DNA from: a virus
IMG/VR virus record: IMGVR_UViG_3300025117_000020
Direction: 5' to 3' (one strand)
Length of the DNA: 39,090 bases
A program made the position numbers and the translations under genes. This document shows, in pieces, positions 1 to 39,090 of this stretch. The notes under the pieces are model-generated. The model ran no database searches. It saw only the letters and a list, made by a program, of their open reading frames with translations, and was not told where the DNA came from. Positions within the stretch are counted from its first letter, which is position 1; every line of letters starts with the position of its first letter.

Positions 1-127
1 AGTTTCGGAGTAATCTCAAACTTGCCATAACGCCTGTCGTAATAAGTTCCGCATTTGAGGATCTCATACTTATGGCTATCCAAATCAATCTTATCCTCGG
101 CTAGAGTTATTGATGAAAGCACCCTTA
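1..127. repeat. Terminal direct repeat (circular-contig assembly overlap), copy 1
   Basis: Bases 1-127 (agtttcggagtaatctc...gaaagcaccctta) match 38964-39090 base for base. The repeat lies inside one continuous reading frame, so it is a closure overlap and not two loci. Confidence 0.95.
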
Positions 128-146
128 TAAGATTTTCACTGACCAT
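1..146 (-). CDS. Wrap-around 5' end of the Mu gpI-like protease/scaffold gene (same gene as 37973..39085)
   Basis: The frame of ORF 37973..39085 stays open beyond the GTG at 39085 (=122). It reads MVSENLIR-VLSSITLAEDK from an ATG at 146..144, which is preceded by aaaatcaaaaacaaa, the leader type seen at other genes here. Confidence 0.7.
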   Translation of the reverse strand, partial: MVSENLIRVLSSITLAEDKIDLDSHKYEILKCGTYYDRRYGKFEITPK

Positions 147-319
147 TTTGTTTTTGATTTTAGCAAATAGAGACCCGGAATTATTCCGAGCCTCTAAGAG
201 CTTCTTGGTCGAGTGTGTTTAACTTATTGATTTTTTTGCATCGACTACACTTCACTTCTATTATGCTCTTTTTTGCCAAAAAGCACAAGCACAAAAGTTT
301 ACCACACTTACACCGGAAC

Positions 320-538
320 TCACTCAACGATTGTCGTGTTGTTAATAACCCATCGTGCAAAGTAGTGAATTGTTAAAGGCATTACGAACATCGCACCGAT
401 GATAGTCAAAGACGCTAGCAGATTGATTAAAGAGAACAGTGCCGTCCACAAGAACAAGTGCCAGTAGTTACCGTTATACTGTAACTTGGCTACGCGAGGG
501 GCTTTGACTTCGCGCGATTGGTGGTTTTGTGCCTCCAT
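320..538 (-). CDS. Small membrane protein (two predicted TM helices), function unknown
   Basis: Minus ORF in the operon direction. It encodes MEAQNHQSREVK... followed by hydrophobic stretches WHLFLWTALFSLINLLASLTIIGAMFVMPLTI. The start is placed at the internal Met (cat at 536-538) to limit overlap with the upstream ORF. Confidence 0.45.
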   Translation of the reverse strand: MEAQNHQSREVKAPRVAKLQYNGNYWHLFLWTALFSLINLLASLTIIGAMFVMPLTIHYFARWVINNTTIVE

Positions 539-855
539 TTTTTTGGTGTTAAGGATGAAATCTGTACTAATATATCCGAATAAGGAACTGATACACGACA
601 CGACTTCCCTTCGCCTATATCCGCATCACACATCACATGAAGTACATCCGTATGCTGTTGCCTGCCGTTCATTATCTTGAGTTCCTTCTTGTAGAATTTA
701 TGGAACTTCGACTGGTCACTATTGCCACACTCGCAAACGAAAATCTTGCCTCCCTTGGTCTTCTCACCTGTCGTCATATTCTCAATGTCAGGAATTATAA
801 TCTTAATCCCTACGCACTTCGGAATGAGCATATTGTATTGAGTTTCTTTAGTCAT
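490..855 (-). CDS. Hypothetical Cys-containing protein between portal-MuF and protease genes
   Basis: Minus ORF. The start is placed at Met60 of the tracked ORF (cat 853-855), 16 nt after the portal-MuF stop. The protein has CECG...HVMCD...C spacing. No family was recognised. Confidence 0.45.
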   Translation of the reverse strand: MTKETQYNMLIPKCVGIKIIIPDIENMTTGEKTKGGKIFVCECGNSDQSKFHKFYKKELKIMNGRQQHTDVLHVMCDADIGEGKSCRVSVPYSDILVQISSLTPKKWRHKTTNRAKSKPLA

Positions 856-871
856 GTGTGTTTTTTTTATT

Positions 872-3355
872 TTAAATTTTACCGTCATCAATTGCTTGTT
901 GCGCTCTGCTATCCTTTGTAATCTGTGGAGATTTAAGAGGCGCGGCAGAGTTCTGCTGTGGTACATCGCCAACCGTATCAAAGTGCGCTTGTATCGAACT
1001 TGGGATGCCTTTAATCGCTGGCAGATTAGCATCCGTCTTGAGTATCGTTACCCACTCGCCTCGGCAATTGTCGTGAACCATAGACATATTCGCAAACGGA
1101 TCATTCTTGTCTATTATCCTACCGTCAAGGCTCAAGCACATATCGCAAGTCTTCTCATCTAAAATCTCACTTCTCTGCAACGCATAAATCTCTCCATCAA
1201 AATAACCAATTGAGATACTCCTTCCGGTATTATAAGCATCCCCGATTAGGCTTCCGGCTATATGGCTATTTGCAACCGATACCGCCGAATCGAACACATC
1301 TTTCGCCGCGTCTATTGCCACAATCGCACCGACTCCGGTCGTAAGGCTTGAGGCTATGCTCGATTTCACCGCCTGTGTTGCGGCTACGCTTCTCTCATCG
1401 ACATAAGTATCAACCTTTAATTTTACAATCTCTTGCTCAAGAGGTGATGGTGCTGGCGCTAACTGGTCAATCTCACCTGCGAGTTGTTCTTTGCCGAAAG
1501 CAATTGCGGCTGTGGCTTCGGTCAGGAGTTCCTGTCGTAATTCCGTAGCAATCGTATCAGTGATATTGCGTACAGCCTGCAAATTGCCTCCATTAACTGC
1601 AACCTCAATCTGTCTAAATAGCGCTTCCTTCTGTTGAGCCGTGTACTTATCTAGAATGTTTCGTACTTTTTGATCGTGTGTATTCCAAAATTCCTCTTGT
1701 TCTGCGAATGCCACTCTCAACTCGCAATCTGTTAACGGTCTGCTGTTCTTGTAATTTGAGCTTTTTTTTTCTGCCATCTTCTTTTTCTCGGTATTGACAT
1801 CAGCAACCGGAGGTACTCTGCCAACCTTCTTGTTTAATCCCTCAACAATCGCATCAATGTTAGCCTCTGGCAATAACGGGAACGCTGAATTGATAACCGC
1901 CTTCGCGTTTTCTATTGGCAATCTACCCTGCAAGATGAAGTCAATTATTGTCAATAATCCTTGTACTTGCGCACCATTCAATGCGCTCGCCTGTACATCT
2001 GCACCATTCGCAATCTCTTGAGATGCACTTGGCTTATTATCTGGTATTTCCTTCTCTCCTTCTTTTGGCTTCTCGATTACGGATGGCTCAACTACATCCG
2101 TCGCTAGGTCTTCTTCTGTAAGTTTCGGTAGTCTGAACTGGTCATGCGTCCATATCTTCATTTTGTCGTTATTCACTACCAAGCCTGTATTGATTAGCTT
2201 CTCAAGTGCCGCCGACATCTCGGTATAATCTATTTGACCAACATCGCTAAACAAGAACTTCGGATAATGCTTTTGTTCACCATAGTTCCTATCGATTAAA
2301 TCCTTAATCATCTGCTGATTGATAACGCTTGCGATATACTTCGCCTTTGCGCGTAATGAAAGCGTAAAGAAGTCCGTCTGGTCAACACTCAACGCGTATG
2401 AACCGCTTGTTTGTGAACCGAGGTCTATGAATTGCGCGAGTACATTCGTGGCAATCATTCTATTGTGATGGCTCACCTGCTCTGCCATCGTACTACCCTT
2501 GCCGTCATTCCCGACCTGCAAGAACTCGAACTGCCATTCTGTATTAGGTGCGATTATGTAAGATTTCTCATTAAGCGTAAACTGTTGAGCCATCGTTTCA
2601 GCGTCATCCATGTCAACTTCCTTGTGTCCGACCGGAGGCTTAACCACTAACACACCAGCACCACGCTCTGATTTTATTGCATCAATCTTGTACAGCTGAT
2701 CCTTGTAAGTCCAATGCTTATAAGCCGAGCGCAAAATAGACATACCGTCATAGTTGTCACCCTGCTGATTATTCACGAACAAAACCAACTTCTCCATTGG
2801 AATTTCAGGCGATGCTGTCTTGACTGGTACGCCATTGTATTCACTTGCCGGAAGGTATTGCGTAACTCCTCTTGTTGTCTTGTCGCTATCCATCTCCCAT
2901 TTCGCGTGCGCTGTAGGTACGCGTGAAGCCAGCTTGTCGAAGACTATCTTGCCATCCCTATAACCGTAAATCTTTTCAAAATAATAAAATCCATACGGCA
3001 AATAATCAAGCGCCTCGCTTGTAAAAGCATCATTATCAAGATACTCGAAAAGACACTCTCGGATAAATGCAGTCATACCTTTCGAGTCCGCCGCGTCATC
3101 TTCCGGTGGTACGATATTCCTTTCGGTTGCTAATATCGGATATTTAATCGCGTCAACCGTGGCGCGTATCATAGCATCTGTTCGCAACATCTCGTCATAA
3201 ATAATTACACCTCTCGAATTATTGAAATCAGTATTGAAATCCTGCGCTATATAACCGCCATAAATCTTTGTTCCTGACGCACCTATCTCCTCACCGACTT
3301 TGATTCGTACTGTCTTCTCTGCAAATAATCTCTTGATGTTCTGAAGTAATCCCAT
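872..3355 (-). CDS. Portal protein (Mu gp29/DUF935-like) fused to Mu gpF/SPP1 gp7-like minor head protein
   Basis: 827-aa ORF directly after TerL. The N-terminal ~520 aa look like a DUF935 portal (GVIIYDEMLRTDAMIRATVDAIKYPI). The C-terminal ~280 aa carry the MuF signature (CDMCLSLDGRIID ... HDNCRGEWV). Confidence 0.8.
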   Translation of the reverse strand: MGLLQNIKRLFAEKTVRIKVGEEIGASGTKIYGGYIAQDFNTDFNNSRGVIIYDEMLRTDAMIRATVDAIKYPILATERNIVPPEDDAADSKGMTAFIRECLFEYLDNDAFTSEALDYLPYGFYYFEKIYGYRDGKIVFDKLASRVPTAHAKWEMDSDKTTRGVTQYLPASEYNGVPVKTASPEIPMEKLVLFVNNQQGDNYDGMSILRSAYKHWTYKDQLYKIDAIKSERGAGVLVVKPPVGHKEVDMDDAETMAQQFTLNEKSYIIAPNTEWQFEFLQVGNDGKGSTMAEQVSHHNRMIATNVLAQFIDLGSQTSGSYALSVDQTDFFTLSLRAKAKYIASVINQQMIKDLIDRNYGEQKHYPKFLFSDVGQIDYTEMSAALEKLINTGLVVNNDKMKIWTHDQFRLPKLTEEDLATDVVEPSVIEKPKEGEKEIPDNKPSASQEIANGADVQASALNGAQVQGLLTIIDFILQGRLPIENAKAVINSAFPLLPEANIDAIVEGLNKKVGRVPPVADVNTEKKKMAEKKSSNYKNSRPLTDCELRVAFAEQEEFWNTHDQKVRNILDKYTAQQKEALFRQIEVAVNGGNLQAVRNITDTIATELRQELLTEATAAIAFGKEQLAGEIDQLAPAPSPLEQEIVKLKVDTYVDERSVAATQAVKSSIASSLTTGVGAIVAIDAAKDVFDSAVSVANSHIAGSLIGDAYNTGRSISIGYFDGEIYALQRSEILDEKTCDMCLSLDGRIIDKNDPFANMSMVHDNCRGEWVTILKTDANLPAIKGIPSSIQAHFDTVGDVPQQNSAAPLKSPQITKDSRAQQAIDDGKI

Positions 3356-3366
3356 ATCTTTTGTTT

Positions 3367-4836
3367 TTAAAATTTTTTGTTTCTGATATTGCCGAAGATA
3401 GTCGCCTGCCTTTCGGTATTTAAGCGCCTATTTGAACCGGACTCATCGAGCATCTGCATAGCATAAAAAAACGCATCAGCCGTGTCGTCATGCTCACCGT
3501 TCGGGAATGTAATAAGTTCGTCATAGAGCGTCTGATGTGATGGTAGAAATTTGACCTTACCTGCTTCGACTAACGGCTCAACATAACTCGACCTTGTAAT
3601 CTTGTCCTTGCTTCTCGGATTCAACTCTAGCAATCTCATCTCTCCGCTTGCGCGTGACATATCGTATAACGCGCGCTGATTCATTACGCACTCAATTCCA
3701 CATAAGCTCGGATTCCATCTATCGTATACCTCTTTGATTATACTTGTTTGCTTATCAATCGTCAATCGAATCGCCAAAGATTCAAGCACATATCGGAGTT
3801 GCGTTCTCGTGTCTAATCCCATTACGCAAATACCCATAGCGTCAGCGGAAGCTCGCTCTGAAGCGTTCGGGTCAACAGCCATAACAACTCTGAACCATTG
3901 TTGCCAGTTCGCCGGTAGTTGGCTTTGTTCGTAATAATTCTTCTCAATCCATTCGCGCTTATATCTTGAAGTCGCATCATCAATCGGATTATTCATGTAC
4001 TCTTGATTAAACTTCGCCGTGCCTATCGCCTCGCGCTCTGCGATTAGCTTCTCTCTTGTAAACTTGCCTTTCCATAACGGCTCATCGACTAGAATATCAC
4101 CACCGTTTTTTGTTGCGGTCTTGAATATACCTCCGAACTTTTTATAAAATTTAAGCACTTCAACCTCTGGGTGTATCACCGTGCCAATCCATTTCACGAA
4201 TCCTTTCTCGAAATCCCTTGAAGGATAGATAACGCCATAAAACCAGTTGTGCAATTTCTCTCGGCGGTCAGGACTTCTTACTTGATCGTCTTCTTCTATA
4301 TCGTCAAGAATAATTTTAGAAGGTCTTTTGTTTTTGATGTTCACGCCTCTACCCTTGCACGCACCACGAGCCACGACATTCACGCCGTTGTTAGTTTCAA
4401 AATGTGTATTAGTCCATTTCCTACTCTCGGAATTAGTAGCCGGAACGAGGTCGCCATATACACTACGAAGCAACTCGTTATTCTCCAGCTCCATCTTAAT
4501 TGACTCAAAATGCTTCTGTGCATCTCCGAGTGTATTGCCGACATAAAGTATAACAGGCTCAAGCGAGTACACGATGTCGTGGATTGTATCAATCTTCTCC
4601 CAAGTCGTTTTACCGTGCGCTCTGGGAAAGATAATTGCGCTATCCTTGCGCCTGCCAAGCTCCTCTGTAAGTTCACTATGACATTCCTCTGTGAATCCTT
4701 GAAGTATATGCGGAAAGAAATACATACCGAAAAGAGGCAACATCTGTTTCGGTTTTAGCGTAGAAAGAACCCATGCCTTTTGCTCAAGCTCTGGTATTTT
4801 CTTGAGGTCTTCAAGCCACTGGTTGAATTGAATCAT
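3367..4836 (-). CDS. terL: Terminase large subunit
   Basis: Walker A-like FPRAHGKTT and Walker B IILDDIEED are present. The C-terminal RNaseH-like nuclease has acidic residues (VMAVDPN..., GEHDDTADAF). The start is placed at MIQFNQWL (cat 4834-4836); the longest ORF extends to 4908. Confidence 0.85.
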   Translation of the reverse strand: MIQFNQWLEDLKKIPELEQKAWVLSTLKPKQMLPLFGMYFFPHILQGFTEECHSELTEELGRRKDSAIIFPRAHGKTTWEKIDTIHDIVYSLEPVILYVGNTLGDAQKHFESIKMELENNELLRSVYGDLVPATNSESRKWTNTHFETNNGVNVVARGACKGRGVNIKNKRPSKIILDDIEEDDQVRSPDRREKLHNWFYGVIYPSRDFEKGFVKWIGTVIHPEVEVLKFYKKFGGIFKTATKNGGDILVDEPLWKGKFTREKLIAEREAIGTAKFNQEYMNNPIDDATSRYKREWIEKNYYEQSQLPANWQQWFRVVMAVDPNASERASADAMGICVMGLDTRTQLRYVLESLAIRLTIDKQTSIIKEVYDRWNPSLCGIECVMNQRALYDMSRASGEMRLLELNPRSKDKITRSSYVEPLVEAGKVKFLPSHQTLYDELITFPNGEHDDTADAFFYAMQMLDESGSNRRLNTERQATIFGNIRNKKF

Positions 4837-5149
4837 CTGTGTATTTTTTGGCGAGTTTGATAGCAATCTCCGAATAAAGAATAGGCTTCCCTTCCTCACC
4901 GCCGTCAAGTCCTATGCTCTGCCTAGCCTTTCCGAAGATTTGTTCAAGCACAAACTTCAAGAGATCCGATTTATCAAGAGATTGGTCTTTAGCGGCTTGC
5001 ACAAGTTTATTCACTTCTTCCTGCGAAACATAGTCAATAAACCTAACCTTGCTCAAACTTCCTTTCGGTCTTCCAGCACCTTCCCTAATGCCTCCGCGTC
5101 TTTCCTTGACTTGTTTTGATTTTATTTGATTTTTTTTCAAAATAGCCAT
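4811..5149 (-). CDS. Putative terminase small subunit / DNA-binding packaging protein
   Basis: 112 aa, first gene of the late operon, overlapping the TerL start. It has a basic N-terminus with a GGIREGAGRPKG motif. The assignment rests mainly on position. Confidence 0.5.
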   Translation of the reverse strand: MAILKKNQIKSKQVKERRGGIREGAGRPKGSLSKVRFIDYVSQEEVNKLVQAAKDQSLDKSDLLKFVLEQIFGKARQSIGLDGGEEGKPILYSEIAIKLAKKYTDDSIQPVA

Positions 5150-5648
5150 AGTGTTTTTATTTCATGCTTAATTGTAAATCATCTCGCCACGATTAGCAAG
5201 TTTGTAACTCTCGCGCCCTGTGAGGATAGAGAGGACGGAAACGAAGTAATGTTATCTAGTTATGGCTTAAGTAAGCCTTCAAGCGGTTCTACCCTTGTTT
5301 GTAAATACATTATCTTGTTGGCGTTATAATGTTTGTGACACATAGTTGGCAAGTTGGTGTCACAGACTCGACGGTTATTCCAACGGTGATTCCAAAGTTA
5401 AAACGGTGAAAGTAAATAAAGACTTTACTTTTGGTTTTGTATGGTCTATACTCCTGTCGTACATCCAATTTAGTTTTACTTTACCTAACCTATGGAATCA
5501 ACCCTTCCGACACGCACAGAAATACTCACGGCTCTTACTTTCTATTACGAGCAAGGAGATTTGTCGTTTATAGAAACGGTAAATAACATTAGTTATGGAT
5601 ATAAAGTAGAAATGAAAAGGAACTATACTAAACCTAACCAAACCAACA
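5150..5648. promoter_or_regulatory. Divergent early/late control region
   Basis: Largest intergenic region in the genome, lying between the divergently oriented late (-) and early (+) operons. It contains the inverted repeat TGTGACAC (5334-5341) / GTGTCACA (5357-5364). It also has direct repeats AACGGTGA at 5382 and 5402 (20 bp apart) plus AACGGTA at 5575. No promoter consensus could be placed with confidence. Confidence 0.5.
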
Positions 5649-5665
5649 ATGACCAACGAGAATAG
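5492..5665 (+). CDS. Small hypothetical protein (57 aa), possible first early gene
   Basis: ATG ORF MESTLPTRTEILTALTFYYEQGDLSFIETVNNISYGYKV..., too short for the 60-aa track. It overlaps the start of the next gene by 17 nt. Confidence 0.3.
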   Translation: MESTLPTRTEILTALTFYYEQGDLSFIETVNNISYGYKVEMKRNYTKPNQTNNDQRE

Positions 5666-6476
5666 AAAAAGACCTTCCTTCCAATTTTATCCAAGTGATT
5701 GGCTCGCAGATCCGAATGTTATAGCCATGACGGCAACTCAACGCGGAGGATATATACAACTACTCGCGACAATGTGGACAACAGCAGAATGTGAATTGTG
5801 GAATGACGACGCTTATTTGTCGAAAATATCAGGATTAACAGATATAGAATTAGGATTGGTAAAACGATGCTTTGTTAAAAGTCCTATACAAGCCGAAAAC
5901 ATAACTCATAAACGATTGATATACGAGCGACATAAACAAGATAACTTCAAAGATAACTGCTCACGCGCCGGAAAGCAGGGTGGAGGCAACCCAGCCTTTA
6001 AAAAAGGTAAGCCGAACCCATACTATTCGGCTCTGGTAGCGGGGAAAGATAAACATAAAGGTATGGATAAAGGAGAGGATAAAGGTAACATAAACTCTTC
6101 TTCTCCTTCTTCTTCTCCTTCTTCTTCTCCTTCTTCTAAATCTCTTAAGAAAGAGATACACTTAGGCGTTTATGAATACTGGAATTCTAAAGAAATAATT
6201 AAACACAAACAATTCACGGATGGTATGGATAAGGCTATTGGCAAGGCGTTAAAGACCTATACAGATACTGACTTAAAGACAGCCATAGACAAATACGCGC
6301 TGGTTTTATCTAGTGATTTGTATTTCTGGACTCATAAGTGGACTCTTGAAGATTTCCTCAAGCGTGGGCTTACGCGCTTTGTGGATTCACCCATTGAAAG
6401 TTTTTTAAAAATCAAAGACGACAACGGACAACCGAAGCATGAGATATGGAAGCAAGAAGGTTACTATGACGACTAA
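5649..6476 (+). CDS. DUF1376 (YdaU-like) replication-organiser-type protein
   Basis: The N-terminus FQFYPSDWLADPNV...TATQRGGYIQLL matches the DUF1376 pattern. A Ser/Pro low-complexity linker separates it from a C-terminal domain. A DnaC-like loader gene follows. Confidence 0.7.
   Translation: MTNENRKRPSFQFYPSDWLADPNVIAMTATQRGGYIQLLATMWTTAECELWNDDAYLSKISGLTDIELGLVKRCFVKSPIQAENITHKRLIYERHKQDNFKDNCSRAGKQGGGNPAFKKGKPNPYYSALVAGKDKHKGMDKGEDKGNINSSSPSSSPSSSPSSKSLKKEIHLGVYEYWNSKEIIKHKQFTDGMDKAIGKALKTYTDTDLKTAIDKYALVLSSDLYFWTHKWTLEDFLKRGLTRFVDSPIESFLKIKDDNGQPKHEIWKQEGYYDD
6095..6137. repeat. 43-nt homopyrimidine tract made of (TCTTCTTCTCCT) repeats inside the DUF1376 gene
   Basis: ctcttcttctccttcttcttctccttcttcttctccttcttct encodes SSSPSSSPSSSPSS. 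It is preceded by GGATAAAGG at 6065 and 6077 and by further GATAAA/CATAAA copies. Confidence 0.9.
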
Positions 6477-6493
6477 TTTTTAACCATAAAAAT

Positions 6494-7411
6494 ATGATAA
6501 TCGGAAAATGTTTCAAAACATCAGAGGAGAATGGAGCGCGTATATATTCCAGCCTTATGGATGAGAATAATGGGTTTGAACATCCAAGGGATTTTCTTTT
6601 AAAGACAATTGTTAAAGGCTTGGGATTGCGCCAGATAGAATTTACAGATGGTGTTGTTGAAGAAAGTTTTTGTATAACTTGTAATGGCAAACTTGGATAT
6701 GAGAAATTTATGCTTGGTGATTATGGCGAAATAGAGGCGTTGAGAAGTGAATGTAAGCCTTGCCGTGATAAGGCTTTACTTGACTGCGAAGCAATAAAAA
6801 AAGAACAGGAGTATATTGTCAAACAGTGCAAGTGCAGTGGAAGACAGAATAAGAAGATTAAACACACCGGAATCGAAGTGGGTTGGTCTGACATACTAGA
6901 TGGATTTGAATTTCAAAAACAGTTTCTTGATTATGCCGAAAGGATATTGGATGGCAAAGAGGAGCTGGGTGCTTATGTTTTCGGTGGGTCTGGCACTGGA
7001 AAAACATTCCTTGCGAAGTTATTGAATAACGAACTTGTAGAATCAATGCGCGATGTTGTGTTTTTCAAAGCTGTTGACTTGGCGATGGTATTACGCACAG
7101 TCTCAATGGCAAACCGAAGGGATGAGGATGTCATGGGAAAAATTATAAACGACTTACGCTCGGTAGATGTATTGATTGTTGATGATTTGGGTACACAGAA
7201 AAACACGGATTTTGTGAAAGAGATTATGTTCTCAATATTCGATACGAGATACGACAACAGGAAGAAAACAGTTATCACGACAAACCTAACGGCTGATGAC
7301 ATAGGAGATGATCGGTTGGCTTCAAGATTCGCGGATGCTGGATGGATGAGGAAGTTTAATTTCAAAAAACACGACTTAAGACAATTAAAATTTAATCAAA
7401 AAAATCTATGA
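6494..7411 (+). CDS. dnaC: DnaC/IstB-like AAA+ helicase loader
   Basis: Walker A GGSGTGKTFLAK, Walker B LIVDDLG and a TTNL sensor-like motif are present. The N-terminus has Cys pairs (CITCNG...CKPC). Confidence 0.8.
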   Translation: MIIGKCFKTSEENGARIYSSLMDENNGFEHPRDFLLKTIVKGLGLRQIEFTDGVVEESFCITCNGKLGYEKFMLGDYGEIEALRSECKPCRDKALLDCEAIKKEQEYIVKQCKCSGRQNKKIKHTGIEVGWSDILDGFEFQKQFLDYAERILDGKEELGAYVFGGSGTGKTFLAKLLNNELVESMRDVVFFKAVDLAMVLRTVSMANRRDEDVMGKIINDLRSVDVLIVDDLGTQKNTDFVKEIMFSIFDTRYDNRKKTVITTNLTADDIGDDRLASRFADAGWMRKFNFKKHDLRQLKFNQKNL

Positions 7412-7668
7412 AAAAAACAATCAACACAGATAAAAGATCAGATGATGCAATTTTTATATTCGACTACATGATGAGTAAATTCCAAGCGTTCTATAAAACA
7501 AGTGATGTCAAATATGGTACGCTTGACTATTTTTATATCGAGGAAAAATTCACGGTAATGGCAAGAATGATTAAAGAAAAATTCAATGGAGATTTTGACA
7601 ACTTCACAGGAGCGATTCTTAATGCGCTTGCTTCAGGAAAATATGACGACAAGGATTTATCTGCTTAA
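7408..7668 (+). CDS. Hypothetical protein
   Basis: 86-aa ORF. Its ATG overlaps the upstream stop (ATGA). No motif was recognised. Confidence 0.6.
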   Translation: MKKTINTDKRSDDAIFIFDYMMSKFQAFYKTSDVKYGTLDYFYIEEKFTVMARMIKEKFNGDFDNFTGAILNALASGKYDDKDLSA

Positions 7669-7686
7669 ATCATAACCAATACAAAA

Positions 7687-8127
7687 ATGGAATCAATCGA
7701 AATCTGCCAATGTTGCGGTCACAAGACTACAATCTACAAGCATACGCTCAACGCCTCGATGGTATCGGCTCTCGCCAAGCTGGTGGAATTTTACGAGAAG
7801 AACAAGGCAAGAGCCAATCTTCAAAAGGATTTGGCACTTACGAAAAACCAGTACAATAACTTTCAGAAATTGCAGTATTGGGGATTGGTACACAGGAATA
7901 ATCTCGGATGGTTGCCGACTTGGAAGGCGATGGATTTTATACATTTCGGAGTATCGGTGGTTAGCAGGGTTGCCACAAAAGAGTCCGAGCCGTTACCGTT
8001 TGACCATCCAGTCTGGCAAGGCAAGATCCCACCGATGAAATTTGCATCAGAGTTCTTTCCGGAAAAGTACAAACAGCGAGAGGAGTATCAAGAAGAGAAA
8101 GGATTCGCACCATCTTTATTCGACTAA
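7687..8127 (+). CDS. Zinc-ribbon plus probable winged-helix DNA-binding protein
   Basis: 146 aa with N-terminal CQCCGHKT. A helical segment follows, ending ...NNFQKLQYWGLVHR, like a wHTH recognition region. The function is inferred only. Confidence 0.55.
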   Translation: MESIEICQCCGHKTTIYKHTLNASMVSALAKLVEFYEKNKARANLQKDLALTKNQYNNFQKLQYWGLVHRNNLGWLPTWKAMDFIHFGVSVVSRVATKESEPLPFDHPVWQGKIPPMKFASEFFPEKYKQREEYQEEKGFAPSLFD

Positions 8128-8130
8128 AAC

Positions 8131-8355
8131 ATGGCAAAAGTAAACCTTAAAAAATGGCATGAGATAGTTTGTTCAAGAGCCGGATGGCATTGTGAGCACT
8201 GCGGAAGATGGGGAGATAAGCAGACTCTATGCGGACACCATTTCCCGCACTCTCGCGGTTCAAGAATTGATCTTGCGCTAGATGTTAATAACGGGGTCGC
8301 ATTATGCAGTGATTGCCACACGAAAATCCACATGGGTTTAATCAAATTAAAATGA
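8131..8355 (+). CDS. HNH endonuclease
   Basis: CEHCG ... GHHFPHSRG ... NGVALCSDCHTKIH shows two Cys pairs and the His-Asn-His core. Confidence 0.8.
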   Translation: MAKVNLKKWHEIVCSRAGWHCEHCGRWGDKQTLCGHHFPHSRGSRIDLALDVNNGVALCSDCHTKIHMGLIKLK

Positions 8356-8768
8356 CAAAACAAATCCGAAAGATATTTTACGGAAAAGTGGCAAGCAACA
8401 AACTCGAGCTTGAGAACAAAGAGGGCTTCAAGTTTTGGTTACTAGGCTTGGAAGGTAGAGAAGTCGAGCTGACTGTCGGCGAAAAGCAACTCCGACATTA
8501 TGACGCAAGAAGTTTGCAACAAAACAAATACTACTGGGGCGTGATGATTCCGATACTAGGTAACTATTTCGGCATGACACATAACGAAACGCATGAGGCT
8601 CTCAAATGGCATTTTTTGAGGAAGGAAGACAAGAAGATTCCAACTATCCGAAGCACCACGGATTTATCAACAGTCGAGTTCGAGGAGTACATGAAACAGG
8701 TTAGAGTATGGGCTTCCGAGGAGTTTGGCACTTACATTCCGCAACCTAATGAACCATATGAATACTAA
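8352..8768 (+). CDS. ninB: NinB/Orf-family recombination mediator-like protein
   Basis: RSLQQNKYYWG ... STTDLSTVEFEEYMKQVRVWASEEFG resembles lambda NinB (RSLDQN ... STS..VGEF...). The ATG at 8352 overlaps the HNH stop (ATGA). Confidence 0.55.
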   Translation: MTKQIRKIFYGKVASNKLELENKEGFKFWLLGLEGREVELTVGEKQLRHYDARSLQQNKYYWGVMIPILGNYFGMTHNETHEALKWHFLRKEDKKIPTIRSTTDLSTVEFEEYMKQVRVWASEEFGTYIPQPNEPYEY

Positions 8769-8894
8769 ACCACAATACAATTCAAGAGGTCTGAGAAATG
8801 ATTTTCGCTTTACAATCCCAAAAAGAAGGTATATTATACAGGTACATTCAGGCTGTTAAGCCGTAATGAATACTAACACTAACCAAAAAAAGAC

Positions 8895-9011
8895 ATGAAA
8901 AACATTTCAGAAAAATCAAACACAATCGGAGTCACGCTGTTGCTTATCGCAATCGGCTTGTTCCTTTTTGTTTCAATGACTGACGCGCATACAATCGCAG
9001 ACTTTCGTTAA
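8895..9011 (+). CDS. Tiny membrane protein (38 aa)
   Basis: MKNISEKSNTIGVTLLLIAIGLFLFVSMTDAHTIADFR has one TM helix. It is preceded by the taaccaaaaaaagac leader. Confidence 0.4.
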   Translation: MKNISEKSNTIGVTLLLIAIGLFLFVSMTDAHTIADFR

Positions 9012-9107
9012 TGGCGGTATTGTTATACGAGGTGGTGCATTACTCGCATTTCACTCCAAAACCTCTGTAATGCGCTAAAAACAACTAAAACTTAAACAAT
9101 TACGGTC

Positions 9108-9353
9108 ATGACAACCACAAAAAAACAATTCAAAGCATTTACAGGCGAAGATCCTGAAGATGTTTTGGGCGGAGATTGGAGGCAAGAGTGCGACGCTTTC
9201 GATGATGGCGATGACAAGAAGTGTCCGGAGTGTGGCTCGCATGAAACTTGGATTGATACCGAATCAGATGAGGATGAAAATGGAACTGTTGTCGAGGGTA
9301 GAGAGTTCTTCACCTGTGCGGATTGCGGATATAGTTATGAATTGAAATTTTAA
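9108..9353 (+). CDS. Highly acidic zinc-ribbon protein
   Basis: 81 aa with CPECG ... CADCG and about 23 Asp/Glu residues (GEDPED, FDDGDD, ESDEDE). Confidence 0.65.
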   Translation: MTTTKKQFKAFTGEDPEDVLGGDWRQECDAFDDGDDKKCPECGSHETWIDTESDEDENGTVVEGREFFTCADCGYSYELKF

Positions 9354-9364
9354 AACAAACCAAA

Positions 9365-9727
9365 ATGAATAAAAAAAGTATAATCGAACTTGCAAAACAG
9401 CAGTCGCGAATGTTAGAGATTTTCTCTAACGGCGAGATATATATCGATATTTCATCAGTCGGATTAAAGCTAGTCGCTCCTGATAATATGAGAGAAGGTT
9501 TATCGCTTTTAACAGGGATGGTAAACGGAGAAAAAAGGAGTACGCCATGTAGGATTTTTACAAAAAAGATAAATAAATTCTTCGAGCTTTGTCACTTGAA
9601 TATAGTCGCGAAATTTGCCGTAGATGAGAAAATAGAATTTAGCGGTTCGGCTACCGATAAGAATAAATTATTACAGTTTTTCAAAATTATAGGAGGATAT
9701 GACATTAAAGATAAAGATTTATTTTAA
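9365..9727 (+). CDS. Hypothetical protein
   Basis: 120-aa ORF, A+T-rich. No motif was recognised. Confidence 0.6.
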   Translation: MNKKSIIELAKQQSRMLEIFSNGEIYIDISSVGLKLVAPDNMREGLSLLTGMVNGEKRSTPCRIFTKKINKFFELCHLNIVAKFAVDEKIEFSGSATDKNKLLQFFKIIGGYDIKDKDLF

Positions 9728-9742
9728 ATAACAAAAATAAAT

Positions 9743-10312
9743 ATGTTTCAAATCACACGACACATTGAGAGAAAAATAGATGAGAGGATGGTAAAATATC
9801 CATTCACGACTTACGACATAATCTTTTTAAAGCCTAATGAATCGAAACCAAACTGGTGCGCTTTGACTGATTATCTCAAGAGGATGTTTACAATGCCGAT
9901 ACCAATGCACGGCGATATGCCAAGCGCGACAAGAGAATTAGTTGTTGATGTAGCCGAGGAGTTTACCGATAAAGCATTCTGTAAAATGGTACAGGATTCA
10001 CAAGCAACCGGACTCGGCTCTAATCAGCACCCGACATTACAGAAATATGCTATGGAAATGAACCCGAAAATAATCGGTATTGAAGTACCGGTATATGATG
10101 AAAAATGGCTTGGCTTTATGGATTTATTAGAGTATGATAGAGCCACGGATAAGATAAAAATAATCGACTACAAACCAAATGCAAGTCGAGATAGAAAAGC
10201 ACCGGCTCAAACTCTACGCTACAAGGCGCTGTTCTGTAAGTGTGCGCAGGTGAGTCCGAAGGATGTTGAAGCGTTCTATGGTGACGATCAGAATTTCTAC
10301 AAAATAATTTAA
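9743..10312 (+). CDS. PD-(D/E)xK (RecB/Cas4-like) nuclease, probable exonuclease partner of RecT
   Basis: FMDLLEY ... IIDYKPN ... QTLRY correspond to motif II Asp, motif III D-x-K and QxxxY. The gene lies immediately upstream of recT. Confidence 0.6.
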   Translation: MFQITRHIERKIDERMVKYPFTTYDIIFLKPNESKPNWCALTDYLKRMFTMPIPMHGDMPSATRELVVDVAEEFTDKAFCKMVQDSQATGLGSNQHPTLQKYAMEMNPKIIGIEVPVYDEKWLGFMDLLEYDRATDKIKIIDYKPNASRDRKAPAQTLRYKALFCKCAQVSPKDVEAFYGDDQNFYKII

Positions 10313-10323
10313 CCAATACAAAC

Positions 10324-11181
10324 ATGACAACCAAAGAGTTGCCGTTACCGTTCGATGACAAGCCAACGGTAGCACCAGTCAAACAGGCAGAGCCAGTCAA
10401 GAAGGTAACAACAGCAGTACCGCTAAAACAGGCAATCGCACCTGTAAAACAAAAGGTAGTAATCGTACAGCCCACAGTCCGAGATTTGATTGAAGGCGAA
10501 TCTTTCAAAGCTCAAATCGCAAAGACCTTGCCGAAGCATCTTACACCGGATAGATTTATCCGAATCGCAATTACAGCGTTACAGAAGACTCCGGCGCTCG
10601 GTCAATGCAAGCAGGCTTCTCTATTCAATGCACTTCTTAATTTGAGTCAATTAGGATTAGAGCCGGATGGAAGGAACGCTCATTTAATTCCGTATAAAGA
10701 CCAAGTGCAGTTGATAGTAGATTATAAAGGCTTGGTGGAATTAGTTATGCGCTCTGGGAGTGTAAGCAACATCCATGCCGACATAATCTGTAACGAGGAT
10801 GAGTTTGAGTACGACAAAGGAGAAATCAAAAAGCATAAAATCAACTTCAAAAAGCCACGAGGCAAGATGTATGCGGTTTATGCGATAGTAAGATTCAAAG
10901 ATGGAAGCGAAAAAGCCGAGGTGATGACTGAAGATGAAGTGGTTAAAGTCAGAGCAAGGTCGAAGGCGGCAGGCTCAAGTTACTCACCTTGGAATACCGA
11001 CTTTAACGAAATGGCAAAGAAGACTGTCTTCCGAAGGTTGAGCAAGTGGCTTTCGATAAGCTCGGAATATAGAGATGCACTTACGCTTGATGATGATAGG
11101 TTTGAAGACATCGAAAAGCCGGAAGTCAAAGAAGTGCCAACAAAAGATTTTGCAGACCTCGCCGTAGATCCTAACTTTTAA
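10324..11181 (+). CDS. recT: RecT-family single-strand annealing protein
   Basis: The core FIRIAITALQKTPALGQCKQASLFNALLNLSQLGLEPDGRNAHLIPY...VDYKGL is typical of RecT. Confidence 0.85.
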   Translation: MTTKELPLPFDDKPTVAPVKQAEPVKKVTTAVPLKQAIAPVKQKVVIVQPTVRDLIEGESFKAQIAKTLPKHLTPDRFIRIAITALQKTPALGQCKQASLFNALLNLSQLGLEPDGRNAHLIPYKDQVQLIVDYKGLVELVMRSGSVSNIHADIICNEDEFEYDKGEIKKHKINFKKPRGKMYAVYAIVRFKDGSEKAEVMTEDEVVKVRARSKAAGSSYSPWNTDFNEMAKKTVFRRLSKWLSISSEYRDALTLDDDRFEDIEKPEVKEVPTKDFADLAVDPNF

Positions 11182-11186
11182 TCTAT

Positions 11187-11357
11187 ATGACAGAAGAAGA
11201 ATTGGAAGAAAAAATTGAATACCTTGAGAAGGAAATTGAAAAAGCAGGTGGCGAGATTGCAGAGAAGGATGAGAAGATTGAAGAATTAACAACCGAAAAA
11301 CAGGATTTAATCGGAGCACTCGCCGAGATTCAAAGGATTACAACAAAATATTACTAA
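11187..11357 (+). CDS. Small coiled-coil protein (56 aa)
   Basis: MTEEELEEKIEYLEKEIEKAGGEIAEKDEKIEELTTEKQDLIGALAEIQRITTKYY. The ATG ORF fills the gap between recT and the next gene. Confidence 0.5.
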   Translation: MTEEELEEKIEYLEKEIEKAGGEIAEKDEKIEELTTEKQDLIGALAEIQRITTKYY

Positions 11358-11367
11358 CACCAAAAAC

Positions 11368-11952
11368 ATGACGCTAACACCAGAGCAATTACAGGCAATC
11401 GAGCAGGATAAAACCAAGCTCGTAGCCAAGACGGACACACTCAATGAAGTAAAGAACAAGACACAACTGCAAGAAGGAGCAGAGTGGTTATGCTTTGCGC
11501 ACGATAGAGTTAAAAGAATCCAGCTACTCCAAGCCGAAAAAACCGCCCCTCTCAAGGAAGGACTGAAAGGAATAAATGATATGTTCAAAGAATTGATTAA
11601 GCCTTACGAAGAATCCAAAGCCAAGATGAAGGAGTTGATTAAAGGCTACATGGTTTTGCGAAGACAACAGGCAGTCAAGAAGTATCGAAGGCTCAAGGAA
11701 GAAGACCCGCTTGCGATTGTCGAGATGCCTGATCCTGTAGTGCAGACAACTCTCGGTAATGTTCATGTAAGAAGAACAAAACGAATGCAGGTTGATACCG
11801 AGAAACTACCAAATGAATTTTGGAAACTCGAAGTTGATGCCGAGAAGATTCAGGAAGCCATCAAGTCCGGTAACAGACCGGAAGGAGTCGAGATAATTGA
11901 AGACATTGATATTGTACCTCTTAACCATACAGCAATAAAAAATGAAAAATAA
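11368..11952 (+). CDS. Siphovirus Gp157-like protein
   Basis: 194 aa with a helical N-terminal part. The C-terminus ...EKLPNEFWKLEVDAEKIQEAIKSGNRPEGVEIIEDIDI resembles the Gp157-family tail. It neighbours recT, as that family often does. Confidence 0.45.
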   Translation: MTLTPEQLQAIEQDKTKLVAKTDTLNEVKNKTQLQEGAEWLCFAHDRVKRIQLLQAEKTAPLKEGLKGINDMFKELIKPYEESKAKMKELIKGYMVLRRQQAVKKYRRLKEEDPLAIVEMPDPVVQTTLGNVHVRRTKRMQVDTEKLPNEFWKLEVDAEKIQEAIKSGNRPEGVEIIEDIDIVPLNHTAIKNEK

Positions 11953-12172
11953 CATTGGAGATTTTGGATTAGCCTGTGCGCTCTTGGCACTCGGCTACAA
12001 ATTGATAGCAGTTGAAGGAGAAGGTAGGCACAAGACATTTACTTTCGATGTCGAATTTCAGCAAGAACTTTTTCTCTCGGACATCGACAAGTATTATTCA
12101 CACGATTTGAAAGTAGATCCGAATGAGTATTACATCAGGATGAGAGAACTGAAAACAAGAATGTATAACTAA
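11942..12172 (+). CDS. DUF5659-like small protein
   Basis: The pattern FGLACALLALGYKLIAVEGEGRHKTFTFD...VDPNEYYIRMRELKTRMY resembles DUF5659 as I remember it. Confidence 0.45.
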   Translation: MKNNIGDFGLACALLALGYKLIAVEGEGRHKTFTFDVEFQQELFLSDIDKYYSHDLKVDPNEYYIRMRELKTRMYN

Positions 12173-12192
12173 TTTTTTAATTTAAACACACA

Positions 12193-12351
12193 ATGGAAAA
12201 GAAAACATGGTTACAGAGCGACAGTATTATCAAACGCTCACTCGCAGTATTCGGATTGTGGTGGCTCGGCTACTTGATGATTATAGCCGTGTTCTTTATC
12301 TTCGCTTTTGCCTTCGGTCTATTGAGCGCATTGGCGACATCGATTCAATAA
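12193..12351 (+). CDS. Tiny membrane protein (52 aa)
   Basis: MEKKTWLQSDSIIKRSLAVFGLWWLGYLMIIAVFFIFAFAFGLLSALATSIQ has two hydrophobic segments. Confidence 0.45.
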   Translation: MEKKTWLQSDSIIKRSLAVFGLWWLGYLMIIAVFFIFAFAFGLLSALATSIQ

Positions 12352-12397
12352 AAAGCCTTAAGATATAAAAACAAAAATCACTAACAATCCAAAAAGA

Positions 12398-12754
12398 ATG
12401 GAAAACAAATTCAAAAAGCCGGCAGTAGTAGCAACAATCTGCGTATTCGCATTTCTCGCGATTATGGGCGTGATAATGACGACAGCTCGTACTTACGCGG
12501 TAGACGCTTCAAAATGCGCTAGTGGCGATGAAACAGCGTGTTACAGCGAAGCTACAATAAGACTTCAGGGCGCATACAACGATAATGAAATGCTGTTGAT
12601 TATGGCTCAAACTACTTATGAACAAGCGCAGTTTACTTTTGATGAGAATAAATCAAACCTAGCTTGGAGTAAATACAAGGACTTGAAAGACGGCGGTTAT
12701 CCTGATGCTGACAGGCTTAATGAACTCGGAACGAAAGCAGGGATAGTTTTTTAG
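12398..12754 (+). CDS. Membrane-anchored or secreted protein, possibly the N-terminal part of a frameshifted fusion
   Basis: 118 aa with an N-terminal TM/signal segment, VVATICVFAFLAIMGVIMT. It ends GTT TTT TAG on a T6 run, and the -1 frame stays open into 12856..13158. Confidence 0.6.
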   Translation: MENKFKKPAVVATICVFAFLAIMGVIMTTARTYAVDASKCASGDETACYSEATIRLQGAYNDNEMLLIMAQTTYEQAQFTFDENKSNLAWSKYKDLKDGGYPDADRLNELGTKAGIVF

Positions 12755-12855
12755 ATGAACCTGTAAGTTCTAAAACTGCACAAAACTATACAGAGCCGAC
12801 TGAAACTATACAGACCTGCTACAAGAAAGATGTCGATGAAGACCAGAACCAGTAT

Positions 12856-13158
12856 GTGAGATACGCCTCCTTGATAAGTAGCAACGATATAGACTTCCTC
12901 TCAACTCTCGAAGCCGAGAACGGGCTATGGACTCCAGATAGGCAGAGTGAAGTATATTCGAATGGAGTGCGTGAACAGAGTTATGGGTTCTGCCAAACCA
13001 ATGCCGTCTTCCACTCCGACATTGTGTATGATGATAGATTCTTCACGGATCCCGAATGGCAACTCGACCAGTGTTGGAGTATGTATCAGGGGGGCGTTGC
13101 TTTCTACGGGTATAACAACAGGTGGAAAGTCAAAGATAGATTCGTATGTCCTAACTAA
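12856..13158 (+). CDS. Lysozyme/lytic-transglycosylase-like domain protein (weak call)
   Basis: FLSTLEAENGLW ... EQSYGFCQTN recalls the catalytic Glu and the G-L-M-Q-type motif of GH23/SLT enzymes. The only start is a GTG, with no A-rich leader, 101 nt after the previous stop. Confidence 0.4.
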   Translation: MRYASLISSNDIDFLSTLEAENGLWTPDRQSEVYSNGVREQSYGFCQTNAVFHSDIVYDDRFFTDPEWQLDQCWSMYQGGVAFYGYNNRWKVKDRFVCPN

Positions 13159-13163
13159 AATAT

Positions 13164-13301
13164 ATGCAGAAAATACAAATCGAAGATATGGGATGTATGG
13201 GAATGCTGTTATTCCTTATGATTGTCGGCTTATATAGCATCGCCAGCGCCATACAATCAGTCGCGCATTCTATCGATCAGTTACAAACTTTAATTAAATA
13301 A
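13164..13301 (+). CDS. Tiny membrane protein (45 aa)
   Basis: MQKIQIEDMGCMGMLLFLMIVGLYSIASAIQSVAHSIDQLQTLIK. It exactly fills the gap before the ATG at 13303. Confidence 0.4.
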   Translation: MQKIQIEDMGCMGMLLFLMIVGLYSIASAIQSVAHSIDQLQTLIK

Positions 13302-13302
13302 T

Positions 13303-13932
13303 ATGAATAAACAATTAAGCCAATGCTGTAGCACGCCCGTTAAGACGGTGGGGAGTGGGGACTTCCACGAAAAGGATAGGGTCTGTACAATGCACTATGA
13401 ATGCAATGAATGTGGACAGCCTTGTAATATTGTTACCAGTGCGAAATTAAGACTTCCTACCGATCCGATACGCATTACCGATAAGGATTCAAAATGGCTA
13501 GAGAAGAAACTTAAGAAGAATGACAAGCGAACAAGGCTTACGAAACAAGAAAAGGAATTGCTTGAAGGGTCGAAGGAATTTGACAAGACGCTTATGGTAG
13601 ACGGCGCTAAATGTGAACGGTGGCGTAGGAAATTTATACTTGGAACGCAAACTTTGCCGAATGGTATGTATGCGCAAAAGAAACTCGCAACACCAGAAGA
13701 CAAGTACGGACTAGGCGACTTGTACGACAAGGCGTTTGCGAATGGAGAGAAGGCTGGCAAATCCGACACGATTAAGCGTATACAGGAGGAATTGGATGCA
13801 GTACACGCAATGGCTACAAGATATAGCGAATTAGACGAACAGGCTTTCCATGCAGCATTAACGACAATAAATCACCTCAATCAATTTCTTAAAACCTTAC
13901 AAGATGAAACTTCTGAATTACATACTTTGTAA
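13303..13932 (+). CDS. Hypothetical protein with N-terminal Cys cluster
   Basis: 209 aa with CC...C...CNECGQPC followed by a helical, charged C-terminal part. Confidence 0.65.
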   Translation: MNKQLSQCCSTPVKTVGSGDFHEKDRVCTMHYECNECGQPCNIVTSAKLRLPTDPIRITDKDSKWLEKKLKKNDKRTRLTKQEKELLEGSKEFDKTLMVDGAKCERWRRKFILGTQTLPNGMYAQKKLATPEDKYGLGDLYDKAFANGEKAGKSDTIKRIQEELDAVHAMATRYSELDEQAFHAALTTINHLNQFLKTLQDETSELHTL

Positions 13933-14290
13933 AATCTTCTTCCATAAACTGGAAGTCGTAAAAACTTATTACGGTGGAATATCCCAAAAGGTTTATTGCT
14001 TAAGATGTAAAAGATATTTTGGAATAAATCATAGTATCAGATGTTTCATTCCGTGGGATAGCGAATTAGAACAAACAATGAGTTTTATAGGAGCTACACC
14101 AACTAACCAAAAATTAAACATGAAAAACTGGAAAGAACAATTAACGGATATATTACAGTGCTCTACACCATCGAGTGATATAGACGATGTTGAAAAACTA
14201 ATCTCCCAAGTCGAAGAAGAAGCGGAGAAGAGGGGATATGAGAAGGGAGAAAATGACGCTTATGCAAAGATAGCTATGGGAGAAATTTAA
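13904..14290 (+). CDS. Hypothetical protein
   Basis: 128-aa ORF. An internal Met at 14120 has a consensus-like leader (aaccaaaaattaaac), so a shorter 56-aa product is also possible. Confidence 0.5.
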   Translation: MKLLNYILCKIFFHKLEVVKTYYGGISQKVYCLRCKRYFGINHSIRCFIPWDSELEQTMSFIGATPTNQKLNMKNWKEQLTDILQCSTPSSDIDDVEKLISQVEEEAEKRGYEKGENDAYAKIAMGEI

Positions 14291-14312
14291 ACCTGTAATT
14301 TAACAAAATAAT

Positions 14313-14951
14313 ATGACTGACTCAATCAACAACTCGAATGGCGTGTCCTCCAGCTATGGCGTGTCCTCCAGCGATGGCGTGTCCTACAGCGATGGCGTGT
14401 CCTACAGCGATGGCGTGTACTCCAGCGATGGCGTGTCCTACAGCTATGGCGTGTCCTACAGCGATGGCGTGTACTCCAGCGATGGCGTGTACTCCAGCGA
14501 TGGCGTGTCCTACAGCGATGGCGTGTCCTACAGCTATGGCGTGAAAGAATCTAAAGGAGTTTACAGGGCTATTTTTGCCCCAAAAAAAGAAGGTAAGCCG
14601 ACTATATTCGGTGTTGAAGTTTCGGGAGATAGATTTGACGAAGTCTTAAGTAGTATCCATAAAAAACAAGGTGGCTGGAAGCCAAGAGCCAATAATGCTT
14701 TCGAGTTATATCTTAAGGCTGGCTCGGAATGGAGTAAGGTTGACGCGAGTGACATAAAAAAGAAACAGAATATCTGGGAAGGTATGCCACAAGAATTGAT
14801 AGATTACATTAGAAGCCTACCCGAGTTTAATGCCGAATTATTTGAATGGCACACGGGAATTAAGGCGAACAACGAGAACGCAACTCGCAAGGCTGAAATT
14901 CTAAAGAAGATAGCCGAACTCAAAGCAGAAGCAGATAAACTTATTTCTTAA
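14313..14951 (+). CDS. Hexapeptide-repeat (GVSYSD)n protein with globular C-terminal domain
   Basis: 212 aa. Residues ~10-77 are 11.3 tandem hexapeptides. The C-terminal 135 aa are non-repetitive (...WEGMPQELIDYIRSLPEFNAELFEWHTGI...). Confidence 0.75.
   Translation: MTDSINNSNGVSSSYGVSSSDGVSYSDGVSYSDGVYSSDGVSYSYGVSYSDGVYSSDGVYSSDGVSYSDGVSYSYGVKESKGVYRAIFAPKKEGKPTIFGVEVSGDRFDEVLSSIHKKQGGWKPRANNAFELYLKAGSEWSKVDASDIKKKQNIWEGMPQELIDYIRSLPEFNAELFEWHTGIKANNENATRKAEILKKIAELKAEADKLIS
14340..14543 (+). repeat. 18-bp tandem repeat, 11 full copies plus 6 bp
   Basis: The unit is ggcgtgtcctacagcgat. Copies differ only by tcctac/tactcc/tcctcc and gat/tat. There are no spacers. Confidence 0.95.
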
Positions 14952-14961
14952 TTAAAATCGT

Positions 14962-15216
14962 ATGGATGAAGTCAAACAGTATGACACGCAGTCGCCATTC
15001 GGATTCGGGATTGCACTCGGAGCACTCCAAGATGGCAAGTCGGTTTCCAGAATCGGCTGGAATGGAAAGGGTCAAAAATTGACACTCCAAGTACCAGACG
15101 AAAATTCCAAGATGACACTCCCGTACATCTACATCACTACTGTTGATGGCAAGAATGTACCTTGGTTGGCGAGCCAAACGGATTTATTGACTTATGATTG
15201 GACGTTGGTAGAGTAG
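14962..15216 (+). CDS. DUF2829 domain protein (Tad2-like candidate anti-Thoeris sponge)
   Basis: FGFGIALGALQDGKSVSRIGWNGKG ... VDGKNVPWLASQTDLLTYDWTLVE shows the hallmark GWNGKG and VPWLASQTDLLxxDW motifs of DUF2829. Confidence 0.8.
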   Translation: MDEVKQYDTQSPFGFGIALGALQDGKSVSRIGWNGKGQKLTLQVPDENSKMTLPYIYITTVDGKNVPWLASQTDLLTYDWTLVE

Positions 15217-15230
15217 CTCTTTCACAATTT

Positions 15231-15465
15231 GACGCTCGATTTGCGGGGCTACTCTCCACAAGTTGCGCGTTCGAGGCTGGACAATCCAAGGCGGAAACGC
15301 AACGGTAAAACCAGCCAAGATAGAGGGGAGGGGCGAAAGCCCTGTGCGGCGACCTGCTAGCAAGGATTACCCGTTACCCTCTATCGGTACTTGAAATCTT
15401 GTACTGAGCGGATAATGGTGTTAGATAAAGTAACTTCTATCACGGGTACCTATCCGCTCGCTACA
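15231..15465 (+). ncRNA. Candidate structured non-coding RNA, family unknown
   Basis: G+C-rich segment with no plausible ORF. Two 9-bp helices pair 15319-15327 with 15377-15385 and 15406-15414 with 15451-15459. GGGC-GAAA-GCCC (15331-15342) and GCG-GAAA-CGC (15291-15300) are tetraloop hairpins. Further helices pair 15235-15239 with 15271-15275 and 15276-15280 with 15311-15315. The GNRA loops exist only in the + sense. Confidence 0.55.
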
Positions 15466-15498
15466 AGGATTCAAATATAACTTAACAAAAAAGACAGT

Positions 15499-15681
15499 AT
15501 GACCCACGATGTTCAAAGGACAATCGAAGCAATAATGCAATGCCGAGCCGAAAAAAAAGGTGCTGGTAGTATTGTATGCCCTAAATGCAAAGGGGTACTT
15601 AATTACACATGTGCGATAGGGTATAACGACCATACGGACGGGAAATGCCAGACAGAAGGATGTTTAAGCTGGATAGAATAA
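15499..15681 (+). CDS. Zinc-ribbon mini-protein
   Basis: 60 aa with CPKCKG ... GKCQTEGC. Confidence 0.6.
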   Translation: MTHDVQRTIEAIMQCRAEKKGAGSIVCPKCKGVLNYTCAIGYNDHTDGKCQTEGCLSWIE

Positions 15682-15690
15682 TAAAACAAA

Positions 15691-15834
15691 ATGAAAATCT
15701 CAAAATGCAAATGGTGCGGTAAAGAATTTGAGGACGCTTGCTCTCCTGAATGTATAGACTGTTGCGACAACAAGGCTTGCGTAAAGGCGAACCGAAAGGA
15801 GTTTCTGAAAGAAATGTTTAATCAACTCAAATGA
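15691..15834 (+). CDS. Cys-rich mini-protein (47 aa)
   Basis: MKISKCKWCGKEFEDACSPECIDCCDNKACVKANRKEFLKEMFNQLK has 8 Cys. It is below the ORF-track cutoff. Confidence 0.5.
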   Translation: MKISKCKWCGKEFEDACSPECIDCCDNKACVKANRKEFLKEMFNQLK

Positions 15835-15843
15835 ATTTTCAAG

Positions 15844-15889
15844 TATAATCAAATAGACTAGAAACACGTCCTGCTAATATAATCAAATA
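15844..15889 (+). promoter_or_regulatory. Pair of 12-bp direct repeats TATAATCAAATA upstream of 15893
   Basis: Copies lie at 15844-15855 and 15878-15889, 34 bp apart, in a 58-nt spacer. They may be an internal promoter or operator. Confidence 0.3.
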
Positions 15890-15892
15890 TAT

Positions 15893-16156
15893 ATGAAAAA
15901 ATCTATCAAGAAATCCAAAAAATCCAAAGAAATAAAACTTCCTTCACTGGAAACAGAAGGACGCTGTAACCAATGCGCAAGCGTGTTGGAGTTGATTAGT
16001 TGGACGTTCGTAACGGGGAATAGTGTTAGTAGTCTAGTGTGCGTGAATCCGAAGTGTCCTTCGTATGCGCTGTTGCAAGTGCCAGAACATATCATGTATA
16101 AACACTGGCTCAAGCAAGAACATAGAGAGAATAGACTAATCGAAAAACATTTATGA
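15893..16156 (+). CDS. Zinc-ribbon mini-protein
   Basis: 87 aa with a Lys-rich N-terminus and CNQC ... CVNPKC. Confidence 0.6.
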   Translation: MKKSIKKSKKSKEIKLPSLETEGRCNQCASVLELISWTFVTGNSVSSLVCVNPKCPSYALLQVPEHIMYKHWLKQEHRENRLIEKHL

Positions 16157-16281
16157 AAAAGCGCACAATCAAACCGTGCAAAAAATGTTATCAGATGACA
16201 AATCACGAAGGTGGTAAATGCCTGAAATGTCAAACCTGTGCAAACCTATGCAGTCCTAAAACTCTTAGAAAACAAAAATGA
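16153..16281 (+). CDS. Cys-rich mini-protein (42 aa)
   Basis: MKKRTIKPCKKCYQMTNHEGGKCLKCQTCANLCSPKTLRKQK. It has ATGA overlaps at both ends. Confidence 0.5.
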   Translation: MKKRTIKPCKKCYQMTNHEGGKCLKCQTCANLCSPKTLRKQK

Positions 16282-16502
16282 TAAACAACCACGGGCACTC
16301 TTGGCTCGACTGTACTCCGATACTATGCAGAACCTTCCCTAGCGTTGCACAGGAACTCGGTGCGCCGATGATGGCTTACGAGGACAACAAGGAATGGTGC
16401 GATGCCGAGAAATGGAGAGAGCTTGAAAAATACAGGCAAGGATTCCGCGCCTTCATGTGCGCTTGCTCGGCAGTCAAAGTCTTTAATCCGAACGTCAAAT
16501 GA
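16278..16502 (+). CDS. Hypothetical small protein
   Basis: 74 aa with ATGA overlaps to both neighbours. Confidence 0.55.
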   Translation: MINNHGHSWLDCTPILCRTFPSVAQELGAPMMAYEDNKEWCDAEKWRELEKYRQGFRAFMCACSAVKVFNPNVK

Positions 16503-16675
16503 AATGTCCGCAAATAGACACATGCTCACATGCTCAACTGCCAGCTTGCGAGTTTGAGACAATCATCAAGGCTTGCCAGCTCAACCAACAAGAGACGCAA
16601 CGCAAAGTGCAAGAGACAATGCAGAAACATCATCTCGCCGAGGAGATGGATAAATGGAAAGGGCTTTGCCATTAA
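16499..16675 (+). CDS. Cys-containing mini-protein (58 aa)
   Basis: MKCPQIDTCSHAQLPACEFETIIKACQLNQQ...KWKGLCH. Its ATG overlaps the upstream stop. I prefer it to the 5' part of tracked ORF 16530..16877. Confidence 0.45.
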   Translation: MKCPQIDTCSHAQLPACEFETIIKACQLNQQETQRKVQETMQKHHLAEEMDKWKGLCH

Positions 16676-16688
16676 CCAAAAACAAAAT

Positions 16689-16877
16689 ATGCTAGACACG
16701 TTTATCATTCTCGACCAAGACGCGGACTACCGAAGAGTACGGCCAAAAGACGAACCGAGTAGCGTTGGAGACGTGATAGTCGCCACAAGAGGCCAATTTG
16801 TAATTTCGGGAGTTGATCACGAGGAAGACGACGAAACCGTCCAGCTAACCTGTATTGCTCAACCGATTAACGCTTAA
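16689..16877 (+). CDS. Hypothetical small protein (62 aa)
   Basis: An internal Met of tracked ORF 16530..16877 is preceded by the consensus-like leader ttaaccaaaaacaaaat. The product is MLDTFIILDQDADYRRV... Confidence 0.5.
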   Translation: MLDTFIILDQDADYRRVRPKDEPSSVGDVIVATRGQFVISGVDHEEDDETVQLTCIAQPINA

Positions 16878-16894
16878 TTTTTAATTAAAATAAT

Positions 16895-17608
16895 ATGCCT
16901 CAATCATTTTATTCATCAACAACTACTGGCGGAACTTTTTTTGACATCAACAGTCTTATAACTATTGACGGTTCGGCATCAACAAACGGTATAACCGTCA
17001 ATGCAACCGTTAAAAAGACTACAGGACACGATGTGTCACTTGTCTTTAGGTATATCAAAAAGAAATTCAATATAATGGAACGGGTGATTCTTGATAGAAG
17101 ATTAGACAGACTGGAGAAGGCGTTTAACAATGCCGTGGAAAACGGACAAGAGGCACTTGGCAACAAGCTATTGCTAGAACTGGCGAGAGAAGTAAAAGAA
17201 AGTGCGATATACGCAAAAGGTATTAGGTACTATGTTGACAGGGAGGTTTTATCAAGAGTCAAGAATAAGATAAGAGATGGACATATATCGGATACGAAAT
17301 TAAAAGACTACACGAGAGTTATACCGAAGGATGTATTAGCGAAGAAGAAAGCTGTTGAAGATGTATTTGACGGGTTTGTAATTTATCACTACTACAATAA
17401 CGCAATCGAGAAAAAGCTAGAGAAAAAACAACAGATGTCGCCAGATGAAAAGAGGAATATGAAAGACCCTATTTTATTTGGATGGATAAATGAATGTGAT
17501 AGGTTGTATTTTATTGGAGATTGGGAAGACGAGTATTGCGATTTAACATTCGATGAGATTATAGGAGTAGTCGGTGAAGCTAAATTATCAAAAACACCTA
17601 CCCTATGA
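16895..17608 (+). CDS. Hypothetical protein
   Basis: 237-aa ORF. No family was recognised. Confidence 0.65.
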   Translation: MPQSFYSSTTTGGTFFDINSLITIDGSASTNGITVNATVKKTTGHDVSLVFRYIKKKFNIMERVILDRRLDRLEKAFNNAVENGQEALGNKLLLELAREVKESAIYAKGIRYYVDREVLSRVKNKIRDGHISDTKLKDYTRVIPKDVLAKKKAVEDVFDGFVIYHYYNNAIEKKLEKKQQMSPDEKRNMKDPILFGWINECDRLYFIGDWEDEYCDLTFDEIIGVVGEAKLSKTPTL

Positions 17609-17711
17609 AATTCACACCCGAACAAGCAGGAGCATATTGCGACCAAGCGCATAATTGCAAGGTTGACTTTTTAACAGATTTGTGAAATAGTTTAGCTGTA
17701 ATCAAACAAAC

Positions 17712-17921
17712 ATGAAAAAACTCGACTACAAAAAAATGCTTCAGGAGATAGACGAACTTGTGCAGACTGATTTCTGCATGGATATGGACTCGCGACTAAT
17801 TCGCAAAAGACCACTCTTTACAAAAAGAGAATCAGTCGAAATGGCTATCCTGATTGGGCGCATTTACTCGATTTCGCATTGCATTTCTTGTTCAGCCTGT
17901 AATAAAAAATATTTAAAATAA
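17712..17921 (+). CDS. Hypothetical protein
   Basis: 69 aa with a C-terminal CISCSAC. It follows a 103-nt spacer. Confidence 0.55.
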   Translation: MKKLDYKKMLQEIDELVQTDFCMDMDSRLIRKRPLFTKRESVEMAILIGRIYSISHCISCSACNKKYLK

Positions 17922-17928
17922 TAAAAAC

Positions 17929-18198
17929 ATGAAAAAAGTTTTACTTTGGTTGCTCAATAAGTTTTACAACGGCACTCCCTGTGAGTACGGACTAATCAAT
18001 AATGTCGAGGCTTATGAACGAAGTTTTCTGGATGACACGCTGGAGAATAATCCTGAGGTGACGATGAAGGAATTTTTAGACTCAATGGATAGAATGGATA
18101 AATGTATGAAGTCTGGAGAGGATTGTACGATTATGGGTAAAACCGTTTACAAGGGTTCGGATATTCTTATTGAGACTCTCAATAAAGATATGCTATGA
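17929..18198 (+). CDS. Hypothetical protein
   Basis: 89-aa ORF. Confidence 0.55.
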   Translation: MKKVLLWLLNKFYNGTPCEYGLINNVEAYERSFLDDTLENNPEVTMKEFLDSMDRMDKCMKSGEDCTIMGKTVYKGSDILIETLNKDML

Positions 18199-18329
18199 AA
18201 ACAAAACCATCAGACATGCCAGAAGGATTTGAACAACTATTCGGAACTCTCACGAAGCCTGAAAAGCTAACGCCAGAGCAGGAACTCGGAAAGGCTTTAC
18301 TAAAAATAAGAAAAACAAATGGAAGCTAA
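18195..18329 (+). CDS. Small hypothetical protein (44 aa)
   Basis: MKTKPSDMPEGFEQLFGTLTKPEKLTPEQELGKALLKIRKTNGS. ATGA overlap with the upstream gene. Confidence 0.4.
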   Translation: MKTKPSDMPEGFEQLFGTLTKPEKLTPEQELGKALLKIRKTNGS

Positions 18330-18504
18330 AACAATACAGCAAATGTACATACGCCGATCCAAGCAATATGCTAATCCGTGTTGCATTCAAGCGTTGACGG
18401 ATTTCATGATAGAGATTTGGTCATACCATTATCTCGAAAAGGATTTGAAAGTAAAACAAAAAGCACTACCCTATGAAGAAGAAACCCAACCTAACGCCTC
18501 TTGA
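18319..18504 (+). CDS. Hypothetical protein
   Basis: 61-aa ORF that overlaps its neighbours by 11 and 32 nt. Confidence 0.45.
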   Translation: MEAKTIQQMYIRRSKQYANPCCIQALTDFMIEIWSYHYLEKDLKVKQKALPYEEETQPNAS

Positions 18505-18850
18505 GGATGTCGAGTGCGAAGTATTTGCGAACTGGTGCAGATGGAATAATTTGCTTTTTACTCATATCGCTAATGAGATACCGGTCGGACATCAAGAAGG
18601 TAAAGTTTGGAAGCCTCATTTCGCTACGATTAACAGACTCAAGGCTATCGGATTCTGTTCAGGCTTTCCTGATTTTGTAATTAAAATACCAGCTGGATTA
18701 CTTGTAATCGAGATGAAACGCCAGCAAGGTGGTACTACAAGCGCAACACAGAAGATATGGCTCAAGGCATTACAGGAAGTTGACGGAATCGAAACGAAGG
18801 TATGTTACGGCGCTGAAATGGCAATCGCATTTGTTCAATCTTATCTTTAA
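18473..18850 (+). CDS. VRR-NUC domain nuclease
   Basis: ECEVFANWC ... GFPDFVIKIPAGLLVIEMKRQQGGTTSATQKIWLKAL shows the PD...E-x-K core and the Q..W pattern of VRR-NUC. Confidence 0.75.
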   Translation: MKKKPNLTPLEDVECEVFANWCRWNNLLFTHIANEIPVGHQEGKVWKPHFATINRLKAIGFCSGFPDFVIKIPAGLLVIEMKRQQGGTTSATQKIWLKALQEVDGIETKVCYGAEMAIAFVQSYL

Positions 18851-18853
18851 GAT

Positions 18854-19036
18854 ATGAAACAAAAATACATAAAGGCAAAGCACTACATTGATATCGGCGT
18901 GCAACACGCCGAGGATGTAAACAGATCCTCCTCTTGTTATATGGTGGATACCAAAAAGCGCCAGATCCTCTTGAGGTCAGTTCCGATTTACGCTTTACCA
19001 AGAATGGTTGAGCAAGAGCCTAGACCTTTGGATTGA
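18854..19036 (+). CDS. Hypothetical protein, last gene of the + arm
   Basis: 60-aa ORF starting 3 nt after the VRR-NUC stop. It overlaps the end of the minus operon convergently by 17 nt. Confidence 0.4.
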   Translation: MKQKYIKAKHYIDIGVQHAEDVNRSSSCYMVDTKKRQILLRSVPIYALPRMVEQEPRPLD

Positions 19037-19328
19037 TTTTCGGTGCTAAAGAAGGGAAACAAAGAACAAGAATTGCTCTTGCGGCTGATGAAACCACGGC
19101 GTTTCCTATCGAAATGAATATAACCCATATATCGTTACCATCTCTAGTAGCTGTACTGATTGCGATCCAAATCGAATTGAGATCCGAAAGTGTCATGCCC
19201 CTTTGGTAGAATGCGATAATTGCACTCGCGCCTTCACTCGTAAGGAATGAAGCCACGAATACGGCAATAAACAATCTCATCTCGCTCTTGAACCTTTCAC
19301 TCTTGAGGAACTGTTTGATTTTTTTCAT
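19020..19328 (-). CDS. Membrane protein of the lysis cassette (holin or spanin-like candidate)
   Basis: 102 aa with hydrophobic segments LFIAVFVASFL, IWIAISTA and VIFISIGNAVV. It lies immediately downstream of the amidase gene. Confidence 0.5.
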   Translation of the reverse strand: MKKIKQFLKSERFKSEMRLFIAVFVASFLTSEGASAIIAFYQRGMTLSDLNSIWIAISTATRDGNDIWVIFISIGNAVVSSAARAILVLCFPSLAPKINPKV

Positions 19329-19332
19329 GGTG

Positions 19333-19941
19333 TTATTTGTTAATGTCTATTTTGCGAAGAATCTCGAGAGTCCATATCTTATCATCCGAAAGATTAGAGT
19401 CGTCTTTTAAGACTCCTTTATTCTTCCAGTAAGTGATCGCCTCTTGTTGCCACTCTACTCTTTGCGGATAAATCCCCATAAATTGAGTGAGATATTCGAG
19501 AACAGTTGGTTTGATATTATTGCCCGGACAACTCTTGTACGGTTTTCCGCTTGAATTAAGAGCGTAATCCCTGTGCATTTTCACATTGTCACTTGGGATA
19601 TTGTAGGCACTTCTTAATCTCTTAATCAATTCAAAGGTTGCTTTTACTTGAGCCATGCTTGGAGTTTCCTTGTCGAAATCACCAACCATACAAATTCCAA
19701 TCCCCTTAAAGTTCATCATGCCTTCCTTACAGTGCGCGCCGACTTCAGTGTCTTGTCGATACTGTCGGACTTCACCCGTTCCGAAGACAACATAATGATA
19801 CCCGATATACCAACCACTCTTTGACTTCGGGAACTCCCTAGCCTTGTGCGAATTGTTAAAAGAATTTTCCGTAATATCCGGACTCAAATCCCGAGGCGTA
19901 ACTGAATGATGTACTACTATGTACTCATGTGTGTTTGCCAT
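19333..19941 (-). CDS. N-acetylmuramoyl-L-alanine amidase (amidase_2/PGRP type) endolysin
   Basis: Motifs YIVVHHSVT, GYHYVV, GAHC, GIGICMVGDFD and HRDY...KSCPG are present. The start is placed at MANTHEY (cat 19939-19941); the longest ORF reaches 19968. Confidence 0.85.
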   Translation of the reverse strand: MANTHEYIVVHHSVTPRDLSPDITENSFNNSHKAREFPKSKSGWYIGYHYVVFGTGEVRQYRQDTEVGAHCKEGMMNFKGIGICMVGDFDKETPSMAQVKATFELIKRLRSAYNIPSDNVKMHRDYALNSSGKPYKSCPGNNIKPTVLEYLTQFMGIYPQRVEWQQEAITYWKNKGVLKDDSNLSDDKIWTLEILRKIDINK

Positions 19942-19951
19942 CTTGATTGGA

Positions 19952-20335
19952 TTAAGAAGTATAAGCACTAAAAATCAATGCGAGAACCATTAGGAGAAAA
20001 CTGCCTAGAAGCGTACCACCAAGCCCAAAAAACCAGTTTTTGTACTTGCCATCATTAGTCATCAACGCAAACCTTGAATCTATTTCTTGCCTCATCAGCG
20101 AAAGCTGATCGTGGCTTACATATGAATTGCCGATATTCTTAAATCCTTCTTTTATCGTTTCCGCTATGATTTTCAAATTCTCATTGATGGTTTTAACCTG
20201 CTCGGATAATGCGGTCAGCTTATTGTCGAACTCATTTACCTTCTCGAATATCAAGGCTTGATTCGACTTCACCTCGGCAATCTGTTCCGAGTGCAATTTA
20301 TATCCGCCACATTTTTGGAAATCTTCTTTTGGCAT
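19952..20335 (-). CDS. Coiled-coil protein with C-terminal TM anchor (holin/lysis-associated candidate)
   Basis: 127 aa with a helical N-terminal part and C-terminal WFFGLGGTLLGSFLLMVLALIF. Confidence 0.5.
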   Translation of the reverse strand: MPKEDFQKCGGYKLHSEQIAEVKSNQALIFEKVNEFDNKLTALSEQVKTINENLKIIAETIKEGFKNIGNSYVSHDQLSLMRQEIDSRFALMTNDGKYKNWFFGLGGTLLGSFLLMVLALIFSAYTS

Positions 20336-21474
20336 TAGCCTAAAATTATATAATTCATGCCGTCTGCCGTTGCATCATGGTCGTGTGCGGGATCAGTAGT
20401 TGTTAGATCATAAGTGCGAGTCAACCCAGTATTGGCAATCGAAAATACTAATGTTGCATTTTGCGTGTTACCACCATTCGTTACTGATGCGTCGTAAGAT
20501 ACTCCCGTATTAAAATCCGTACAAGTCGGCGCACTTGGATATGAAGCCGCGCTAACCGTTGCTACCCCGTTGAACCCAAGGGCAACTGAATTTGCCAATT
20601 TAATGTCACCCCTTACTCTTTTGCCATTACAAGAAGTTCCCGCATCATCACATACCCACGCGCGTATATCAAATTGCAACATAACTAATTTCGGTCTGAA
20701 TCCAACATTAAGAGTATCACTCCCTGTAGCGTCATCATCCAATGTTGAGAGCGTACCAGTTGCAACAAAGGCTTCTTTTGTTAATACTTCTGTCGCTGAT
20801 AATGCCACCCCTAATTGTTTCGTTACAGTTCCAGCAGTGTGGCTAACAGCACCAGCCGTATTAGTACCAAATACCGGACTACCTGCCGTCAATCCTGATT
20901 GAGCATTAGTGTATTCATAACACACGACAATTGTTGCATCCGCATTTCCGCCGACAACAACCCAGCCAACAAAAGCCTGTGCCGCTTCTCCGTTAGCTGT
21001 CGTATCTAGTTTCCACAATTTACTATCCGAGGCTTTAAAATATAAGGGTTGTCCTGCCGTCACTGTTTCACCAGCCGTTCCCTTGTACAGTGTTTTCTCG
21101 AGATATGTTTTACTGATAATCTCAAATCGGTCATTCGTATTATCGTATATGCAATAAATGTATTGTCCTGCTTGTATATCTCCCTTTGATAATTCCGCTC
21201 CGTTTTGGTGCATCAAATCTACTGTATCAGTAATGCCTCCGGTAAGTGAGAGATTAGTCGCTCCTGTATTTGTAGTCTTCACCTCTATCTTCAAAATCAT
21301 TCCATTCTCAAGAGCCGCAACCTGTGCAGGTATAGCGACTGTGACTGTGTTCGCAGATACCGAAGAATCCACAAGCGTATCGCCAGCGTGGAGTAAAGTA
21401 TCTTTGCGAAGATTATTATATTGAGCCGCCGTTGCGTCATCACCTGCTACTACTACTGCTGAATTAAGTGCCAT
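20335..21474 (-). CDS. Tail fibre protein
   Basis: The N-terminus ...GDDATAAQYNNLRKD is typical of phage fibre proteins. The body is Thr/Ala/Gly/Val-rich, and the gene lies at the distal end of the tail module. Confidence 0.6.
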   Translation of the reverse strand: MALNSAVVVAGDDATAAQYNNLRKDTLLHAGDTLVDSSVSANTVTVAIPAQVAALENGMILKIEVKTTNTGATNLSLTGGITDTVDLMHQNGAELSKGDIQAGQYIYCIYDNTNDRFEIISKTYLEKTLYKGTAGETVTAGQPLYFKASDSKLWKLDTTANGEAAQAFVGWVVVGGNADATIVVCYEYTNAQSGLTAGSPVFGTNTAGAVSHTAGTVTKQLGVALSATEVLTKEAFVATGTLSTLDDDATGSDTLNVGFRPKLVMLQFDIRAWVCDDAGTSCNGKRVRGDIKLANSVALGFNGVATVSAASYPSAPTCTDFNTGVSYDASVTNGGNTQNATLVFSIANTGLTRTYDLTTTDPAHDHDATADGMNYIILG

Positions 21475-21484
21475 AAATTAAAGG

Positions 21485-22144
21485 TTAGCTTATCGTGATT
21501 TCAGATTCACAAGTTAATGTCTCTGTTGCCGCCTTTGCGATTGTAGTCGTCAAAAAGTGACTCAGAATTTGTCCTGTATCTACACTTGAAGTTCCGTCAA
21601 TAAACCATCCGGCTTCCTCAACAGTTCCGGTAAAGTCCGAAGCAGAATAAAAATTGCTCAAGTAAGCGATATTGCTTGCATAAGCCGCGCTCGAAATTGC
21701 CTTCCTGAAAGTTTCAGTAGTCAGCGTAGTATCTCCATTCACTGGTGCAGTATTGCTTGAGCCGACAGCGCCGTAATTCACAACGCCGGTATAAGTAGTT
21801 GTATTTGCAAATCTTTGTGCGATTACAGACCTCCCGACCGTTGGAATGATATTATGCACGACTTTCTGTTTAACAAGCGTTAAATCGCAAAGTTGTCGGT
21901 ATAAAAATTTCAGTTCCCAAAATATCTGATTATGATTTTTGCAGGTCTTAATAAGATTTTCAATCTCTGCAATTATCTTTGTTGCCTTTGGATGGCGGAT
22001 GTCACAAACGGAAATCGTATGAAGCCCAGCCATAGGTTTTGATACCTCCTTGTGACACAAAAATCCTTCAACCGGATTAGTTAGATTCAGTTTCTTGAGC
22101 CGCTTTTTGAATGCTATTTCGGAAACTTTGTTTTGATTTTCCAT
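21485..22144 (-). CDS. Tail-associated structural protein
   Basis: 219 aa, lying between the distal tail protein and the fibre gene. The C-terminal half is beta-rich (VNYGAVGSSNTAPVNGDTTLTTETFRK...). The call rests on position. Confidence 0.45.
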   Translation of the reverse strand: MENQNKVSEIAFKKRLKKLNLTNPVEGFLCHKEVSKPMAGLHTISVCDIRHPKATKIIAEIENLIKTCKNHNQIFWELKFLYRQLCDLTLVKQKVVHNIIPTVGRSVIAQRFANTTTYTGVVNYGAVGSSNTAPVNGDTTLTTETFRKAISSAAYASNIAYLSNFYSASDFTGTVEEAGWFIDGTSSVDTGQILSHFLTTTIAKAATETLTCESEITIS

Positions 22145-22183
22145 GTAATATAATTATGATTGCAAAATAGAAAAAAGTAAATG

Positions 22184-24595
22184 TCATCCCCATTGTCCAA
22201 GTGACCATCGAAAATCTGTTGCGTCAGGTTGCCACTTATACGGACTTGATGTTATATCCCTCTCAACAGCAGTTTCCACAGGAGTAAGTGTAATGGTTGG
22301 AGTTTCGCTTGCCGTTTCAGAAGCCGTGAATGTATTAACTTCGCTTAGTGTTATCTCAACCGATTCTGCCGTTACCAAGTCAACAGTTTCATCTTCATCA
22401 ACTTCAATCTGGTCATTCTCTGAAAGTAGTTTTTGAAAAAATTCTATAATACCGAATAGAGTTGAAGCGAAGGTAACTTTGAAATCCATATAATCACCGT
22501 ACTCACCACCCTTGCTTGTAGATGTAACCTTCTGAATTAAGTATTGCTGATCCGTAAGTCCTCTTGCCGTATCGTTTACAGTTATCAGTTGTCCTGATTT
22601 TAAACCTTCTTGGTCAGTCGTAAATGAGCCGTTGATAATAGCATTCGAGTATTGGTTGATTTCAGCCTCCGCGCGTGCGCGTGCAAGCTCACGACTGTCT
22701 ATAGATGTGTCCGTGATTACATCGCCGGCAAATACACCAGTACCACCGCACAATGCTTTCATCGCAAAGATTGAAGCATTATCTTGATGAGTTACTCTAA
22801 TCGGAAATCTCTCTGTGTATTCAAATCTCAAGAATTGAGCCGAGGTCAATGTTGCCGTTTGGGTTGAAGCTCTAACCGATTGAGCATTATAGTTGTACAT
22901 ATAATCGAATGAAGCCTCATCATCAAGATTCTCAACGCCGACAGTTTTCGCAGTCGCAAAGAATGAAATCGTATCTCCGTTGGTTTGAGAGGTCACAGCC
23001 TCGACAGTGAAATTATCATTATCAACTTTCGTGATTTTGCGTACTGCATTACTTCGAGTCCTGTTCGTGATGTGCATTCCTGTAGTCAAGCCGTGTGCTG
23101 TAATCTTTATATTCGTTGTTGTAGTACCGGCTTCCGAGGCATGAGTTGTAGTGTTGTTATCAAGAGTGACTGCAAGATTAACGAATAGATTTTTCATAAT
23201 CCATTCCCTAACCGCGCTGTCGCCTTCGACAACCTGTGAATATGTACTGTCCGAATCTTCCGTTCCACCTCTTACGGTCTGTTGATTTTTCAATAAACTT
23301 ATATCAGGTTTAATCGACAGATTGTCGAAATTATCACTACTATTAGTTACATCAATTTCAAATGGTGCAGACATACTTTCTATATCGAAAAAATGTATAT
23401 CTTTTTCGTAATCGATATACCAAAACTTGCTACTTAAATTCGCCAAGTCTTGAATTACGCGAGTCGGCTTTTTGAATGAGATAGGATAATTCGTAAGCGA
23501 CAAACCTTCTTCAACATTGAACATCGTGAAACTACCCTCGGCTGTAATCCTCAAGTCATCAATCTTAATCGAACTTGTTGCAGTTTCGGCGACTACAATC
23601 GCCACATAAGTAATCGCAGTCCATACTGGAGTGCCTGTCATTACGCCATCCTCTAATTGAACACTGTCAAAGGTATATTCACCGGACGATCCCAATGTCA
23701 CCGTCGATAATAAGTAATTACTCGAATCGCTACCAATTCTTATCTTGAGTGATGTGATCTTAGTTGTATCAGTCGGATTTGCCCATAGAGTTAGATTGCC
23801 TTTGGTCGGTTGCCCCGAAGTTACACCGACAAAGTCCGAGAAGTCGCGCGCCGTTTGTGTCGTTTCCCATAGCGCCGACCCTGCCGAGTAAGTCCATGCG
23901 AATATACCAGCAGAATCTCCTTGCATTTCTGTTGTTATATCAAGCGTTGGATTCGTACCGTCTAAAGACTCAATCCACGCCGTTTGTATCGCACCATCAT
24001 TCAAGTATTCCATGTCATCAACTTCCTTGTTGTAGTTGTTATTCTGATTGAGCTGGTCATTGATTATATACCTCGGTTCTCGATTCTCGTAAGCCGAGTT
24101 CCAATTAGGTGCATCGAAAATCTTTGTGTAATCGTAACAGCTCACACTGTATTCAAGTATCGAGGTGTTGTGATCTATATTCGAGTCAGTTGCAGAAGAA
24201 ATAACGCCACCGAAAACCAGTTTACCCATGCGCTCACCTGTCGAGTGCGCGCTCGTGGGCGTGCTTATAGTAAGCGTTGTCGAAGACGGAACGGCGGTCA
24301 CCGTCACCTTCTCCTCTGTAGCTAATCCGATCCCCAAATACAATTCAGTACCAATCCTAAACTTGCCTGTGTCGCTATAGGTATTCGCAATCGTTATCGT
24401 ATTTGCGCTGTAGTTTGCCTTCAAAGCCAAGCCGTCAAATATCTTTATATCTTGCCCTGCTGTCGGTCTTGTAACACCGGAAAGCAACTTGAAACTGCAA
24501 GTATTCGACTTGTTCTGTATCTGGTCGTCTATCTTTATCGATAGGCGGTTGAGATAGGTTGTCGTGTCTACCGAGTTTATGTAAAGATAGTACAT
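22184..24595 (-). CDS. Distal tail / baseplate-hub protein (Dit-like N-terminus with large extension)
   Basis: 803 aa, immediately after the tape measure gene. The N-terminus MYYLYINSVDTTTYLNRLSIKIDDQ...SFKL resembles siphovirus tail proteins. Confidence 0.55.
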   Translation of the reverse strand: MYYLYINSVDTTTYLNRLSIKIDDQIQNKSNTCSFKLLSGVTRPTAGQDIKIFDGLALKANYSANTITIANTYSDTGKFRIGTELYLGIGLATEEKVTVTAVPSSTTLTISTPTSAHSTGERMGKLVFGGVISSATDSNIDHNTSILEYSVSCYDYTKIFDAPNWNSAYENREPRYIINDQLNQNNNYNKEVDDMEYLNDGAIQTAWIESLDGTNPTLDITTEMQGDSAGIFAWTYSAGSALWETTQTARDFSDFVGVTSGQPTKGNLTLWANPTDTTKITSLKIRIGSDSSNYLLSTVTLGSSGEYTFDSVQLEDGVMTGTPVWTAITYVAIVVAETATSSIKIDDLRITAEGSFTMFNVEEGLSLTNYPISFKKPTRVIQDLANLSSKFWYIDYEKDIHFFDIESMSAPFEIDVTNSSDNFDNLSIKPDISLLKNQQTVRGGTEDSDSTYSQVVEGDSAVREWIMKNLFVNLAVTLDNNTTTHASEAGTTTTNIKITAHGLTTGMHITNRTRSNAVRKITKVDNDNFTVEAVTSQTNGDTISFFATAKTVGVENLDDEASFDYMYNYNAQSVRASTQTATLTSAQFLRFEYTERFPIRVTHQDNASIFAMKALCGGTGVFAGDVITDTSIDSRELARARAEAEINQYSNAIINGSFTTDQEGLKSGQLITVNDTARGLTDQQYLIQKVTSTSKGGEYGDYMDFKVTFASTLFGIIEFFQKLLSENDQIEVDEDETVDLVTAESVEITLSEVNTFTASETASETPTITLTPVETAVERDITSSPYKWQPDATDFRWSLGQWG

Positions 24596-26896
24596 TTAAT
24601 TTGCGAATGAGTGATTCATAAGTTCTCGAATAATTGGATCGCCAATTTTTGCAACTATATCAGCATCATCCAAAACCATAGGATTATTGATGTTGATTGT
24701 GATTCCGCCACCTCGCATTGTAGATTCATATTCTCTATTTTGTGCTACTGTCAAGACTCTCTCCCCCGGAGTAAGCATAGCCGGAACAGTGTCAGTCCCT
24801 TTTGCCTCCCATCCATTCGAAGCATATACGACACCTCCACCAGCGTAACCAGTTGTAGATACTTTACTTGTATTGATTGAAGCATACGCCTCATTCAATG
24901 CGTCTATTTGAGCCTTTGTAGTATCAACAAATGCTTGCGTTGCCGCCGCTCTAGTATCTAAGAATAACTGATAAGCAGTATTCGCACTGTTTTGAGTCTT
25001 CGTAATGTTATCCCACATCGTTTGAGTGATAAGTTCGATTTTAACACGAGCCTCCTCATAGGCGAGTTTCTTATCGGCTAATTGCAACATTTCTTCCTCG
25101 TAAGCGTCAATCGATGCTTGGCGTTCCTCATAGAAATTAGAAACAGCCTGCTCCAAATCAGTCATACTATTATACTGTCTAACCGCAGAAACCTCGTTAC
25201 TCAATGCCTCAATCATCTGGGCATTGGCAGTGTAAGCCGCAACCTCGGCGTCAAGTTCCGCCTGCAATTCCGCCATAGTTTCGACTGCTGAATCTATGAC
25301 ATCTTGGTCTTTGTCTTCCGCCGACTTCGCCATCTCCTCGTTAATTAGCGCTTGCTGTTCAGCGATATCCGCGGCTAGACTCGTTTGTTTTTCTTCCGAT
25401 TCAACTATCGCCGCCGCTAAATCTTCATTCTGCGATTGAGTTTCCTCTTGGAATTGCGCAGTCAATTCCGCCATTTCAGCACTCACATCGGCAATTGATT
25501 CCTCAATATCAGCCATCGCTGACGAAAAAGAATCATTTAAATCCTCCATCTTATCCGTACCTGTTTTTTGTAAATCAACAAATCCCTTTTCCAAATCAGA
25601 TAAATCAGTAGAAAGGTCTTTTGTTTTTTCGCTTGCTCCTGAAGCATCACTTGAATAACCGCCATAGCTAGACCCGACACCACCAATTGCCGCCGCCGCC
25701 TCATTCGCTTCTGTGATTATATCTTCGGCAGTAGAATTCCATGTTGAAAAAGAGTCTGCGATGTCTTGAAAATCACCCTTGACACTTTCACTTGCCGCAT
25801 GAGCCACATCTCCCAAAGTTACTGAATCACTCCTTATAGCTTCAATTGTACCACCTACCACCGTGCCTAGCGTGCCAGCAGTTAGTTGAGTTATTTCTCT
25901 TGCTGTAACTAAAAAAGTCATCGCACCTTGCGCGGCTTTAATAGCCGCATACGCAAAAGATCCGAGAAATGTCGCCAATGAACTGACTGATGGCACGGCA
26001 TTCAAAACCTCTGTTGTCAATACGCTTATTTCGTAAGATAGCCTCCCAACTTCTGGTCTAAGTTCTCCCTCTGAAGTATAAAAGACACTACTTAAAGCCG
26101 AAGCATTATCTATAAAAGCCTCATTCACTAAGTTTACCGAAGGCAGTAGCAAATTACCAATTGATTCATACATATTATCAATTGCATTTTTCGCTATCTT
26201 TGAACTCGAAGCCATATTTTTAGCACCATCGCCGTACTTATTTGTTAATAATTCCAGTATTTTTGTTTGCGCACCAGTTACATCTCCGAGTTCCACCATT
26301 GTTTCAATCTCATCTTTTTCTTGATCGGTTAGCATCACTCCTGCTGACTTTAAAGCCATTGTCGCATTAGTTGGCGATTCCAATGCCTTACCAACAGCCC
26401 ATGCCGCTGACGACAAATCAGTACCAAGGATTGAAGCCATATCCATAGCGGCTTGTGTAGCCTGTGGGAATATATCTTTACCGATATTTGTGAATGTCAA
26501 AATTAAAGATTCCGCAGATAGAATTTCTTCATCCGTATAATTAGTAACCATCGACATAGCATTTGCAAAATCCATAGCTGATTCTGCTGTCACTCCTGCT
26601 ATGCCACCAGTAGCCTCTAACACGGCATTAAACCTCTCTTGCTCAATAGCAGACTCGCGAGCGGCATCTATTGCCGTAACTCCAAAATCATAAATTGCAG
26701 AAGCTATTTTTTTTGCGACATCAACTGCTAATTCTAAAGCCTGATTCCATAATGCTGTATTCAATGCTAAATTCGACAAACTGTTTGCAGTTGCTTCCGA
26801 TTCCTTCCCCATTTCTTCCATACCCTTATTTATACTTTCAATTTTTGCAGTAGCTTCGTCTTTCACGGCTACAATAATATCTAGATTTTCTGCCAT
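24596..26896 (-). CDS. Tape measure protein
   Basis: 766 aa, Ala/Glu/Leu-rich and helical, directly downstream of the G/GT chaperone pair. Confidence 0.85.
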   Translation of the reverse strand: MAENLDIIVAVKDEATAKIESINKGMEEMGKESEATANSLSNLALNTALWNQALELAVDVAKKIASAIYDFGVTAIDAARESAIEQERFNAVLEATGGIAGVTAESAMDFANAMSMVTNYTDEEILSAESLILTFTNIGKDIFPQATQAAMDMASILGTDLSSAAWAVGKALESPTNATMALKSAGVMLTDQEKDEIETMVELGDVTGAQTKILELLTNKYGDGAKNMASSSKIAKNAIDNMYESIGNLLLPSVNLVNEAFIDNASALSSVFYTSEGELRPEVGRLSYEISVLTTEVLNAVPSVSSLATFLGSFAYAAIKAAQGAMTFLVTAREITQLTAGTLGTVVGGTIEAIRSDSVTLGDVAHAASESVKGDFQDIADSFSTWNSTAEDIITEANEAAAAIGGVGSSYGGYSSDASGASEKTKDLSTDLSDLEKGFVDLQKTGTDKMEDLNDSFSSAMADIEESIADVSAEMAELTAQFQEETQSQNEDLAAAIVESEEKQTSLAADIAEQQALINEEMAKSAEDKDQDVIDSAVETMAELQAELDAEVAAYTANAQMIEALSNEVSAVRQYNSMTDLEQAVSNFYEERQASIDAYEEEMLQLADKKLAYEEARVKIELITQTMWDNITKTQNSANTAYQLFLDTRAAATQAFVDTTKAQIDALNEAYASINTSKVSTTGYAGGGVVYASNGWEAKGTDTVPAMLTPGERVLTVAQNREYESTMRGGGITININNPMVLDDADIVAKIGDPIIRELMNHSFAN

Positions 26897-26902
26897 TTTA
26901 TA

Positions 26903-27453
26903 TTATTTACGGAATTGAGGAGTTGAGTTTTTACTTTTATTCTTTTTCAGTCCAGCATCTATTGAATCCATGTAGAGGAATGTGTTTAAAACATATTCAT
27001 CCTGCTCATCTAGTTGCGCTGGAGTCCATCCGAACTTTTCACAGAATTTCATATCTATCCATTCCTGTGGCGCTGGGTGATTCTTTGGATAATTAAGGAA
27101 TTTCTTTAAATCACCCTCTAGGCGTTTGGGATTTTCTTGCTTGTTATTTTATTTATAGCTTTATATAACTCATCAAAATCATCTGCGAGCATGGTATCGC
27201 CATTTAAAAATTCTTCTGTTGGCTTCACGATAGATCCATCAAGTAAAGTAAAGTGGTCAACCATATTTATAATAGCCGCTTCTTCCCCTTTGCCTTGCGA
27301 AGTCATCTTGAATCCTTTTGCGACATATCTTTTTTTAGTATCATCCATCTCCCAAATAACATCGTCATATGTAGCCTCACTTATAAGTTTTTTAGCTTTA
27401 TGCGTGAGGAAATCTTTGATTGTTGCAGTTCCGATTGATAATTTGACTTCCAT
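26903..27453 (-). CDS. Tail assembly chaperone frameshift product (gpGT-like, -1 PRF)
   Basis: The -1 frame opens just before the CCCAAAC site. It continues for about 70 codons (...PKRLEGDLKKFLNYPKNHPAPQEWIDMKFCEKFGWTPAQLDEQDEYVLNTFLYMDSIDAGLKKNK...) to a TAA at 26905..26903, a few nt before the tape measure ATG. Confidence 0.65.
27118..27453 (-). CDS. Tail assembly chaperone (gpG-like)
   Basis: 111 aa, lying between the major tail and tape measure genes. A slippery heptamer sits just before its stop. Confidence 0.75.
   Translation of the reverse strand: MEVKLSIGTATIKDFLTHKAKKLISEATYDDVIWEMDDTKKRYVAKGFKMTSQGKGEEAAIINMVDHFTLLDGSIVKPTEEFLNGDTMLADDFDELYKAINKITSKKIPNA
27124..27130 (-). promoter_or_regulatory. 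-1 programmed frameshift slippery heptamer C_CCA_AAC
   Basis: The plus strand reads gtttggg, so the coding strand reads CCCAAAC. It is in the X_XXY_YYZ register relative to the gpG frame (ATC CCA AAC GCC TAG). Confidence 0.65.
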
Positions 27454-27481
27454 TTTGCGTGTGTTTTAAGAATTAAATACA

Positions 27482-27532
27482 GGTGTGTTTCTATAGAGGG
27501 GAGTAAGGAACACACCGAAACCCTACTCCCCT
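27482..27532 (-). terminator. Two interleaved G+C-rich stems after the major tail gene (terminator/attenuator-like)
   Basis: Stem 1 pairs 27482-27489 with 27509-27516 (8 bp). Stem 2 pairs 27497-27505 with 27524-27532 (9 bp, extendable by 2 bp past a mismatch). Each 3' arm lies in the loop of the other stem. No clear U-tract follows. Confidence 0.4.
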
Positions 27533-27543
27533 TATGCTTAAAT

Positions 27544-29067
27544 TTAATAAGCCGCAGTAATGTTTCTTAGCATAACTTGGATCTCTCTCTTGTCGCTTGT
27601 GTCTCTGTAAGCCGTGAAGCTGATCTCCTCATTACAGATTGCGTCCTCTGAAAGGTTTGCATTGAATGGCTGGAATCTGCAGTCCGGCATATCGAACCTT
27701 AATTTCTCAACCTCGTTTGCATCTCTACCACCGGAGAATGCGATCTTGTTCGGATTGTCAGTTGTCGTTACATTGCCAGCACCAGTTGAAGTTGCACTAA
27801 CACCTGTGAGCGCCGTAATCGCAGAAGCAACTGTCGCGACTGCATTGTTGGCAGGCGTAGCATCGAGAGTGACTGTTATCAGTTTACCAGATACTGCTGC
27901 CGCTAATGGAGTCGTACCCTGCACAAACTCAACAGCCCAATCGTTGCCAGCTTCACCCACAGCATCAACCGTAACCGTGATTGTACCAACGCCATCGCTT
28001 TCAATCGTGCCAGTAGCGGCGGCGGCGACATTAGTATCAAGCGTTGCTCCGCAGAACTCGAATCTAATTGCTGTCTGCTCCATCTGTCTTAACACATCAA
28101 GGTTTAATGGATTGACATAGAAGTTCGAGAATGTTCCCGTAACCTCAACGCCTTTAACCAAGATATTGGAAGGCATTCTATCAACAACATCACATCCCGT
28201 TGCCGCCCATCTTGCCTCAAGGTCATTCTTGATTGACAATTTGAAGTCTTCACAGTTCGTAACTGTTGATAGGTTTTGCATCCCGTCAGCTCCGTTGTAC
28301 ATATAAACCGAAGCGCCTCCCGAGAAAATCAATTCGTTACTTAAGCTGTAAGTTGGAGTCTGTTTCTTGATGACGGCAATATCACCAACCTCGATACTCA
28401 CGCCGATCGTAGAAACAACAAGGACTGTTTCACTTGTGACTGTTGTGACTGTAAGTTCGCAAAGCTCTGTTGTTGGATTATCCTTGTCTAGGATTATGAT
28501 CGTGTCGCTACCTGCTACAAGTCCGGAAGTCTGGTCTAAAACAAGAGCCGTGCCACCGGAAGCGGCTGTTGTAACTCTTGCGTTTTGGAATACCTTTTGA
28601 GCTGAAAGTGCGATTGCCGCTTGCAATTTATTATCTGCAATCGAAAAATCAATACCAGCAACTCTCGTTCCAATAAATCTCTGTACATAAGAACTACCTG
28701 CTATAGGTATATCCATCGTATAGGTTTTGAGCGTAGTCGCTGGCGAGAACTTATGCTGATAAGATACTGAAGCTAATAGCGTGGTATCTGTCGCTACACC
28801 GAAAACGCCAGTTAACCAGTGACCTAATGTCTTTGGCTCTGCAAGAACTGTTACTGAACCATTGAACGGCCCGACTTTGTTCTTGATAGGTCTAAGATTT
28901 TTCGACCTATTCCCTGCTATTGTATTCGCAGGCGTGAAATCCCAATTAGAAACCATACTCTCTGAAAGAAGCTCGTGCGCTACATTAGGATAAAGCGCCG
29001 TGCCTGCTGTCGATTCCTTGATAGTCATCAAGTACGCCAGTTTCGAGTATTTTGTTGCGTCAGACAT
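27544..29067 (-). CDS. Major tail (tube) protein with extended C-terminal/inserted domain
   Basis: 507 aa, directly upstream of the G/GT chaperones. No separate sheath gene exists. The region ...TITVTVDAVGEAGNDWAVEFVQG...KLITVTLDATPANN... looks Ig-like. Confidence 0.6.
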   Translation of the reverse strand: MSDATKYSKLAYLMTIKESTAGTALYPNVAHELLSESMVSNWDFTPANTIAGNRSKNLRPIKNKVGPFNGSVTVLAEPKTLGHWLTGVFGVATDTTLLASVSYQHKFSPATTLKTYTMDIPIAGSSYVQRFIGTRVAGIDFSIADNKLQAAIALSAQKVFQNARVTTAASGGTALVLDQTSGLVAGSDTIIILDKDNPTTELCELTVTTVTSETVLVVSTIGVSIEVGDIAVIKKQTPTYSLSNELIFSGGASVYMYNGADGMQNLSTVTNCEDFKLSIKNDLEARWAATGCDVVDRMPSNILVKGVEVTGTFSNFYVNPLNLDVLRQMEQTAIRFEFCGATLDTNVAAAATGTIESDGVGTITVTVDAVGEAGNDWAVEFVQGTTPLAAAVSGKLITVTLDATPANNAVATVASAITALTGVSATSTGAGNVTTTDNPNKIAFSGGRDANEVEKLRFDMPDCRFQPFNANLSEDAICNEEISFTAYRDTSDKREIQVMLRNITAAY

Positions 29068-29091
29068 CTTTGAATTTGGTTATAGAATAAA

Positions 29092-29229
29092 TTATTTTGT
29101 CTTTTTGATTTTCTTCTCCATCGGTTGAATCATAATGTCATCCTCGACACTAGGATTGTCATATACTACCGAGGCGACTTCTGTGCCATCCGGCAATACC
29201 GATTTTTCAATGTGGTATTTTCTATCCAT
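29092..29229 (-). CDS. Small hypothetical protein (45 aa)
   Basis: MDRKYHIEKSVLPDGTEVASVVYDNPSVEDDIMIQPMEKKIKKTK. An internal Met was chosen to avoid a 68-nt overlap with the upstream gene. Confidence 0.3.
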   Translation of the reverse strand: MDRKYHIEKSVLPDGTEVASVVYDNPSVEDDIMIQPMEKKIKKTK

Positions 29230-29254
29230 TGGATTATTGTTAATGATTAAATTA

Positions 29255-29734
29255 CTATGTTCGATTTGGGCGGTCGTAAGCCGTGAAGGTAACTGTTGCT
29301 CTGCCTTTCTTGCCTCCTTCATCTAGGTATGTACTGTATTCAACATTCAAGTTGTCTATGTATAAAACCTTTGAGCTTGCCGTAAGATTGTTATTTAAGA
29401 TTCCGAATACTGTCGGAGCTTTCGCATCACCATCGCTTTCTCTTTCTTCAACTAAGTCAACTAATTTCTCCAATACATCTAATTGCGAACCTTGACCAGC
29501 CGACATATCCCAATATGTCTTTGCATTGATTACGACCTCAACCACGATGTCGTACTCCGCCTGATCACGGACTGTACCGCTTCTCTTTTGACGAGTTGCT
29601 TTAGGATAGACTTGTAGCATTGGCATATCCGCCTCTGCTATAGCGTCCTGCTTGCCTTTAAAGTAAGTCGTGAAAGGAATAGTGGTAAAGCCTGTCGTAA
29701 AGATTGTGATAAGTGAGTCTATAATTTCATTCAT
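29255..29734 (-). CDS. Tail terminator / tail completion protein (by position)
   Basis: 159 aa, last neck gene before the major tail gene. ATGA overlap with the upstream gene. Confidence 0.4.
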   Translation of the reverse strand: MNEIIDSLITIFTTGFTTIPFTTYFKGKQDAIAEADMPMLQVYPKATRQKRSGTVRDQAEYDIVVEVVINAKTYWDMSAGQGSQLDVLEKLVDLVEERESDGDAKAPTVFGILNNNLTASSKVLYIDNLNVEYSTYLDEGGKKGRATVTFTAYDRPNRT

Positions 29735-30177
29735 GAGAGCGCTGATTTAACGAACTTTCTGAATACTTCGATTATGTTCTGCTTGAGATTCTCATTATTG
29801 AGAGTAAGCATTGTGCGTTTAGGATTCCTACCCATACCGATTTGATGATATTTATAGTAGTCAACTCCTTTGCTTGCGACTGTAACCTTGAACCGGTCTA
29901 CTACTTTACTGAAACTGTTTTTCAATTTTCCTGTTCGCTCGAGGATTCCTTTCATCCCATATCCGAGCCTTGTCTTCTGTGCGAGCGTACCTGCTGTGAG
30001 TGGTTGCCATGCTCCCGTGAGCCTTGTACCTTCTGTCGAGAACTGCTTGTCTATCTCACTCACGACTAGCGTTCCTGTATCTGTTAGAGGCTGTCTTGCG
30101 TTCCCGATTGTAGCGATTGCCTTATCGAGTTTCGCTATAACTCTTTTATCTCCATCGATTGTAAGTCCGAATTGCAT
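29731..30177 (-). CDS. Mu gpG-like virion morphogenesis (neck) protein
   Basis: ...GTRLTGAWQPLTAGTLAQKTRLGYGMKGILERTGKLKNSF... resembles the phage virion morphogenesis family. Confidence 0.55.
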   Translation of the reverse strand: MQFGLTIDGDKRVIAKLDKAIATIGNARQPLTDTGTLVVSEIDKQFSTEGTRLTGAWQPLTAGTLAQKTRLGYGMKGILERTGKLKNSFSKVVDRFKVTVASKGVDYYKYHQIGMGRNPKRTMLTLNNENLKQNIIEVFRKFVKSALS

Positions 30178-30923
30178 TAAAATTTCTTGTTCATAGTAAA
30201 TACTCTTTCAACATCTTCACCATTATCATCAACCGAACCGGTAGTAGGGAAGAATCGTAGTCGCTGTGTTGTTGACCCAGCCAATTCTGTATCTGAAAAG
30301 TCTAACAACTTATCCTTTTTGTCCTGTATTCTCTTTAGAAATTCATCAGCACTTGCCAATCTCTTAAAACCATCCTTGTCATTATTTTGCGTTTCAGCAC
30401 CGTACTCCGCTATGAATAAGTAAGCCGTTGCAATCTCTACCGCCAAGCCGTCAAGCATTGGTATTGCGACCTCGCTAACCGTTCCGCCTGTTGCTGTTAT
30501 ACCGGAAACTGTTTGAGGATCTGTTGATGTTATCGTTACATCAGTCGAATCTTCGGTCTGGTCGTTATTATGAATCGTTACGGTAGCACCCGAACCCAAC
30601 CCATCAGTGACGAAATTAGTAGCCGAACCTGCCGCAGTCCGGAATAAATCAGCCGCCTGTGAAGCCGTCTTGCCGACCGACATCGTGACTGTATAAGCAA
30701 CACCACCAACAGTCAGAGTCATTACGCTCGTACCATTTCCAGTACCAGAGAAGACTATTGTATTCTCGTAGAATTTCGGCAAAGGAAGCGCGTACACATC
30801 GCCAATATAACTTTTGATATGATTCTCCGCCCTCGTGATTTGATTCGCTATAAAAGCATCTGTGATATTCGTATTATTAACGAACCCTGCGTATTGCCTA
30901 ACTTTCGTGACTGTTGTGAACAT
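30177..30923 (-). CDS. Head-tail connector (gp6-like) with inserted beta-rich domain
   Basis: The N-terminus VTKVRQYAGF...ITDAFIANQITRAENHIKSYIGDVY is gp6-connector-like. The central ~100 aa (TLTVGGVAYTVTMSVGK...TVTIHNN...) look like an insertion. Confidence 0.5.
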   Translation of the reverse strand: MFTTVTKVRQYAGFVNNTNITDAFIANQITRAENHIKSYIGDVYALPLPKFYENTIVFSGTGNGTSVMTLTVGGVAYTVTMSVGKTASQAADLFRTAAGSATNFVTDGLGSGATVTIHNNDQTEDSTDVTITSTDPQTVSGITATGGTVSEVAIPMLDGLAVEIATAYLFIAEYGAETQNNDKDGFKRLASADEFLKRIQDKKDKLLDFSDTELAGSTTQRLRFFPTTGSVDDNGEDVERVFTMNKKF

Positions 30924-30934
30924 AAGAATTAGAA

Positions 30935-31702
30935 TTAAGAAACTGGAACTCTGTGAGTAGCCGCCGCTCTGTTTGTAGCCGCTACTCTGTTTGCCGAAGC
31001 CATCCTTGCCTTAAAAGCAGTATCCGTAGACCAAGTAGCACCCGCGATTACCCCATTTCTTCCATTGCCACTCGTATCGGCCAACGTAGCCCCCGAACCT
31101 TCCGTGAACAGCCATTCGCCTTGTAAATTATCTCTTGGCACAACACCATGCCGATATAAATTTGTCACTTCCGTTGGCGTTAGAACGTCGCTCCAAATCC
31201 AACTTGCACCGATCTTCCCCGACCAATTAGTTACAGGATTGTTTGCTGCCAATTGGCAGCCTATCATCACTCGTCTATCATTTTGATGGATTGTAGTAAT
31301 TGCCGCGTCGGAAGTTTTAACAGGCGTAATCTCAACTCCATCAATAAATAATTTAAGCGTTCCGCTATTCCATGTAAAACCTATCATTTGCCAAATATTA
31401 GTATCAATTCTATTCGGACTATCATATACTTTCCAGTTAGTGATACCGCCATCTTGAGATACAATTACTCTAAACTTATAGGCATTGACAAGTACAGTCC
31501 AAGCTCGTTTCGTTACGCCGTAATCAAACTTTGACATTGAGCATCCTGCTGCAAATCCATACGGTACTCTAACCCATTGCATGACACTTAAAGTCGCGCC
31601 AGCTCCACCGCTAGGCTCAAAGTTAGAGATAGCGATAGATTGTGAACCTGTGCCGTTTATATGAATTGAATTTATAAATGGTCGTACCGCTAGTCTTGAC
31701 AT
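30935..31702 (-). CDS. LamG/concanavalin-A-like lectin domain protein
   Basis: WQMIGFTWNSGTLKLFIDGVEI ... IGASWIWSDVLTPTEVTNLY form a LamG core. It is followed by LQGEWLFTEGSGATLADTSGNGRNGVIAGATW, the typical opening of a second LamG module that is then cut short. Confidence 0.65.
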   Translation of the reverse strand: MSRLAVRPFINSIHINGTGSQSIAISNFEPSGGAGATLSVMQWVRVPYGFAAGCSMSKFDYGVTKRAWTVLVNAYKFRVIVSQDGGITNWKVYDSPNRIDTNIWQMIGFTWNSGTLKLFIDGVEITPVKTSDAAITTIHQNDRRVMIGCQLAANNPVTNWSGKIGASWIWSDVLTPTEVTNLYRHGVVPRDNLQGEWLFTEGSGATLADTSGNGRNGVIAGATWSTDTAFKARMASANRVAATNRAAATHRVPVS

Positions 31703-31704
31703 AA

Positions 31705-32007
31705 TTATAGATGGTTAATTTCTTCGAGTCCTATGCTTGTCAAACTGGAATTTAACGCCTCTAAATCTTTGCTCTCTCGCGCCTCGTAAACTTTTGCGAG
31801 ATTCCTGAAAAAAGATTCGAGCAATTTATCTCCTGTTAATTCGCTCGATTTTATATAATCCGAATGGATTACGCCCTCCGAGAACCCAAAACCACTATTG
31901 CTACCCAGCGAAATAAAGAAACCACTAAAACCAATCGAGCCATCATCGTTATCCCAAACGTCTTGTATTGTGACTTGCGACTTGTCGAATTTGTAAGAGT
32001 ATTCCAT
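31705..32007 (-). CDS. Hypothetical acidic protein
   Basis: 100 aa, tightly packed between neighbours. Confidence 0.55.
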   Translation of the reverse strand: MEYSYKFDKSQVTIQDVWDNDDGSIGFSGFFISLGSNSGFGFSEGVIHSDYIKSSELTGDKLLESFFRNLAKVYEARESKDLEALNSSLTSIGLEEINHL

Positions 32008-32008
32008 A

Positions 32009-32788
32009 TTAAGCTGAAGTTACGCTGCTGGCTGTTGATAATCTCTTCCATTCACACATAAGGTCCAAAGCTCCTGCCGTAATATCATCAGCACTTCTTG
32101 TTAGATAAATGTTTGCGTTATTTACTAATATCCATCCACTTGGTATCGCACAGGCATCATCTTCTGGATTGTTGTCGCACCAAGCGTCTCCGATAGCAAA
32201 GTCCGAATTATCAATAGTAGTCGCAGGTAAACATACGTCTGGGTCAGCCGTAGTACCAACCGATATTGTCGTCGTTCCTGATGTGGAAGTTATAGCTGTT
32301 GCCCCAACCGTGCCAAATATTCTAACCAATACCGCGCCCATTACCGTGAATACCACACCCGTATCATAACCCGTCATATTAGGAATCGCCTTAATAGCGG
32401 TATGTGTCAACTGAAGGTCGCTAATGAATCTGATGACTTCAGCCAAACTCACCCCGTCTGCCGCATTGGCTGGCATTGGGAAAGTCGGAATCCCGCCTTC
32501 GGCAAGCCAATCTTTAACCTGTTGAACCTGCTCTTCGTTATTTTTAAGTACGGACATTAAAGATGTGCCGACTTTTGTGTCACTCTTGTTACCGATAACA
32601 TCTGCTATAACCATATTATTAGCACTATCAGCGATTGGCAGATTAAGCCTATTGTTGATTCCTTTCGTCATTGCAACCAAAGATGTTCCAGCCGTTGTAT
32701 CGCTTTTTTTACCGATTACATCGGATGAAAATATATCGGAATTTGTGTCTTGCGTTGGAACTACTGGCTGTCCGTATGAACCACTCAT
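32009..32788 (-). CDS. Structural accessory protein with duplicated N-terminal motif
   Basis: DVIGKKSDTTAGTSLVAMTK and DVIGNKSDTKVGTSLMSVLK lie about 45 aa apart. The C-terminal beta domain ends ...TAGALDLMCEWKRL. Confidence 0.55.
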   Translation of the reverse strand: MSGSYGQPVVPTQDTNSDIFSSDVIGKKSDTTAGTSLVAMTKGINNRLNLPIADSANNMVIADVIGNKSDTKVGTSLMSVLKNNEEQVQQVKDWLAEGGIPTFPMPANAADGVSLAEVIRFISDLQLTHTAIKAIPNMTGYDTGVVFTVMGAVLVRIFGTVGATAITSTSGTTTISVGTTADPDVCLPATTIDNSDFAIGDAWCDNNPEDDACAIPSGWILVNNANIYLTRSADDITAGALDLMCEWKRLSTASSVTSA

Positions 32789-32815
32789 ATATTTATTTAT
32801 TAAAGAATAATACTT

Positions 32816-34198
32816 CTACTTAACTCCGAAAGATACCGTTAGGCCAACTGTCGGGTCGCCATTACCTGTTGGCGTTGTCGTACAAGCGTAAGTAGCCGCT
32901 GTCGCAAATGACATCGGGACATCGTAGTCCTCAATAGTGTTCCCCGTAGGCGGAACGTAAATCACATACTTTGGCGTTGTCGTACCGACTATCACCGAAC
33001 CTGTAGCCAAATCAAAGAGCTGAATAAATACTCCAGCGGCATTACTATTGTACGCATGAAGATGATACAGATTACAGGCTACGGTCTTGCAGGCCTGTGC
33101 CGTGTTATCGCCATCGGCATCAAATACGGTATCAAAGCCTGTGACTGTCGCACTTGCACCTATAATTGCAGTGACACTATCGTCCGTGGCGTTTAAGCCT
33201 GTCCCTAAAGAATTAAGAAGATTGCCACCGACATCTGCTTGCAATGTACCGCCCTTGCCTTCCGTTCGTGCTGTTGGCGTGGCATTATAGACAGCCCACG
33301 GCAAGGTATTTGCCATATTGGCGGCAGGAATAGCCGGAGTGACTGTGCCGCCCATTATACCTGCTTGCCCTGCAATCAGATTGACCTTCGCCCTATCAGA
33401 TTCATCCCAGTCGTCCATTATTTGTGCCGACGTTTTTATGTCAGCTAGGTTTCCGCCTGATTCTTTAGCTATTGTTGCCGTAGAATCCTGTCTGACATAA
33501 CCTCCGCCCGCGGCAGCCACCAACGGATCAGTATTTGTCTTGATCGTACCAGCACTTGTAGCTATATTCCCTGTGTCAGCATCTATCGTAGTGAGAATTG
33601 CATTGCCGGTAGTTTGAAGTGCCGCAGTCGCTAGTCCAGTTCCTGTCAACGATACACTCTCGATATTCGCATCCATTCTATAAAGAACGCTTGGAGTATC
33701 GAAGAGGATGCCAGCCAAAGTTTTAGCCGCACCATCCAGCGTAACCACAAATGACATATAACTCACCGAAGTCCAAGTCACGCCGTTACCTGTAACCGTA
33801 GTTGGAGATTTAATTTCGACATCGATTAAATTCCAGCCTGCCGATAATGAGGCGACTAGTGTTGTGTAGGTATTGCAGTGTGAAGCGCTTTGCCCGATAA
33901 CAAGCGATATGCTCGTGATGTCGGTAGTCGCTGAAACATAAGCCCAGTACCTCAAATGACCATCGTAATAATCGACGAGATTGAGTGCTGGAGATAAAGT
34001 TTTCGTAATTGAGCCGGCAACAACAGTTCCCAAACTCTTAGCAAACGAAATCGAGTTAGAACCTTCTTTGTGATTCGTAGATAGAGCGACCGCTGTAACA
34101 TCAGCCGAGCCAGCCCATCCAGTTATAGATTCGCAGTTTTCAAGTACGAATCTATCTTGCTTGACATACGCATAGGTGCGCCTCCTGTGTTGATCCAT
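32816..34198 (-). CDS. Structural accessory protein with CBM-like N-terminal domain
   Basis: 460 aa. The N-terminus ...FVLENCESITGWAGS...KEGSNSISF... looks like a galactose-binding/CBM-type jelly roll. The remainder is Thr/Ala/Gly-rich. Confidence 0.5.
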   Translation of the reverse strand: MDQHRRRTYAYVKQDRFVLENCESITGWAGSADVTAVALSTNHKEGSNSISFAKSLGTVVAGSITKTLSPALNLVDYYDGHLRYWAYVSATTDITSISLVIGQSASHCNTYTTLVASLSAGWNLIDVEIKSPTTVTGNGVTWTSVSYMSFVVTLDGAAKTLAGILFDTPSVLYRMDANIESVSLTGTGLATAALQTTGNAILTTIDADTGNIATSAGTIKTNTDPLVAAAGGGYVRQDSTATIAKESGGNLADIKTSAQIMDDWDESDRAKVNLIAGQAGIMGGTVTPAIPAANMANTLPWAVYNATPTARTEGKGGTLQADVGGNLLNSLGTGLNATDDSVTAIIGASATVTGFDTVFDADGDNTAQACKTVACNLYHLHAYNSNAAGVFIQLFDLATGSVIVGTTTPKYVIYVPPTGNTIEDYDVPMSFATAATYACTTTPTGNGDPTVGLTVSFGVK

Positions 34199-34244
34199 AA
34201 GTTTTTTAGGTTAGACAATCAGACAGTTATATAATGACCTTATG

Positions 34245-34270
34245 GCGACTCACCTCGTAAGATGAGCCGC
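34245..34270 (-). terminator. Hairpin downstream of 34280..34537
   Basis: An 8-bp stem pairs 34245-34252 with 34263-34270. One position is G-U on the minus-strand RNA but A-C on the plus strand, which fits minus-strand transcription. No U-tract follows. Confidence 0.25.
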
Positions 34271-34279
34271 GTAAGACCA

Positions 34280-34537
34280 CTATTTCTTAACCTTTTCTAC
34301 AGATGGCTTGTCGCCTTCTGTAGGAATTTCTTTCGCCTTGTTTTCAAGTGCCGCGTCTTCAGCTTCGACCGCTTGTAACTCCTTTAAGTTCAAAGGACTG
34401 CGAAGTATTGAAACCGTATTCAACATTTGAGTTGCGCCGGCTGTCCCCCTTACGCTTGTTACATTTAAACATTCGAGGAGAAACCCGACCATCTCATTCG
34501 TTAGCTCATATTTGAGCAACGGTTTTTGTGCTTTCAT
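34280..34537 (-). CDS. Hypothetical protein
   Basis: 85-aa ORF in operon orientation. Confidence 0.55.
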   Translation of the reverse strand: MKAQKPLLKYELTNEMVGFLLECLNVTSVRGTAGATQMLNTVSILRSPLNLKELQAVEAEDAALENKAKEIPTEGDKPSVEKVKK

Positions 34538-34564
34538 GTGTGTTTTATATTAAGAAATAAAAGC

Positions 34565-36328
34565 CTAATCAACTCTCAAGCAAGTAACAAAAATCTCACA
34601 ATCTAATGTGCCACCTGCATCCGGTACGATAGAAAGACTGCCGTTTTGAGCAATAGTCCTATTGGCAACTGACGCAATACCAGCAACCATATCATCTTTA
34701 TCGCCATCCGAAGCGGCAACCGTGATAGCGGAACAGATATCTGTACCTGCTCCCAATGCGCCGTTATTCAATTTCCAAGTTCCACCATCGGCAGAAGTTG
34801 AAAGTGAATACGCACCAATTACTTTGAATTTGAATGGAGCATTTGCATTGAAGATGTTTACAGCCGCCGCCTGATTTGTAAGCAAATAACTGACAACAAA
34901 TGGAACACCATAGGTATTGCCAGTTATGCTATCAAGTTCATTCGCATTAACATTCGTGATTACATTACCTGCGCCATCACAATCAAGAGTCTTGTTCGTG
35001 AATACATCCGCCGTAGCTTTGCCGACAAGAGTGTCCGTAGCATCCGGAAAGGTGATCGCCCTGTTATCCGTATGCACGAATGTAAGCGTAGCTATCTTAT
35101 CTGCGGTTGCGCCTGTATTGCTAAATTTAACAGCTTTCGTAAGCGCACCAGCCGCGCCGATAACAGTTGTCGTGTCGCTCAATGTCTTATTCGTCAATGT
35201 GTCAGTTGTAGCCTTGCCTACCAATGTGTCAGTAGCATCTGGGAATGTGATCGCTACGTCATTCGTATGTAAGAATGTCAATGTGGCTATCTTTGTCGCA
35301 GTTGCGCCAACAGCACTAACCGCAACCATCTTTGTAGGAGTCACAGAATCACAGAAGGTTACATTACCAGCCCCTTTGCCGTATAATCGGAGTGAGACAT
35401 TTGCATCATCACCAGTCGCTCTAACAACAGGCGAGCCAGCCGCATCAGCATTTTGGACTTCAACATAATTGATTGGAGTCGCTGATTCAACGAACGCCAA
35501 GAACTCATCACCGCCACCATCTGCGATATAACCTGTTGTCACGATCTTTGGTAGGGTAAGCGTCTTGTTCGCAAGAGTAACTGCCTTTGTCTTGAAGACA
35601 AATTCATCGGCAACACCAGCGAAATCAGGAATTGTCAAAGCACCTGCTCCAACAGTTTGGGTTGTCGTTGTTACTACGATGTCATTTGTACCGCCTTCAA
35701 TTCCCCAAGATTGAGTTACGCTACTCGCGACTCCCATTGGAAGAGTAGCAGGATCAACCCAAACTGGATTTGCCGCCGCACCTTGTGCCTTCAAAATATA
35801 GCCAGTTGTTCCAGCCGACAAAGCATCCCAAGTAGTAGCGCCCCTGTAGAGTATAGCGCCTTGTGCCTCACCTGCGATTGTAAGATCCGTCACTGTAAAT
35901 ACACCAGCCGCCGACATATCCGCATCGCCACTCACATCAACAAACTCAAGAGCAGTTGCTCCTGTATTGACCTTGACTATTTTATTGGCCGCCGCCGTGT
36001 AGTTTGCAGGGACATCCGTAAGCCCCGTAAATGCAGTTGCGCCGGCTGTGCCGACATCGACTTTATCAAAATTACAAGATGTGGTTGAGCCGACATTCTG
36101 ATAGAGACCACCTGTACCCGCGGCGACATCTGTATCTATATATAGGCAACCCTTGGCATATCCTGAACCAGCGTCAGTCACAGTTACCGTGCCGGTAGCA
36201 AATAACACGTTGCTATCTGCATCTTCTTGAAGTACGGTAATAGCCTGACTGTTGATGGTTTTCGGATATCCAATAAAGTGAACCGCCTTCATAACGCTTT
36301 TGGTGCGTTTTCCTGTTCGATTAGGCAT
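34565..36328 (-). CDS. Fibre-like repeat protein encoded inside the head module
   Basis: 587 aa. Three copies of an (I/L)T(F/I)PD...TL(V)...(T)NKTL motif are present, two of them in a 65-aa tandem duplication. The C-terminal beta domain ends GGTLDCEIFVTCLRV. Confidence 0.6.
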   Translation of the reverse strand: MPNRTGKRTKSVMKAVHFIGYPKTINSQAITVLQEDADSNVLFATGTVTVTDAGSGYAKGCLYIDTDVAAGTGGLYQNVGSTTSCNFDKVDVGTAGATAFTGLTDVPANYTAAANKIVKVNTGATALEFVDVSGDADMSAAGVFTVTDLTIAGEAQGAILYRGATTWDALSAGTTGYILKAQGAAANPVWVDPATLPMGVASSVTQSWGIEGGTNDIVVTTTTQTVGAGALTIPDFAGVADEFVFKTKAVTLANKTLTLPKIVTTGYIADGGGDEFLAFVESATPINYVEVQNADAAGSPVVRATGDDANVSLRLYGKGAGNVTFCDSVTPTKMVAVSAVGATATKIATLTFLHTNDVAITFPDATDTLVGKATTDTLTNKTLSDTTTVIGAAGALTKAVKFSNTGATADKIATLTFVHTDNRAITFPDATDTLVGKATADVFTNKTLDCDGAGNVITNVNANELDSITGNTYGVPFVVSYLLTNQAAAVNIFNANAPFKFKVIGAYSLSTSADGGTWKLNNGALGAGTDICSAITVAASDGDKDDMVAGIASVANRTIAQNGSLSIVPDAGGTLDCEIFVTCLRVD

Positions 36329-36352
36329 CTTAATTGGAATTAAAAAATAGAA

Positions 36353-36550
36353 TTATGAAACAAATTTCTTCTTCTTGAAAACCTTTAAAATCTCTGCGTC
36401 CTCAATGACTTCCCCTTTCATGTACTCTTTACCGTCGTGCCAAACATGAAATAGCATTGTGTTCTTTGTGGTTGGTTTTTCAGCCTTTATTTTACGAAGG
36501 TCTGTTAGCCTCATTGATTTGTGTGGAGTTGGATCTGATATGATTCTCAT
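36353..36550 (-). CDS. Hypothetical protein
   Basis: 65-aa ORF directly after the capsid gene. Confidence 0.5.
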   Translation of the reverse strand: MRIISDPTPHKSMRLTDLRKIKAEKPTTKNTMLFHVWHDGKEYMKGEVIEDAEILKVFKKKKFVS

Positions 36551-36579
36551 AGAAAAAGGTTAGTGTGTTTTTAAATAAA

Positions 36580-37527
36580 CTAGGCGATACAAGCGTAGAT
36601 AAGATATGCACATTTTACATCGAGTAAAACCATGTCATACTTATCTGAACATTGTATGTAGTCAGATTTTCTTTGTACTGATTCCAAACCACCTTGAGCG
36701 GCTGGGATATATTCAACCATTCTGCCAGCTTTCTGTCTGTATGTAGCGGCAAGAGTCCTTGACTTCAATTTTGGTTGACCTTCGATGAAAGCAACGATAC
36801 AAACTTTTGACCAGATGTCTGTCAATGTATCTGTGCCTCCAGTATTGCTGTTGTTGTATTGAGCCTCACCAACAACCAAATTCTGTAATCCGAATATGCG
36901 AGCCAAGTTACCTTGAAGCATATCTTTTGTTACAGCAGGTGCGCCCGGAAACAAAGCGATGATATCAGGATGGTAGCAAAGAGTCTGCAAAGCATCCCAA
37001 GAGATTATCATCGTGTTTGGTTTCTTTCCGCTTCCTGATCTAACTGTTGTGATAGCAGTCTTGATGTTCGAAATAGGATCGGAATTGTCGTAGTCACTCC
37101 ATTGATTCGTACCTGATAGAGTTGTGTTCTGTGTGATTGTACCTGTCGATGTGATTACATCAGCAAGAGCCTTCTCTTTGTCAACCAACATTCTGTCAGT
37201 TAGAGCTTCTGTAACATCAACACGAGCATCAATTGGGTCTTCTTGGTTGTCATAAACTTCTTCAGGTATGAACTCACCAAGTACATGGTCTTCCAAAGAA
37301 TAGTGGTCAGCAGATGATACAGTTGTTTCAACTACATTTGGTTTGCCACCAACTGCTCTGTAAGTATTGACGATTCTCAAATTCTCCATTCCATAGGAGT
37401 AGATTTTGCCGGAATCTTTAACGACCTGAACATTTGGAGCAATTATTTCGTTAACATAATTCTCGTTCTTGTATGCAAGTGATACCTTGGTTAGCGGTAC
37501 GCTTGTATATACAGTAGATTTTTGCAT
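36580..37527 (-). CDS. Major capsid protein (lambda gpE-like family, HK97 fold)
   Basis: 315 aa, following the protease/scaffold and DUF2190 genes. Its length and sequence pattern resemble the Phage_cap_E family as I remember it. Confidence 0.75.
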   Translation of the reverse strand: MQKSTVYTSVPLTKVSLAYKNENYVNEIIAPNVQVVKDSGKIYSYGMENLRIVNTYRAVGGKPNVVETTVSSADHYSLEDHVLGEFIPEEVYDNQEDPIDARVDVTEALTDRMLVDKEKALADVITSTGTITQNTTLSGTNQWSDYDNSDPISNIKTAITTVRSGSGKKPNTMIISWDALQTLCYHPDIIALFPGAPAVTKDMLQGNLARIFGLQNLVVGEAQYNNSNTGGTDTLTDIWSKVCIVAFIEGQPKLKSRTLAATYRQKAGRMVEYIPAAQGGLESVQRKSDYIQCSDKYDMVLLDVKCAYLIYACIA

Positions 37528-37554
37528 AAAAAATTGTATAGGTTAGAAAATAGA

Positions 37555-37947
37555 TTAAAACGCTGAATACTTGACTGTTGGGTTGATGATTCTTACTTCG
37601 CCGTATTCAGTTGCAGATACGGTGTCCTCTGCAATAGCGCAAACCTTGTCGCCTGCCGTTGTGGTAGTGATAAGAACGCCTGCTGTGGATGGAGTAAGTT
37701 TATCTCCTCTAGTCCAACCTCCTGACCCTGCGAGTGCTAATGTGTAGCCTGATGTTTTGACTGTTACAGCTTCGCCTGCGGCGGCTGTAGCGACTTGCGT
37801 GAAACCAACAACCTCATCGGTTGCTGCGGTTGCAACAACGACATAATTATTCCCAGTGTCGTTTTTAACCGGAAGATATTGACCTAGCGTCGAGGCAGTT
37901 GCTCTGAATGAAGCCTCTGGTGTTTGATGTACAGCTCCTGAACTCAT
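37555..37947 (-). CDS. DUF2190-type head decoration/cement protein
   Basis: 130 aa, Ala/Thr/Gly/Val-rich, with ...GDKLTPSTAGVL...CAIAEDTVSATEYGEVRI. It sits in the characteristic position between protease and capsid genes. Confidence 0.65.
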   Translation of the reverse strand: MSSGAVHQTPEASFRATASTLGQYLPVKNDTGNNYVVVATAATDEVVGFTQVATAAAGEAVTVKTSGYTLALAGSGGWTRGDKLTPSTAGVLITTTTAGDKVCAIAEDTVSATEYGEVRIINPTVKYSAF

Positions 37948-37972
37948 AAAAGTTTAGGTTATGAAATAAAAA

Positions 37973-39085
37973 TTATTGATTCTTGCTTGCTCTGACTTTC
38001 TTGTAGGCATCCTTGTAAGAGATTTTTTCAACCTCTGCTAACTTGGTAGCCTCAACATCGATTTGTTCTTCCTCGGAAAGCTCGACATCAGCACTTTTGC
38101 CGTGTCCTAATTCTGAAACATCTTCCTCTGAAAGAACTGTTGCAACTCCGATCAACTCTTTGAACTGACCATACTGTTCGTCTGAAAGAGTCTTCACGAA
38201 AGCCTCAACTTTCTCGACATTCGTTTTCGAGATTCCGACTTTGCCAACTTCGCCGAGAGTTACCTCTGCAACGCGTTCTGCCAATTGCTTTGTAGCTTTC
38301 TCTGCTTTCAATTCAGCGAGTTCCTTGCTAGTTTCAGCAAGTTTTAACTCTGCCGCTTGAACTGCATCAGGTGCTACTTCTTTCTCCTCAACTTTTTCTT
38401 CGACTTTCTCCTCTGGTTTTGCTTCGACCTTCTCCTCGACCTTAGCAACGCCATCTTTTGCTTCTACTTGCTCATCCTCTGATAATTCAGCGAACATAGC
38501 TTTCAAAGTTGTAACATCTTCTGTTGTTACCTTCTCTTTTGCGAGAAGACTGTCAGCATAAATACGGTATGCTTTCATACTTGAATTGTTAGGAAATAAT
38601 AAAGTGTCTGGTTGATAATCTTTTAATGGCGCGTCTTCACTCAAGAAAGCCGGTTGCATCCCTTTGATGACCGGTCTGTTGGTGAGCGCAATCCCTCTCA
38701 ATACATTCTTAATCGTACATTTCTTGCCATCTTTTACAGTTTCAAAAGGTGAGTATTCAACGCTAAAATACTTGAAGACTTTTTGCGTCAACATCTCTTT
38801 TGCCTTCTCGGAATAATCTTTAAACTGTGCAAATAAAGACTTGCCTTCAACAGCAAGTTCTTTCACCCAAGCGTAAGCACCCTTCTCCGGCTCGTGTCCT
38901 ACATCAATTCCAATCTCCACGCCAAGAACATTAGCGTCGAAATTGTCTTTGAGTTCCTGCAATAGTTTCGGAGTAATCTCAAACTTGCCATAACGCCTGT
39001 CGTAATAAGTTCCGCATTTGAGGATCTCATACTTATGGCTATCCAAATCAATCTTATCCTCGGCTAGAGTTATTGATGAAAGCAC
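37973..39085 (-). CDS. Mu gpI-like prohead protease / scaffold protein
   Basis: KYEILKCGTYYDRRYGKFEITPKLLQELKDNFD...GIDVGHE resembles the Mu-like prophage protease family. The C-terminal half is a Glu/Lys/Ala-rich coiled coil. The tracked GTG start is probably internal; the true ATG lies 8 codons further upstream across the circular junction (146..144). Confidence 0.75.
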   Translation of the reverse strand: MLSSITLAEDKIDLDSHKYEILKCGTYYDRRYGKFEITPKLLQELKDNFDANVLGVEIGIDVGHEPEKGAYAWVKELAVEGKSLFAQFKDYSEKAKEMLTQKVFKYFSVEYSPFETVKDGKKCTIKNVLRGIALTNRPVIKGMQPAFLSEDAPLKDYQPDTLLFPNNSSMKAYRIYADSLLAKEKVTTEDVTTLKAMFAELSEDEQVEAKDGVAKVEEKVEAKPEEKVEEKVEEKEVAPDAVQAAELKLAETSKELAELKAEKATKQLAERVAEVTLGEVGKVGISKTNVEKVEAFVKTLSDEQYGQFKELIGVATVLSEEDVSELGHGKSADVELSEEEQIDVEATKLAEVEKISYKDAYKKVRASKNQ

Positions 39086-39090
39086 CCTTA
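38964..39090. repeat. Terminal direct repeat (circular-contig assembly overlap), copy 2
   Basis: Identical to 1-127. The window ends exactly at the end of the identity. Confidence 0.95.

Follow-up and report, generated by a model that had tools for sequence, protein, structure and literature searches.

A boxA-type motif and a string of hairpin modules in an intergenic gap of a groundwater phage early operon

The early operon of a groundwater phage, represented here by a window of 39,090 nt (the whole stretch of DNA that was analysed), is interrupted by a gap of 282 bases (15217-15498) between a Tad2-like gene and a 60-aa zinc-ribbon ORF. The gap sits with Tad2 in a hypervariable accessory island, and the initial annotation of the window ascribed to it a single integrated RNA fold of ~235 nt for which several functions were listed. 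Does this interval encode an RNA, is that RNA one structure or several, and what might it do for the genes around it? The features that bear on these questions are collected in Table 1.

Table 1. Features of the gap and of its neighbouring genes (window coordinates).
Feature	Coordinates	Strand	Description or basis
Tad2-like gene, 84 aa	14962..15216	+	PF11195; phrog_872/1048
Conserved 5' block	15214..15248	+	35 nt; stop codon, boxA, spacer, 5' strand of H1
boxA-spacer-like motif AGCUCUUUCACAAUUUG	15215..15231	+	sequence match to rrn boxA-spacer
H1 hairpin	15231..15271	+	GACGC/GCGUU base; UUUG.GGGG/CUCC.CAAG top; loop CUACU; about 18 bp
H2 hairpin	15275..15316	+	GGCUGG/CCAGCC; A-rich 5x5 and 3x3 internal loops; GCG-GAAA-CGC tip
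H3 domain	15319..15385	+	9-bp closing stem around GGGC-GAAA-GCCC and a second small hairpin
H4 hairpin	15391..15474	+	24-bp stem 15391-15414 / 15451-15474; A.A and C.C mismatches
H4 apex, degenerate remnant (scar) of tRNA-like element	15415..15450	+	comparison with L328 and L332
Conserved 3' block UAUCCGCUCGCUACAAGGAUUCAA, 3' strand of H4	15451..15474	+	24 nt
A-rich tail up to next start codon	15475..15498	+	
Downstream 60-aa zinc-ribbon ORF	15499..15681	+	weak Zn_Tnp_IS91 match
87-aa Lys-rich zinc-ribbon gene	15893..16156	+	co-occurs with structured element versions

The RNA region in the gap is genuine, of plus sense, untranslated and strongly folded. Its plus strand has a minimum free energy (MFE) of -102.8 kcal/mol, compared with -74.3 +/- 4.6 for 200 dinucleotide shuffles, none of which was as stable (z -6.24), while the minus strand folds more weakly (-95.0, z -4.22) and the 10 G.U pairs of the plus-strand fold become A.C mismatches on the opposite strand. 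ORFs inside the gap begin with TTG only and reach at most 43 aa, and gene callers made zero calls within it in 10 independent assemblies. To this extent the initial annotation is upheld: all seven of its helices are complementary position for position, both GAAA loops are present, and the gap is richer in G+C (0.48-0.51) than the whole window (0.42) or the downstream genes (0.39), as it had described. Stop density is ordinary, and the idea that the three in-frame stops are read through or recoded was rejected; an antisense pseudo-ORF searched with phmmer against 1.84 billion representatives recovered repetitive junk only.

The earlier failure to assign the RNA to a known family was likewise confirmed. 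Rfam 15 at gathering threshold gave 0 matches in the whole window (tRNA, tmRNA, RNase P, SRP, 6S, riboswitches, ribozymes, group I/II introns, YrlA and ROOL/GOLLD included), three stretches searched at E up to 10 returned chance miRNA/lncRNA-type matches only, and ARAGORN found no tRNA in the window. A resemblance to the RNase P S-domain received no support from the models. A group I intron was dismissed on the absence of a match to RF00028, the model of the P3-P7 core, the Tad2-like gene being full length (84 aa vs 71-92 aa in homologues) and the downstream ORF separate. An attP site was set aside since no scanned ORF was recognised as an integrase, a Bacteroidetes-type promoter within the 5' block since the match is poor, and a replication origin since the replication genes lie 8 kb off. 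No DGR or other repeats involving the region were found.

Comparison with related mosaic groundwater phages, which supplied three divergent versions of the element (L328, L332 and L325; four with that of the window), shows that the gap is a string of separable hairpin modules starting with a boxA-type motif, not one new 235-nt RNA machine. The single integrated fold of the initial annotation does not survive this comparison: H3 is missing from L328, and the L325 version, 122 nt long, has lost the structure and keeps only the 35-nt 5' block and the 24-nt 3' block, such deleted versions occurring often in this habitat (11 contigs of the L325 type). The architecture of the window reappears in the folds of L332 and L328 (z -6.77 and -4.73, respectively), and RNAalifold retains H1, H2 and H4 across the relatives, one-sided changes preserving pairs in all three. 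H1 (MFE pair probabilities 0.98-1.0) is retained in both, with C.A replaced by U-A in L328. H2 is the most conserved module (pair probability about 1.0), with only 3-4 substitutions across the window, L328 and L332, one of them a change of G-C to G-U; its loop reads AAAA in L332. The closing stem of H3 pairs with P=1.0 around an interior of ambiguous pairing, and in L332 the same layout is built from a different interior sequence, the closing stem differing by two compensatory changes (G-C to A-U and A-U to U-G). H4, with 22 pairs over 24 positions and pair probabilities of 0.96-0.98, is conserved in L328 and L332, an A-U having become G-U in L328, and its 3' strand occurs in every one of the four versions; the L325 copy differs by one change and has no pairing partner. 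Covariation support is thin, amounting to the two double changes in H3, because only three informative and closely related relatives are available. Against this measure the proposed helices fared unevenly, since H1, H2 and H4 are kept and H3 shows compensation, but the CUCGA/UCGAG helix is not conserved, UCGAG reading UGUAG in relatives, and GACGC 15231-35 / GCGUU 15267-71 is kept instead. The element is 100% identical among 12 assemblies, which is uninformative on selection because the flanks from 14862 onward are identical too.

This dispensability of individual domains bears on the possibility of a new riboswitch or self-cleaving ribozyme controlling the downstream zinc-ribbon genes. Two GNRA loops with A-rich internal loops on the plus strand and a position immediately 5' of a gene would suit such a device; however, Rfam offers no match at E up to 10, of the two GNRA loops one reads AAAA in L332 and the second belongs to a domain with an entirely substituted interior, and the downstream genes differ among element versions, so that we regard this explanation as highly improbable. 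Among the functions offered by the initial annotation, the processing ribozyme has no Rfam match; the cis-leader, also offered there, agrees with the reading preferred below.

A tRNA-like element has also been lost from the gap, where it has left a scar. In L328 and L332 the tip of H4 bears a small hairpin and a tRNA-like cloverleaf, these units scoring 28.7 (E 6e-4) and 24.9 bits with the Rfam tRNA model against a threshold of 29; a match to the tRNA-Sec model scores 23.1 bits, and ARAGORN was negative on them. They possess D and T arms, with a 3-nt loop replacing the 7-nt anticodon loop, and a one-sided change keeps pairing in the T stem. The window retains only a degenerate D-arm (GUGUUAGAUAAAGUAACU) and CGGGUACC in the H4 apex, from which it follows that its copy is a partly decayed version of an ancestral cassette. 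The lost unit also explains the long-range or pseudoknot contact postulated between GGUAC and GUACC: the pair is not kept in relatives, and GUACC is a 3' acceptor strand left without its partner by the loss of the tRNA-like element.

Decay on this scale raises the question of whether everything except the boxA block is a relic: the decaying remains of what was once a phage cluster of tRNA or small-RNA genes, with hairpins kept by inertia and not by selection. The versions can be arranged as a step-wise deletion series from L332 (full) through L328 (no H3) and the window (no tRNA-like unit) to L325 (almost nothing); the tRNA-like units fall below threshold and are without anticodon, the D-arm remnant of the window is degenerate, and identity among assemblies extends to the flanks. 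However, substitutions preserve pairing, two of them being compensatory, H2 and H4 are far better conserved than the neighbouring genes, which are swapped entirely, and a z of -6.2 is unusual for decaying sequence. We consider a relic unlikely.

The same modules might alternatively belong to a stable non-coding RNA acting in trans, in which H1-H4, joined in the relatives by their tRNA-like unit, would be cut out of the operon transcript to serve as a decoy or sponge, for example as a tRNA mimic of the Y-RNA/YrlA kind; its target may be a host factor or defence toxin recognising tRNA acceptor and T arms. YrlA, a bacterial Y RNA, is reportedly a tRNA mimic on a long, Ro-binding stem that is encoded beside rsr, and L328 and L332 resemble it in carrying acceptor, D and T arms without a functional anticodon arm on the long imperfect stem H4. 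The strength and strand specificity of the structure, the near invariance of H2, internal loops included, and the location beside an anti-Thoeris gene (Tad2) in the accessory island are all in keeping with such a role. Unlike YrlA, the tRNA-like part has been deleted from the window, nearly everything is lost in L325-type phages, neither YrlA nor any other Rfam family matches the window, L328 or L332, and no rsr (Ro60; Rsr/TROVE) gene was detected among the window ORFs scanned against Pfam. Neither a promoter nor a terminator belongs to the element itself: scans of the region for sigma-70 promoters and for terminators stayed at chance level, no promoter is conserved upstream among the relatives, and no terminator follows. 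No homologues were found outside this phage group. A trans-acting RNA is accordingly judged improbable. A more specific form of the idea, to which we give still less credence, is that the full cassette as in L332 (boxA, H1-H3 and H4 with its anticodon-less tRNA-like domain) represents a new family of phage-encoded stable RNAs, Y-RNA-like tRNA mimics on a long stem, that would act in trans after excision either as decoys, aimed at a tRNA-directed enzyme of the host or at a defence toxin, or as scaffolds for the 87-aa zinc-ribbon protein, the window then being a naturally inactivated allele. In L328 (86% identity) and L332 the element is closely followed by a homologue of the 87-aa gene, which is missing from the minimal L325 type.

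The tRNA region of T4 is a gene cluster in which small stable RNAs, species 1 and 2, are co-encoded with tRNAs. The element resembles clusters of this type in being an untranslated block of compact structured RNAs, tRNA-shaped units included, that lies within a phage transcription unit and is presumably matured by host RNases; it differs in that the units of the relatives are without anticodon loop and fail both ARAGORN and the Rfam threshold, the window has none, and the other hairpins are not tRNA-like.

Most searches for homologues were negative. BLASTN against GenBank phages gave no match to the element. Tad2 relatives (34 IMG/VR loci and a 5.8-billion protein set, contigs fetched) showed no comparable downstream gap and no nhmmer match, relatives of a 237-aa protein (80 loci) showed no synteny, and none were found for RecT and the 60-aa ORF, the latter being an ORFan that matched only itself among 5.8 billion proteins. 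A 24-mer from H3 had 0 matches in IMG/VR. The H2 internal-loop pattern had 12 there, all in one coding family, and 16 random matches in metagenome_contigs, a collection without this phage; its relaxed form gave 120 random matches in genome_contigs, none real. A covariance model of boxA-H1-H2 run against 1.67 Mb of phage loci detected no further homologues.

All versions share the 5' block, which in the window overlaps the TAG stop (15214-16) of the Tad2-like gene. L325 and L339-L345 carry it with 100% identity amid unrelated flanking genes and an unrelated central part of the gap, and in L328 and L332 it is near-identical. The boxA block begins at the stop of three non-homologous upstream genes (window, L325 and L328), the relatives having a non-homologous gene of 71 aa or 118 aa with its TAG fused to the same sequence. 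The motif AGCUCUUUCACAAUUUG agrees with the E. coli rrn boxA-spacer ugcucuuuaacaauuua at 14/17 positions (PMC2724277, Table 1; the nutR counterpart is cgcucuuacacauucca). With GYUCUUUAANA / UGCUCUUUA as the criterion for the core, GCUCUUUCACA fits 10/11 positions of the consensus GYTCTTTAANA, which may not be that of the host, the mismatch being A to C at position 8 (PMC5725501). The spacer ACAAUUUG fits 7/8 of the rrn spacer acaauuua and includes the AUU bound by NusA; it is altered in L332 and in L328, where AUU is lost and the boxA core kept. GCTCTTTNACAA has one exact occurrence in the window, and shuffling predicts 0.36 chance matches to the 17-mer per window at up to three mismatches, so that the case is carried by position and conservation, and is post hoc. 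The boxA 16-mer is also found at the head of non-coding leaders from several phage families that are unrelated, and in Leptolyngbya phage Lbo-JY16 a close variant, CGCTCTTTACACAATC, occupies the leader that separates a divergent regulator from the early operon, 3' of a TTGACT hexamer. The initial annotation had passed over this motif at the start of the gap, which we rate as the most informative feature of the locus. There is no Shine-Dalgarno sequence in the A-rich tail or 5' of any window gene, which hints at a non-enteric host whose boxA consensus may differ.

The reading we prefer, with a probability of about 0.45, is that the gap is a cis-acting Nus-factor (boxA) antitermination or anti-polarity site followed by hairpin and tRNA-like modules, partly decayed here, that are probably processing or stability elements; from the sequence we infer Nus-factor binding, antitermination and nuclease processing. 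The boxA-spacer would recruit NusB/NusE(S10)/NusA to the elongating RNA polymerase once the ribosome leaves at the upstream stop, by analogy with rRNA leaders, lambda nut sites and CRISPR-array leaders, and the complex would then resist Rho-dependent termination across the untranslated stretch and into the downstream accessory genes. Protection of long untranslated transcripts by boxA has been described (PMC12360218; PMC7862264). The element resembles rRNA leader boxA and lambdoid nut sites in its sequence, in its placement on the transcribed strand within untranslated RNA of a phage early operon, in the hairpins that follow and in the conservation of the motif while its surroundings change. 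It differs from them in its intergenic position immediately behind a stop codon instead of within a promoter-proximal leader, and in its consensus mismatch. Lambda-type nut sites work with N, an arginine-rich protein, and with a boxB hairpin whose GNRA-like pentaloop lies within about 10 nt of boxA; no N-like protein was recognised among the window ORFs and no canonical boxB pentaloop was found, H1 following the spacer with the loop CUACU and the GAAA hairpins lying 60 and 110 nt further on. This boxA is followed by about 250 nt of structure, compared with the single 15-nt boxB of nut. No Rho-dependent terminator or rut site was identified. This, the imperfect consensus match, the chance level of the 17-mer match, the spacer variation in relatives, the lack of a recognised N-like protein, the thin covariation support and the dispensability of the modules count against the preferred reading.

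Behind the boxA, H1, H2, H3 and the 24-bp H4, which in relatives flank tRNA-like cloverleaves without an anticodon, would act in cis in RNA processing and stability, with the long duplexes as RNase III-type substrates, the tRNA-like units as RNase P/Z substrates, and both kinds of module together separating and stabilising the flanking mRNAs. The early genes of T7 are separated by RNase III processing hairpins (R0.3-R1.3). H4 and H1 resemble these in being long imperfect duplexes (24 bp and about 18 bp) with small symmetric internal loops, intergenic and without a terminator, no terminator with a U-run being present at the A-rich tail. RNase III hairpins are imperfect duplexes of about 20 bp or more, and H4, with its 22 pairs over 24 positions, and the slightly shorter H1 are candidate substrates. 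Sequence similarity to the T7 hairpins is absent, and H2 and H3 are not simple duplexes.

The conserved blocks could, finally, be acting as DNA, the 35-nt and 24-nt blocks serving as recombination linkers for accessory cassettes or as an origin or protein-binding site. They flank unrelated genes and unrelated middle sequence, assemblies break at them, and H4 is a 27-nt inverted repeat at the DNA level. The PeSL of T4-type phages are said to be mobile regulatory cassettes carrying an early promoter, and the blocks recall them as short conserved non-coding stem-loop sequences flanking swapped accessory genes in a hyperplastic region. Unlike PeSL, the element has as its conserved signal a boxA-like sequence, not a promoter. 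The fold favours the plus strand with its G.U pairs, changes in relatives yield G.U pairs on that strand only, the replication genes are distant, and the blocks hold a recognisable RNA signal, all of which leaves a DNA-level element very improbable.

For RNA prediction the locus is a caution, in that the very convincing multi-helix fold predicted from one sequence proved to be a row of independent modules, partly decayed. The relatives reveal a small modular group of phage RNAs that is absent from Rfam and in which anticodon-less tRNA-like units are nested in a long stem. If the boxA model is true, phages far from the lambdoid and E. coli world use an rRNA-type Nus-factor loading site, placed within an operon directly after a stop codon, which would carry transcription over an untranslated insert into swappable accessory (anti-defence) genes, and would offer a conserved anchor for locating such accessory islands.

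The gap at 15217-15498 belongs to the plus-strand early block of a complete phage genome of 38,963 bp, a circular assembly from a groundwater metagenome (contig record ena:ERZ909592 k127_307895), with a Tad2-like gene (PF11195) on its 5' side and a 60-aa zinc-ribbon ORF on its 3' side. The genome is circular or circularly permuted, the window carrying an exact 127-nt terminal direct repeat that equals the assembly k-mer overlap, and encodes a Mu-like portal and protease, terminase, tape measure protein, RecT, a PD-(D/E)XK nuclease and a DnaC-like loader. No gene has a Shine-Dalgarno motif; the 25 nt 5' of 45 start codons are A/T-rich, often with TAA, which suggests on sequence grounds a host not reliant on SD-led initiation, for example a Bacteroidota-like one. 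Elsewhere in the genome, a 237-aa protein matches phrog_10081, labelled 'transposase', and its gene has a 56-nt, 87% DNA match to a 'transposase' of C. difficile phage phiCD211; the label is doubtful, and relatives of the protein occur without synteny in at least 80 IMG/VR phages, mostly large (>100 kb). Local structure is strongest in the genome (z -7.0 over a 150-nt window) at a nearly perfect hairpin of 43 nt, GGUCUUACGCGGCUCAUCUUACGAGGUGAGUCGCCAUAAGGUC, without a U-run. It is located after a small uncalled ORF (34536-34279) and ~35 nt 5' of a 460-aa late gene, and probably serves mRNA stability or processing.

The gap is richer in G+C (0.48-0.51) than the genome as a whole (0.42), it contains no credible ORF, and none of 10 independent assemblies has a gene call within it. 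It is 100% identical in 12 assemblies of the same phage, an identity that is uninformative on selection because the flanks match just as fully from 14862 on. Further upstream, an 18-nt tandem repeat (~11 copies) encodes the SSDGVSY-type N-terminus of a 212-aa protein, whose length is 212, 200 or 170 aa as the copy number varies by assembly; locus L004 differs from the window by 42 substitutions in this region, and the differences there mark a recombination boundary at about 14861.

The gap holds a real structured RNA, plus-sense and untranslated. Its plus strand folds at -102.8 kcal/mol, including 10 G.U pairs; shuffles average -74.3 +/- 4.6, and none of 200 reaches that stability (z -6.24). 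The minus strand folds more weakly (-95.0, z -4.22). The initial annotation had called such an RNA and recommended the comparison with shuffles; strand, stability and the want of an ORF bear it out, and its seven helices and two GAAA loops had all been located correctly. The single 235-nt fold that it envisaged gives way to a chain of separable modules, H1 to H4. The outer helix of the single-sequence minimum, UCUUU/AAAGA, overlaps the boxA and depends on a 3' strand that is not conserved.

The element belongs to no catalogued RNA family. The initial annotation had found no match to tRNA, tmRNA, RNase P, SRP, 6S or common riboswitch or ribozyme consensus sequences, and Rfam 15 at gathering thresholds gave 0 matches over the whole window; at E up to 10, 501-nt and 123-nt stretches returned chance miRNA-type matches only. 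ARAGORN found no tRNA or tmRNA in the window, GenBank phages yielded no similar DNA, and a boxA-H1-H2 covariance model recovered no further members from 1.67 Mb of phage DNA. The gap does not qualify as a tRNA, YrlA RNA, group I intron or riboswitch. A new riboswitch or ribozyme is a reading that we regard as highly improbable.

The motif that opens the gap, AGCUCUUUCACAAUUUG, agrees with the rrn boxA-spacer ugcucuuuaacaauuua at 14 of 17 positions (seven of eight in the spacer, with the AUU needed for NusA binding) and is similar to lambda nutR cgcucuuacacauucca (PMC2724277, Table 1 for both references). The boxA candidate fits the gammaproteobacterial consensus GYTCTTTAANA (PMC5725501) at 10 of 11 positions. 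The window has a single exact copy of GCTCTTTNACAA. Taken alone, the match in sequence is only suggestive because 0.36 matches with up to three mismatches to the 17-mer are expected per shuffled window; the argument is carried by position and conservation. With a near-boxA sequence in a fitting context, the motif is a putative site. BoxA recruits NusB/NusE, which with NusA, NusG and others make RNA polymerase Rho-resistant on untranslated RNA, as in rRNA and lambda early RNA (PMC12360218); the effect extends to long CRISPR arrays (PMC7862264, citing Stringer et al.).

An IMG/VR scan placed the 16-mer GCTCTTTCACAATTTG at 50 loci in ~30 sequence families, in roughly a third of which it lies in non-coding DNA, often preceded or followed by small G+C-rich hairpins. 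In one 12-member family it stands at the 5' start of a conserved non-coding stretch of ~150-230 nt, found also in Pseudomonas phage psageK9 and Leptolyngbya phage Lbo-JY16. This leader element has a boxA-like start, CGCUCUUU(C/A)ACAAU, contains a CCCCGGAAACGGG hairpin and has no Rfam match. In Lbo-JY16 it lies inside a 616-nt leader between a divergent regulator and the early operon, with the motif CGCTCTTTACACAATCAGG 3' of a TTGACT hexamer and two hairpins. Nut-type sites classically lie in such a leader, and the element, shared by phages with unrelated hosts, looks like an uncatalogued nut-type leader.

Relatives of the gap, gathered by scanning with the 16-mer and with H4's 3' strand and extended via protein-cluster look-ups, hold three divergent versions (A, B, C) besides that of the window (W). 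W follows the Tad2-like gene and has boxA, H1, H2, H3 and an H4 with a scarred apex. Version A (L328 = L329, L330, L335) follows a 118-aa gene and has boxA, H1, H2 and H4, with no H3 (z -4.73); version B (L332, whose contig starts inside boxA) has H1, H2, an H3 of different sequence and an H4 with the tRNA-like insert of A (z -6.77). Version C (L325 = L339-L345, 11 contigs) follows an unrelated 71-aa gene; its 122-nt gap is not significantly structured (z -0.76) and holds only W's first 35 nt (100% identical), its last 24 nt (one change) and degenerate fragments. The upstream gene differs in each version with visible upstream sequence and always ends in a TAG fused to the boxA block, and what every version retains is limited to this 5' block and, at the 3' end, a block of 24 nt. 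Constant ends beside exchanged genes might mark a recombination linker at the DNA level; weighed with the plus-strand fold, this seems improbable.

Coordinates of the element, its counterparts in other phages and further features
Feature	Sequence	Position	Strand	Remarks
boxA-spacer-like motif	window	15215-15231	+	overlaps TAG stop of Tad2-like gene, opens gap
H1	window	15231-15271	+	pair probability near 1
H2	window	15275-15316	+	pair probability near 1
H3 9-bp closing stem	window	15319-15385	+	pair probability near 1; H3 interior ambiguous
H4, 24 bp	window	15391-15474	+	pair probability near 1
tRNA-like units	L328 (A)	10383-10451, 10476-10568		
tRNA-like unit	L332 (B)	229-298		
Leader element	L289	1868-2050		
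Leader element	L346 (Lbo-JY16)	1501-1647		
Leader element	psageK9	29171-29392		
87-aa protein	window	15893-16156		
87-aa protein	L328	10622-10885		
87-aa protein	L332	486-743		
Chaperonin-encoding region	L329/L335	6362-8665		
Terminal repeat	window	1-127, 38964-39090		
18-nt tandem repeat	window	14338-14560		
237-aa protein	window	16895-17608		
43-nt hairpin	window	34235-34277	-	

Just downstream of each structured version (W, L328, L332) lies the gene for an 87-aa zinc-ribbon protein whose N-terminus is Lys-rich; the minimal L325 type lacks it. Across these four versions only, the protein is a candidate for an RNA-binding or regulatory partner. In the 44.5-kb phage L329/L335, a relative of L328, genes for GroES-/GroEL-like chaperonins (Cpn10, Cpn60), an FtsK-like ATPase and NinG stand a few kb away from the element.

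Helices were compared in a three-way alignment of W, A and B by RNAalifold, which keeps H1, H2 and H4, and in a pair-by-pair table. The H3 closing stem, GAUAGAGGG/CCCUCUAUC in W versus GAUAAUGGG/CCCGUUAUC in B, shows two double, compensatory changes (G-C to A-U, A-U to U-G), and two A.G mismatches of W are C-G in B. A pair is gained in upper H1 (C.A to U-A), pairs are kept in outer H2 (G-C to G-U), H4 (A-U to G-U) and the T stem (G-U to A-U), and one is lost in H4 (U-G to A.G). H2 is highly conserved. The first helix originally proposed, CUCGA/UCGAG, is broken in relatives, with GACGC/GCGUU invariant in its place.

The H4 apex of version A carries a small hairpin and a 69-nt cloverleaf scoring 28.7 bits on Rfam tRNA against a threshold of 29 (E 6e-4), with acceptor, D and T arms (GCAGG-UUCGAUU-CCUGU) and a 3-nt loop at the anticodon-loop position. 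A second unit after H4, at 24.9 bits, is interrupted by a large insertion in its D/anticodon region; both were rejected by ARAGORN. On the tRNA-Sec model the insert in H4 of version B reaches 23.1 bits. Lost from the window are the GUACUCG acceptor partner, the anticodon stem and the T arm's 5' half; a degenerate D arm (GUGUUAGAUAAAGUAACU vs GUGUUAGCAAUGGUAGCU in relatives) is kept. The long-range GGUAC/GUACC contact suggested earlier is explained away because CGGGUAC, the 3' acceptor strand, pairs with GUACUCG in A and B. Hairpins and tRNA-like units come and go, and the window copy is a partial deletion derivative. Such losses would suit a relic without present function beyond boxA; the window's fold is still far more stable than its shuffles, and we think this unlikely. 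A decoy or other RNA acting in trans after excision, and resembling Y RNAs in the relatives, is equally unlikely, the tRNA-like units speaking for it and the failure of the gap to qualify as YrlA against it.

The best-supported mechanism, tentatively held at a probability of about 0.45 for its parts jointly, combines Nus loading at boxA with cis-acting processing or stability elements. BoxA would load Nus factors once the ribosome leaves at the stop codon, and transcription so equipped would survive the long untranslated stretch and reach the swappable downstream accessory genes. The stable hairpins and tRNA-like units may serve in cis for processing or stability; H4 and H1 have RNase III-substrate dimensions, and tRNA-like units are natural RNase P/Z substrates. 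The fold, its strand, the modular layout and the matches in sequence are demonstrated, and from them the binding of Nus factors, antitermination and cleavage by nucleases are inferred.

The element is new in standing outside the catalogued families, yet resembling rrn and lambda boxA sites together with a phage small-RNA/tRNA cluster, a combination that would also be nearest to it in working. Its interest lies mainly in the anticodon-less tRNA-like units of the relatives, in the highly conserved H2 hairpin, and in a putative intra-operon boxA that would anchor a hypervariable accessory island with Tad2, of the anti-Thoeris type.
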